Shown here piece by piece: positions 1 through 64,000 of a stretch of DNA of 64,000 bases. A model generated the notes under the pieces. That model was not told where the DNA came from, did not search any database, and was given only the letters and a program-made list of their open reading frames with translations. The stretch lies in assembly GCA_028826165.1 (NCBI GenBank), contig JAPDFW010000125.1, positions 124,001 to 188,000 on the forward strand, read 5' to 3'. Position 1 is the stretch's first letter. Every line of letters begins with the position of its first letter. Made by a program: the position numbers and the translations under genes. The DNA is from Anaeramoeba ignava BMAN (taxonomy: Eukaryota > Protista > Anaeramoebae).

Positions 1-3000
1 TCTTCATCAGTAAAAGTGTCAATATTTTCATGGAAAATTAATGGAGAATTTTCTTGTGAATTTTGCGGGTTATTTTCTGGGAGATCAATAACCATCACTT
101 CATCGGGAGACAAACCCATTGACTCGGCAAGACGGATCTTTTCAAGTTGGAAATTTTCAAGTATTGATTTTAATGTTGCGGATCGAAAGGCTTGCAACCA
201 AATGTCAGTTGTTTCTTGGCTATTTGATCCGATAATAAAACTTCCAACGGAAGAAATAATTTTGATTGCATAAGGAGGATTGTTTCCAAATGCCTTTTCT
301 GGATATGCTTCTGCGAAAACCGAGATCATTGGGATTTCGTACTGGACTTCGAATGAAGACTCTTTTGTCGGTTTGCAGACGAGAAGATAGTCATTGAAAA
401 GAAAAAGGTATTTTGGGGAAAATAACGGATTTGGAATTCCGATTGGATTCTCGGTTGAATTGGCAATTGCTGAACGAGTTTTGTGAAGTTTTTTGGAGTA
501 CAATTTGGCAACCATTCTCTTTGTTGTTCTTTCTGTTACCATTTCCATGTCTGACTGAGAAACTAAGTTCTGGGGTTGAAGGGATGACAAAGATGATGCT
601 TTCAATTGAATAGGGTCTGAGGAGAGCTGGAAAACACCGTGGATATAAGACAAGCAGTAATGGTTTCTAAGAAAGTTCTCATTTTTTGGGGGACTATTTG
701 GATAGTCTTTAAATTTGATGAATGAAAGTAAATAATCAATTGCAACGGAAGGACCGAGTTCGTTTATGTTGAGAACGGAAAGTGTTCCTTCCATCAAGAA
801 TCTGCGCAAGGGTTTTGCGGTAAGATCAAATGTGCCGTGAGAAAGCATGCCTTGGATGTTCTGTATTTTGACTGCGTCTTCTTGAGCGCGTTTTGAATCC
901 TTGATTTCCTCGGTGATTTTCTTCACAAAACGAAATGCTCTTTGTGATTGAGCAAAATCAGGATGAGTCTTTGGCGTTGTTTTCGCAACTTCCTCCATAA
1001 GCACTGGATACATCCCGACATGTTTGACTGGTTCGAGAAGAAGATTTGTGAGAGTCATCCTGTTCATTCGAGGATCCTCCGCAATTGATCTCATAAAAGA
1101 CGCAAAGACGCTATTTTTTGCGCATTTGGCGATCATTTTTTGAGACTCTTCAAAATGCAAGTGATATGGGATGTATTGTCGTAAGTTCGGCGCAAATTCC
1201 CAGATGATATTCGAGATGCCTTTTGTCGAATTCCATTTCTTAAGATGCTCCTCGAGATCCTTAACAAGAACAGCGCTGAGCTCGAGAATATCACCAACAC
1301 CTCGAAAAATCACCTCCATTTCATTAGGTTTCAAGATCTGCTGTTTGCTTATTGGGGCAATTATGAAGTCGATTAGACTCTTCATGATCTGTGCGTATTT
1401 TTTCTCGTTTTCAAATAATTTTTGGATCGCCGAAAGTCGTTTAAATTCCGTTTTGAGAACTGAATAACATGTTGACTTGTTTTTTTTTGCAAGAACATGT
1501 AAAAATTCCCCGTCTTTTTTCGCCATTACATCTGCACCAGCAATCATCAAACTCTTGCACATTGCCGCATTTCCTGACATCACGGCTTCATATAACGGAA
1601 AGTTCATCTGGTTATTTGGGATATTTGGGTCTGCATCATGCTCAAGAAGTTTTTGAACCAAATTTTCATTTGAAGTTCTTATTGCGTAATGCAGATGAGT
1701 ATCACCGTTCTTGTCTCTCAGATTGAGTGTGTATCCTTGATCGCACAAACTCTCAACCTCGGGGATATTCTGCGAAAGCACCGCGTTAAGAAGCGGTGAT
1801 TGTGATCCAGCCTGAAAAAGCATTTCGGCGATCTCATTGAATCCAGAACTGACAGCTGTCATAAAAGGAGTTTTCAAATGGGAATCTTTGATTGTCAAGT
1901 CTGCTTTGTTTTCGACTAGAATTTCTGCACAAGACGCTCGACCGTTGGCACATGCCAAATGTAATGGAGTTTGTTTTTCCGAATTCTGCCTATTCAAATC
2001 TACTTTCTTACTCACAAGAAAACTGACTTCTTCCGCTCGTCCTTTTCTTGCTGAGATATGCAATGCTGTGTTTCCTTGTCTGTCCTGAAGCTCCAAATCG
2101 CTGTTGCACTTGGCGATCCAAATGAGAAAATCTACGCTCTCGAATTCTGCAGCGTAATGAACAGGATATCTCCCTTTATCATCCTTTATATTGAAGTCAA
2201 TTCCATTGTCATATAGTATTTGAGCACAGTCGATTGTATTATTGCATTGGATACACAAGTGCAGAACAGGTATTCCGCTGCCAGATTTTCCGAGATCAAC
2301 ATCCTTTGTATCCAATAGTTTCTTCAGAATCTCCGGTTGGTCTTCTGAAATTGCATAATGAACTGCGCTATCGCCATTTGAATCGCGTGTTTTAACGTTC
2401 GCCTTTTTTTCCAAAAGCATTTCCAAAATTGCAAGATTATGTGATTGGATTGCGTACATTAAATACGTTCTTCCTTTGTCATCGCAAGCCTCGATATCAA
2501 GTATTTCGTGTTTTCTTGGCGCAAGAAAAGCGGTTATTATATTCCGTTTTTTCTGTTCAATTGCGATATGAAGTGGAGTTTTATTCATTGAATTTTTAAT
2601 ATTTGGATTTGCTCCTGAATTCAGTAAAATTTCAACAATTTCTGAGTTTTCCGATTGTGCGCATAAATGAAGTGCTGTTAATCCTTGATTGTTTTTCTGG
2701 TTCAAATCCAATGATAGTTTTCCTAGAAGTCGCTTTGCGACCTCAAATTGGTTGCAATTTATTGCGTGATGAAGTGCTGTGTTTCCTTGTTTGTCTGTTT
2801 CAAGTGCATCGACTTTTTTTGATAGAAGAAGATCGATTATTTCGTTTTTTGCCTCACAAATTGCGGTAAATAAAGGAGGAAGTCCTGTTTTGTCAGGCAT
2901 ATTAGGATCAGCTCCTTTTGTTAAAAGAATAGCGACCATATCTTTATTTGATTTATGGATTGCTAAATGGAGTGCTTTATTTCCTTCGAAGTCAGTTTCT

Positions 3001-6000
3001 TTTAATTTTCATTTTAATTTTGATTTTAATTTTGATTTTGATTTTGATTTTAAAATGAATTTTGATTTTGATTTTGATTTTAATTTTAATTTTGATTTCA
3101 ATTTTAAATTTGATTTTAATTTTGATTTTCATTTTAAAATGAATTTTGATTTTAATTTTAATTTTCATTTTAAAATGAATTTGAATTTTGATTTTAATTT
3201 TGATTTTAATTTTGATTTTAATTTTAATTTTGATTTTAATTTTAATTTTGATTTTGATTTTAAAATGAATTTTGATTTTAATTTTAATTGAAATTAATTT
3301 TCATTCCTTACCATTAATCATTTTACTTATTTCTTGTTTAATCTTCTTTTTCCCAAGAAATTTCTTTAATTTCTTTTTATTTCCAAGTTTAATCAATTCA
3401 TGAACTTGATTTTTTTCTGCATTATTTTTCAAAAGAAGTGCAATATCCTGTCGATTTTTTTCTTGTGCAATTAAAAAAGGAGTTTTTCCATTATTATCCA
3501 TAATATTACGTTTAGCTCCAAATTTAATAAGCATTTCAACAATTTTGAAATGACCAGAATCACAAGCAAAATGTAAAGCTGTTCTTTGATTTTTTGAAAG
3601 TTCATCTACATTTACTTTTTGATCAATTAATTCTGCAAGCATATCTACATATCCTAATAATGCAACAAGATGTATTGGAAGTAATCCTTCTCGATTAAAT
3701 TGAAATCTTGCATTCACACTTTGAATTATTTGTTTAAATGCACTTAACCGTTTATTTTCAATTGCAATGTGAATAGCATAATTTTCATCTTTATCCTTCA
3801 TATCAACAAGCATTTTATCACTCATTATAAGATTGTATATTGATTTTGCTGAGTCTCCATATGCTGCCCAATGAAGAGCAGTCCTTAACAAAACAAAATT
3901 ATACAATTTAATATTCAATTCAAATAAAAATATTTAATTCAAATCAATTCAATTCAATTCAATTTAATTTAATTTAATATTCAATTCAATTCAATTCAAT
4001 TTAATTTAATATTCAATTCAATTAAAAATATTTAATTCAATTTAATATTTAATTCAATTTAATTTAATTCAATATTTAATTTAATATTCAATTCAAATAA
4101 AAATATTTAATTCAATTCAATTCAATTCAATATTCAATTCAATTCAATTCAATTCAATTCAATTCAATTCAATTCAATTCAATATTCAATATTCAATTCA
4201 ATTCAATTCAATTCAATTCAATTCAATATTCAATTCAATTCAATTCAATTCAATTCAATTCAATTCAATATTCAATTCAATTTAATATTCAATTCAATTT
4301 AATATTCAATTCAATATTCAATATTTAATATTTAATTCAATTTAATATTCAATTCAATATTCAATTCAATTCAGTATTCAATTCAATTCAATTCAATTCA
4401 GTATTCAATTCAATTTAATATTCAATATTTAATTTAATATTTAATTTAATTCAATTTAATATTCAATTCAATTCAATATTTAATATTCAATATTTAATTT
4501 AATATTTAATTTAATATTCAATTCAATTCAATTCAATTCAATTCAATTCAATTTAATTCAATTCAATATTTAATATTCAATATTTAATTTAATATTCAAT
4601 TTAATTCAATTTAATTTAATATTCAATTCAATTCAATTTAATATTCAATTTAATATTCAATTTAATTCAATATTCAATTCAATTCAATTTAATATTCAAT
4701 ATATTCAATATTCAATTCCAATATTCAATTTCAATATTCAATTCAATTTATTATTCAATTCAATTTCAATTCAATTCAATTATGTTTTTATTCAATATTT
4801 AATTTCAATATTCAATTCAATTTAATTCAATATTCAATTCAATATTTAACATTTAATATTCAATATTTAATATTCAATTTAATATTCAATTCAATATTCA
4901 ATTCAATTTAATATTTAATATTTAATATTCAATTCAATTCAATATTCAATATTTAATATTCTTTGAATTCAATATTTAATATTCAATTCAATTCAATTCA
5001 ATTCAATATTCAATTCAATTCAATTCAATTCAATTCGATTCAATATTTAAATTATTCAATTCAATTATTTAATATTTAATATTTAATTTTAATATTTTAA
5101 TTTAATATATTTAATTTAATATTCAATTCAATTCAATTCAATTCAATTCAATTTAATTCAATTCAATTCAATATTCAATTCAATTCAATTCAATTCAATT
5201 CAATTCAATTCAATTCAATTCAATTTAATTCAATTCAATTCAATTCAATATTCAATTTAATATTCAATTTAATTTAATATTCAATATTCAATTCAATATT
5301 CAATTTAATATTCAATTCAATATTCAATTCAATTCAATTTAATTTATTCAAATTTAATATTCAATTCAATTCAATATTCAATTCAATTCAATATTTAATA
5401 TTTAATATTTATTTAATATTTAATTCCAATATTTAATTTAATTTAATTTATTTAATATTCAATTCAATTCAATTCAATTCAATATTCAATTTAATATTCA
5501 ATTCAATTCAATATTTAATTCAATTCAATTTAATTCAATATTCAATTTAATATTCAATTTAATTTAATATTCAATTTAATTCAATTTAATATTCAATTTA
5601 ATTTAATATTCAATTCAATTCAATTTAATATTCAATTCAATTTAATATTCAATTTAATATTCAATATTCAATTCAATTCAATTTAATTCAATTTAATATT
5701 CAATTCAATTTAATTTAATATTCAATTTAATATTTAATTTAATTCAATTTAATATTCAATTTAATTCAATATTTAATATTTAATATTTAATTTCAAATAA
5801 ATGAATTGTTTACCATCCATTTTCATCGACAATTCGTGGATTTGCTTGCTTTGAAATTAATAAACTAACTAAATTTGATTTATTAAGTGAACAAGAGTAT
5901 TGAAGTGGGGTCAATCCTGTTTCTTTATCTTTAATTTCTAAATTCATCCCCTTTTCAATTAGTAATTTTGCAAGTTGATAATCATCATTTTTAATTGCCA

Positions 6001-6145
6001 GATGTAAAGCAGATTTCCCTTTTTCAGAAAGTACATTAATATCAACAGTTGAATCTTTATCATTTAAAATCTCTTCAACTGTAACATGATCTTTTAAACT
6101 ACAATAATGAAGAAAACTTGAAGTTCTTTCAATTCTACGAGCCAT
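1..6145 (-). CDS. Ankyrin-repeat + DH (RhoGEF) + PH domain protein; 3' end runs off the window; introns 3884..5813 and 2999..3311
   Basis: ORFs 5810..6145 and 3301..3918 are ankyrin repeats joined by GT-AG introns (NGW|TALH; MIN-E|TDFEGNKALHL). The last exon appears open from 2998 to the window edge. It reads LTNLLLEPVKHVGMYPVLMEEVAKTTPKTHPDF (DH) and YLFLFNDYLLVCK...TDIWLQAF (PH). Confidence 0.85.
3884..5813. repeat. Intronic satellite (AATTC/AATATTC/AATTT)n
   Basis: About 1.9 kb of degenerate pentamer/heptamer repeats between GT and AG on the minus strand. Confidence 0.9.
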
Positions 6146-6305
6146 TAATAATAAAAATTTAAAAAAAGAAAATAAAAGAAAAAAGAAAAAAGAAAAAAGA
6201 AAAAAATGAAATTAAAAATCAAAAATTGGAAAAAAATTTTTTTTCATTTTTTTCTTTTATTAATTTTTCAAAATTATTCAAAACACCAACTTATTCAAAT
6301 TAAAA

Positions 6306-9300
6306 ATGTTTTCTGTTCAAAATTTTTTCCTCTTTTTTTTCATTTTATCTTTTTTTCATTTAAACATTGGTTTTTGTTCAAACAGTTTTACATTCACTGG
6401 AAATTATATTGATGTTATTTTAGAAGAAGTTTATCCGGCAACGGTTGTTGTTCAAAATGGAAAAATATCTCAAATTACTCGTTTAACTCAAAATGATTCG
6501 AATTTTTCTTACGATTATATTGCTCCTGGTTATGTTGATTCTCATATTCATGTTGAATCTTCTCTTCTTCCTCCTGCTGAATTTGCAAGATTAGCTGTTC
6601 AACATGGTGTTGTTAGTACTGTTTCAGATCCTCATGAAATTGGTATTTAAATTTATAAATAATTTTATAATTAATTTTATAATTAATTTTATAATTAATT
6701 TTATAATTAATTTTATAATTAATTTTATAATTAATTTTATAATTAATTTTATAATTAATTTTATAAATAATTTTATATTTAATTTTATAAATAATTTTAT
6801 AAATAATTTTATAATTAATTTTATAAATAATTTTATAAATAATTTTATAAATAATTTTATAATTAATTTTATATTTAATTTTATAAATAATTTTATAAAT
6901 AATTTTATAAATAATTTTATAAATAATTTTATATTTAATTTTATAAATAATTTTATAAATAATTTTATAATTAATTTTATATTTAATTTTATAAATAATT
7001 TTATAAATAATTTTATAAATAATTTTATAAATAATTTTATAAATAATTTTATAATTAATTTAATAAATAATTTTATAAATAATTTTATAAATAATTTTAT
7101 AATTAATTTTATAAATAATTTTATATATAATTTTATATTTAATTTTTATAAATAATTTTATAATTAATTTTATAAATAATTTTATAAATAATTTTATAAA
7201 TAATTTTATAATTAATTTTATATATAATTTTATAAATAATTTTATAAATAATTTTATAAATAATTTTATAATTAATTTTTATATATAATTTTATAAATAA
7301 TTTTATAAATAATTTTATAAATAATTTTATAAATAATTTTATAAATAATTTAATAAATAATTTTATAAATAATTTAATAAATAATTTTATAAATAATTTT
7401 ATATTTAATTTTATAATTAATTTTATAAATAATTTTATAAATAATTTTATAAATAATTATATAATTAATTTTATAAATAATTTTATAAATAATTTTATAA
7501 ATAATTTTATAAATAATTTTATAAATAATTTTATAAATAATTTTATAAATAATTTTATATTTAATTTTATAATTAATTTTATAAATAATTTTATAAATAA
7601 TTTTATAAATAATTTTATAAATAATTTTATATTTAATTTTATATTTAATTTTATAAATAATTTTATAAATAATTTTTATAAATAATTTTATATTTAATTT
7701 AATAAATAATTTTATATTTAATTTTATAAATAATTTTATTAATAATTTTATAAATAATTTTATATTTAATTTAATAAATAATTTTATAAATAATTTTATA
7801 AATAATTTTATATTTAATTTTATAAATAATTTTATATTTAATTTTATAAATAATTTTATAAATAATTTTATAAATAATTTTATATTTAATTTTATAAATA
7901 ATTTTATATTTAATTTTATATATAATTTTATAAATAATTTTTATAAATAATTTTATAAATAATTTTATATTTAATTTTTATATTTAATTTTATAAATAAT
8001 TTTATAAATAATTTTATTATTAATTTTATAAATAATTTTATAAATAATTTTATAAATAATTTTATAAATAATTTTATAAATAATTTTATATTTAATTTTT
8101 ATAAATAATTTTATATTTAATTTTATAAATAATTTTTATAAATAATTTTATAAATAATTTTATAAATAATTTTATAAATAATTTTATAAATAATTTTATA
8201 ATTAATTTTATAAATAATTTTATAAATAATTTTATAAATAATTTTATAAATAATTTTATAATTAATTTTATAAATAATTTTATAAATAATTTTATAAATA
8301 ATTTTATATTTAATTTTTATAAATAATTTAATAAATAATTTTATAAATAATTTTATATTTAATTTTATAAATAATTTTATAATTAATTTTATAAATAATT
8401 TAATATTTAATTTTATATTTAATTTTATATTTAATTTTTATTAATAATTTTATAAATAATTATATATTTAATTTTATAAATAATTTTATATTTAATTTTA
8501 TAAATAATTTTATAAATAATTTTATAAATAATTTTATAAATAATTTTTATATATAATTTTATATTTAATTTTATAAATAATTTTATAAATAATTTTATAA
8601 ATAATTTTATATTTAATTTTATAAATAATTTTATATTTAATTTAATAAATAATTTTATAAATAATTTTATTAATAATTTTATAATTAATTTTATAAATAA
8701 TTTTATATTTAATTTTATAAATAATTTTATATTTAATTTTATAAATAATTTTATATTTAATTTTTATAAATAATTTTATATATAATTTTATATTTAATTT
8801 TATAAATAATTTTATAAATAATTTTATAAATAATTTTATAAATAATTTTATAAATAATTTTATATATAATTTTATATTTAAATTTATAATTAATTTTATA
8901 AATAATTTTATAAATAATTTTATAAATAATTTTATAAATAATTTTATAAATAATTTTATAAATAATTTTATAAATAATTTTATAAATAATTTTATAAATA
9001 ATTTTATAAATAATTTTATATTTAATTTTATAAATAATTTAAGCAAATGTTCTTGGAATTCCTGGAGTTGAATTTATGATTAATAGTTCTAATCGTGTTC
9101 TTTTTTATTTTGATTTTGGTGCTTCTCCTTGTGTTCCTGCATCAAGTTTTGAAACTTCTGGTGCAACTTTATCTACTGAAGATATTGATACTTTATTTCA
9201 AAATTATTCTTTAACTTATCTTGTAAAAGAATATATTTTTCTTTTAAATTATTTTTAAATTATAAATCGAATGTATTTAAGATTATTTTGTTATTATATA

Positions 9301-10952
9301 TATTTTATTAAATAATTTTAGTCTGAAGTAATGAATTATCCAGGAGTTATTAACGATGATCCAATAGTAATGTCAAAAATTAGTGTTGCTAAAAGTTATA
9401 ATTGTACATATTAAAATTTAAAATTAAAATTAATTTTGAAATTAAAATTCATTTTGAAATTAAAATTCATTTTGAAATTAAAATTCATTTTGAAATTAAA
9501 ATTCATTTTGAAATTAAAATTCATTTTGAAATTAAAATTCATTTTGAAATTAAAATTCATTTTGAAATTAAAATTCATTTTGAAATTAAAATTCATTTTG
9601 AAATTGAAATTAAAATTATAATTAAAATTAAAATTGAAATTAAAATTAAAATTCATTTTGAAATTTCATTTTGAAATTAAAATTATAATTAAAATTAAAA
9701 TTAAAATTAAAATTCATTTTGAAATTAAAATTCATTTTGAAATTAAAATTAAAATTGAAATTCATTTTGAAATTCATTTATAAAAGATTCAATCGATGGA
9801 CACGCACCAGGACTTACAGGAAATGATGCAATAAAATATATTTCAGCAGGAATAACAACCGATCACGAATCAACAACACTAGCAGAAGCAACATTCAAAA
9901 TTGAACACGGAATGGAAATACTAATTCGAGAAGGATCAGCAGCAAAAAATTTTGCAGCTTTAGAATCATTAATTGAAACAAATCCACATTTAGTAATGCT
10001 TTGTACGGATGACAGACACCCAAACGATTTAATTGACAGCTACATTGACGAATTAGTTCAAAGAGCAGTTTTTACATATCAACATAATCTTATGAACGTA
10101 ATAAAAGCAGCAACTTACAATCCAGTCACTCATTATAAATTGCAAAATTCACTATTGCAAATTGGCGAGAATGCTGATATGATCATTTTGGATCAGGATT
10201 TGAAAGTCAAACAAACATATATTCAAGGAAATCTTGTTTATGATGGAGAAAATACATTATTTCCACATTCACCAGAACCAAATGTTCCAAATAATTTCAG
10301 TGTTGGATCAAAACAAGTATCAGATTTTGCACTTGTTTTGCCTCAAAATTGTTCTTCTGTTCGAGTTATTGTTGCGCAAAATCAAGAAATTGAAACTGAC
10401 AACATAAACGTTTCTGTATCAAATTTCACTTTTGATAACAATTCAAATTTGGAACCAAATGAAGAACAAGATTATCTTAAAATTGCTGTTATTAACCGAT
10501 ACACAAACGAATCTGTTCCAATTTCCATTGGAATCATCCACAATTTCGGACTTAAAAACTGCGCAATTGCAAGTTCTGTTGCTCATGATTCACACAATAT
10601 AATTGTAGTTGGAACTTCAGATGAATTACTAAATTCTGCTGTGAATGAAATTATCAATAATAAAGGCGGACTCTCTCTTGCGCAATTGGATCAAGATCAG
10701 AATATTACTGTCACTATTCTTCCTTTGGAGATTGCAGGCATAATGTCAAATCAAGATGGGTTTTCTGTTGCTCAACAGTATGCAAATCTTGATGCTTTAG
10801 CGAAACAATGTGGTTCTCAATTGGATGCTCCTTTTATGACACTTTCTTTTATGGCGTTATCTGTTGTCCCTAATTTGAAAATTACAGATCTTGGTTTAGT
10901 TGATAGTGAAAATTTTGTTTTTGTTGATATTTGTTCTGAATTCAATAATTAA
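6306..10952 (+). CDS. ade: Adenine deaminase (bacterial Ade/AdeC type amidohydrolase) with N-terminal signal peptide; introns 6643..9043, 9223..9321, 9404..9786
   Basis: Spliced product contains PGYVDSHIHVESS, DPHEIANVLG, SEVMNYPGV, DGHAPGL, TDHE, REGSAAKN, CTDDRHP, ASSVAHDSHN and PFMTLSFMALSV, all characteristic AdeC motifs. All three introns restore frame. Confidence 0.93.
6643..9043. repeat. Intronic 12-mer satellite (ATAAATAATTTT)n
   Basis: 2.4 kb of essentially pure A/T running up to the acceptor AG. Confidence 0.92.
9404..9786. repeat. Intronic 18-mer repeat (GAAATTAAAATTCATTTT)n
   Basis: Direct inspection; fills intron 3 of ade. Confidence 0.85.
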
Positions 10953-11064
10953 TACTTTCTTTTCTTTTGTTTTGTTTTCTTTTGTTTTTTTCAAAATCGG
11001 AAAAAATTTTTTCAAATTAATTTTTTTTCATTTTTTTCTTTTCTTTTTTTTTCTTTTTTAAATT

Positions 11065-13412
11065 ATGACTCATGCTATTTGTTTAAAAAATGCTGAATCT
11101 TTTAAAAATTTATTTATTCAAACTCTTCCTATTATTCCTTTTAATTTCGTTTTGAAACTTTCAAATAAATTTGATAAAAAAATTTTCAAACTTAAAAAAA
11201 ATTTATTAAAATCTCAATCAAAAATTTTAAATGGACAATTTGTTTTCCAGGAAAAATTCAGATTAAATTATTCTCGAATAGGAGATATTTATATTATTAC
11301 ATTTACTTATATTTACGATAATATTTTCCATTCAAATCAAATAATTTCAGAAACAAAAAAGTATTTTAAATTTTAAATTCAAAATTGAATTAAAAATTAA
11401 AAATTCAATTTAAAAATTTTTTTATCAAAAGTTTGTTATTAGCCTTATTTAAAATTCCAGAATTACAAGAATCACAACTTTTGAAAAAATCTTCAGTTAT
11501 AGAACTTTCTTTAGAAAGAATTCTTCATGGAGAAGAAACAACATCTTTAATTAACCATAAAATTTTAGATTCATCACCTCCAAAATTTATTGTAAATTTG
11601 AATTTAAATTTAAATTAATTTTAAATTTTAAAATTGAAAAATCAAATTTTCTTCTTTAATGAAAAGCAAACACCCAATCCTGAAACACAAATCCATACCA
11701 TATCAAAATACGACTGGTCAATCCGCAAAAAACCATCAGATAAAGAAGTATTCCAACGTGATATTCTATCATCAACACGTTTTACCTCAAGAATACACAA
11801 ACAAAAAGAAAAAATTGATGATAATATAAATTCATTCTTGTGAGTCAAATATAATAAACACTGCTCACCAAAAACACATCTATTAATCCATATCTTTTTA
11901 ATTCACGCACCCAAAAATAGTTTCCAAGAACCAAATTTCGTTCCAGAAAAAAGAACAGAATCGATAGAAACTGAAACTGAAACAGTTTTAGTCACATCAC
12001 ATTCACAACTAAAATCGGATCAATCATTTGAAAGCACTATTTCTGGATTTCCAGATGACATCGATGCATTTGATCCGTTCCAAACAGAGAAGAAAGCGCC
12101 TCAATCAACAAAATCAGTTGTGCAAATCAAAAAACCCGAAACCAAAATAAAACCATTTTTATCGCTAAAACCACCTATTAAGAAAAACAACGACAATAAA
12201 CCTAACAAAGACGCGCAATTCCAAACCTTCAAAGATTCCTCCTTGCAAAATTTCGGGAACGCCTTTGATTCGAACGATTCCATTACCGATTTCAGACAAA
12301 CAAAATTTTCGATATCAACACCAACATCTGAAAATGCACTTAAAGATTCAAAAAATTCAGCTAAAAATACATCATCTCTTACAGAACCCGAATCGCTCCC
12401 TGAAACGGAGACAGAAACAGAAACTCATCCAAAAGCACAGGATCAAAACCAGAAGCATTCTTTAAAGGAAGACGAAAATGAACGAGAAAAAAATATCGAA
12501 ATTTTAAAACAAAAAACAACACAAAATTTGCAATCACAAAACACAACATCGGCGAATTTTTCCTTCCCGACCCCACAACACTCTGCCTTTGCCACACCGA
12601 TCCACTCTCCTTTTTCATCACCAACATTTTCACCGTCTTTGTCCCCATCGCAGTCATTTGATTCGTTTGTGGATCTCAAGCAAGAAGACTTGAAATTCCC
12701 GACTCAGTTGATTCTGTCACAAAATGAGACCATCAACTCGTTTTTCCGGGACACCGAATTAGTGAAATCCAGAATTCTCGGGACTCTATCCATTCAGCTC
12801 GGAAAAACTATGGTTAAGAATTTGGAAACGTTGCCTAAATGCACGATCCAAATGATGGACAGTGACAAAATCGATGGAATCATTCTGAACAATTCATTTC
12901 TTCAGCAAAGTCCTGACAACCCAAACTCTTACATATTATCAAAACTATCTCATCTAAAGCACCCAGTAGTTGTAATGAAATACTCATTGAAAAGAGATGT
13001 CAGATTTGATCCAGTGATGGCAAAAGCTTCGTACAAATCGCAAAACAATATCCTTGATATTGCTGTTCGTTTTAAAGTTCATCCAATTGTGGATGAAGCC
13101 AGTTTGATTCTCCAAATAAAAGGCAATGTCAAAAGGAGATCCACAAAGCCTCAAGGATTGTGGAATGAAAACGGGCAAAAATTAATGTGGAAACTTAATA
13201 TTCCTCAACAAAATCTTCAAACTTATTATTCTCGTTTTGAAGTTGAAGAAATTACAAAACAACCTCCTTTTTTGGCTAAATTTTCTGCTCATGATTTTAG
13301 TATTTCTGGTATTTCTTTTGAATTGGTTCAATCTCCTTCTTATCAAATTAAAGAACATCAAAAAACTTTAAATTCGGGAAAATATCTTTTTTCTTCTTCT
13401 TCAAATCTTTAA
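11065..13412 (+). CDS. TSET/TPLATE complex medium subunit TCUP/TML-like (longin-like N-terminus, low-complexity linker, mu-homology domain); introns 11361..11431, 11592..11666, 11840..11920
   Basis: N-terminus (HAICLKNAESFKNLFIQT; IYIITFT..DNIFHSNQII) resembles plant TML. The linker has a DPF motif. The C-terminus is a muniscin-type MHD (NETINSFFRDTELVKSRILGTL; KPQGLWNENGQKLMWKL; SISGISFEL; LNSGKY). Confidence 0.7.
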
Positions 13413-13624
13413 AAATTAAAAATACAAAATTAACAAACAAAATCAACAATTTTTTTTTTTTTTTTTGGAATTTTTTGAGTGAATTTAATTTATTAATTCA
13501 ATTAAAAAGATGTAAATCCATTGAAAAAGAAATTGGATAAACTTTTTTTGAATGAATTAAAAAGAGATGTAATTTAGTTCAATTCTATTTGAATCTATTC
13601 CAAATGCAATTTTTTTTAATTCAA

Positions 13625-16600
13625 TTAAAAAAGATGTAAATCCATTGAAAAAGAAATTGGATATGTTGGATCTTGTTCTGTAATTTTAATTGGAGTTGTG
13701 TAATTTACTTCAATTCTATTTGAACCTATTCCAAATGCAAGTCCAACACCAACAATTGTTTTTCTTTTATCAAAAGCTCTTTGGATTGTTTCCAAATAAT
13801 TAGAATCTAAAGCAAATAAATTTTAATATTAATTTTTATTTTTAATTTTTAATTTTATTTTAATTTTAATTTTGAATTTTAATTTTAAATGAATTTAAAT
13901 TTTAATTAAATTTTTACCTAAATTAGAATGAGAAACTAAATTTCCTGAACTTGCAAAAAATTGTAAATTACAAGGAAAATTAAAAGGGAATTTAAGAGAA
14001 ACCATTCCAGTTAATAAACCATATAAATCACCACCTAAAATATCGAATTTATGATGATTTGGATTCAAAAAGTCTCGAATAAATTTTGGATAATCTTTAA
14101 AAAGATCATATCCAGCCATTGTATCATCTTCATTTTCTTCTCTTTCTGGTTTTTTGATTTTTTTTCCTAAAGAATGTTCATGAATTCCACGAAATGGTGT
14201 AAATCCTCCAAAAAATAATTTATCATTTATTCCTATTTTCTCATCTACTTTTGTTGGTATAATAACTCCAAAATGTGAAAGTAAATGGAAATTAAGTAAG
14301 TTTTTAATAATTGGAAAATGTAATTGTCCTTGAAATTTAGATTTTAAAAAATGAACATTTCCTCCAAGAAGTCCTGCAACTTCCTAAATAAATTAATATT
14401 AATATTAAAATTAAAATAAAAATCAATATTAAATTTAAAATTTAAATAAATATTAAAATTAAAATTAAAATTAAAATTAAAATCAATATTAAAATTAAAA
14501 TTAATATTAAAATTAAAATTAAAATTAAAATTAAAATTAAAATTAAAATTAAAATAAAAATCAATATTAAAATTTAAATTAAAATTAAAATTAAAATTTA
14601 AATAAAAATCAAAATTAAAATTTAAATTAATATTAAAATTAAAATTAAAATTAATATTAAAATTAAAATTAAAATTAATATTAAAATTTAAATTTAAATC
14701 TACATTTTGACTTTTTAAAAAAATTCCTTGAGTAGGAAAAGTTAAAGAATCTCTTTTATCAAGAACAGATTCATGAGATAAACTCAATTTAAAAGAATGT
14801 TTTGCTTGTTTTCTAACTTTCCAACTTGCTTTTTCATCAACAATAACGTCACTAAAATCCGAAGAGATTGAAAAGAAATGAAGAGGTTTTTTAGAACCAA
14901 GACCTCTTTCATGAATAAGTTCTGTGATAGCAGGATTAAAGATATCATTGCATATTTCAAATTTAGCTCCAGTTACTTTCTGTTGAAAAGAAGATAATGA
15001 ATATGGAATTTTATTGTGATAGGCAAGAAAATGAACACTTGAGTTTTTGTGTCCAAATTTGTTTAGAAATGGTTTGGAATAATTGGCTTGGATCAATCTA
15101 CTTTCCATTCCAAAACCAATAATAATACCTGCATTTTCCGCTTTTCCAAATATGTTTTTAGCAGCCACTAAACCACCCTAATTTGCATCATTTTTAATCC
15201 AAATTATTTTTGATTAATATTTTCTTCTTGGGCTTGGTTTAATAAAATTGTTTCAGTTTTTTTTGTTTTTTTTATTAATTACCAATCCAACATCTCCATT
15301 AACTGAAATTAATTTGATTTTTGCTTGTTCACTTGCTCCTTCACGAACAGAAACATTTAATACTGGTTTCTTTGGTTCAGGGCATGTTTTTATATTTTTT
15401 GAATCGAATTCAATTTTAATTTCATCAAAAATTCCAAGTTTTTGTAATTCCTAATTTTCATTTATTTATTAATTTATTTATAAATTTATTTATTAAATTA
15501 TTTATTAAATTATTTATTAATTTATTTATTTATTTATTTATTAAATTATTAATTTATTAATTTATTTATTAATTTATTTATTAATTTATTTATTAATTTA
15601 TTTATTAATTTATTTATTAATTTATTTATTAATTTATTTATTAATTTATTTATTAATTTATTTATTAATTTATTTATTAATTTATTTATTAATTTATTTA
15701 TTAATTTATTTATTAATTTATTTATTAATTTATTTATTAATTTATTTATTAAATTATTTATTAATTTATTTATTAATTTATTTATTAATTTATTTATTAA
15801 TTTATTTATTAAATTATTTATTAATTTATTTATTAATTAATTTATTTATTAATTTATTTATTAATTTTAAATTATTTATTAAATTATTTATTAATTTATT
15901 TATTAATTTATTTATTTTATTAAATTTATTTATTTATTAATTTATTTATTAATTTATTTATTAAATTATTTATTAAATTATTTATTAATTTATTTATTAA
16001 TTTATTTATTAATATATTTATTAATTTATTAATTTATTTATTTATTAATTTATTAATTTATTTATTAATTTATTTATTAATTTATTTATTTATTTATTAA
16101 TTTATTTATTTATTTTATTTATTTAATTTATTTATTAATTTATTTATTAATTTATTTATTAATTTATTTATTAATTAATTTATTAATTTATTAAATTATT
16201 TATTTATTAATTTATTTATTAATTTATTTATTTATTTATTTATTAAATTTATTTATTAATTTATTTATTAAATTATTTATTTATTTATTTATTAACTTAT
16301 TTATTAATTTATTTATTAATATATTTATTAAATTATTTATTTATTTATTTATTAATTTATTTATTAAATTATTTATTAAATTGTTTATTAATTTATTTAT
16401 TAAATTATTTATTAATTTATTTATTAAATTATTTATTAATAAATTTATTAATATATTTATTAAATTATTTATTAATTTATTTATTAAATTATTTATTAAT
16501 TTATTTATTAATTTATTTATTAATTTATTTATTAAATTATTTATTAATTTATTCCAATTTTTACTTGTAATGCTTGATTAGTTGTTTTAAGTGCTTCTGT

Positions 16601-16723
16601 ATATGTTTTTTGTTGTAAAACTGGTTCTATTTGTGATTCTATAACACTTCTTTTTGTTTTTTTTAACCCAGTAACGTTTACTCCACTTATTTTAAAATTA
16701 GAAGAAGTTGTTTGATTTCCCAT
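13625..16723 (-). CDS. SAM50: Sam50 / Omp85 beta-barrel of a mitochondrion-related organelle; introns 15451..16564, 15178..15282, 14384..14703, 13807..13917
   Basis: MGNQTT start (possible myristoylation), POTRA (VNVTGLKKTKRSVI...LQKLGIF), KNIFGKAE, DKRDSLTFPTQG, DKLFFGG..FRG, VGVGLAF..RIEVNYTTPI and terminal beta strand ISFSMDLHLF. Confidence 0.88.
15451..16564. repeat. Intronic 12-mer satellite (ATTTATTTATTA)n
   Basis: Direct inspection; Sam50 intron 1. Confidence 0.9.
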
Positions 16724-16834
16724 TTTAAAAAAAAAATGTTAAATTATAATTTTTAAAATTAAATGAAAAGGAAAAAAATGAAAAAATGAATTTTAAAAAA
16801 AAGTTTTTTTTTCATTTCATTTTTTTTTTTTAAA

Positions 16835-17730
16835 ATGTTTTATTTTTTCTTTTTTTCCTTTTTTTTTTTTAATTATATTTTTGCAAATTTATGTTATTAT
16901 TCAAATGGAATTGGTCCCTTAGCTGGAAATTGTGAAGGACCAATTCAAAGAATAGAAGCAAAAAGAAAAGATTTTTCAAATATAAATCATGGATGTTCAA
17001 TAGTAAATTAAAAATTAAAAATTAAAAATTAAAATTTAAATTAATTGATCAAATTGATCAAAATTTGATTAAATGAAAATTAATTAAGAATTTTTTCCTT
17101 TTTTAAATTTTTGGTTAATTTTAGGATCAAATGTTTTTTAATTCAGGAAATAATCAAATCAAATGTGGAAATTGTATTCCTGGTTCAAATGGTAATTGGA
17201 GAGTAAATGGAACACCTTCAATTTTTTCACATCTTGTAGTTAAATATCTTGAATCAACACCACAAAACATAATAAAAACAAAAATTGCAAGTATAACTGC
17301 AACATCTCCCTCTGTTTTTTGTAAACTAAACCAATACTGTTCAGAATCTGCTGAATGTGTTGATTTAAAGGATCATCCTCTTTATAATCATTTTTGTGAT
17401 CCAAATATTCAAGATTCTTGTGGATTTGAAGGTTTGCAATGTATTGACAGTAAATGTAAAATTTGCAAAACTATTCGTTCTCATTTCAATGATTTAATTG
17501 TTAGAAATCAAGCAATGCAAACGGTTTGGTGTGTTGCTGGAAGATATACAACTAATAAATGGATTATTATGTTTCAAGATCCTCAAAAATTTTTCTTTTT
17601 TTTACTTGGTTTAATTTATATTTATTTTTTATTAAAATGGATTGGATTTTGGAAATGGATTAAAACAAAAATTCAAAATAGAAAAAAAAGGAAAAATGGT
17701 TATTTTCAATTAAGAACACCAAGTTTTTAA
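16835..17730 (+). CDS. Cys-rich single-pass membrane protein with signal peptide; intron 17003..17124
   Basis: Phe-rich N-terminus, Cys-rich ectodomain, TM FFFFLLGLIYIYFLL, basic tail ending GYFQLRTPSF. Phase-0 intron restores frame. Confidence 0.7.
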
Positions 17731-17918
17731 AAAAATTAAATTTAAAAAAAAATTATTTTTTTATTTTTAGGGAAAATTTTTTTTTTTTAATTAATTTTTA
17801 TTGAAATTTTTATCATTTCAATAAGTAAAAACTGAAAGAAAAAAAAAGCAAAATTTTTTTTTTTGAAATTTTTGAAAAAAAAGAAATTAAAAAATCCAAA
17901 AAAAAAAAAAACAAGTTT

Positions 17919-20056
17919 TTAGCAACACTTTTTTTTGTGTTTTAAATCTGAATTATTTTGATGAGCAATTGTAATATTATCCTTTTTCTTTTGAACAGGA
18001 ACTCGATTTTTTTCTTTTTGTAAAATAGTTGATGCTAATTCATGAAAAGTTTCTTTAATTCCCATATTTTCCTTAGCAGAAGCTTTAAAAATTTTAAGGA
18101 TTTTTGGATGTTTTTCTTGGAAATGTGTGATCTATTTTTATAATTTAAATTTATATTTATTTAAATTTAGATTTATTTAGATTTAGATTTAGATTTAGAT
18201 TTAGATTTAGATTTATATTTATATTTATATTTATATTTATATTTATATTTAGATTTAGATTTATATTTAGATTTATATTTATATTTATATTTATATTTAT
18301 ATTTAGATTTATATTTATATTTATATTTATATTTATATTTATATTTATATTTATATTTATATTTATATTTAAATTTATATTTATATTTATATTTATATTT
18401 TATATTTATATTTTATATTTAAATTTATATTTATATTTATATTTATATTATTTATATTTTGATTTTATATTTATATTTATATTTATATTTATATTTATAT
18501 TTATATTTTTATATTTATATTTATATTTTATATTTATATTTATATTTTTATATTTATATTTATATTTATATTTTATATTTATATTTTATATTTTTATATT
18601 TTATATTTATATTTATATTTATTTTATATTTATATTTAGTTATTTTATATTTATATTTATATTTATATTTACAGATTTATATTTATATTTATATTTATAT
18701 TTATTTTTAGATTTATATTTATTTATATTTTATATTTTATTTTTAGAGATTTATATTTATTTTATTTTTTATATTTATATTTATATTTATATTTATATTT
18801 ATATTTATTTTATATTTTATATTTATATTTATATTTATATTTATATTTATATTTATATTTATATTTTTATATTTAGATTTAGATTTATATTTTATATTTA
18901 TATTTATATTTATATTTAGATTTGAGATTTAGATTTATATTTATTTATATTTATATTTATATTTAGATTTATATTTAGATTTAGATTTATATTTATATTT
19001 ATATTTATATTTATATTTATATTTATATTTATATTTATATTTATATTTAGATTTTTATATTTATATTTATATTTATATTTATATTTTAGATTTATTTTTA
19101 TGTTTATTTTATTTTATATTTATATTTATATTTTTATTTTTAGATTTAGATTTATATTTAGATTTAGATTTAGATTTATATTTAGATTTAGATTTAGATT
19201 TAGATTTATATTTAGATTTAGATTTAGATTTAGATTTAGATTTAGATTTAGATTTAGATTTTGAATTTAAATAAAAATACCTCTTCATCAGTAATAACAA
19301 AAGTGCCTTGATCATTAGCTAAATCATGCTTATTAGAAACCAAAAAAATAATTGCAGAATCAGGAGCTGATTTATAAATTTCTTCAATCCAAAAATCTAA
19401 ACCTTGAAAAGAAGTTTTGCTTGTAATATCAAATACTAAAATAATTCCTGCACAAAAACGAAATAAACTATAGAAAAAAAAATGAGGAAAAAAAAAAGTA
19501 GAAATAAATATGACTTGATTTAGTTAATAATAATAAATAATAAAAAATTAATTAATTAAAATATTCACAAATCTGAAGTTGAACGAAATCTTTCTTGTCC
19601 AGCAGTATCCTAAAATATTAAAAACAATATTATAAATGAATTTGAAATTTAATTTTGAGAAAAAAAATTTTTTTAATAATTTTTTAATTAATTTAAATTT
19701 TTTACTAAAATTTGGAGATTAATTCTAAATCCATCTAAATCATAAATCTTATTACAAATATCAAATCCAATAGTTGATTTTGTATCTAATGAAAAAGTAT
19801 CAGAAACAAATCGAGATATTAAATTACTTTTTCCTACTCCAGCATCACCTTTTAAAATAAGATTTTTTTTTTTAATTTCAATTTAAAATTTTTCAATTAA
19901 ATTTTTCTTTTTGTTTTTGTTTTTACCAATAACAGAAATTTTAAAAAGAAAATCAAATCCTAAATCGTAATCTTCATCCTAAAAAAAAAAAATAATTTAA
20001 TTTGTTAGTTTTAATTTATATTTTTATATTTCTAAATTTTTATATTTTCAAACCAT
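17919..20056 (-). CDS. Rab GTPase (divergent, Rab11-like), 6 coding exons; first coding exon is the ATG only
   Basis: Spliced product has FLFKISVIGDAGVGKSNLISRF, STIGFD, DTAGQERFRS, NKHD, SAK and C-terminal KKKCC. Not present in the ORF track because the exons are short. Confidence 0.88.
18132..19280. repeat. Intronic hexamer satellite (ATTTAT/ATTTAG)n
   Basis: Fills the last Rab intron. Confidence 0.9.
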
Positions 20057-20264
20057 TTAAAAATTTAATAAAAAAAAAAAAAAGGGAAAAAAAAATTTAA
20101 TAAAAAGAAAATGAAAAAAAATGAAAAAAATGAAAATCAAAAAAAATTTTTTTTCTTTACAAATTTAAAAATGAAAAAAAATTAAATGAAAAATTCCTCA
20201 AAAAAAATATAAAATTTAATCTTTTTTTTAAAAAGCAAAAATTTTTTTTTTGAAATAAAAAAGA

Positions 20265-21851
20265 TCATTTTTGTTCAATTCCAATTCCATCAAGTTTCAT
20301 AATATATTTAATTTTAGCAACAATTTCAGCAGCATCATGAGGATTTCTTGCTTCATAATAATTAATCCTTTCATTATTACCGTCTCTAAAAACGATATTA
20401 AAAGCATATTTTTTTTTTTCAAGAACAAAAATATTTTTGACATCAGAAATTAATTTTGAGGGTCTCTTTGTTGTTTTAAAAGTGGAATGTTTAGGGAGGA
20501 TATTATAAATCTTCTCACGATCAATTCCCATTATTCTTGACTGGCGAATTCCGTGTTTGTTTGTTTTGATAACTTGATATTCTTTGTATTGACTAGCAGA
20601 AACGTCAGTAAACATAAAAGAATCTGGTGATTCTTCGTTTGTAAGTCTTGGCACTTGTGCTTGAGACGTCGTGATGTTTTTCAACACCCTCAGATCTTTG
20701 AATAGATCCGGATCGTTGTTCGACTTCAGACTCAGCAGTTTCAGTTGCCCTTCTGGGATTGGCGCTAGTGACTGAAGTGTGGCCTTTCTGTTCAAAGAAA
20801 TTTTTTGGTTTGAATTCACAAACTGAAAACAATAATTGCGCAGATCCGTTCCGAGATGTCTTTTGTTTGCAATCTCTCGCAAAATATTTTCCAAAAGCAT
20901 ATCCGGATTTGCGTGTAAAATGACATATTCATCATTTGGAAGCAAAATTTTCAGGAAAAAATTCCCCTTTGAATTTTCCTTTTTGGCTTGGTCATTTTGT
21001 CCTGTGTTCAAATAGATGTCTCCGAATGATGGCGAATCCAACCTTCTTTGTTTTGCTTGTCCCGATTCCTGATTCGCAGACTTGACAAAACAAAGGGCAA
21101 AAATAGATGATTTGAACTGCGAAATTGCCTTTCCTTTTGCCAGAGCCGGAGAGTCAATCTCACCATCTGAATCCGCTAATCGAAGAATATAGCTGTTTGC
21201 AAGCTTGCTCGGAAGCTGCATTATTGCTGAAAAATTCTGCAGTGAAGATGTAATGACTTGCTCTACTGTGTCCGTTTCAAGAACGTTGATTGTCACTGAC
21301 TTGTTTCTTTCCCATTCAGATATGATTGTCAATGTCAACATACTGGGTCCCATTGATTGCATCTTAAAAGAATATTGAGGTTTCTGTGACAGCGACTTTG
21401 ACAGCGCTGATTTTCGTGTTGTTTTTTTGTCATTTTGACTTGTTTTTCCGTTATTTTTTTCATTATTTTTTTCATTATTTTTTTCATTATTTTTTTCATT
21501 ATTTTTTTCTAATTTGATCGGTTGTCTTTCAAAAAGTTGGTTTTCTTCTTCTCCATGTGTTTTCAAGTTTTCAAAGTGTATTTTTTTCACCGTCTTTGAT
21601 GATCTTGGCTTTTTTTTTTCGCCTGTTTGTTGTTGATTTGTTTGCTTGTTTTTCATTTGCATTTGCACTTGCATTTGTTTTGGTGATGCTAATGAAAGTG
21701 CTTTTTTATGTTGATGAACAGTTTCAATTTTGTTACTTGTTTGAAATGTTATTGGTTCATCATTTGAATATAAATGTTTTCCAAATTGATTTGAGATTTG
21801 TACTGCTTGAATCATTTGCAAAATTTGATCTGAACTTTCACATAAACTCAT
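20265..21851 (-). CDS. SIN1: SIN1/Avo1/RipA TORC2 subunit (CRIM-like, RBD-like, PH)
   Basis: YILRLADSDGEID (CRIM), a ubiquitin-like RBD region, and a C-terminal Sin1 PH domain (YKEYQVIKTNKHGIRQSRIMGIDREKIYN...AAEIVAKIKYI). Intronless. Confidence 0.82.
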   Translation of the reverse strand: MSLCESSDQILQMIQAVQISNQFGKHLYSNDEPITFQTSNKIETVHQHKKALSLASPKQMQVQMQMKNKQTNQQQTGEKKKPRSSKTVKKIHFENLKTHGEEENQLFERQPIKLEKNNEKNNEKNNEKNNEKNNGKTSQNDKKTTRKSALSKSLSQKPQYSFKMQSMGPSMLTLTIISEWERNKSVTINVLETDTVEQVITSSLQNFSAIMQLPSKLANSYILRLADSDGEIDSPALAKGKAISQFKSSIFALCFVKSANQESGQAKQRRLDSPSFGDIYLNTGQNDQAKKENSKGNFFLKILLPNDEYVILHANPDMLLENILREIANKRHLGTDLRNYCFQFVNSNQKISLNRKATLQSLAPIPEGQLKLLSLKSNNDPDLFKDLRVLKNITTSQAQVPRLTNEESPDSFMFTDVSASQYKEYQVIKTNKHGIRQSRIMGIDREKIYNILPKHSTFKTTKRPSKLISDVKNIFVLEKKKYAFNIVFRDGNNERINYYEARNPHDAAEIVAKIKYIMKLDGIGIEQK

Positions 21852-21935
21852 TTTAAATCAAAAAAAAAATGAAAAATGAAAAAATGAAAAAAATTTATTT
21901 TGGATTTTCTTCTCTAAAAAAAAATTTAATAATCT

Positions 21936-21976
<41 letters not shown>

Positions 21977-22004
21977 TATTATTATTTTTAATCTAAATTT
22001 CTTT

Positions 22005-25000
22005 TTAATTTGTAAAAACCAAATTCTTTTTCTTTTTTAAATGAGATGAACGAATTTTCTTAATTTGTTTTTTTGGAACTTCTTTGATTTCTTGTTTTTG
22101 TTCAATTTCTTGATTTTCTTGATTAATTCTTTTCTTAGATTTGTTTTTTTTCTTGTTTTGTTTTTTTGGAATTTCTTTGATTTCTTGTTTAATTTGTTTT
22201 TCAATTTCATCTTCAATTTCATTTTCATTTTCATTTTCATTTTCATTTTCATTTTCATTTTCATTTTCATTTTCATCTTCATCTTCATTTTCATTTTCAT
22301 CTTCATTTTCATCTTCATTTTCATTTTCATTTTCATATTCATTTTCATTTTCATCTTCATTTTCATATTCATTTTGATTTTCATTTTTTTGATTAGTTTC
22401 TAAATCAGAATCAAATTCTTCTGGATTACTTTCTTCACTTAAATCATCAAAATTCTCATTTTCTTCAATTTCTACTAATTCATTTTCATCTTTATATTTT
22501 TGAATTAATTCTTGAATATTTATTTGTTCATTTGAATCATCAAATTTAATATTCTTTTTGTCTAAATTTTTTATTGAATTGTAAATAGGAAGTCCAAGTG
22601 TTTTTGGTGTTTGTATTTGAATTGATTTAATGTTATCCCAATTTCCTGGTATTAATTGAATAATTTTATCTGTTGATTCCATTATATTTTCTACGATGAA
22701 GTTAAAAGGAAAATCTGAATATGCAATTTTTACTCCACTTTTAATATCAAAAAAAATTTAAATTTTTTAATTATAAATTTAATTTTAATTTTAAATTTAA
22801 ATTTAAATTTCAATATTAATTTTAATATTAATTTTGATTTTAATTTTAATATTAATTTTAATTTTAATATTAATTTTAATATTAAATATTAATTTTAATT
22901 TTAATTTTAATTTTAATTATAATTTTAATTTTAATTTTAATTTCATAAATTAATTTTAATTTGAATTTTAATTTTAATATTGATTTTAATATTAATTTTA
23001 ATTTTAATATTAATATTAATTTTAATTTTAATATTAATTTTAATTTTAATATTAATTTTAATTTTAATTTTAATTTTGATTTTAATTTTAATATTAATTT
23101 GAATTTTAATTTTAATTTTAATTTTAATTTTAATTTTAATTTTAATTTTAATTTTAATTTTACATGCATGCTCCTATTGGAATAAATAAATGAACAGAAT
23201 CTCTTGCATTTTCTATATTCTTCTTAATATCTTCTTGGTTTTTTGATTCCAAATCTATTAAAATTGGATGCTTTTTTGCTCGGAAGAAAGTTTTTCCAAT
23301 TAAACCAGGAAGTAAAGATGTAATTTTAGAATCAGCAAAAAACAAATCATAAGTTTTAAGAAGTCTTCTTCTCTGTTCAAATTGATGATATCTTTTCTTC
23401 AACTTATTGATTTGAATAATTTTGACAATTTGAGGAATATTTGCTTGTTTTATTTTTGTCTTAATTATTTTATGAGGATCGTTTCGAATAAAAAAACATA
23501 TTGAAACATTTGTGTATAATGAATGTGGAACTGGACTATTATTTTATAAATTATTTTATTAATTATTTTATTAATTATTTTATAAATTATTTTATTAATT
23601 ATTTTATAAATTATTTTATTAATTATTTTATAAATTATTTTATTAATTATTTTATAAATTATTTTATTAATTATTTTATAAATTATTTTATTAATTATTT
23701 TATAAATTATTTTATTAATTATTTTATAAATTATTTTATTAATTATTTTATTAATTATTTTATTAATTATTTTATTAATTATTTTATTAATTATTTTATT
23801 AATTATTTTATTAATTATTTTATTAATTATTTTATTAATTATTTTATAAATTATTTTATTAATTATTTTTATAAATTATTTTATTAATTATTTTATTAAT
23901 TATTTTATTAATTATTTTTATTAATTATTTTATAAATTATTTTATTAATTATTTTATTAATTATTTTATAAATTATTTTATTAATTATTTTATAAATTAT
24001 TTTATTAATTATTTTATTAATTATTTTATAAATTATTTTATAAATTATTTTATTAATTATTTTTATTAATTATTTTATAAATTATTTTATTAATTATTTT
24101 ATAAATTATTTTATTAATTAATTATTAATTATTTTTATTAATTATTTTATAAATTATTTTATTAATTATTTTATTAATTAATTTATTAATTATTTTATTA
24201 ATTATTTTATTAATTATTTTATTTATTATTTTATTTTATTATTTTTTTTTATTTATTTTATTAATTTTTTTTATTATTTATTTTATATAAATTATTTTAT
24301 AAATTATTTTTTAATTATTTTTTATTAATTATTTTATAAATTATTTTTATTTTTATTTAATTTTTTATTAATTATTTTATTAATTATTTTATTATTTATT
24401 TTATAAATTATTTTATAAATTATTTTATTAATTATTTTTATTAATTATTTTATTAATTATTTTTATTATTTATTTTATAAATTATTTTATTAATTATTTT
24501 TATTAATTATTTTATTAATTATTTTTTATTAATTATTTTATTAATTATTTTATTAATTATTTTATTTATTATTTTATTAATTATTTTTATTAATTTATTT
24601 TATTTTTTATTTTTTATTAAATTTTATTAATTATTTTATTAATTATTTTATTAATTATTTTATTAATTATTTTATAAATTATTTTTTTATTAATTATTTT
24701 ATTAATTATTTTTATTAATTATTTTTTATTATTTATTTTATAAATTATTTTATAAATTATTTTATTAATTATTTTTATTAATTATTTTATTAATTATTTT
24801 ATTATTTATTTTATAAATTATTTTTATTAATTATTTTATTAATTATTTTATTAATTATTTTATTAATTATTTTATTAATTATTTTATTAATTATTTTTTA
24901 TTTATTATTTTATTAATTATTTTATTAATTATTTTATTTATTATTTTATTAATTATTTTATTAATTATTTTATTAATTATTTTATTATTTTAATTTATTA

Positions 25001-25664
25001 ATTATTTTATTAATTATTTTATTTAATTAATTTATTAATTATTATATAAATTATTTTATTAATTATTATATTAATTATTTTTATAAATTATTTTATTAAT
25101 TATTTTATTAATTATTTTATTAATTATTTTTATTAATTATTTTATAAATTATTTTATTAATTATTTTATAAAATGATTTTATTAATTATTTTATTAATTA
25201 TTTTTATTAATTATTTTATAAATTATTTTATTAATTATTTTAATTATTTTATTAATTATTTTTATAAATTATTTTATTAATTATTTTATTAATTATTTTA
25301 TTAATTATTTTATTAATTATTTTATAAATTATTTTATTAATTATTTTATTAATTATTTTATTAATTATTTTATTAATTATTTTATTAATTAATTTATTAA
25401 TTATTTTATTTATTTATTTTATTATTTATTTTATTAATTATTTTATTTATTTATTTTATTATTTATTTTATTAATTATTTTATTAATTTACACTATTTTG
25501 AATTTGTTATCTTTTATATTGGAAATTTTATTAAGATTAAAAAGTAAAATAATTGGTTCAGGATTTTCTGGAATTAAAGACTTTTTTCCTTTGTTTGTTT
25601 TTTTAGGAGTAATTTTAGTTAATTCTTTAATAGCATTTGCAACTTGTTTTTTATTAAATTCCAT
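22005..25664 (-). CDS. RSL1D1: Ribosomal L1 domain-containing protein (RSL1D1/Cic1/Utp30 family); introns 23536..25491, 22738..23163
   Basis: VPVPHSL, RRLLKTYDLFFADSKI..LLPGLIGKTFF..KKHP, IVENI, WDNIKSIQIQT..TLGLPIY, followed by an acidic/basic tail. Confidence 0.88.
23536..25491. repeat. Intronic 12-mer satellite (ATTAATTATTTT)n
   Basis: About 1.95 kb; RSL1D1 intron 1. Confidence 0.9.
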
Positions 25665-25741
25665 TCTATTAAAAAAAATGAAAAAAATGAAAAAAATTTT
25701 TTTTAATTTTTTTTTTTAATTTTTTTTTTTTCATTTTTTTT

Positions 25742-28700
25742 ATGACAACTTTAAGAAAAGATAATTCAACACATACAATTTCTTCTGGAAAAAAAGAGAA
25801 AGTACAAAAAAAGAAAAGTAATTTAAAAAGAATTTCTTCAAGAAAAGGTTCAACAGTTAATACAGAAAAACAAGGAGAAAGAACACCAAGAGTAATTAAA
25901 AATTCAATTAAAAAATTCAATTAAAAAAATTCAATTAAAAATATTCAATTAAAAATTCAATTAAAAAATTCAATTAAAAAATTCAATTAAAAATATTCAA
26001 TTAAAAAATTCAATTAAAAAAAATTCAATTAAAAAAAAATTTAATTAAAAAATTCAATTAAATTTAGCGAGTTCCAAAAATTTATCTTGAAAAAGCAATT
26101 GAAAAGGTATTTTTTTTAATTCAAATTACCAATTTCCAAATTTAAATTATTTTTTTTTCCGTTTTATTTTTTTTTTTTTTACAAATTTTTTCTGTTTAGA
26201 TTGATACAAAAAGATATGAAAATCTTCTTGGTGAACTTAGATCAAAACCTGATAAAGATCTTGAAAATCTTGAAACTCTTGTAAATTTTTTTGAAGATCA
26301 ATTTAAAAATGCAAAATTATCGCCTCAACAAGAAGAAAAATTCCAAGAAATCGAAAGAAAAATGGGTTTGAATCAAATTCAAAATGAAAATGAAATTCAA
26401 AATCAAAATCAAATTCAAATTCAAATTCAAATTCAAATTCAAATTCAAATTCAAATTCAAAATCAAATTCAAATTCAAATTTAAAATTAAATTAAAATTC
26501 AAATTCAAATTCAAATTCAAATTCAAAATCAAAATTCAAAATTCATGTTTTTCTTTTCTATTATTTTGAATATAGATCTTCCAATATCATTATTAAATCC
26601 AACAATGGTAGAATCTTTACATCTTTTTATGTCTAGAATTCCAATGAATAGTGTTGGAAATTGTTTAAAAATTCTTGTTGAACGATTAGTAGATTTAGAG
26701 ACTTCACGTAAATAGAATGGAATAATAATTTTAAATTTAATAATAATTTTAAATATTATATTGAATAATAATTTTAAATATTATATTTAATAATAAATTT
26801 AATAATAAATTTAATAATAATTTTAATAATAATCTTAATAACAATCTTAATAACAATCTTAATAATAATTTTAAATATTATATTTAATAATAATTTTAAA
26901 TATTAATTTTAATAATAGTTTTAAATAATAATTTTAAATATTATATTTAATAATAATTTTAAATATTAATTTTAAATATTATATTTAATAATAAATTTAA
27001 TAATAATTTTAATAATAATTTTTAATATTATATTTAATAATAAATTTAATATTATATTTAATAATAAATTTAATATTATATTTAATAATAATTTTAAATA
27101 TTATATTTAAATAATAATTTTAATAATAATTTTAAATAATAATTTTAATAATAAATTTTAATAATAATCTTAATAACAATCTTAATAACAATCTTAATAA
27201 CAATTTTAAATATTATATTTAATAACAATTTTAAATATTATATTTAATAATAATTTTAAATAATAATTTTAAATATTATATTTAATAATAATTTTAAATA
27301 TTAATTTTAATAATTTTAAATAATAATTTAAATAATATAGAAAATTCAAGTCCAAATATTAGAGGTTTTGGAATTAGAATGATTATCCAAATTATTTTAA
27401 GAATGAAAAATCTTACTTTTCTTAAAGATGCACAATTTAGAGAATTTATTATGGAAAAATTAACATTTAAAAATACAAAAATTAAAAAGAAAAGTCAATA
27501 TATTAAATTAATGAATGAATTAGTTTGGTTTCTTGCTCAATTTATTAGAACAGAAGGATTTTGGCTTTTACAAAGTATCTCAAAAAAATATATTTTTATT
27601 TTGAAAAAATTTGAATTTTTTTATTAAAATTATTTCTTTTTTTTTTTAAGCTTGGCTTGAATTTGTCACTCCAATTATATTAAATCCAGATATTCCATTA
27701 GAATCTATTCTTAATCTTTGCAAATTATTTGAATATTTAATGGATTCAGGAGAGTAAATTAAAATTCATTCAAAATTTAAATTTAAAATTAAATTTAAAA
27801 TTAATATTAAAATTAAAATTAAAATTAAAATTAAAATTCAATCAAAATTAAAATTAAAATTAAAATTAAAATTAAAATTAATATTAAAATCAAAATTAAA
27901 ATTAAAATTTAAATTTAAAATTAAAATTAAAATTAAAATTTAAATTAAAATTTGAATTAAAATTTAAATTTAAATTTAAAATTAAAATTAATATTAAAAT
28001 TCATTCAAAATTAAAATTAAAATTAATATTAAAATTCATTCAAAATTAAAATTAAAATTAAAATTAAATTTAAATTTAAAATTAAAATCAGATTTTCAGA
28101 AGATCAAAATTTCCAAGAAAAAATATCACCACCTTATCTTGCAGATTTTCTTCTTGTAATGGAATCTCTGTCTGATCAAATTGCATTTTTAGAACAAAAT
28201 TCAATAGATGCATATGATACACTTCAAACAACTTATCAAGAAGATGTAAAAATGTTACTTGAAGCAAAAAAATGTCTTGATAATTGCCTTCCAGAAGTTG
28301 AGAAACTTTCTTTATTTTCTAAAAAAACTTCACCTCATGTTTATTTTAAAGCATTATTACAAACAATCTCTCTTCATCAACTAAAAAAATCAAGAATTAT
28401 TGATTATCTTATTGAAATCATTCATCAAGATCCTAATGGTTTTAAACAATGGAAACAAGATTATCCTTCTATTATTCCTCAATCTAATTTATTACTTGAA
28501 TATATATTAAGAAATTTTAGTGATTTGAAAGAAAAAGTAATATTTTAATTTTAATTTTAATTTTAATATTAATTTTAATTTAAATTTTATTTTTAATTTT
28601 AATTTTAATTTAAATTTTAATTTTAATTTTGAATGAATTTTAATTTTGATTTTAATTTTAATTTTAATTTTAATTTTTAATTATAATAGTTAGATTCAAC

Positions 28701-28983
28701 TCTTTTATTAGCAACAATCCAAAAATTTATACTTATTAATACTCAAATTCTTACTTGCGTTTTTCCTCAAAATGATGATCTTGAAAATACATTTGATCTT
28801 CAAAAAATTAGACTTCCTGAAGTCAAACAATCAACTCTTTTATGTAAAAAATTAAAGAAACAACTTCTTTCAAAATTTCGTCTTCCTAAAAAATTTAATT
28901 TTTGGATCTTGTCTTTTTTTGTTGGATTTATTTTATTTGCAATTATTTTTTGGTTCACTTTAAAAATTTTTAAAAAGAAATAA
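25742..28983 (+). CDS. TMEM214/DUF2359-like ER membrane protein, 8 exons
   Basis: GIRMIIQIIL, LVWFLAQ, WLEFVTPII and FKQWKQDYPSIIPQSNLLLEYI match TMEM214 blocks; C-terminal TM then KKK. GT-AG introns 25891..26067, 26107..26199, 26366..26575, 26708..27340, 27575..27650, 27754..28091, 28537..28689 all restore frame. Confidence 0.7.
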
Positions 28984-29396
28984 TTAAAAAAAGTGGAACA
29001 AAAAAATTTATTCTTAATTAAAAAATGATTTCAAATTGATTTTAATTTTAATTTTGATTTTAATTTTAATTTTAATTTTAATTTTAATTTTAATTTTAAT
29101 TTTAATTTTGATTTTGATTTTGATTTTCATTTTCAAATTGATTTTCAAATTGATTTTCAATTTGATTATCATTTTCATTTTCATTTTCATTTTCATTTTG
29201 ATTTTCATTTTCATTTTCATTTTCATTTTGATTTTGATTTTTATTTTGATTTTGATTTTCATTTTGATTTTGATTTTCATTTTGATTTTCATTTTGATTT
29301 TCATTTTGATTTTCATTTTGATTTTCATTTTGATTTTGATTTTGATTTTGATTTTCATTTTGATTTTCATTTTGATTTTGATTTTGATTTTCATTT

Positions 29397-31061
29397 TCAT
29401 TTTTCATTTTGATTTTCATTTTGATTTTGATTTTCATTTTGATTTTGATTTTCATTTTGATTTTCATTTTGATTTTGATTTTGATTTTCATTTTGATTTT
29501 CATTTTCATTTTCATTTTCATTTTGATTTTCATTTTGATTTTGATTTTCATTTTCATTTTCATTTTCATTTTGATTTTGATTTTGATTTTCATTTTGATT
29601 TTCATTTTCATTTTGATTTTCAATTTGATTTTCATTTTGATTTTCAATTTGAATTTCATTTTCATTTTCAAATTGAATTTCATTTTCAAATTCATTTTCA
29701 TTTTCATTTTCATTTTCATTTTCATTTTCATCTTCATATTCATTTTCATTTTCTTCAATCATTTCATATTCAAAACTTTCTACTTCATCTGAACTCCAAC
29801 TAATTTCAACATTCTTCGTTATAACTTCAGAATCATTCAAAAAAGGGAATTGACCATTATAATCTAAACCAACTGAATCTGGAACTTTAGAAGAATTTTC
29901 ATTAAAATTATCAGAAAATTGAAAACCAATAAATTTTGAATCAGAATTTTCAAAATTGACTATTTGATCTGAAACCCAATCAAGTTCAACTTTTTTTGTT
30001 CCAAATCCAGAATCATCAAAAAAAGGAAATTGACCATCATAATCCAAATCAATTGAATTATCGATATCATTTTGTGTTTGAGAAATTTGAGGATTTGAAT
30101 CAGAAACTTTAAAACTTGTTTCAAACCATTTCTGTACATCTTCGTTCTTTACTTGTTCTGTTGTTTCAAGTTCTCCACTTAAATCACTCCATTCATCATT
30201 ATCTGATTCTTCTAAATTTTGAAATTGTGAACTTGCGAAAATATCTTGTAATCCATAAAATATAATATTATCATTTGGATTGAAAAAATGAGCATGACCT
30301 TCAATAATAATAGAATTTAAATCATTTGTAATTTGATCAGGAAATCCATAAAGATCATATTCGAAAGCATTTTTTTGATTTTCATTTTCAAATTGATTTT
30401 CATTTTCAAATTGAATTTTAAATTGATTTTCATTTTCATTTTCATTTTCATTTTCAAATTGAATTTCATTTTCAAATTGAATTTTAAATTGATTTTCATT
30501 TTCATTTTCATTTTCATTTTCAAATTGATTTTCAAATTGATTTTCATTTTCAAATTGAATTTCATTTTCAAATTGAATTTCATTTTCAAATTGATTTTTA
30601 AATTGATTTTGATTTTCAAATTGATTTTGATTTTCATTGCTTTCTCCATAAACCAAATTACAAATAATTCTTTTTTCACTTAATGCCTCATTCCCAATAT
30701 TTAATGAAGAATTAAATGTTTTAATTCCTAAAAAATTTGTTAATTCATAAATGTTTGATAAATTTAATCTAAAAAGATTGATTTGTTGAAAATTTGAAAA
30801 TGATTGAAATGATTGATTATGAAATTCAATTGAATTTGAAGTTGTTCCAATTAAAGAATATTGAAAAAAAGTTTGATTCAAAAGTGATTCTCTTTCTAAA
30901 AAAAGATTTGCAATTAAATTTTTTTTTTGTGATTGAATTTTTGGAAATTCATTGAAAATAGAAGAAATTTGTTTTAAAGATAAATAATGTTGTTCAACAT
31001 TAATAAATTTTTTTGGAGAAATTTTTGAACTACGTTTAATTAAAATAAAAGGGAAATTCAT
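29397..31061 (-). CDS. Unknown acidic protein with EN/QN and ENEIQF low-complexity tracts; may extend to about 29102 across a 1-nt indel
   Basis: 554-aa ORF with non-repetitive N-terminal and middle parts and an upstream TCATTT motif. No family recognised. Confidence 0.55.
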   Translation of the reverse strand: MNFPFILIKRSSKISPKKFINVEQHYLSLKQISSIFNEFPKIQSQKKNLIANLFLERESLLNQTFFQYSLIGTTSNSIEFHNQSFQSFSNFQQINLFRLNLSNIYELTNFLGIKTFNSSLNIGNEALSEKRIICNLVYGESNENQNQFENQNQFKNQFENEIQFENEIQFENENQFENQFENENENENENQFKIQFENEIQFENENENENENQFKIQFENENQFENENQKNAFEYDLYGFPDQITNDLNSIIIEGHAHFFNPNDNIIFYGLQDIFASSQFQNLEESDNDEWSDLSGELETTEQVKNEDVQKWFETSFKVSDSNPQISQTQNDIDNSIDLDYDGQFPFFDDSGFGTKKVELDWVSDQIVNFENSDSKFIGFQFSDNFNENSSKVPDSVGLDYNGQFPFLNDSEVITKNVEISWSSDEVESFEYEMIEENENEYEDENENENENENENEFENEIQFENENEIQIENQNENQIENQNENENQNENQNQNQNENENENENQNQNENQNENENENENQNENQNQNQNENQNENQNQNENQNQNENQNEK

Positions 31062-31120
31062 AAAAAGAAAAAAAAGAAAAAAATGAATTTTAAAAAATTG
31101 GAAAAAAAAAAATTTTTAAG

Positions 31121-33285
31121 TTAGATTTTTCTGATATATAACAACCTAATTAAAACAAAAAAAGGAACAATCAAAGCAAATTGGATTGCATTTGAAATGA
31201 TGTATTTGTTATGAAACCAAGTGGAAGTCATAATCAAAAGAGGATATTGTAAAAGAGAAAAAATGGCAGAAAGAAAAACGGAAATTCCAGTTAACTTTCC
31301 AAAATGTTTAAAAGGAAAAAGCTTTCCGAAGTATGAATACAATAACCCGTAGGTAGCAGGTTTGACAATAGAAATCAGGATAAAAGTAATGTATTGAATA
31401 TCAATGTTTGAAATTGAAGCAAAAATCAAGAAAAAAATGAACGTCATTTCGACAATGATAAAACAAAACCAAGTTCGAAATTTATCAAGTAAAACCCCAA
31501 AAATTGGAGTCATTACAAATCCAAAAGAAAGAAACCATGTGAAATTTTCTGTGAGTTGTTTCGATTTCTGAGAATCAATTGACTCTAATTGCATTTCAAC
31601 TGTTCCTAAATAAAAAACTATTATTAAATTTGCGGCTGAAAGAAACAATGTAAACCAAATAAATTCTTGTGTAAGTAATAATTTTATCAAGCCATCCTTT
31701 TTTGGTTCATCTTCCTCGTTCTTTTTTTCTAAAAGAAGCATGTCTTTTACTTGTTCTTCATTGTTGTATTCCTCAATTTTATTTTCAACTTCATTTTTTA
31801 TATTTTCAATTGAATTTTGTTTTTCTTTGGAAACTTCTTCATTTTTATCCACTAATATTGAATCCTTATCGTTAGATTGGCTTGTTTTATTATCCTTGTT
31901 TTGGTTTTGTTTTTCTTGTTGTAAATCAGAATTATTATTATTGCTATTTTTGTTTAAATTTTCTTCATTTTGTTCTGTTTCTTTATTTTTTGCATCAATT
32001 ATTTTCTCAGAATTTTCACTCATTTCTTGCGAATAGTTTTCATTAACATTATCAACATCATTGTCGAATGATTTTTTTGTTCCGTTTGTTGATGTTTCCT
32101 CTTCTAGATTTTCTTTTTTGTTCAAATTTGAATTTGCAAGATAAAAATTTTCATTTTCTTGATGATTTTCTTCAATTATTAATTGGTTTTCTGAATCTAA
32201 ACTTCCATAAACCTTGTTATTATTTTTGTTGAGATCATTCTTATTAATACGAGGAAAAGGTTTGTTTGGGAATAAAAAGGCTGTGAGTAATTGTATAGTT
32301 AAGAAGACAGAATATCCGATAAAAATTGCTTTCCAAGAAATTCCTTTTTCATAAAGATTCTATTTGTTTTGAAGTAAAAAATAAACAAGTATTTGTCATT
32401 AAATCATGCGCTGTTTTTTATCTTAAATTGTTTTGTCTTACTCTGAATAGTAGAAATATAAAAGCAGATGCTCCATATAATGCAGAAAATATTGTGAGAA
32501 TTGTTGATTCCCATCCAAAAAATAAATTCGCAATTGAAACATATCCAAAATTGATTGCAACTCCTCCTGAGCTTATTAAGTAAAATCCTGGGAAGTAACT
32601 ATCAAAAGCTATTTTATTTATTTTAATTTATTTGATTTTTTAATTTTTGGATTTTTTAATTTTTGGATTTTTTAATTTTTGGATTTTTTAATTTTTGGAT
32701 TTTAATCCAAACTCTTTGAATTGGCCCAAATTAAAAGTAATGAACCACTTAAAAGAAGAGAAGAACCAAGGATACAAGTTTTTCTTGGTCCAAATCTATC
32801 ATGAAATTCACCCCAAACATAAGAGCTAATTCCTAAATTTTGGAAAGGAAAAAATTATGAAAAAAGAAATGAATGAATAAAAAAATTTTTTTTTCTTTTC
32901 GGGATTTTTTTTTACCAATAACGCCAATACAAGTTGCAAAGATAAGATCTAATCTTTTCTTTTGTTCAAAACAGAGATCATCTTCAATAGAAGCCTTTTT
33001 TTTAAAACAAATTTTAAAAAAAATTCAATTATTAAAAAAATTCAATTATTAAAAAAATATCCCCAAAAAAATTTTTTCCAGATAATTTTTTCCATTTCAA
33101 AAAGAAACTTTATTTTAAATTTTTTACATTTTCACTACATAATGATTTATATTGATTTCTACTGGCTAGTATTAAAGAAATATTTGGCAACCAAATATAA
33201 TTCCTGATGTTAATAAAGATTGCATAGAAGATATTAACAATAAAATTATTCTAAATTTTTTTGAAATTTGGTATAAATTATGCAT
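31121..33285 (-). CDS. MFS transporter, SLC43/LAT3/FMP42-like; 4 introns; 1-nt frameshift in exon 1 near 33188
   Basis: SGIIFG(W)PNISLIL..YKSLC, CFEQKKRLDLIF, HDRFGPRKT, GVLLDKF, FPFKHFGKLTG; multiple TM segments. Confidence 0.8.
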
Positions 33286-33645
33286 AATCTATTTATTATT
33301 TTTTTTATTATTATCTATTTTCAAAAAAAAAAAAAATGAAAAAAATGAAAAAAATGATTTTCGAAATTAAATTTTTTTTTTGTTTAATTTTTTATTTTAA
33401 TTTTGATTTTGGATTTGAAAAAATATTTTTAGTTCTAAAATTGGTTTTAAAAAAAAAAGAAAAGAAAAAATCAAAACATAAACCAAAAGAACTAAAAAAA
33501 AAAAGAAAATGAATTTGAAATCAAATCCAAAAGAAAAAAAAATCAATTTGAAAAATTTGATGAAAGAAAAATCAATTTGAAAAATTTGATCAAAAAGAAG
33601 AAGAAATGAGAAGAAAAAAGAAAAAAAGTTTGAGAATTGTTTTCC

Positions 33646-34107
33646 TTATTTTTCCTTATTGCAGTTGCAATCTTTGCAATTACAAATTCCATCTTTGCAT
33701 TGACAATCTTTGCAATTACAATTCTCACATTTGCAATCTTTGGATTGACAATCTTTGCATTTACAGATTCCATCTTTACATTGACAATCTTTGCAAGTGC
33801 AATTCTCACATTTGCAATCTTTGGATTGACAATCTTTGCAATTACAGATTCCATCTTTGCATTGACAATCTTTACAAGTACAGTTATCACATTTGCAATC
33901 TTTGGATTGACAATCTTTGCATTTACAGATTCCATCTTTGCATTGACAATCTTTGCAATTACAATTCTCACATTTGCAATCTTTGTTGTTACATTTCTTT
34001 TTCTCAACTTTTTCTCTTGATTTGCATTCACAAGTACAAATTCCATCTTTCATTGTGCATTTGCAATCTTTGCAAGTACAATTTTCACATTTGCAAGTTT
34101 TTTCCAT
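33646..34107 (-). CDS. Modular metallothionein-like protein, copy 1
   Basis: 153 aa with 47 Cys by manual count, CxC motifs, no aromatic residues or His; five 9-Cys modules with a 27-aa period. Confidence 0.85.
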   Translation of the reverse strand: MEKTCKCENCTCKDCKCTMKDGICTCECKSREKVEKKKCNNKDCKCENCNCKDCQCKDGICKCKDCQSKDCKCDNCTCKDCQCKDGICNCKDCQSKDCKCENCTCKDCQCKDGICKCKDCQSKDCKCENCNCKDCQCKDGICNCKDCNCNKEK

Positions 34108-34417
34108 TTTAAAATTGTTTTTTATAAAAAAAGAATATTAAAAAAAATATAAAAAAGAAAAATGAAATGATTTTAAATGAAATAATTCTCTTTTATATTC
34201 ATTTTTTTCTTATTAAATTTTTGACGTTTTGCTTTTTCACCCTTTGATCAATTTAAGGGGGATTTAATTCACTTTTCATTTTTTAATTTATTTTTTTAAT
34301 TTAAAAATTAAATTTTAAAAGATGATTTGGCATTTACTTTTAGATTTAAAATTTATTTCAATTTTATTTTAAATTATATATTATATTTTAAAAATTTTGA
34401 TCAAATTTTTTATTATT

Positions 34418-34646
34418 AAATTTTCTTTTTATGATCTTATTTAAAAATATATATCTTCTAAATCCCCCTTTTCTAATCTAAAAGTAAAATAATATTTTAT
34501 TTATTAAATTATTAATTATTTATTAATTATTTATTTAATTTAAATTTATTTCAAATTATTAATTTTTTATTGTTAAATTTTCTTTTTATGATCTTATTTA
34601 AAAATATAAATGATTTAAATCCCCCTTTTATAATCTAAAAGTAAAA
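34418..34646. promoter_or_regulatory. Two copies of a 72-bp element upstream of metallothionein copy 1
   Basis: AAATTTTCTTTTTATGATCTTATTTAAAAATATA..TAAATCCCCCTTTT.TAATCTAAAAGTAAAA at 34418..34489 and 34575..34646. Regulatory role is inferred. Confidence 0.55.
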
Positions 34647-35159
34647 TATATTTTATTTCAATTTATTAATTATTTCTTAATCTAATTTTATTTTAAATTA
34701 TTAATTATTTTTTTATTGTTAAATTTTCAATTAAATTCAATATTTTAAATTTGGATTTTATTGTTAATTTTAATTTAGTTTTGTTTTTTAAAAAAAGAAA
34801 TCAAATTGATTAAAAAAATTTGATGAAAGAAAGGAAATAATTTCTGAAATAAATTTTTTTTTTGTTTAATTTTTTATTTTAATTTTGATTTTGGATTTGA
34901 AAAAATATTTTTAGTTCTAAAATTGGTTTTAAAAAAAAAAAGAAAAGAAAAAATCAAAACATAAACCAAAAGAACTAAAAAAAAAAAGAAATGAATTTGA
35001 AATCAAATCCAAAAGAAAAAAAATCAATTTGAAAAATTTGATGAAAGAAAAAATCAATTTGAAAAATTTGATGAAAGAAAAAAAATCAATTTGAAAAATT
35101 TGATCAAAAAGAAGAAGAAATGAGAAGAAAAAAGAAAAAAAGTTTGAGAATTGTTTTCC

Positions 35160-35621
35160 TTATTTTTCCTTATTGCAGTTGCAATCTTTGCAATTACAAA
35201 TTCCATCTTTGCATTGACAATCTTTGCAATTACAATTCTCACATTTGCAATCTTTGGATTGGCAATCTTTGCATTTACAGATTCCATCTTTACATTGGCA
35301 ATCTTTGCAAGTACAGTTATCACATTTGCAATCTTTGGATTGGCAATCTTTGCATTTACAGATTCCATCTTTGCATTGACAATCTTTGCAAGTACAGTTA
35401 TCACATTTGCAATCTTTGGATTGGCAATCTTTGCAAGTACAAATTCCATCTTTACATTGACAATCTTTGCAAGTACAATTCTCACATTTGCAATCTTTGT
35501 TGTTACATTTCTTTTTCTCAACTTTTTCTCCTGATTTGCATTCACAAATACAAATTCCATCTTTCATTGTGCATTTGCAATCTTTGCAAGTACAATTTTC
35601 ACATTTGCAAGTTTTTTCCAT
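35160..35621 (-). CDS. Modular metallothionein-like protein, copy 2
   Basis: Near-identical tandem paralog 1514 bp away, with duplicated flanks. Confidence 0.85.
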   Translation of the reverse strand: MEKTCKCENCTCKDCKCTMKDGICICECKSGEKVEKKKCNNKDCKCENCTCKDCQCKDGICTCKDCQSKDCKCDNCTCKDCQCKDGICKCKDCQSKDCKCDNCTCKDCQCKDGICKCKDCQSKDCKCENCNCKDCQCKDGICNCKDCNCNKEK

Positions 35622-35934
35622 TTTAAAATTGTTTTTATAAAAAAAAAGAATATTAAAAAAAATATAAAAAAGAAAAATGAAATGATTTTAAATGAAATAA
35701 TTCTCTTTTATATTCATTTTTTCTTATTAAATTTTTGACGTTTTGCTTTTTCACCCTTTGATCAATTTAAGGGGGATTTAATTCACTTTTCATTTTTTAA
35801 TTTATTTTTTTAATTTAAAAATTAAATTTTAAAAGATGATTTGGCATTTACTTTTAGATTTAAAATTTATTATTTCAAAATTATTTCAAATTATATATTA
35901 TATTTTAAAAATTTTGATCAAATTATTTATTGTT

Positions 35935-36685
35935 AAATTTTCTTTTTATGATCTTATTTAAAAATATATATCTTCTAAATCCCCCTTTTTTAATCTAAAA
36001 GTAAAATTTATTTTATTTAAATTTATTAATTATTAATTATTTCTAATTTTATTTAAATTTATTTCAAATTATTAATTATTTCTAATTTAATTTAATTTTA
36101 TTTCAAATTATTTATTTCTTATTTTAAATTTTCTTTTTATGATCTTATTTAAAAATATAAATATTCTAAATCCCCCCTTTTCTAATCTAAAAAGTAAAAA
36201 TATATTTTATTTATTAAATTTATTTCAAATTATTAATTATTTATTATTTTAATTTTATTAAATTTATTTCAAATTATTAATTTTTATTGTTAAATTTCCT
36301 TTTTATGATCTCATTTAAAAATATAAATCTTCTAAATCCCCCTTTTCTAATCTAAAAGTAAAATAATATTTTATTTATTAAATTATTAATTATTTATTAA
36401 TTTAATTTTATTTCAAATTATTTATTAATTTAATTTTATTTCAAATTATTTATTTCTTATTTTAAATTTTCTTTTTATGATCTTATTTAAAAATATAAAT
36501 GATTTAAATCCCCCTTTTATAATCTAAAAGTAAAATATATTTAATTTAAATTTAATTATTAATTATTTCTAATTTTATTTAAATTTATTTCAAATTATTA
36601 ATTATTTCTTGTTAAATTTCCTTTTTATGATCTTATTTAAAAATATAAATGATTTAAATCCCCCTTTTCTAATCTAAAAGTAAAA
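35935..36685. promoter_or_regulatory. Five copies of the same 72-bp element upstream of metallothionein copy 2
   Basis: Copies at about 35935, 36126, 36292, 36464 and 36614, separated by variable AT-rich spacers. Regulatory role is inferred. Confidence 0.55.
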
Positions 36686-36779
36686 TTTAATTTATTTATT
36701 AAATTTATTTCAAATTATTAATTATTTCTTAATCTAATTTTATTTAAATTTATTTCAAATTATTTATTAATTTCTTATT

Positions 36780-39700
36780 TTAATTTTTATAATTTTGATT
36801 CAATAATTGACTAATAAATTCCCAAATAACAATCGATGAACCAATATGAGGGCTTAAAGAAGGAAAAAAACCAAAATGAGGAATTTCCAAACAAATATCC
36901 AAAAGCTCAATAATATTTTGAGGAACAATTCCATTCTCATCTCCAATTAGCAAAACGCATTTTTTTGGAAATTCAAAGTCTGATAAAAATTTACTATCAT
37001 TTGATTCAGTAAATCCAATTATAACAAAACCTTCTTCTTTTTTCTGTTTAAAAAAAGTTGGAATCTCTTCAATTTTCACTTGCAAAAATGGTAACCATTT
37101 TTCTGCTCCAACACTTATTTTTTGGAAATGATTTTCTTTGATTATATTGATATTATTTACTGTTAACATTTTTGCGTTGAAAATTTCACAAGTTCGAGTT
37201 AATCCACCCAAATTAGGAATTTTTGAAAGAAGTGAACCACAAACTATAAGATTATTTTTCTTTCGAGACTCGTAATTCTTTTTTCTTTCTTCATTTCCAA
37301 TAGAATTTAAATCAATATTTTTATCATTAGAAATTTGTTCCCATGGAGATATTTTTTGTTGGAAAATATTTTTTGAATTTTCATCTTGAATCACTTCATT
37401 GTTCTTTTTCTTGAAATGATTTTCGTTTTCGTTTTGATTTTGATTTTCTTTTTTATCTTGATTTTGATCATCTTTATGTTTATACAAAATACTTTCTTCT
37501 TCAATTTGTTTTGATACTTCACTTTCTTTTCCAAAAAAAATATCTGAAACTTGTTGAAAAATTTCTAGAGGAATATAAATATACGATTTCTCAAAATCAA
37601 CACTTAAATTCTTCATTCCTTCATCAAATAATTCACAAACAGAATTTTCCAAATAAAATTTTTTGTTTGAACTTTTTGTACTTCTTCCAAAATCATCATC
37701 ATATTTTGTTTTATCAAGTCTTTCTTTAAGTTTTTCTAACCCATAACTTTGGAAATGAATTTCTTTAAACAATTCTTGAATTGAAAATCGAGCAAGATTT
37801 CTAGTTTTGGTGTTTTTGGCAGCTAATGAAACAATTAAAAAAGCAATTAATTTATCCAGAAATTCTTTTGGCTTCTCTTTCTTGATTTTCTGATAAACAT
37901 GAAACACAATGAACACTGAAGATAATCCAAATTCGCGGATTTCGAGATTAATTTGTTGAAAAAAAGGATCCCAAAAATGTTGCTCTGTAATAAAGTCATG
38001 GGAATGAAGTGTAAATAAAGAAACACCCAAAATATCAACCAACTTTCTTATAATGGAAATATTAGATTCTTTGAAAATTCTCCAAAATTGAGAGATGCTA
38101 TCTTTTTTCATATTGGGACTTGTGTATTCAATAACCAAATTTAACAACTGAAGAACACGAATTTTATTGCGATTTTTCAGATCATCCATTTTGACTCTTT
38201 TCTTTTTGCTAATAGGGCCAATTTGATCAAATGCAAGAAATAATCTTGAACATATTGAATTGATGAATATTTGAGATGAAGTATTTGATTTGACTAGTTT
38301 GCATCTTTGCAACAAAAATACAGAAACACAAGCAAATGAATATTCGTTATTTGTTGTTTCTACAAGAAAGCGGATCTTGTCGTTGTAATTGGAATCCATT
38401 TTTTCTTTTCGTGAAGCTAATTTATCCATTGCTTTAAATCCATTTCTTTGCTTCTTTTCTGGAAGCTTTGGAACAAGAATTATCTGGATAATCTCATCGA
38501 TATATTTCAAACTAATTTCATCGTTGTTGACTTGAATAAGCGCATTCAAAAAGCTTGCGGAAACAGAGTTCAATCTGCCGCTTCGTGTTTGTGATTTTGA
38601 TATTGCATCTTTAAAATACTGTTTTATAAAAGATTCCATTTCTGGGATTAAAAAATATTTCGGTTGAAATAAAAAAAGTGGATAAATATTCAGCATTTTC
38701 AGTTCTTCGCTTTTTTTCATTCCAAAATCCAGAATAGATGTCATGACTGAAATTGTTTGCATTTTTTCAGATGGATCATCTTCCAAATGATCAATTTGTT
38801 GGGATAATGCTTTTGAAAATCCTCTCATTAATGAATAAAAGCTTTCTTTTTCTGTGATCGTATCCAATATTTCTGCGAATTCGTTCACAATTCTTTTGGT
38901 TTGTGCATATGAAATTTCTTTTTCGTAACAATCCATCATTTCAATCAAAATTTCACTTTTCAATTTCATAATTTGATTGTAAAAATGTGGTCCGTTTGAT
39001 TCCAATAAATCTCCAAATTTTGTTTCGATTAAAATTTCGAAAATTTCAGAAAAGAAATCCTTTCCTGAAAAATTAAGAAGAGAAGCAAGATTGTCAGAAT
39101 TTTGAAACAAAGAATGAAAAACAAAAACAAATTCAGCTGAAGAAACTGTGTTTTTTTTAGAAGAGTTGATAATTTTTTCAATTAATGTTTGTGAGAATTG
39201 AGAAAATAATTGTTGGTGATTTTCTTGATTGAATGATAGATTTTTTGCTAAATAAATTTTGATTTGGAAAATAAATGAGGAAAGAATTTCGCATTTCATG
39301 ATCGATTCTTGTTGATTATTTGATTCAAAAATTTCGTTGAAATATTCTTTAATAAGCTCAAATATTTTGGATAAATTTTCAAACAAGAAGAAATTTAATG
39401 CTTTATTTGTGTCAAAAGAAGATATAATCAGGCCAAGAAGATGAAAAGCTTTAAGAATATTTGCATTAAAGTTTTGATTTTGTTCATTTTGTTTGGGATT
39501 GAATAATATTTGTTGAATTTGACTGAGAAGGGAATTGATGAAATGAGGATCATGATTATCATCTATAAAATGGATCATTTGAGAAATTTTGTGAATCTTT
39601 GGTTTTTGATCTTGTAATGGATATTCAAAAGAGAAGAATTGGTAAATTTGTTGAGAGATTGTGTAAATTAACCAGGAATACTGGTTATTTTCATTTAAAA

Positions 39701-41530
39701 AATTATCAACAAAACCAGATTTTTGTGTAATTTCCATTTTGTTTTCTTGATTAATTTGAAGAAGGTTTTTTTGAAACCAATTTTGAATAATTTTGCTTCC
39801 TTCTTTTCCTTTTGAAAATTGGTTCGTTACATCATTTAGACGAGAAATGAAAATAGAAAAAGAGTTGAAATCAAGGGTTTCCAGACAAACAAGTTGAAGA
39901 AAGCTTTTCAAATATTTTAAGCATATTGGATCTCGCAAATGTGAAGGAAAATTCGAAAGCAAAGATGTTAATTGAGAGAATTTAATAACATGAATAGGCT
40001 CAAAAATTGACATCTTTTTGATTGAATTGAAAAAATCAAAATAAACATCAAGCATTTTAGGTGATGAAACATGATCAACAATTTGCTCCACAAATTTGAG
40101 GATGAATAAATTCTGCTCGCTTTCTGTTCTTTTTGCAATATTTTTTTCGAAGAACGAAAGAAAGAATTGGAGAATTTGCGGTTTGATTTCCATTTTCTTC
40201 TTTTTGAGAACAATTTTATCACTCAAATTAAAAACTACTTGATTGATGATGAAATCATCCACTTCTTTTGAGTTGAGATCTGTTTGAAATTCTGTGAGAA
40301 AAATATGTATTGTTGAATGCTTGATTCTTGGTGTTTTGAATCCTCTCCCAAAAAGAATCAAGATCAGTTTGATTGTTTCAAAAGAATTCTGGAAGGAATT
40401 ATCTGTGTTGACTTTGTACTCGTTGTATCGGTGGTTGAATAAAAGACTGATTCGATTCCAATGCTCCTCCAACAAATAAGGTGATGATGTTTCAATATTT
40501 TCGAAAAGATAGAAATAGATTTTCCATTGTTCTTGAGTCCATGATTTGTAATTTTGGATTTTTGAATTTGAAAATTTGGAAAAAACAAGTTTTTGAAGGA
40601 TTTTAAATGATTGTTTTCGTAGGAAATTATCTGAATTGTTTAAATTGATATCTTGGTTTAGTTTGAAGAATTGTGTTTCTCTCTCTGGGAATTGATCCAC
40701 AAAATAAATATCAAAAGCAATTAATAGTAAATTGATTGAAATTTCCTGAAAAGGAGTGTTTTCTTCCATTTGAAGCAAATTGTCGATTTTTTGAGTAATT
40801 ATTTCATTGAAATTTGGATCATGGATAAAATGGGAAATGATTAAATAAAGAACAATTTTTTGTGCTTTTATATCAATAAAATCAACGAAATTAAAAGCTG
40901 CTTTGAAAATGGATGTTTTCAATTGAGAAAATGTGATTTTTAAGTTGTTATTTATATTTTGATTTTTTTGTTCTTGTTTTTCAATTAAATCCCAAATTGT
41001 ATTTATAAGATGACTTGCTCCTTTAATTTGCAATAATATTGCTTCTTGGTTATCATTTGAATTCTCTTTTATATTGTTTAAAATTTGGATTGACGATTTT
41101 AAAATGATTTCTAATGATTTTTCATTTTGAATTGCAATTTTTGCTCCAATTTCTATTATAATTTGTTCTTCTTCTTCAAAAAATTGATTTAAAACAAGAG
41201 AATTTGGTTGAAATTTTGGAAGAAAAAGATTTTCTAAATAAATTTGAGGTAAATTAAGAGTTTGTTCAGGAATAATCAATAAATAATGATTTAAAATGGT
41301 ATAAAGAGTTTTTAAATGGAATAAAGGGTTTGTTTTGTTTTGAGAATATTCAGTAAAATAATCCTTTAAAATTTGTTCAATTTGATTTTTATTTTTTAAA
41401 ATCTAAAACAAAAAAGTTTTTTTTTTTTTTTGAAATTTTTTTAAATTATTTTATATTGATTTTCTTGTTTTATTTTTACAGATAAAAAAGGAAAAGTTAA
41501 TTGATTAATTTCTTTTTTAGAGAATTGCAT
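36780..41530 (-). CDS. TRM3: tRNA Gm18 2'-O-methyltransferase Trm3/TARBP1-like; intron 41403..41479
   Basis: About 1500 aa helical N-terminus, FQQKISPW, and a C-terminal SPOUT domain (LIVCGSLLSKIPNLGGLTRTCEIF; ISVGAEKWLP; FPKKCVLLIGDE). ATG at 41530 joins in frame. Confidence 0.88.
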
Positions 41531-41621
41531 TTTATTTAGAAAAGGAAAAATGAAAAAAATTTTTTTCATTTTTTTCATTTTTTTTCATTTTTTCTTTAAA
41601 TTAAAAATTTAATTTAATTTA
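41531..41621. promoter_or_regulatory. Example minimal bidirectional promoter (Trm3/Vps36) with opposed T-rich TCATTT initiator-like motifs
   Basis: AAAAATGAAAAAAA followed by three TTTTTCATTTTT copies within 91 bp; the same motif precedes nearly every ATG in the window. Confidence 0.6.
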
Positions 41622-44149
41622 ATGCAATTTTTTACACAACTTTCAATAGAAAAAGGTAAAACAAGTTTTGAATTAGAAAAAGAAGAATATCAAATTTTAA
41701 CACAAAAAGATGTATCAATTCACAATGGAAAAGAAAAGAAGCCAAAATTAAAAGGAGTGATTTATTTAACATCAAAAAGATTAGCAATTATAGATTATTC
41801 AAAAAGAAAAGGATTTTCAACATTTTTATCAATAGTTAAAAAAACAAATCTTGAAAAAAGTACTTTTTCTCATTCAAAAGTTATTATTAATTTTGGTGAA
41901 GATAAATTTGTTACTTTCAGTTTTAAATCAAATGCTACTAAATTTGCTGAAAAATTAGTTGAAACTTTAAGTAATAAAACTTGGGTTCCAAAAATAGTTA
42001 AAGAGGAGAAAGAAGTTACTTCAAAAGATGTAACTCCAAAATTTGGAATTGGTAATTAAAATTTATTTAGAAATTAAAATGGAAATTTATTTAAAAATTT
42101 ATTTAGAAATCTATTTAAAAATTTATTTATAAATTTATTTATAAATTTATTTAGAAATTTATTTAGAAATTTATTTAGAAATTTATTTAAATATTTATTT
42201 AAAAATTTATTTAAAAATTTATTTAAAAATTTATTTAAAAATTTATTTGAATATTTATTTAGAAATTTATTTAAAAATTTATTTAGAAATTTATTTAGAA
42301 ATTTATTTAAAAATTTATTTAAAAATTTATTTAAATATTTATTTAGAAATTTATTTAGAAATTTATTTAGAAATTTATTTAGAAATCTATTTAAAAATTT
42401 ATTTAAATATTTATTTAGAAATTTATTTAAAAATTTATTTAAAAATTTATTTATAAATTTATTTAGAAATTTATTTAAAAATTTATTTAAAAATTTATTT
42501 AGAAATTTATTTAGAAATTTATTTAGAAATTTATTTAAATATTTATTTAGAAATTTATTTAGAAATTTATTTTAAATATTTATTTAAAAATTTATTTAAA
42601 AATTTATTTAAAAATTTATTTGGAAATTTATTTAAATATTTATTTGGAAATTGATTTAAAAATTTATTTGGAAATTGATTTAAAAATTTAAATGGAAATT
42701 TATTTGGAAATTTATTTAAAAATTTATTAAGAAATTTATTTAAAAATTTATTTAGAAATTTAAAATGGAAATTTATTTAGAAATTTATTTAGAAATTTAT
42801 TTAAATATTTATTTAAAAATTTATTTGGAAATTTATTTAGAAATTTATTTAGAAATTTATTTAGAAATTTATTTAGAAATTAAAATGGAAATTTATTTAG
42901 AAATTTATTTAAATATTTATTTGGAAATTTATTTAAAAATTTATTTAAAAATTTATTTAGAAATCTATTTAAAAATTTATTTATAAATTTATTTAGAAAT
43001 TTATTTAGAAATTTATTTAGAAATTACAAAATGGAAATTTATTTAGAAATTTATTTAGAAATTTATTTTGGAAATTTATTTAGAAATTTATTTAGAAATT
43101 TATTTAGAAATTTATTTAAAAATTTATTTAGAAATTTATTTAAAAATTTATTTAGAAATTTATTTAAAAATTTATTTAGAAATTTATTTAGAAATTTATT
43201 TAAAAATTTATTTAGAAATTTATTTAGAAATTTATTTAGAAATTTATTTAGAAATTTATTTAGAAATTTATTTAGAAATTTATTTAAAAATTTATTTAAA
43301 AATTTATTTGAATATTTAAAATTAGAATTCCTTTTACAAAGAGAAAATCAAGAAAGAGATTCAGAAAAAAAATTATTAACACAAGCATTTACAGACTTAG
43401 ATGCATTAATGAAAAATGCACAAAAAATGGTAAATATAGCTGAAAAATTTGCATATGCATTACATAAAGGGGAAACAGATGGAGGAAAACAAGAAACAGA
43501 TGAATTCAACTCAATTCTAATTGAAATTGGAATGGTTGATCCAGTCACAAAAGAAACATCAGGAGATATTTATTACGATGAATTATCAAGACAAGTCGCT
43601 TCTTTTCTTGAAAAAGTACTCCCAAAAACTGGAGGAATGATTTCACTTGCTGATGCTTATTGTCTATTCAATAGAGCTCGAGGAACTGAATTAATTTCCC
43701 CAGATGATTTACTTAAAGCTTGTCAATTATTCCAAAAACTCGGCGCTTCAATGGATTTGAGAAAGTTTGATAGTGGTGTTATTGTGATTCAAAGTAAATC
43801 TAATAATGATGAAGCAAATTGTAAAACAATTATCCACTTGATCCAAAAAAATGGTCCAATTTCTCCTTTTGAACTGGCAAAAAAACTTAAAATTTCCATT
43901 AATTTGGCAAAAGAACAATTGCTTAATGCTGAATCAAATCTTTTTCTTTGTCGTGATGAAACTATTGAAGGTCTTTATTTTTATGAGAATTTCTTTCTTA
44001 ATGAAAATGTTGATAATTTAGATCAGAAAAATTTATCAATAAATGAAAACATTCCAAAAGAGAAAAAAGAAACTTCAAAAAAAGAAACTTCAAAAAAAGA
44101 AACTTTTGTTACTATTAATGGAGAAGATGATGAATGGCAATTTGTTTAA
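41622..44149 (+). CDS. VPS36: ESCRT-II subunit Vps36; intron 42052..43325
   Basis: GLUE domain exon (GVIYLTSKRL) and C-terminal AFTDLDALMKNAQKMV, DPVTKE, GGMISLADAYCLFNRARGTELISPDD, LCRDETIEGLYFYEN. Confidence 0.93.
42052..43325. repeat. Intronic 12-mer satellite (ATTTATTTAGAA/ATTTATTTAAAA)n
   Basis: Direct inspection. Confidence 0.9.
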
Positions 44150-44342
44150 TTTTCTTTAAAATTCTTTTCTTTTCTTTTCTTTTTTGAAAAACAAAATATT
44201 TTTTTTTGACCTCTTTTATTAAAAGAAAATTAAAAAATCATTTTCATTTAATTTAATTTGATTTAATTTGATTTAATTTGAATTAATTTGATTTAATTTG
44301 ATTTCATTTGATTTGATTTGATTTGATTTTGGAAAAATATTT

Positions 44343-46280
44343 TTAATCTTTTTTCTCAGTTAAATTTTGGAAACTTTCAACTGCTTTAGCAATTCTATTT
44401 CCAGCCAAAGTAAGAACTTCTTCATCAACAGCAAAACAAATACGATAAAAACCAGGAACAACATGTTCAAAACCTTGCATTGCAGGAAGAATCTGGACAT
44501 TAGTTTCCTTCAAAATATGGTTATACAAATCAAGTTCAGCTTGTTTTGATTGGTCTTTTAGAAATTCTCTTAAATCAACCATTAAAAAAAAGGCTCCATC
44601 ACAAGGTAAATGTTTGATTTTGTGATCATCAAATATTTTGGTAAGTAATTGATAATTGTGATAAAGTCTTTCTTTGTTTGTTTTTATGAAATTGTCTCTC
44701 CATTCAATATCAGATAGAAAATCTGTTAAAATCCATTGAGTATCTCCTGAAACTGAAGAATAAAAACTTAATTCTTTTGAAATTTTCAAAACATTTTTAT
44801 TTCTTGTAAAAATCACTCCTATTCTCCATCCAGACATTGCAAAATCCTTAGACATTCCATATGCTTGATGAACTAATTCTGGTTTTTCGCATTTGATTGA
44901 CATTCCACTTGTGAATTTTGATGTTGGTTTGTAAACAGAACATGCATAAATTTCATCGAAAATTATGTGAAGATTGTATTTTTGACTCCAATTAATATAT
45001 TCAGTTAATGTTTCTTCTGTTAATGCATTTCCTTGTGGATTGTCTGGTGTTGTGATAAGGACTGCTTTGATTCCTTCTTTGATTGGATCAAATTCTACTT
45101 CTCCTTTAACAATTTGTAAGAAATTTGGGCATGGATGAATTTTAACTTTGGATCTGAATAAATCGAAAGTGAATCCACCATAATACTATTTTTCGAATAT
45201 TTTTATTTATTTCGAAATTGATTTAATTTTGATTTAATTTTGATTTAATTTTGATTTAATTTTAATTTAATTTTAATTTAATTTTGATTTAATTTTAATT
45301 TAATTTTGATTTAATTTTGATTTAATTTTGATTTAATTTTAGATTTAATTTTAATTTAATTTTGATTTAATTTTGATTTAATTTTGATTTAATTTTAATT
45401 TAATTTTAATTTAATTTTAATTTAATTTTAATTTAATTTTAATTTAATTTTGATTTAATTTTGATTTAATTTTAATTTAATTTTGATTTAATTTTGATTT
45501 AATTTTGATTTAATTTTGATTTAATTTAGATTTAATTTTAATTTAATTTTAATTTAATTTTGATTTAATTTTGATTAAATTTTAATTTAATTTTGATTTA
45601 AATTTGATTTAATTTTAATTTAATTTTGATTTAATTTTGATTTAATTTTGATTTAATTTTGATTTAATTTGATTTAATTTTGATTTAATTTTGATTTAAT
45701 TTTGATTTAATTTTAGATTTAATTTTAATTTAATTTTGATTTAATTTTAATTTAATATTGATTAAATTTTGATTAAATTTTGATTTAATTTTGATTTAAT
45801 TTTGATTTATTTTTGATTTAATTTTGATTTATTTTTGATTTATTTTAAAAAATTGATGATTTAATTTTGATGATATAAGTATACAGGAACAGGAATTAAA
45901 ACAGAATCACCTTCATCACAAACTGCATTAAACAAGATATCAAGAGCACCACCACCACAACCAGCAGCAAAAACAAGTTGTTCAGGTTTTACATCTTTAA
46001 TGAATAAATGGTCATGATATAATTGAGCAGTAGCTTTTAATAAATCAGGATGACCAAAAGCTTGTCCATATTTAAGTGAATATTTTGGAAGTTTTTCTCG
46101 ATTTTTCAGTTTTTTTTCCATTAAATCAAATACAATATGATTTTCTGCTGTTCCAAGATTGATGTATCCATTTGGATTTGTTTCTTTATCATATGGATTT
46201 TCAAAACACATTCTTGCGCCAATTTGAAGTGGATGAGCTTTTTTGTTTAAATATCTTTCAGATCGTTTTGATGTTGTCAT
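44343..46280 (-). CDS. ACC-synthase-like PLP-dependent class I aminotransferase-fold enzyme; intron 45186..45884 filled with (TTTTGATTTAA)n
   Basis: NPYDKETNPNGYINLGTAEN, PVP|YYGGF, PDNPQG, DEIY, SKDFAMSGWRIG, GFYRICFA. Confidence 0.85.
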
Positions 46281-46446
46281 TTTGTTTAATTTTATTTTGA
46301 AAGAAAAAAAATGAAAAAAAAAAATTTTTTTTTTTGAAAATCATTTTTCATTTTTTTTTTTAAAATTTTTAAATAAAAAATCAATTGAATAAAATAGCAA
46401 AAAAAACAATAAAACAAAAAATAATAAAAATAAAACAAAAAAAAAA

Positions 46447-49201
46447 ATGAAAATTATTGATAGAATAAAAAAACAAGAAGAAAAAAACAAAAAGCAAAAG
46501 AAATTTGAAGCATTTTTTTCATTTGAATTTTTTCCACCAAAAACAACAACAAGAATTGAATCATTATATGAAAAAATAGAAAGATTAATAGAATTATATC
46601 CACTTTATATTGATGTAACTTGGGGAGCAGGAGGTTCAACAAGTGAAAAAACTTTAGAAATTGCAACAAAAACTCAAAAATTTCTTGGAATTGAAACAAT
46701 GTTACATTTAACTTGTTCAAATATGACAAAAGAAAAAGTTGACAAAGCACTTTCTCAAGCAAAACAAAATGGAATTCAGAATATTTTAGCTTTAAGAGGA
46801 GGTTTTTTTTTTTTTTTAATCAGAAAAAAAAATTTTTTTTTTCCATTCATTCAAATTTTTCCATTCATTTTTTTGCATTTAATTATATTTAATTTAATTA
46901 TAATTTCAATTTAATTATAATTTTAATTTTAATTTAATTTTAATTTTAATTATAATTTTAATTTTAATTTAATTTTAATTTTAATTATAATTTTAATTAT
47001 AATTTTAATTAATTTAATTTTAATTAATTTTAATTTTAATTTTAATTTTAATTTTAATTTTAATTTTAATTTTAATTTTAATTTTATTTTAATTTAATTT
47101 TAATTATAATTTTAATTTTAATTTTAATTTTAATTTAATTTAATTATAATTTAATTTTAATTTTAATTTAATTTAATTATAATTTTAATTTTAATATAAT
47201 TTTAATATAATTTTAATTTTAATTTTAATTTTAATTTTAATTTAAATTTTAATTTTAATTTTAATTTAATTTTAAATTTAATTTTTAGATCCTCCGCAAG
47301 GTGATAAGGAATTTAAAGCTATAGATTCAAGTTTTCAACATGCAATTGATTTAGTTAAATACATCAAATCTTCTTATGGTGATTATTTTGGTATTGCTGT
47401 TGCTGGTTATCCTGAAGGTCATTCAGAAGCAAAAAGGTATTATTTTTCAATTTAATTTGAATTTCAAATATAAATATAAATATAAATATAAATATCAATA
47501 TAAATATAAATAGTTATGAAGAAGATTTACAACATTTAAAAGAAAAAGTTGATGCAGGTGGAGATTTTATTATTACTCAAATGTTTTTTGATACCAATAT
47601 TTTTTTAAAATTTGTTCAAGATTGCAGAAATATTGGTAAATTAAATCAATATTAAATCAAATATTAAATAAATATTTAAATTTAAATAAATATTAAATAA
47701 ATATTTAAATAAATATTAAATAAATATTAAATAAATATTTAAATTTAAATAAATATTAAATAAATATTAAATAAATATTTAAATAAATATTAAATAAATA
47801 TTAAATAAATATTAAATAAATATTAAATAAATATTAAATAAATATTAAATAAATATTAAATAAATATTAAATAAATATTTAAATTTAAATTTAAATTTAA
47901 AAGGTATAACTTGTCCAATAATACCAGGAATTATGATAGTTGCTGATTATGCTGGATTTAAAAAAATGGCAGATTTTACTAAAATGAGTGTCCAAAAGGA
48001 AATTACGGATAAACTTGAAAAAATAAAAGATGATAAAGTTGCAGTAACAAATTTTGGAGTTGAAGTTGCAATTGATATGTGTAAAAAATTAATTAATTCA
48101 GAAGTTCCAGGACTTCACTTTTATACATTGAATAGAGATAATGTTACAAAAATTCTTGAAGGATTAGAACTTATTCAAAATTGTAGAAGTAGAAGAGAAT
48201 ATCCTTGGAGAAAAGTATAAGAAAAATTAATATTAAAATTTTTTGAATTAAAATTAAAATTTAAAATTTAAAATTTAAAATTTAAAATTAAGTCTGCTCA
48301 TCCAAAACGTAAAGATGAAAATGTTAGACCAATTTTCTGGAAAAATAATAGTCAAGGATACATACATTTAACAGATGATTGGGAATACTTTCCAAAGCAT
48401 TTTTGGAATACAAAAGTACAAAAACAACAATACAAAGAAATTACAGAAGATTATCTGAAAAAATTTTATAGAATAGAAAAGTATGAAAAAGATTTACCAG
48501 AAAGCATTAATTCAACAGAAGATGTCTCAAAATTCTTTGTTGATTATTATGAAGGAAAAAAAGATTTCTTGCCATGGACTTTAAAACCACTGGGAATTGG
48601 GAATTTAATCATTAAAGAAAAATTATTACTTCTATCAAAATTGGGATTATTTGTGATTAATAGTCAACCAAGAATAAATGAAGCATTATCAACAGATGAT
48701 GCAGTTGGATTTGGAGGATTTGGAGGATTTATTTATCAAAAAAGATATATTGAGTTTTTCATTTCGTTGGAAAAAATGAATATATTATTCAAATATATGG
48801 ATCAATTTCCAAACATTACTTATCATGCAGTCAATCATGATGGAACAAAGATTTTCACAAACAATCCTGAAAATCAAACTACTACTGTTTGTTGGGGTGC
48901 TTTTGGTTGTGGTGAAATTAAACAACCTCTTATTGTTGATCCTATTTGTTTTCAAACTGTTTGGAAAAATGAAAGTTTTGGAATTTGGACTAATGTTTTT
49001 GGTCAACATTATCAAAAAGATTCAACTTCTTTTAAGATTCTTCAAGATATTCATGATAATTATTTCTTGATGAATATTATTGACCATGATTTTGTTACTC
49101 CATCTCAAGTAGGAAGAAGTGTTTGGAGATTATTTCTTCTTTTGGAAAAAGAGCTTTCAAATGAAAATGAAAATGAAAATGAAAATGAAAAACAAATTTA
49201 A
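46447..49201 (+). CDS. MTHFR: Methylenetetrahydrofolate reductase, eukaryotic type with regulatory domain; introns 46802..47288, 47437..47513, 47636..47903, 48215..48292
   Basis: [26 protein letters not shown]|[41 protein letters not shown]. Confidence 0.95.
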
Positions 49202-49390
49202 ATTCAATTCAAAATTAAATTCAATTCAAATTTAAATTTAAATTCAATTCAAAATTAAATTCAAATTCAAATTTAAATTCAAAAAAATAAAATCCAAAAA
49301 AATAAAATCCAAAAAAAATTATTTTAATTTTAATTTTAATTTTAATTTTAATTTTAATTTTAATTTTAATTTTAATTTTAATTTTAATTT

Positions 49391-51592
49391 TTAATCAATA
49401 TTATCCAATTCTAAAAATAAAGTTGTTTTATCATTTAATTGGTAATAATCAATTGTATCCATAAGTTCTGTTTTTGTTTGATTTGAACAATTATCATCAA
49501 TTTCATCTAAATAAAAAAACTTTATTAATTGAACCATTGTTTCATAATGTTTTTCTGTATATTCCGAAACAGAATTTGAAGGATCATCACAAGTAAAAAA
49601 CATTCCTCTAAATAATCCACTTCTTGCAGATAAAATGATCTTATGACAAAGAATTGGTTTGCCTTCAACAATAATCCTGAAATCTTTACTTGGTTGATCC
49701 AAATACAATTTTTCTAAATCATTTAAAAACCCTGTTCGATTTTTTCTTTCATGAAACCAACGATCTGGCAAATTAAGTTGTTTCATAATTGGCAAAATGG
49801 ATTGCATTTTTGCAACTTGACTGGAAGGGTCAGTAAAGCCAGTGTATAAAAAATTCATAAAATATATCACTTCGAATTTGGGTTTGTTTTGAGTGACAGT
49901 TTGTAGTTTATCAATTATTGGATGATTTTTTCTTTCTGGATCAATTTGCCCTAAGAGTCTTAATTCCAAAATTAATTTGTGAACTTTGATTTCTCCTTGA
50001 AGACAATAAAACACATAATCTGTAAATTCTTCGCGAATCAACAGATTCAAAAAATCGTTTGTCAAAGAATCAAAATATTCCTGCATTTGATTCACTAATC
50101 TTTTATATGGGTAAATTGAGACTCTTGTGAAATCAGCATTACACGAAGCAAAAAGCTTGAGATTTCTTGGTGTTAAATATTGTGGTTTTTTGACAGCAAG
50201 ATTTAAAGGAAGATCTCTTTCTTTGTTGAATGCATTGATGTCTGCTCCATTTTTCAGAAGTAGTTTGACAACAGGCATTTCTGCGTTGTATTTGAAAGCA
50301 AAATGAAGGCAGTTGTTCAATTTAGCATCCATCAAATTGGCAAGTTCTGAATCAACTAGCAATTCAATTGTGTCAAAACTTGGATTTGTTTTCAAACAAT
50401 AAAAAAGAGGAGGTCTATTTTTGTGATCAATTAAATGATAATCTGCGCCGCTTTGGAGAAACAGCTTCACAAATTCCAAAGAATGTTGGTATCTGCACAG
50501 ATTTGTTAAAGGTGTTCTGGATTTATAATCCTGTTGGTTGATGTTATCTGTTCTTTCCATTATAAATTTTATCAATTCCAAATCTTTTAAATATTTCAAT
50601 GCAAGATGGAGGACTAATTTATTTTTTTTGTTTGAGAGATTAATATTTGGGCTTTTTTCAAGTAAATGCTTGATGATTTGAACTGGTTGGTTATTTTTGC
50701 ATAAATAATGAAGAAGGGTATTCCCAAAATTATCTTGTAAATCAATTTCAGGAGTCTTCTCAAAAATAGAATCAAAAACTCGAGAAGAAATGGATTTTGA
50801 AAAGGTGAGATGATGAAGGGGAGTTCTTCCATCTTTGTCTGTGAGATTAAAATCGATATTATACTCGAAAATTAAGTCAAGAAGATCTAGTGTTGGTTCA
50901 TTCATACACAAATAATGGGCTATTGATCGTTGATAAGAATCAATATCTTGAGGTTTAAATCCCCAATCCAGAAGAAAGCCAATAAGTGTAAAACGAATAT
51001 CCTTGTGAGTGTTATGGCAAGCAAAATGTAAAGGTGTTTGATTGAGATTATTTTTCAATTGACTTGAATCCAGATGAACGCATTCCTTAAGAAAAAACTG
51101 AATTATTTTTAGATCTTTTGAGTATTGGCAAATATAATGAATTGGTGTTGTTCCAAAAACATCTTTCAATTCAAAATCACTACTTTTTCTTGCTAATCTC
51201 ATCAGCAATTTTGGGTCAAATGATTCTTTCATACAAAGATAAAATAAAGGGATTCTTTTCAAATTATCTTCCACATAAATATTCGCTTCATTTGAAATCA
51301 AAAAATCAATAATTCCTAATTGGAAATCCTTTTCAATACAGTAATGTAAAGGTGTTTTCCCAAGACAATCTTTTCCATTTATTAATTCGGGATAATCTCC
51401 AAAAAGTTCGAAAACTTTTTTTCTAGAATTTTTTATTGCTGCAAAATGTAATAAATTTTGTTTATCTTTATTAATATATTCTTTTGGTTTTTTTTCTTTT
51501 AAAAATTTTTGAATATTTGTGATTGAATTTTGTTCGATAAAATCCCAAATTGTATAACAAGCACAAGTGAAATATCTATTTTTTCTTTTCAT
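49391..51592 (-). CDS. Ankyrin-repeat protein with tandem C-terminal BTB domains
   Basis: Multiple TPLH repeats, then EEFTDY..VHKLILELR and KDFRIIV..CHKIILSARSGLFRGMF. Confidence 0.9.
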   Translation of the reverse strand: MKRKNRYFTCACYTIWDFIEQNSITNIQKFLKEKKPKEYINKDKQNLLHFAAIKNSRKKVFELFGDYPELINGKDCLGKTPLHYCIEKDFQLGIIDFLISNEANIYVEDNLKRIPLFYLCMKESFDPKLLMRLARKSSDFELKDVFGTTPIHYICQYSKDLKIIQFFLKECVHLDSSQLKNNLNQTPLHFACHNTHKDIRFTLIGFLLDWGFKPQDIDSYQRSIAHYLCMNEPTLDLLDLIFEYNIDFNLTDKDGRTPLHHLTFSKSISSRVFDSIFEKTPEIDLQDNFGNTLLHYLCKNNQPVQIIKHLLEKSPNINLSNKKNKLVLHLALKYLKDLELIKFIMERTDNINQQDYKSRTPLTNLCRYQHSLEFVKLFLQSGADYHLIDHKNRPPLFYCLKTNPSFDTIELLVDSELANLMDAKLNNCLHFAFKYNAEMPVVKLLLKNGADINAFNKERDLPLNLAVKKPQYLTPRNLKLFASCNADFTRVSIYPYKRLVNQMQEYFDSLTNDFLNLLIREEFTDYVFYCLQGEIKVHKLILELRLLGQIDPERKNHPIIDKLQTVTQNKPKFEVIYFMNFLYTGFTDPSSQVAKMQSILPIMKQLNLPDRWFHERKNRTGFLNDLEKLYLDQPSKDFRIIVEGKPILCHKIILSARSGLFRGMFFTCDDPSNSVSEYTEKHYETMVQLIKFFYLDEIDDNCSNQTKTELMDTIDYYQLNDKTTLFLELDNID

Positions 51593-51745
51593 TTTTTTAT
51601 TTATTTAATTTAAAGAAAGGAAAAAAATGAAAACTAAAATGAAAATTTACGTCATTTGAATTGAAAAATTTTTAAAATCTAAAATTAAAAAAACAAATTT
51701 TTGTTTTCATTTTTTGTTTTTGTTTTTGCTTTTGCTTTTTCTAAA

Positions 51746-54700
51746 ATGGATTTATTAAATATAATTAAAGAAAATCAAATTGAAAAATTAAAATCAATTG
51801 ATAATAATTTACTCATTAATCAAATCAGAAAAAAGGGGAATGGAATAATAAATTTTGCAATAAAACAAAAAGTTTCGAAAGAAATTATTGAATTTTTAAT
51901 TGAAAAAGGTGCAAATCCAAGCTTATTTAATGAAAGAAACAAAAAAAATTCTTTACATTTTGCTTTGAAAAATGATTCCAATTTTGAAATTATCAAATTA
52001 TTAGTTGAAAAGGAAGTTGATATAAATGCAAAAGATAAATATCGACAAAGAATGATTCACTATTCAATCCTTTACGTAAAAACAGAAGATAAACTTGAAA
52101 TTCTGGACTATTTAATTATGAAAGGAGCTGATATCAATTCTCTTACATTTCAAAATGAAACGCCATTGCATCTCGCATGTAAAATTAACTCATTTGAGAT
52201 AATTGAGTATTTAATTGAAAATGGAGCTGATATTAACGCAAGAAATATTCGAAATGAAATTGTTTTGCATTATTCTTGCCAATACAATTCAATTGAAATA
52301 ATTGAATACTTAATTGAGAAAGGAGCCGATATCAATACAATGACATATAATAAAGAAACCGTTTTGCATTTTGCTTGTAAATCTAATTCGCTTAAAGTAA
52401 TTGAGTACTTGATTGCAAAAGGACTTGATATTAACGCAATAACAAATAATCACAGAAATGCTTTGAATTATGCTTGCGAATCTAATTCCATTGAGGTTGT
52501 TAAATTTTTAATTGAAAAAGGAATTGATATTAAAGAAATAACAAATGAATATGAAAATATGATATATTGCGCCTCACGGAATAGACCTGAAAATGCAATT
52601 GGAATTATCAAATTATTGATTGAAAAAGGATTAGATATTAAAGAAAAAACAAGATATCAAAGGAATTGTCTTCATTTTGCTTGTCGAAACGAGCAAATTT
52701 CTCTTGAAATGTTACAACTAATGATTGATAACGGAGTAGATATAAATGAAAAGGCAGCATTTTACCAGACACCTTTACAAATTGCATTAGAAAACAAAAA
52801 TATCACGCTTGAAATTATCAAATATTTGATTGAGAAAGGAGCTGAGATTAATTCACAATCAAATAGAAATGTATTGTCATTACAAATTGCATTAAAAAAC
52901 AAAAATATCACGCTTGAAATTATCAAATATTTGATTGAGAAAGGAGCTGAGATTAATTCACAAGAAACTATAAAAAGATCTACATTAAAAATTGCTTTGC
53001 AAAATAGAAAAATAACGCTTGAAATTATCAAATACTTGATTGAAAAAGGAGCTGAGATTAATTCAAAAGAAACTAAAAAAGACTCTCTTTTGAACAATGC
53101 TTTTAAATATCAAGATAACAATCAAGAGTTGTTTGAAATTGTTAAATTCCTTGTAGAAAACAAAGTGGATGTAAATTCAAAAACAAATGAGAATGAAACA
53201 CCTCTACATTATGCTTTACAATATCAAAATGGAAATGAAGATTTATTCGAAATTATCAAATTCCTTGTTTCCAAAAAAGCAAATGTTAATGCGAAAAATA
53301 AGCAACAAAAAGAAACACCTTTGCATTATGCTTTTAAATATCAAGATAACAATCAAGAGTTGTTTGAAATTGTTAAATTCTTTGTGGAAAACAAAGTGGA
53401 TGTAAATTCAAAAACAAATGAGAATGAAACACCTCTACATTATGCTTTACAATACCAAAATGGAAATGAAGATTTATTCGAAATTGTCAAATTCCTTGTT
53501 TCCAAAAAAGCAAATGTTAATGCGAAAACAAAATATGAAGATGAGACAATTTTACATTTTGCCTGTCAATACAAAAATCAAAAATCATTTGAGATTATTC
53601 AGTTTCTTGTATCACAAAAAGTAAATGTGAATACTAAAACAAAACTTGGCAAAATAACTCCTTTGCATTATGCTTGCAAATACCAAACTAAGAATTTATT
53701 AGGAATCACCAAAATCCTCTTTTCCAACGGTGCTGATCTAAGTGAAAAAACAAAGGAAAATGAAACAGTTTTGCATTTAGCATGCCAATATGACAACGAT
53801 GATTCTTTTGAAGTTATTAAACTTCTTGTTTCAAATGGAGTAAACATTAATGCAAAAACAAAATATGAAGAAACAGCTCTTCATTTTGCTTGCCAAAATT
53901 CACATCCAAATTCATTTGAAGTTATCAAACTTCTTGTTTTGAATGGAGCAAATATTAATGTTGAAAATAATTATAAAAAAACACCACTTCATTTTGCATG
54001 TCTAAATCAAAATGAAAATTCATTGGAAATTATCAAATTTCTTGTTTCGAAAGGAGCAGATATTAGTGCAAAAACAATTCATAACGAAAATCCGTTTCAT
54101 TACATTTCACAAAAAGAGAACTCAAGCGAAATTCTGAGATATTTAATTGAAGAAGGAGTTGATATTAATTCAAAAACCAACAATAATGAAAACGCCTTGC
54201 ATTACTCATGTAGAAACAACTCAATAGAAGCAATTAAATTGCTTGTTGAGCACAATATTAACATTAATCTCAAAAATATGAGCAATGAAACACCTCTTTC
54301 CATTTCAATCAATAACAAGAATCGAAGAGCAATTATATTTTTGTTAGTTAATGAAGCTCATTTTGATAATTTAAACTCAAATCTGAAAAAATCAAAAGAT
54401 TTTGTTTATTGCACTCAAAGAGTTTTTTCAATTAACTCTGATTTAGATAATTTGTTGAAATCAAATGAAAATGTAGCAGATTTCGAAATTAGGACAAATG
54501 ACGATTTTGTGTTCAAAACACATAAATTAATTTTATTAACAAGATTTAATAGGAATGAAAAAATGTTAGAGACATTTATTGATTATTGCTTGCAAAACCC
54601 AAAAGAAGAGGTTTGGAAAGCTTTAAATTTTCTGTATAAAGGATTTTTTGATTTGGAAAAGAATCAAAAAGAGATTACCAATTTAGAAAATTCTTTTATT

Positions 54701-55163
54701 TGTTTTGATTCTCAATTACCAGAATATCAAAAAGAAATGGATAATTTACAAAATTTCTTCCAACAAATTGGAATTGATTCAAAATGGATTAATCAAAAAA
54801 AAGGAAGAAAAGGTATTTTAAATGATTTAAAAAGACTCTACAAAGAAGATGATTCGAAAGATTTTACAATAATTTGTTCTGAATGAAAAAGAAATCAAGG
54901 CACATAAAGTAATCCTAATATTGAGAAGTGAGCTATTTAAAGGAATGTTTTTAAATGTTCAAGATTCATCTAATCAAGTTCATGATTATTCAGGGAAATC
55001 ATTTGAAACAATTCATCAATTAATCTATTTCTTTTATCATGATGAATTTGACAAAACAAAGGAAATTAATGAAAAAATCATCAAAGAATTCGAAGATGTT
55101 AAAGATTATTATCAATTAAATCCAAATTCCTTAATTGATTTACTTTTAGAAGATTTCAAATGA
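51746..55163 (+). pseudogene. Ankyrin-repeat tandem-BTB gene with a frameshift at about 54880 in the second BTB (truncated allele, pseudogene or assembly error)
   Basis: ORF ends DFTIICSE*; the +1 frame continues NEKEIKAHKVILILRSELFKGMF...DYYQLN to 55163. Confidence 0.7.
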
Positions 55164-55191
55164 ATCCAAAAAAAAAATTTTTTTTTAAATT

Positions 55192-56978
55192 TTAATTATT
55201 AAATTTCCTAATTAATAAATCAAATAAATTTGGATTTGTTTGATTTAATTGAAAATAATCAATTCCAATTTCAATTTCGTCAATTATCTCTTGTGTAATT
55301 TGAATTTCATTTTTAATTTTATTTGAATAAATCCAATATTCAAATATTTGAAATGATTTATTACTTAATTCACTATAATCTGTAACTTTATTAGATTTAT
55401 CATTTGTAACAGATAAAAACATTCCTCGATATAATTCACTTCTCATTATTAATATTAATTTAGGAAATTTATATTGTTTTTCTTTTCTTTCAATTATAAA
55501 ATCTTTTTCATTTTCATTTTCATTTAAATAAATTCTTTTCATTGTTTCTTCTATTTTTTCATTTGAATTTATAATTTCTTTAATTTCTGAATATAATATT
55601 GGATTTATTATTTATTGTTTGAATAAATCATTTCAAATATTTGATTTGATTCTTTAATTGATTTATTTGAAATAATTTCTTGAAGTTTTTCAATTTGATT
55701 TTGATTTTGATTTAATCTATATTTCAATATTAATTTATGAGCTTCAATTATTTCTCCATTTTCTGTTTTAAATGAAATATCACAAAATTCTTTTCTTTCA
55801 AATAGTTTTATCAAATCTTCTTCAAGATTGGAAAAAGAAGGAGAAGAATAATAAAGAAATGATTTTTCATTTTTACAAAGAATATGATAATTGAAAATTT
55901 CATCATTAAATTTTAATTTAGGAAGTTCAATTTGAATTGGAATTAATTGATCTTTTATATCTTCAGTTCCTAATTGACCATATTCATTTTCTCCGAATCC
56001 TATCAGTTCTGAATTGGAAGTTAAAATCAAAGTATGCATATTTCCAACAGAAAAATCAAGAATATCATCATCATTTTCAAATAAAGATGATTTGATTTCA
56101 GTAAATTCATAAGTATGTCCATTTTTACCAAGTCCATTAAATCCACGTCTTCCACATGAATAAAGTTTTCTTTTTGGATTTTGATTTTCATTTTCAATCA
56201 ACATTATTGAATCAAATCCTCCACATTGAATATCAATTATTTTACCTTTTGGAATATTTTGGATTTGGGTTAATTTTTGGATTTTTTTTTCTTCTTTTCT
56301 TGATTCTCCTAATCCAAGTTGACCATAACCATTATCACCACATCCAAATAATTCTTGATTTGAGTTTAAAAGAAAAATAAAATCTGAAGTATTTCCTGAA
56401 AATATTTTAGAAACATTTTTCATCATTAAAATTGGTTTTTCTGTTTTTGGAAGTGTTTCAGAATCAAAACCAATTTGACAATATTCATTTGAACCAATTC
56501 CATAAGCATTTTGATTTGAAGTTAATAAGTAAATTGAATTGTATCCAGAAACAATATCTTGAATTACTCTATCATTTGTATCTTCAATTAATGATGAAAT
56601 ATTGATAAATTGATTTGAATTATTTGAATTAATATCATCTCCTTTGGCAAATACATTTCCTTCTATTGTTAAAATAGCTTCATTTTCATAATCAACAGTT
56701 ACTTTTTGAATATTTTCTTCAATTTGGATTTTTGAAGGATTTTGATTTGAATCATTTTCTTTTGAATATTCTATTGCTTTTCCATTTTTAAAAAGGAAAA
56801 TTGTTGAAAAAAAACCTGTTGAAATTTGTTTAATTTGTTTTTCATTTTCATTTTCATTTTCATTTTCATTTTCATTTTCATTTTCAAATTTAAATTGAAT
56901 TGGTTTTGTTATTTTTTCTGGTTCATTTTTGATAAGAATTGGATTTTTATTCCAACCAAAAAATATAATTTCATTCAT
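55192..56978 (-). pseudogene. RCC1-propeller tandem-BTB gene copy A with a frameshift at about 55612
   Basis: AAC AATAA ATA ATA AAT CCA replaces the paralogs' AAY AGA ATA ATA AAT CCA (+2 nt). The downstream 116-aa ORF matches the paralog C-terminus. Confidence 0.7.
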
Positions 56979-57167
56979 TTTGAAAAGAAAAAAATGAAAA
57001 AAATGATTTTTAATTTTAATTTTAATAATTTTAATTTTAATTTTGATTTTAATTTTAATTTTAATTTTAATTTTAATTTTAATTTTAATTTTAATTTTGA
57101 TTTTAATTTTAATTTTGATTTTAATTTTAATTTTAATTTTAATTTTAATTTTAATTTTAATTTAAAT

Positions 57168-58952
57168 TTAATTATTAAATTTGTTAATTAATAAATCAAA
57201 TAAATTTGGATTTGTTTGATTTAATTGAAAATAATCAATTCCAATTTTAATCTCATCAATGATTTCTTGTGTAATTTGAATTTCTTTTTTAATTTGATTT
57301 GAATAAATCCAATATTCAAATATTTGAAATGATTTATTATTTAATTCACTATAATCTGTAACTTTATTAGATTTATCTTCAGTTACAGATAAAAACATTC
57401 CTCGATATAATTCACTTCTCATTATTAATATTAATTTAGGAAATTTATATTGTTTTTCTTTTCTTTCAATTATAAAATCTTTTTCATTTTCATTTTCATT
57501 TAAATAAATTCTTTTCATTGTTTCTTCAATTTTTTCATTTGAATTTATAATTTCTTTAATTTCAGAATATAATTTTGGATTTATTATTCTGTTTGAATAA
57601 ATCATTTCAAATATTTGATTTGATTCTTTAATTGATTTTTTTGAAATAATTTCTTTAAGTTTTTCAATTTGATTTTGATTTTGATTTAATCTATATTTCA
57701 ATATTAATTTATGAGCTTCAATTATTTCTCCATTTTCTGTTTTAAATGAAATATCACAAAATTCTTTTCTTTCAAATAGTTTTATCAAATCTTCTTCAAG
57801 ATTGGAAAAAGAAGGAGGAGAATAATAAAGAAATGATTTATAATATCCACAAGAAATATGATAATTGGAAATATTTTCATTAAATCTTAATTTAGGAAGT
57901 TTAATTTGAATTGGGATATATTGTGTTTTTGTATTTCCAGTTCCTAATTGACCATAAGAATTATCTCCAAATACTATTAATTTTGAATTGGAAGTTAAAA
58001 TCAAAGTATGAGTATTTCCAACAGAAAAATCAAGAATATTATCATCATTTTCAAATAAAGATGATTTGATTTCAGTAAATTCATAAATATCTTCATATTT
58101 GCCAAGTCCATTAAATACAGAATTTCCACATGAATAAAGTTTTCTTTTTGGATTTTGATTTTCATCTTCAATCAACATTATTGAATCAAATCCTCCACAT
58201 TGAATATCAATTATTTTACCTTTTGGAATATTTTGGATTTTGGTTAATTTTTGGATTTTTTTTTCTTCTTTTCTTGATTCTCCTAATCCAAGTTGACCAT
58301 ATCCATTATCACCACATCCAAATAATTCTTGATTTGAGTTTAAAAGAAAAATACAATCTGAAGTATTTCCTGAAAATATTTTAGAAACATTTTTCATCAT
58401 TAAAATTGGTTTTTCTGTTTTTGGAAGTGTTTTAGAATCAAAACCAATTTGACAATATTCATTTGAACCAATTCCATAAGCATTTTGATTTGAAGTTAAT
58501 AAGTAAATTGAATTGTATGCAGAAACAATATCTTGAATTATTCTATCATTTGTATCTTCAATTAATGATGAAATATTGATAAATTGATTTGGATTATTTG
58601 GATTAATATTTTCTCCTTTGGCAAATACATTTCCTTCTATTGTTAAAATAACTTCATTTTGATAACCAACAGTTACTTTTTGAATATTTTCTTCAATTTG
58701 GATTTCTGAAGGATTTTGATTTAAATATTTTTGATTTAAATATTCTATTGCTTTTCCATTTTTAAAAAGGAAAATTGTTGAAAAATAACCTGATGAAATT
58801 TGTTTAATTTGTTTTTCATTTTCATTTTCATTTTCATTTTCATTTTCATTTTCATTTTCAAATTTAAATTGAATTGGTTTTTTTATTCTATTTGGTTTAT
58901 TTTTGAAAAGTTTTGGATATTTATTTAAACCAAAAAATATAATTTCATTCAT
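57168..58952 (-). CDS. RCC1-propeller tandem-BTB protein copy B
   Basis: GxNxYGQLG and GNTHT repeats; EFCDISF..AHKLILKYR; PKLILIMRSELYRGMF. Confidence 0.9.
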   Translation of the reverse strand: MNEIIFFGLNKYPKLFKNKPNRIKKPIQFKFENENENENENENENEKQIKQISSGYFSTIFLFKNGKAIEYLNQKYLNQNPSEIQIEENIQKVTVGYQNEVILTIEGNVFAKGENINPNNPNQFINISSLIEDTNDRIIQDIVSAYNSIYLLTSNQNAYGIGSNEYCQIGFDSKTLPKTEKPILMMKNVSKIFSGNTSDCIFLLNSNQELFGCGDNGYGQLGLGESRKEEKKIQKLTKIQNIPKGKIIDIQCGGFDSIMLIEDENQNPKRKLYSCGNSVFNGLGKYEDIYEFTEIKSSLFENDDNILDFSVGNTHTLILTSNSKLIVFGDNSYGQLGTGNTKTQYIPIQIKLPKLRFNENISNYHISCGYYKSFLYYSPPSFSNLEEDLIKLFERKEFCDISFKTENGEIIEAHKLILKYRLNQNQNQIEKLKEIISKKSIKESNQIFEMIYSNRIINPKLYSEIKEIINSNEKIEETMKRIYLNENENEKDFIIERKEKQYKFPKLILIMRSELYRGMFLSVTEDKSNKVTDYSELNNKSFQIFEYWIYSNQIKKEIQITQEIIDEIKIGIDYFQLNQTNPNLFDLLINKFNN

Positions 58953-58989
58953 TTTTGAAAAGAAAAAAATGAAAAAATAATTTTTGGAA

Positions 58990-59340
58990 TTTAATTTAAT
59001 TTTAATTTTAATTTTAATTTTAATTTTAATTTTAATTTTAATTTTAATTTTAATTTTAATTTTAATTTTAATTTTAATTCTAATTTTGATTTTAATTTTA
59101 ATTTTAATTTTAATTTTAATTTTAATTTTAATTTTAATTTTAATTTTAATTTTAATTTTAATTTTAATTTTAATTTTTAATTTTAATTTTTAATTTTAAT
59201 TTTAATTTTAATTTTAATTTTAATTTTAATTTTAATTTTAATTTTAATTTTAATTTTAATTTTAATTTTAATTTTAATTTTAATTTTAATTTTAATTTTG
59301 ATTTTGATTTTAATTTTAATTTTGATTTTGATGTTGATTT
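58990..59340. repeat. (TTTTAA)n microsatellite spacer between RCC1-BTB copies (also about 57008..57167 and 61170..61360)
   Basis: Direct inspection. Confidence 0.9.
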
Positions 59341-61124
59341 TAATTATTAAATTTGTTAATTAATAAATCAATTAAATTTGGATATGTTTGATTTAATTGA
59401 AAATAATCAATTCCAATTTTAATCTCATCAATGATTTCTTGTGTAATTTTAATTTCATTTTTAATTTGATTTGAATAAATCCAATATTCAAATATTTGAA
59501 ATGATTTATCACTTAATTCACTATAATCTGTAACTTTATTAGATTTATCTTCAGTTACAGATAAAAACATTCCTCGATATAATTCACTTCTCATTATTAA
59601 TATTAATTTTGGAAATTTATATTGCTTTTCTTTTCTTTCAATAATAAAATCTTTTTCATTTTCATTTTCATTTAAATAAATTCTTTTTATTGTTTCTTCA
59701 ATTTTTTCATTGTAATTTATAATTTCTTTAATTTCAGAATATAATTTTGGATTTATTATTCTATTTGAATAAATCATTTCAAATATTTGATTGGATTCTT
59801 TAATTGATTTTTTTGAAATAATTTCTTGAAGTTTTTCAATTTGATTTTGATTTTCATTTAATCTATATTTCAATATTAATTTATGAGCTTCAATTATTTC
59901 TCCATTTTCTGTTTTAAATGAAATATTGCAAAATTCTTTTCTTTCAAATAGTTTTATCAAATCTTCTTCAAGATTGGAAAAAGAAGAAAGAGAAGGAGAA
60001 GAATAATAAAGAAATGAATTGTTGTATCCACAAGAAATATGATAATTGAAAATATCTTTATTAAATCTTAATTTAGGAAGTTTAATTTGAATTGGCTTCA
60101 ATATAGATTTTTTCTTCTTGATTCCTAATTCACCAAAATTAGACCAACCAAATCCAATTAATTTTCTATTGTAAGTTAAAATCAAAGTATGTGTATTTCC
60201 ACAAGAAATTTCAAGAATATTATCATCATTTTCAAATAAAGATGATTTGATTTCAGTAAATTCATAAGTATGTTTTTTTTTTCCAAGTCCATTATAAGCA
60301 TACTCTCCACATGAATAAAGTTTTCTTTTGTAATTTTCATCTTTAATCAACATTATTGAATGATTATTTCCACATTGAATATCAAATATTTCACCTTTTG
60401 GAATATTTTGAATTTTGGTTAATTTTCTAGGTTTTGATTCTCCTAATCCAAGTTGACCATAAAAATTCCACCCACATCCAAATAATTCTTGATTTGAATT
60501 TAAAAGAAAAACATGATGTGAAGTATTTCCTGAAAATATTTTAAAAACATTTTTCATCATTAAAATTGGTTTTTTTGTTTTTTCAAGTGTTTTAGAATCA
60601 AAACCAAGTTGACAATATTCATTTGAACCAATTCCATAAGCATTTTGATTTGAAGTTAATAAGTAAATTGAATTGTGTCCAGAAACAATATCTTGAATTA
60701 CTCTATCATTTGTATCTTCAATTAATGATGAAATATTGATAAATTCATCGGGATTTTTTGGATTAATATATTTTCCTTTGGCAAATACATTCCCTTCTAT
60801 TGTTAAAGCAGCTTCATTTTCAAGACCAACAGTTACTTTTTGAATATTTTCAATTTTTTGAGGATTTGATTTTTCATGCGGAAAGCGTAAATATTCTAAT
60901 GCTTTTCCATTTTCAAAAAGGAAAATTGTTGCGAAATAACCTGTTGAAATTTGTTTAATTTGTTTTTCATTTTCATTTTCATTTTCATTTTCATTTTCAT
61001 TTTCATTTTCATTTTCAAATTTAAATTGAATTGGTTTTATTATTCTTGTGTATAATTCTCTTTTTAAAAGTTTTTCAGATAATGTGTTTTCACCAAAAAA
61101 TAAAATATGATTTATTTTCTCCAT
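59340..61124 (-). CDS. RCC1-propeller tandem-BTB protein copy C
   Basis: Same architecture as copy B; intact 594-aa ORF. Confidence 0.9.
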   Translation of the reverse strand: MEKINHILFFGENTLSEKLLKRELYTRIIKPIQFKFENENENENENENENENEKQIKQISTGYFATIFLFENGKALEYLRFPHEKSNPQKIENIQKVTVGLENEAALTIEGNVFAKGKYINPKNPDEFINISSLIEDTNDRVIQDIVSGHNSIYLLTSNQNAYGIGSNEYCQLGFDSKTLEKTKKPILMMKNVFKIFSGNTSHHVFLLNSNQELFGCGWNFYGQLGLGESKPRKLTKIQNIPKGEIFDIQCGNNHSIMLIKDENYKRKLYSCGEYAYNGLGKKKHTYEFTEIKSSLFENDDNILEISCGNTHTLILTYNRKLIGFGWSNFGELGIKKKKSILKPIQIKLPKLRFNKDIFNYHISCGYNNSFLYYSSPSLSSFSNLEEDLIKLFERKEFCNISFKTENGEIIEAHKLILKYRLNENQNQIEKLQEIISKKSIKESNQIFEMIYSNRIINPKLYSEIKEIINYNEKIEETIKRIYLNENENEKDFIIERKEKQYKFPKLILIMRSELYRGMFLSVTEDKSNKVTDYSELSDKSFQIFEYWIYSNQIKNEIKITQEIIDEIKIGIDYFQLNQTYPNLIDLLINKFNN

Positions 61125-61360
61125 TTTTAAAAAAGAAAAAAATGAAAAATGAATTTTGGATTTTGGATTTTTAATTTTAATTTTAATTTTAATTTTGATT
61201 TTAATTTTAATTTTAATTTTAATTTTAATTTTAATTTTAATTTTAATTTTAATTTTAATTTTTTTAAATTTTAATTTTAATTTTAATTTTAATTTTAATT
61301 TTAATTTTAATTTTAATTTTAATTTTAATTTTAATTTTAATTTTAATTTTAATTTTGATT

Positions 61361-63130
61361 TTAATTATTAAATTTGTTAATTAATAAATCAAATAAATTT
61401 GGATTTGTTTGATTTAATTGAAAATAATCAATTCCAATTTGAAGTTCATCAATTATTTCTTGTGTAATTTCAATTCCATTTTTAATTTGATTTGAATAAA
61501 TCCAATATTCTAATATTTGAAATGATTTATTACTTAATTCACTATAATCTGTAACTTTATTTGATTTATCTTCTGTTACAGATAAAAACATTCCTCGATA
61601 TAATTCACTTCTCATTATTAATATTAATTTAGGAAATTTATATTTCTTTTCTTTTCTTTCAATAATAAAATCTTTTTCATTTTCATTTTCATTTTCATTT
61701 TCATTTAAATAAATTCTTTTCATTGTTTCTTCTATTTTTTCATTGGAATTTATAATTTCTTTAATTTCAGAATATAATTTTGGATTTATTATTCTGTTTG
61801 AATAAATCATTTCAAATATTTGATTTGATTCTTTAATTGATTTTTTTGAAATAATTTCTTGAAGTTTTTCAATTTGATTTTGATATTGATTTAATCTATA
61901 TTTTAATATTAATTTATGAGCTTCGATTATTTCTCCATTTTCGGTTTTAAATGAAATATCACAAAATTCTTTTCTTCTAAATAATTTTATCAAATCTTCT
62001 TCAAGATTGGAAAAAGAAGAAGAATAATAAAGAAATGATCTATTATTTCCACAAGAAATATGATAATTAGAAATATTTTCATTAAATCTTAATTTAGGAA
62101 GTTCAATTTGAATTGGAATATCTTCTTCTCCTGTATCTTCATTTCCTAATTCACTAAAATAATTATATCCAAATCCAATTAATTTCTCTTTTTTAGTTAA
62201 AATCAAAGTATGAGCATATCCAACAGAAAAATCAAGAATATTATCATCATTTTCAAATAAAGATGATTTGATTTCAGTAAATTCATAAGTATGTTTTTTT
62301 TTTCCAAGTCCATTCCAACGATAATTTCCACATGAATAAAGTTTTCTTTTTGGATTTTGATTTTCATTTTCAATCAGCATTATTGAATGATATTCTCCAG
62401 ATTGAATATCAATTATTTTACCTTTTGGAATATTTTGAATTTTGGTTAATTTATCGATTGTTTCTTCTTCTTTTCTTGATTCTCCTAATCCAAGTTGGCC
62501 ATATTTGTTATATCCGCATACAAATAATTCTTGATTTGAATTTAGAAGAAAAACACTTTTTGAAGAAATTCCTGAAAATATTTTAAAAACATTTTTCATC
62601 ATTAAAATTGGTTTTTCTGTTCCAAATGTTTCAGAATCAAAACCAAGTTGATCATTATAATTATCACCAATTCCATAAGCATTTTGATTTGAAGTTAATA
62701 AGTAAATTGAACGAGATCCAGAAACAATATCTTGAATTATTCTATCATTTGTATCTTCAATTAATGATGAAATATTGATAAATTCTTTTAGATTTTTTGA
62801 ATTAATATATTCTCCTTTGGCAAATACATTTCCTTCTATTGTTAAAATAGCTTCATTTTGATCACAAACAGTTACTTTTTGAATATTTTCTTCAATTTGG
62901 ATTTTTGAAGGATTTTGTTTTGAATCATTTTCATTTAAATATTCTATTGCTTTTCCATTTTCAAAAAGGAAAATTGCTGAAAAATTTGATGATGAAATTT
63001 GTTTAATTTGTTTAATTTCATTTTCATTTTCATTTTCAAATTTAAATTGAATTGGTTTTTTTATTATTTTTCGTTCATTTTTGATAAGAATTGGATATTT
63101 ATTTAAACCAAAAAATATACAATCATTCAT
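61361..63130 (-). CDS. RCC1-propeller tandem-BTB protein copy D
   Basis: Same architecture as copy B; intact 589-aa ORF. Confidence 0.9.
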   Translation of the reverse strand: MNDCIFFGLNKYPILIKNERKIIKKPIQFKFENENENEIKQIKQISSSNFSAIFLFENGKAIEYLNENDSKQNPSKIQIEENIQKVTVCDQNEAILTIEGNVFAKGEYINSKNLKEFINISSLIEDTNDRIIQDIVSGSRSIYLLTSNQNAYGIGDNYNDQLGFDSETFGTEKPILMMKNVFKIFSGISSKSVFLLNSNQELFVCGYNKYGQLGLGESRKEEETIDKLTKIQNIPKGKIIDIQSGEYHSIMLIENENQNPKRKLYSCGNYRWNGLGKKKHTYEFTEIKSSLFENDDNILDFSVGYAHTLILTKKEKLIGFGYNYFSELGNEDTGEEDIPIQIELPKLRFNENISNYHISCGNNRSFLYYSSSFSNLEEDLIKLFRRKEFCDISFKTENGEIIEAHKLILKYRLNQYQNQIEKLQEIISKKSIKESNQIFEMIYSNRIINPKLYSEIKEIINSNEKIEETMKRIYLNENENENENEKDFIIERKEKKYKFPKLILIMRSELYRGMFLSVTEDKSNKVTDYSELSNKSFQILEYWIYSNQIKNGIEITQEIIDELQIGIDYFQLNQTNPNLFDLLINKFNN

Positions 63131-63267
63131 TTTCGAAAAGAAAAAAATGAAAAATGAAAAATGAAAAATGAAAAAAAAGCAACAAAAAAAAATGTCAAAA
63201 CAAATTTTTCATTTTTTTTTTAAAAAAAAGAATAAGAATTAAAAAAAAGAAATTAATCCAATTAACA

Positions 63268-63846
63268 ATGAATCAAATCAAATGTATTATTATTGGTGAT
63301 ACAACTGTTGGAAAAACGAGTCTTGCAATGACATTTTCAAAGAATGAATTTCCAAAAGAAACAATACCATCAGTATATGAAAATTTTACAAAAGATTTCT
63401 CAGATGGACCAACAATAAATTTAGCAATATGGGATACACATTGTGATCCTGATTATGATAAACTTCGCCAACTCTCTTATTCACAAACTGATGTTTTTAT
63501 GATTTGCTTTTCTTTAGTTTCAGAAGAATCTTTTGTTCATGTCAAAACTAAATGGGTTCCAGAAGTTCGAAAACTACAACCATCAGCACAAATTCTTCTT
63601 GTTGGTACAAAAATGGATTTGAGAAATGATCCACAAACTATTAAAAAACTTGAAGATGTTGGTTTATCTCCTATTACTCAACAATCAGCTATGGATCTTG
63701 CTTATGAATTGGGTTCTCTTAAATATGTTGAATGTTCTGCTTTCACTCAAAAAGATTTATCATTTGTTTTTGAAGAAGCTATTCGTGCAGTTGTCCCATT
63801 ATTTTATGTTCGAAATAGTGATAAATCCAAATGTTTTATTTTATGA
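63268..63846 (+). CDS. Atypical Rho/Rac-family GTPase
   Basis: IKCIIIGDTTVGKT, LRQLSYSQTDVF, VGTKMDLR, Rho insert, YVECSA, CaaX CFIL. Confidence 0.9.
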   Translation: MNQIKCIIIGDTTVGKTSLAMTFSKNEFPKETIPSVYENFTKDFSDGPTINLAIWDTHCDPDYDKLRQLSYSQTDVFMICFSLVSEESFVHVKTKWVPEVRKLQPSAQILLVGTKMDLRNDPQTIKKLEDVGLSPITQQSAMDLAYELGSLKYVECSAFTQKDLSFVFEEAIRAVVPLFYVRNSDKSKCFIL

Positions 63847-64000
63847 TTTCTTTTTTTTTACTCTCTTTTTTTTTTCAAATTCAAAGAAAAAAATCTTTCA
63901 AAATTAAATTGGAATTATTTTTTTTAATTATAATTTTAATTTTAATTTTAATTTTAATTTTAATTTTAATTTTAATTTTAATTTTAATTTTAATATTAAT

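Follow-up and report, generated by a model that had tools for sequence, protein, structure and literature searches.

Two neighbouring genes of Anaeramoeba ignava that encode metallothionein-like proteins, here called MT-A and MT-B, are each preceded by tandem copies of a conserved repeat, and the question raised by this locus is whether the repeat is a promoter module of the two genes or a satellite that grew beside them. Standing upstream of such genes, the repeat is a reasonable candidate for a promoter element, and a plausible one as far as sequence can tell. To our knowledge, nothing is known of how transcription is controlled in Anaeramoebae, which are anaerobic, branch deeply and live with sulfate-reducing symbionts. 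We analyzed the locus within a 64-kb stretch of DNA (the window), which has a G+C content of about 20% with spacers as low as 4-10%, and all genome-wide scans covered the 42.8-Mb assembly of 147 contigs. The published genome of A. ignava has an A+T content of 80.65% (PMC11550330), with which the composition of the window is in accord.

The gene pair and its tandem duplication

The genes and the cassettes that contain them lie as follows.

33646-34107, minus strand: coding sequence of MT-A, for a protein of 153 aa with 30.7% Cys and 0 aromatic residues, without a Pfam match
35160-35621, minus strand: MT-B coding sequence, 153 aa, 446 of 462 nt the same as in MT-A
33343-34726, no strand: duplication copy A, about 1.5 kb, with the 3' flank, the gene, the proximal promoter and the first array units
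34826-36297, no strand: duplication copy B, the tandem duplicate of copy A, about 1.5 kb

Both proteins start with MEKTCKC and contain 47 Cys in 153 residues, have neither aromatic residues nor His, and are rich in Lys, Asp and Asn; their coding sequences show an internal period of 81 bp. They resemble metallothioneins in being small, in carrying about 30% Cys in CxC and CxxC arrangements, and in having no signal peptide. Because the Pfam search returned no family for either protein, the name metallothionein is a purely compositional one, and our literature search found no paper connecting Anaeramoeba and metallothionein. The next gene on the upstream side of MT-B is an ORF of 1499 aa in the same orientation, which has a SpoU methylase domain and ends at 36780.

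In a self-comparison of the locus, 33343-34726 aligns with 34826-36297, and the identity between the two cassettes amounts to 253/253 in the 3' flanks, 301/307 in the proximal promoters and 446/462 in the coding sequences. Judged by their flanks, which are 98-100% identical, the MT-A and MT-B cassettes are a 1.5-kb tandem duplication that is either very recent or has been homogenised. This has a consequence for the reading of everything upstream of the genes: since one promoter is a recent copy of the other, the two represent a single observation and supply no independent replication. The first-pass annotation had pointed to several motifs that recur before each MT gene, and they do recur; the TGACGT sites, the palindromes and the inverted blocks that are shared by the two promoters do not count as independent evidence, however, because the promoters are 301/307 identical.

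Repeat units, core blocks and the proximal promoter

The repeats and the elements between them and the start codons are listed below, with positions relative to the ATG on the gene strand.

34416-34740, plus strand: array A, units A1 (34416-34572) and A2 (34573-34740)
35933-36790, plus strand: array B, units B1 (35933-36123), B2 (36124-36289), B3 (36290-36461), B4 (36462-36611) and B5 (36612-36790)
34255-34266, minus strand: C5 block, inverted and present once, reading AAGGGGGATTTA on the plus strand, at -159 from the MT-A ATG; in MT-B at 35769-35780
34334-34346, minus strand: AGT block, inverted and present once, reading TTACTTTTAGATT on the plus strand, at -239 from the MT-A ATG; in MT-B at 35848-35860
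34159-34197, minus strand: putative MT-A core promoter with TATAAA at -90 and TTTCATTTT at -60; in MT-B at 35674-35712
34222-34227 and 34244-34251, no strand: TGACGT and the TTGATCAA palindrome; MT-B equivalents at 35736 and 35758
34396-34405, no strand: TTTGATCAAA palindrome, at -298; MT-B equivalent at 35913-35922

Each array unit is composed of two unlike parts. The first 77 alignment columns are near-invariant, with 10 variable columns, and the remainder is AT-rich, of low complexity and filled with indels; the G+C content of the unit consensus is 9-10%. Our count agrees with the copy numbers first reported, two for MT-A and five for MT-B, the 77-nt core being present seven times. The unit had been given as 72 bp long; it measures 150-191 bp and consists of the 77-column core plus an indel-prone, AT-rich spacer, and the copies do not form a head-to-tail array of 72 bp. 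Unit B5 extends to the stop codon (36780) of the SpoU-methylase-like ORF, which lies on the same strand as the MT genes. The arrays had also been described as the longest intergenic regions in a window where most gaps are below 300 bp, which is not so, as the window has many microsatellite spacers of 1-2.4 kb (for example 6648-9040, 23538-25488, 3904-5784 and 42059-43318).

The core carries two blocks that contain G/C, namely TAAATCCCCCTT (the C5 block) and AATCTAAAAGTAA (the AGT block). Within the window, TAAATCCCCCTT has nine matches at one mismatch or fewer, against 0.40 expected from shuffles, and AATCTAAAAGTAA has eight exact copies. The TTTTTATGATCT block is present in seven copies, with starts at 34426, 34583, 35943, 36134, 36300, 36472 and 36622. 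The spacers are more variable than the core, as had been noted (pairwise identity 85.5% vs 94.6%). Variable columns make up 10/77 of the core and 27/70 of the spacer (Fisher p = 5e-4), a contrast that is inflated by slippage in the spacer and by ambiguity of the alignment. Within the core, the blocks have 3/43 variable columns vs 7/34 between the blocks, a difference that is not significant (p = 0.10).

The relations among the cores run across the two arrays, with A2 identical to B4, and A1 nearest to B1 and then to B2 and B3. The types of unit diverge by 5-7% in their cores, and the flanks of the duplicated genes by 0-2%; the units should therefore be older than the gene duplication, and yet the blocks were kept. 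This pattern suggests that the units predate the duplication of the genes and were later reshuffled by unequal exchange.

Both blocks recur once each in the proximal promoters, at the two pairs of sites that had been indicated (34255 and 35769 for C5, 34334 and 35848 for AGT). Over 12-14 nt these proximal copies match the blocks exactly; they lie in the orientation opposite to that of the units and in swapped order, and are spaced 79 bp apart from start to start vs 16 bp in the units. Complex sequence without homology to the unit separates them, and their flanks match the unit at background level only. A simple inverted duplication as the source of the proximal blocks does not fit their permuted order and the non-homologous complex sequence in between. 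Among eight control arrays, none (0/8) has an array-wide block that recurs inverted in its flank.

On the gene strand, ACGTCA stands at -120, TTGATCAA at -144, and the array units begin from about -310. Transcription would be predicted to begin about 55 nt before the ATG. We confirmed the two TGACGT sites at 34222 and 35736, and also the TTTGATCAAA palindrome at 34396; its second occurrence is at 35913 and not at 35933, where it had been placed. The sequence TTTCATTTT is found in sense within 200 nt upstream of 7 of the 17 long ORFs of the window, mostly at -20 to -60. The TTGATCAA palindrome numbers three per 1.5-kb MT cassette vs a background of 0.124 per kb, an excess that hints, though weakly, at an element in common.

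Genomic distribution and the weighing of explanations

The motif had been reported as confined to the MT locus within the window, and this confinement holds for the rest of the 42.8-Mb genome as well. With a gap of 4-12 nt between the blocks, the pair has six exact occurrences genome-wide, all of them at the MT locus, where unit B2 is a one-indel variant. When the blocks are taken singly, the genome contains 10 exact copies of C5, eight at the MT locus, one in a coding sequence and one apparently at the start of a coding region, and 18 of AGT, also with eight at the MT locus and with several of the others in open reading frames; none of the ten off-locus AGT blocks has a C4 or G4 run within 300 bp. 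When the search was relaxed to pairs of 7-mers in the array or the proximal arrangement, only the MT locus exceeded the control count. At one mismatch, the C5 block has 167 matches genome-wide vs 105 for the reversed control, an excess that comes mostly from the MT locus and from an unrelated array on contig C65 (see below), and 20 of these one-mismatch contexts that we inspected show no extended similarity to the core. A regulon sharing the blocks is rejected, the other exact sites being coding or without the partner block. A BLAST search with the whole unit gives matches for the core half in the seven units only, and for the spacer half in more than 270 places; because the core half is found only at the MT locus and the spacer half alone is dispersed, the core belongs neither to a MITE nor to a satellite dispersed over the genome.

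A third MT-like gene or exon, which has diverged from the MT pair and has a decayed copy upstream, is present on contig C66. It has neither the C5 nor the AGT block, and it shares with the MT pair the sequence TTTCATTTT (at -39) and the TTGATCAA palindrome (at -87). The first ~34 aa of a 791-aa protein model (P0010) match this exon, which is fused into the model. A word-indexed protein search for orthologues of the MT proteins returned only two bacterial Cys-rich proteins, an exhaustive search of representative proteins returned low-complexity noise and P0010, and a scan of metagenomes for the block pair returned nothing. These searches found no orthologue outside this genome that could serve for phylogenetic footprinting of the blocks.

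Arrays of this general kind are part of the genome's ordinary makeup. Tandem Repeats Finder, applied to ~193 kb, detected non-coding arrays with units of 118-180 bp at 6-8 other places (loci L016, L041, L044, L045, L061 and L075, and possibly L070), or roughly one per 25 kb in a sample that is biased because its loci were chosen through motif matches. Locus L060 has a comparable array as well. The unrelated array on C65, a 173-bp unit repeated 19 times, was reached through a chance one-mismatch match. The MT arrays fall within this class, being non-coding and intergenic, with units of ~120-190 bp and a G+C content at or below ~10%, and they share with the other arrays a position beside gene ends and the presence of a few complex patches within an AT-rich unit. 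As similar arrays are common in the genome, the architecture of the MT array needs no special explanation or function. What sets the MT array apart from the others is a core private to the locus and blocks of which single, inverted copies lie in the promoter next to it.

The explanation that we favour, with our confidence about evenly balanced for and against it, is that a locus-private pair of promoter cis-elements was multiplied by the process that ordinarily forms arrays in this genome. An array of 150-191-bp units, of the unit length common in the genome, would first have arisen upstream of an MT-like gene, each unit carrying a complex core of 77 nt and an AT spacer subject to slippage. 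One or two sequence-specific factors of the MT promoter would bind at the blocks, with the proximal copies placed upstream of the putative TATA (-90) and the initiator-like TTTCATTTT (-60), and growth of the array would have multiplied these candidate sites. The 1.5-kb cassette of 3' flank, MT-like gene and promoter would then have been duplicated in tandem very recently, and the difference of two vs five units may have come from the breakpoint of the duplication together with unequal crossing-over between units. The occurrence of the blocks in both orientations, with varying spacing and order, is as would be expected of protein-binding promoter modules and supports this explanation. We also count in its favour the restriction of the block pair to this locus, the exact inverted copies in unrelated flanks, the control arrays, the lower variability of the core, the retention of the blocks in units older than the gene duplication, the negative searches for RNA families, tRNAs and stable folds, and the precedent of MTCM1 in Tetrahymena (see below). 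We infer from the sequence that proteins bind the C5 and AGT blocks and, one step further and solely from the identity of the genes, that the MT promoters may respond to metal or stress; it is speculative that MT-A and MT-B differ in expression because of the number of units before them. For the orientation-independent element first proposed, the present results uphold blocks that exceed chance, are private to the locus and occur in both orientations, whereas a regulon was not found and the third MT-like gene lacks the blocks. Against a cis-element it counts that there is effectively one promoter instance, that similar arrays are frequent in the genome, that resistance of complex sequence to slippage could by itself give the core a conserved look, that block columns are not significantly better conserved than those between the blocks, that the C66 gene has neither block, and that neither an orthologue for footprinting nor a known metal-response consensus was found. 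In a stronger version, which we think unlikely, the blocks would serve a lineage-specific factor responsive to stress or metal that acts at this locus alone, the array habit would have been co-opted as an enhancer multiplier, and unequal crossing-over would give the paralogues a dosage of two vs five.

The serious rival is a neutral passenger satellite, a piece of the upstream flank that grew by unequal crossing-over and was copied with the gene, with no regulatory role; we regard it as quite possible, though short of probable. The core would then look conserved only because complex sequence does not slip, and the inverted blocks would be remnants of an old rearrangement. The non-coding arrays of similar period elsewhere in the ~193-kb sample and on C65, the dispersal of the spacer half of the unit, the mosaic relationships among the units, which fit unequal exchange, the lack of a significant difference in conservation between blocks and inter-block sequence, and the recency of the duplication all agree with such a passenger. 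It has more difficulty with two exact blocks of 12-14 nt that are inverted, permuted and separated by non-homologous complex sequence, with the lack of anything alike in the control arrays, and with the difference in substitution between core and spacer. An effect on chromatin appears improbable to us: units of near-nucleosome length would phase nucleosomes, or the arrays would terminate or insulate between same-strand genes, and the unit length of 150-191 bp, the genome-wide array class, the start of array B right where the SpoU-methylase-like ORF upstream, on the same strand, has its stop codon, and the location of array A between the 3' flank of MT-B and the promoter of MT-A can all be read in this way, but the single blocks of the proximal promoter and the locus-private core are left unexplained. 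Least probable is that the units are small RNA genes in an array, or a mobile element, MITE-like or of a satellite family, for which the discrete, repeated core could speak. The units matched nothing in Rfam at E<=1 and contained no tRNA, and their folds were no more stable than those of shuffles, with z-scores of -0.66 to +0.73 on both strands; for a mobile element there are no copies of the core elsewhere and no terminal inverted repeats, the generic AT spacer alone being dispersed; a structured ncRNA array or a MITE is thus rejected by the Rfam, tRNA, folding and genome-copy searches.

A locus-private promoter module beside an MT-like pair would be a concrete starting point, with two short oligonucleotides for a pull-down, and with near-identical paralogues, set apart mainly by how many copies of the element they have, as a natural dosage experiment. 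If the blocks do serve a lineage-specific factor, they would form a cis-regulatory module, and the first to be defined in Anaeramoebae. If instead the neutral satellite is right, the locus would be a clean case of a satellite-forming habit that mimics a multimerised enhancer, and a caution for interpreting the other arrays of this genome.

Comparison with known metal-response systems

Multimerised, orientation-independent elements upstream of metallothionein genes are characteristic of the metazoan MRE/MTF-1 system. The MT locus is alike in its multimerised upstream elements and lacks the MRE sequence itself: the blocks had been said not to match it, and TGCRCNC is absent on either strand from 34108-34825 and from 35622-36779. 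The Ace1/Amt1 site HTHNNGCTGD has no match in either MT upstream region, and the consensus sequences of Mac1, AP-1/MTCM1 (TGANTCA), the full CRE, GTAC, ZRE and HSE are also absent from these regions, where AP-1/CRE-like sequence is limited to the half-CRE TGACGT and the TTGATCAA palindromes. The sole match to a known stress consensus is AGGGG, the yeast STRE pentamer, inside the C5 block, and it can be regarded as a lead only. A genome search for the copper-fist domain (PF00649) gave no match, which is weak evidence because the control genomes of the same search were silent too. Neither is there support for a MADS/MEF2-like reading of the AGT block, as no SRF-TF domain was matched in a search whose controls were also silent.

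In yeast, the CUP1 gene has Ace1/Cup2 sites in its upstream activating sequence and its cassette is tandemly amplified. The MT locus is similar in that an MT gene was amplified with its promoter as a tandem cassette, several activator sites standing upstream in the case of CUP1, and it differs in having no Ace1-type consensus upstream and only two copies of the cassette. Unstable tandem repeats in yeast promoters are another point of reference, and changes in their copy number were reportedly found by Vinces et al. in 2009 to change expression. Here too, variation in the copy number of promoter repeats might make alleles or paralogues differ in expression; however, the yeast repeats are mostly short and AT-rich and act through nucleosome exclusion, whereas the MT units are long and contain specific complex blocks.

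The closest comparison that we can offer is with MTCM1, found in the promoters of MTT1, MTT3 and MTT5 of Tetrahymena thermophila (Diaz et al. 2007, PMC1808422). MTCM1 is almost private to the MT genes, with only four other sites in the genome, occurs in both orientations, and has been multiplied by tandem duplication, as 54-bp repeats within a 416-bp tandem repeat (PMC1808422). Its copies number 2, 6 and 13 per paralogue, and conservation is higher in the motif than in the repeat around it (PMC1808422). It is common to diverged paralogues and to a second species, and induction was measured in Tetrahymena (PMC1808422); follow-up work dealt with AP-1 bZIP factors (PMC6205968). In sequence the two motifs have nothing in common (TGANTCA is absent from the MT upstream regions), and our units are 150-191 bp long vs 54 bp in Tetrahymena. 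The replicate at our locus is only a 98-100% identical duplicate, the diverged paralogue is without the blocks, and the comparison on our side is one of sequence. Because none of the defining motifs is matched, the MT elements may be said to work like MTCM1, and more loosely like CUP1 or the MRE, without being members of these systems. The likeness to MTCM1 is found in near-privacy to MT promoters, presence in both orientations, multiplication in tandem, copy numbers that differ between paralogues, and conservation of the motif above that of the surrounding repeat. The type of element proposed for this locus had been called undescribed, and MTCM1 gives a precedent for the same logic (PMC1808422).

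Divergence and flanking motifs of the metallothionein-like genes

Between the two copies of the tandemly duplicated metallothionein (MT) cassette (window 33343-36297), the coding sequence has diverged more than the non-coding flanks, with 16 differences in 462 positions versus 0/253 and 6/307 in the flanks, possibly because the 81-bp modules inside the genes have exchanged sequence with one another. A palindrome recurs around these genes, and a diverged MT-like gene was found on C66, another contig of the same assembly (G000), with an AT-rich array directly downstream.

window 33586, 34244, 34397, 35100, 35758 and 35914, and in L061 (a C66 subregion) at -87 from the C66 ATG: palindrome TTGATCAA
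G000:C66:~138175-138355 (L019 1564-1680, minus strand in L019; L061 ~4176-4355): short MT-like ORF, 39 aa
L061 3109-4044: AT-rich array, 142-bp x 6.6

The palindrome is found three times in each MT cassette, twice upstream of the gene and once in its 3' flank, whereas its background frequency is 0.124 per kb. A further copy lies upstream of the C66 gene, making the palindrome a weak candidate for an element common to all MT-like genes. The C66 ORF has a decayed tandem copy ~300 bp upstream. The 791-aa protein-library model P0010 begins with a match to the ~34 N-terminal residues of this ORF, and in the model a GT splice site links that MT-like start to a protein unrelated to it.

Array B and other repeats

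Unit B5 (36612-36790), the last of array B upstream of the second MT gene, extends to the stop codon (36780) of an upstream same-strand ORF of 1499 aa that is SpoU-methylase-like, and therefore the 3' UTR of that gene probably falls inside the array. Other repeats occur both elsewhere in the genome and within the window.

G000:C65:107880-111093 (L060 3880-7093), intergenic spacer: tandem array, 173-bp x 19, unrelated to the MT arrays
window 29397-31061, minus strand: ORF of 554 aa with long (E/Q)N-repeat tracts

The C65 unit has an AT-rich background with a few complex patches, one of which, TAAATCTCCCTT, matches the conserved C5 block of the MT arrays at 11/12 positions by chance. The (E/Q)N tracts are encoded by hexamer and 18-mer microsatellites, and satellite and coding sequence therefore overlap in the A. 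ignava genome.

Database relatives of the MT protein

With the protein encoded at window 33646-34107 as query, the sole non-trivial database relatives were P0002 and P0001, which show 55-59% identity across ~40% of the query, share with it a CKCENCTCKDC-type motif, and have hydrophobic, signal-peptide-like N-termini. P0002 is encoded on a contig of bacterial appearance, where its neighbours are a Metal_resist (PF13801) gene and an ECF sigma factor. The likeness of the MT protein to P0002 and P0001 could stem from convergent low-complexity Cys repeats or from an old transfer.
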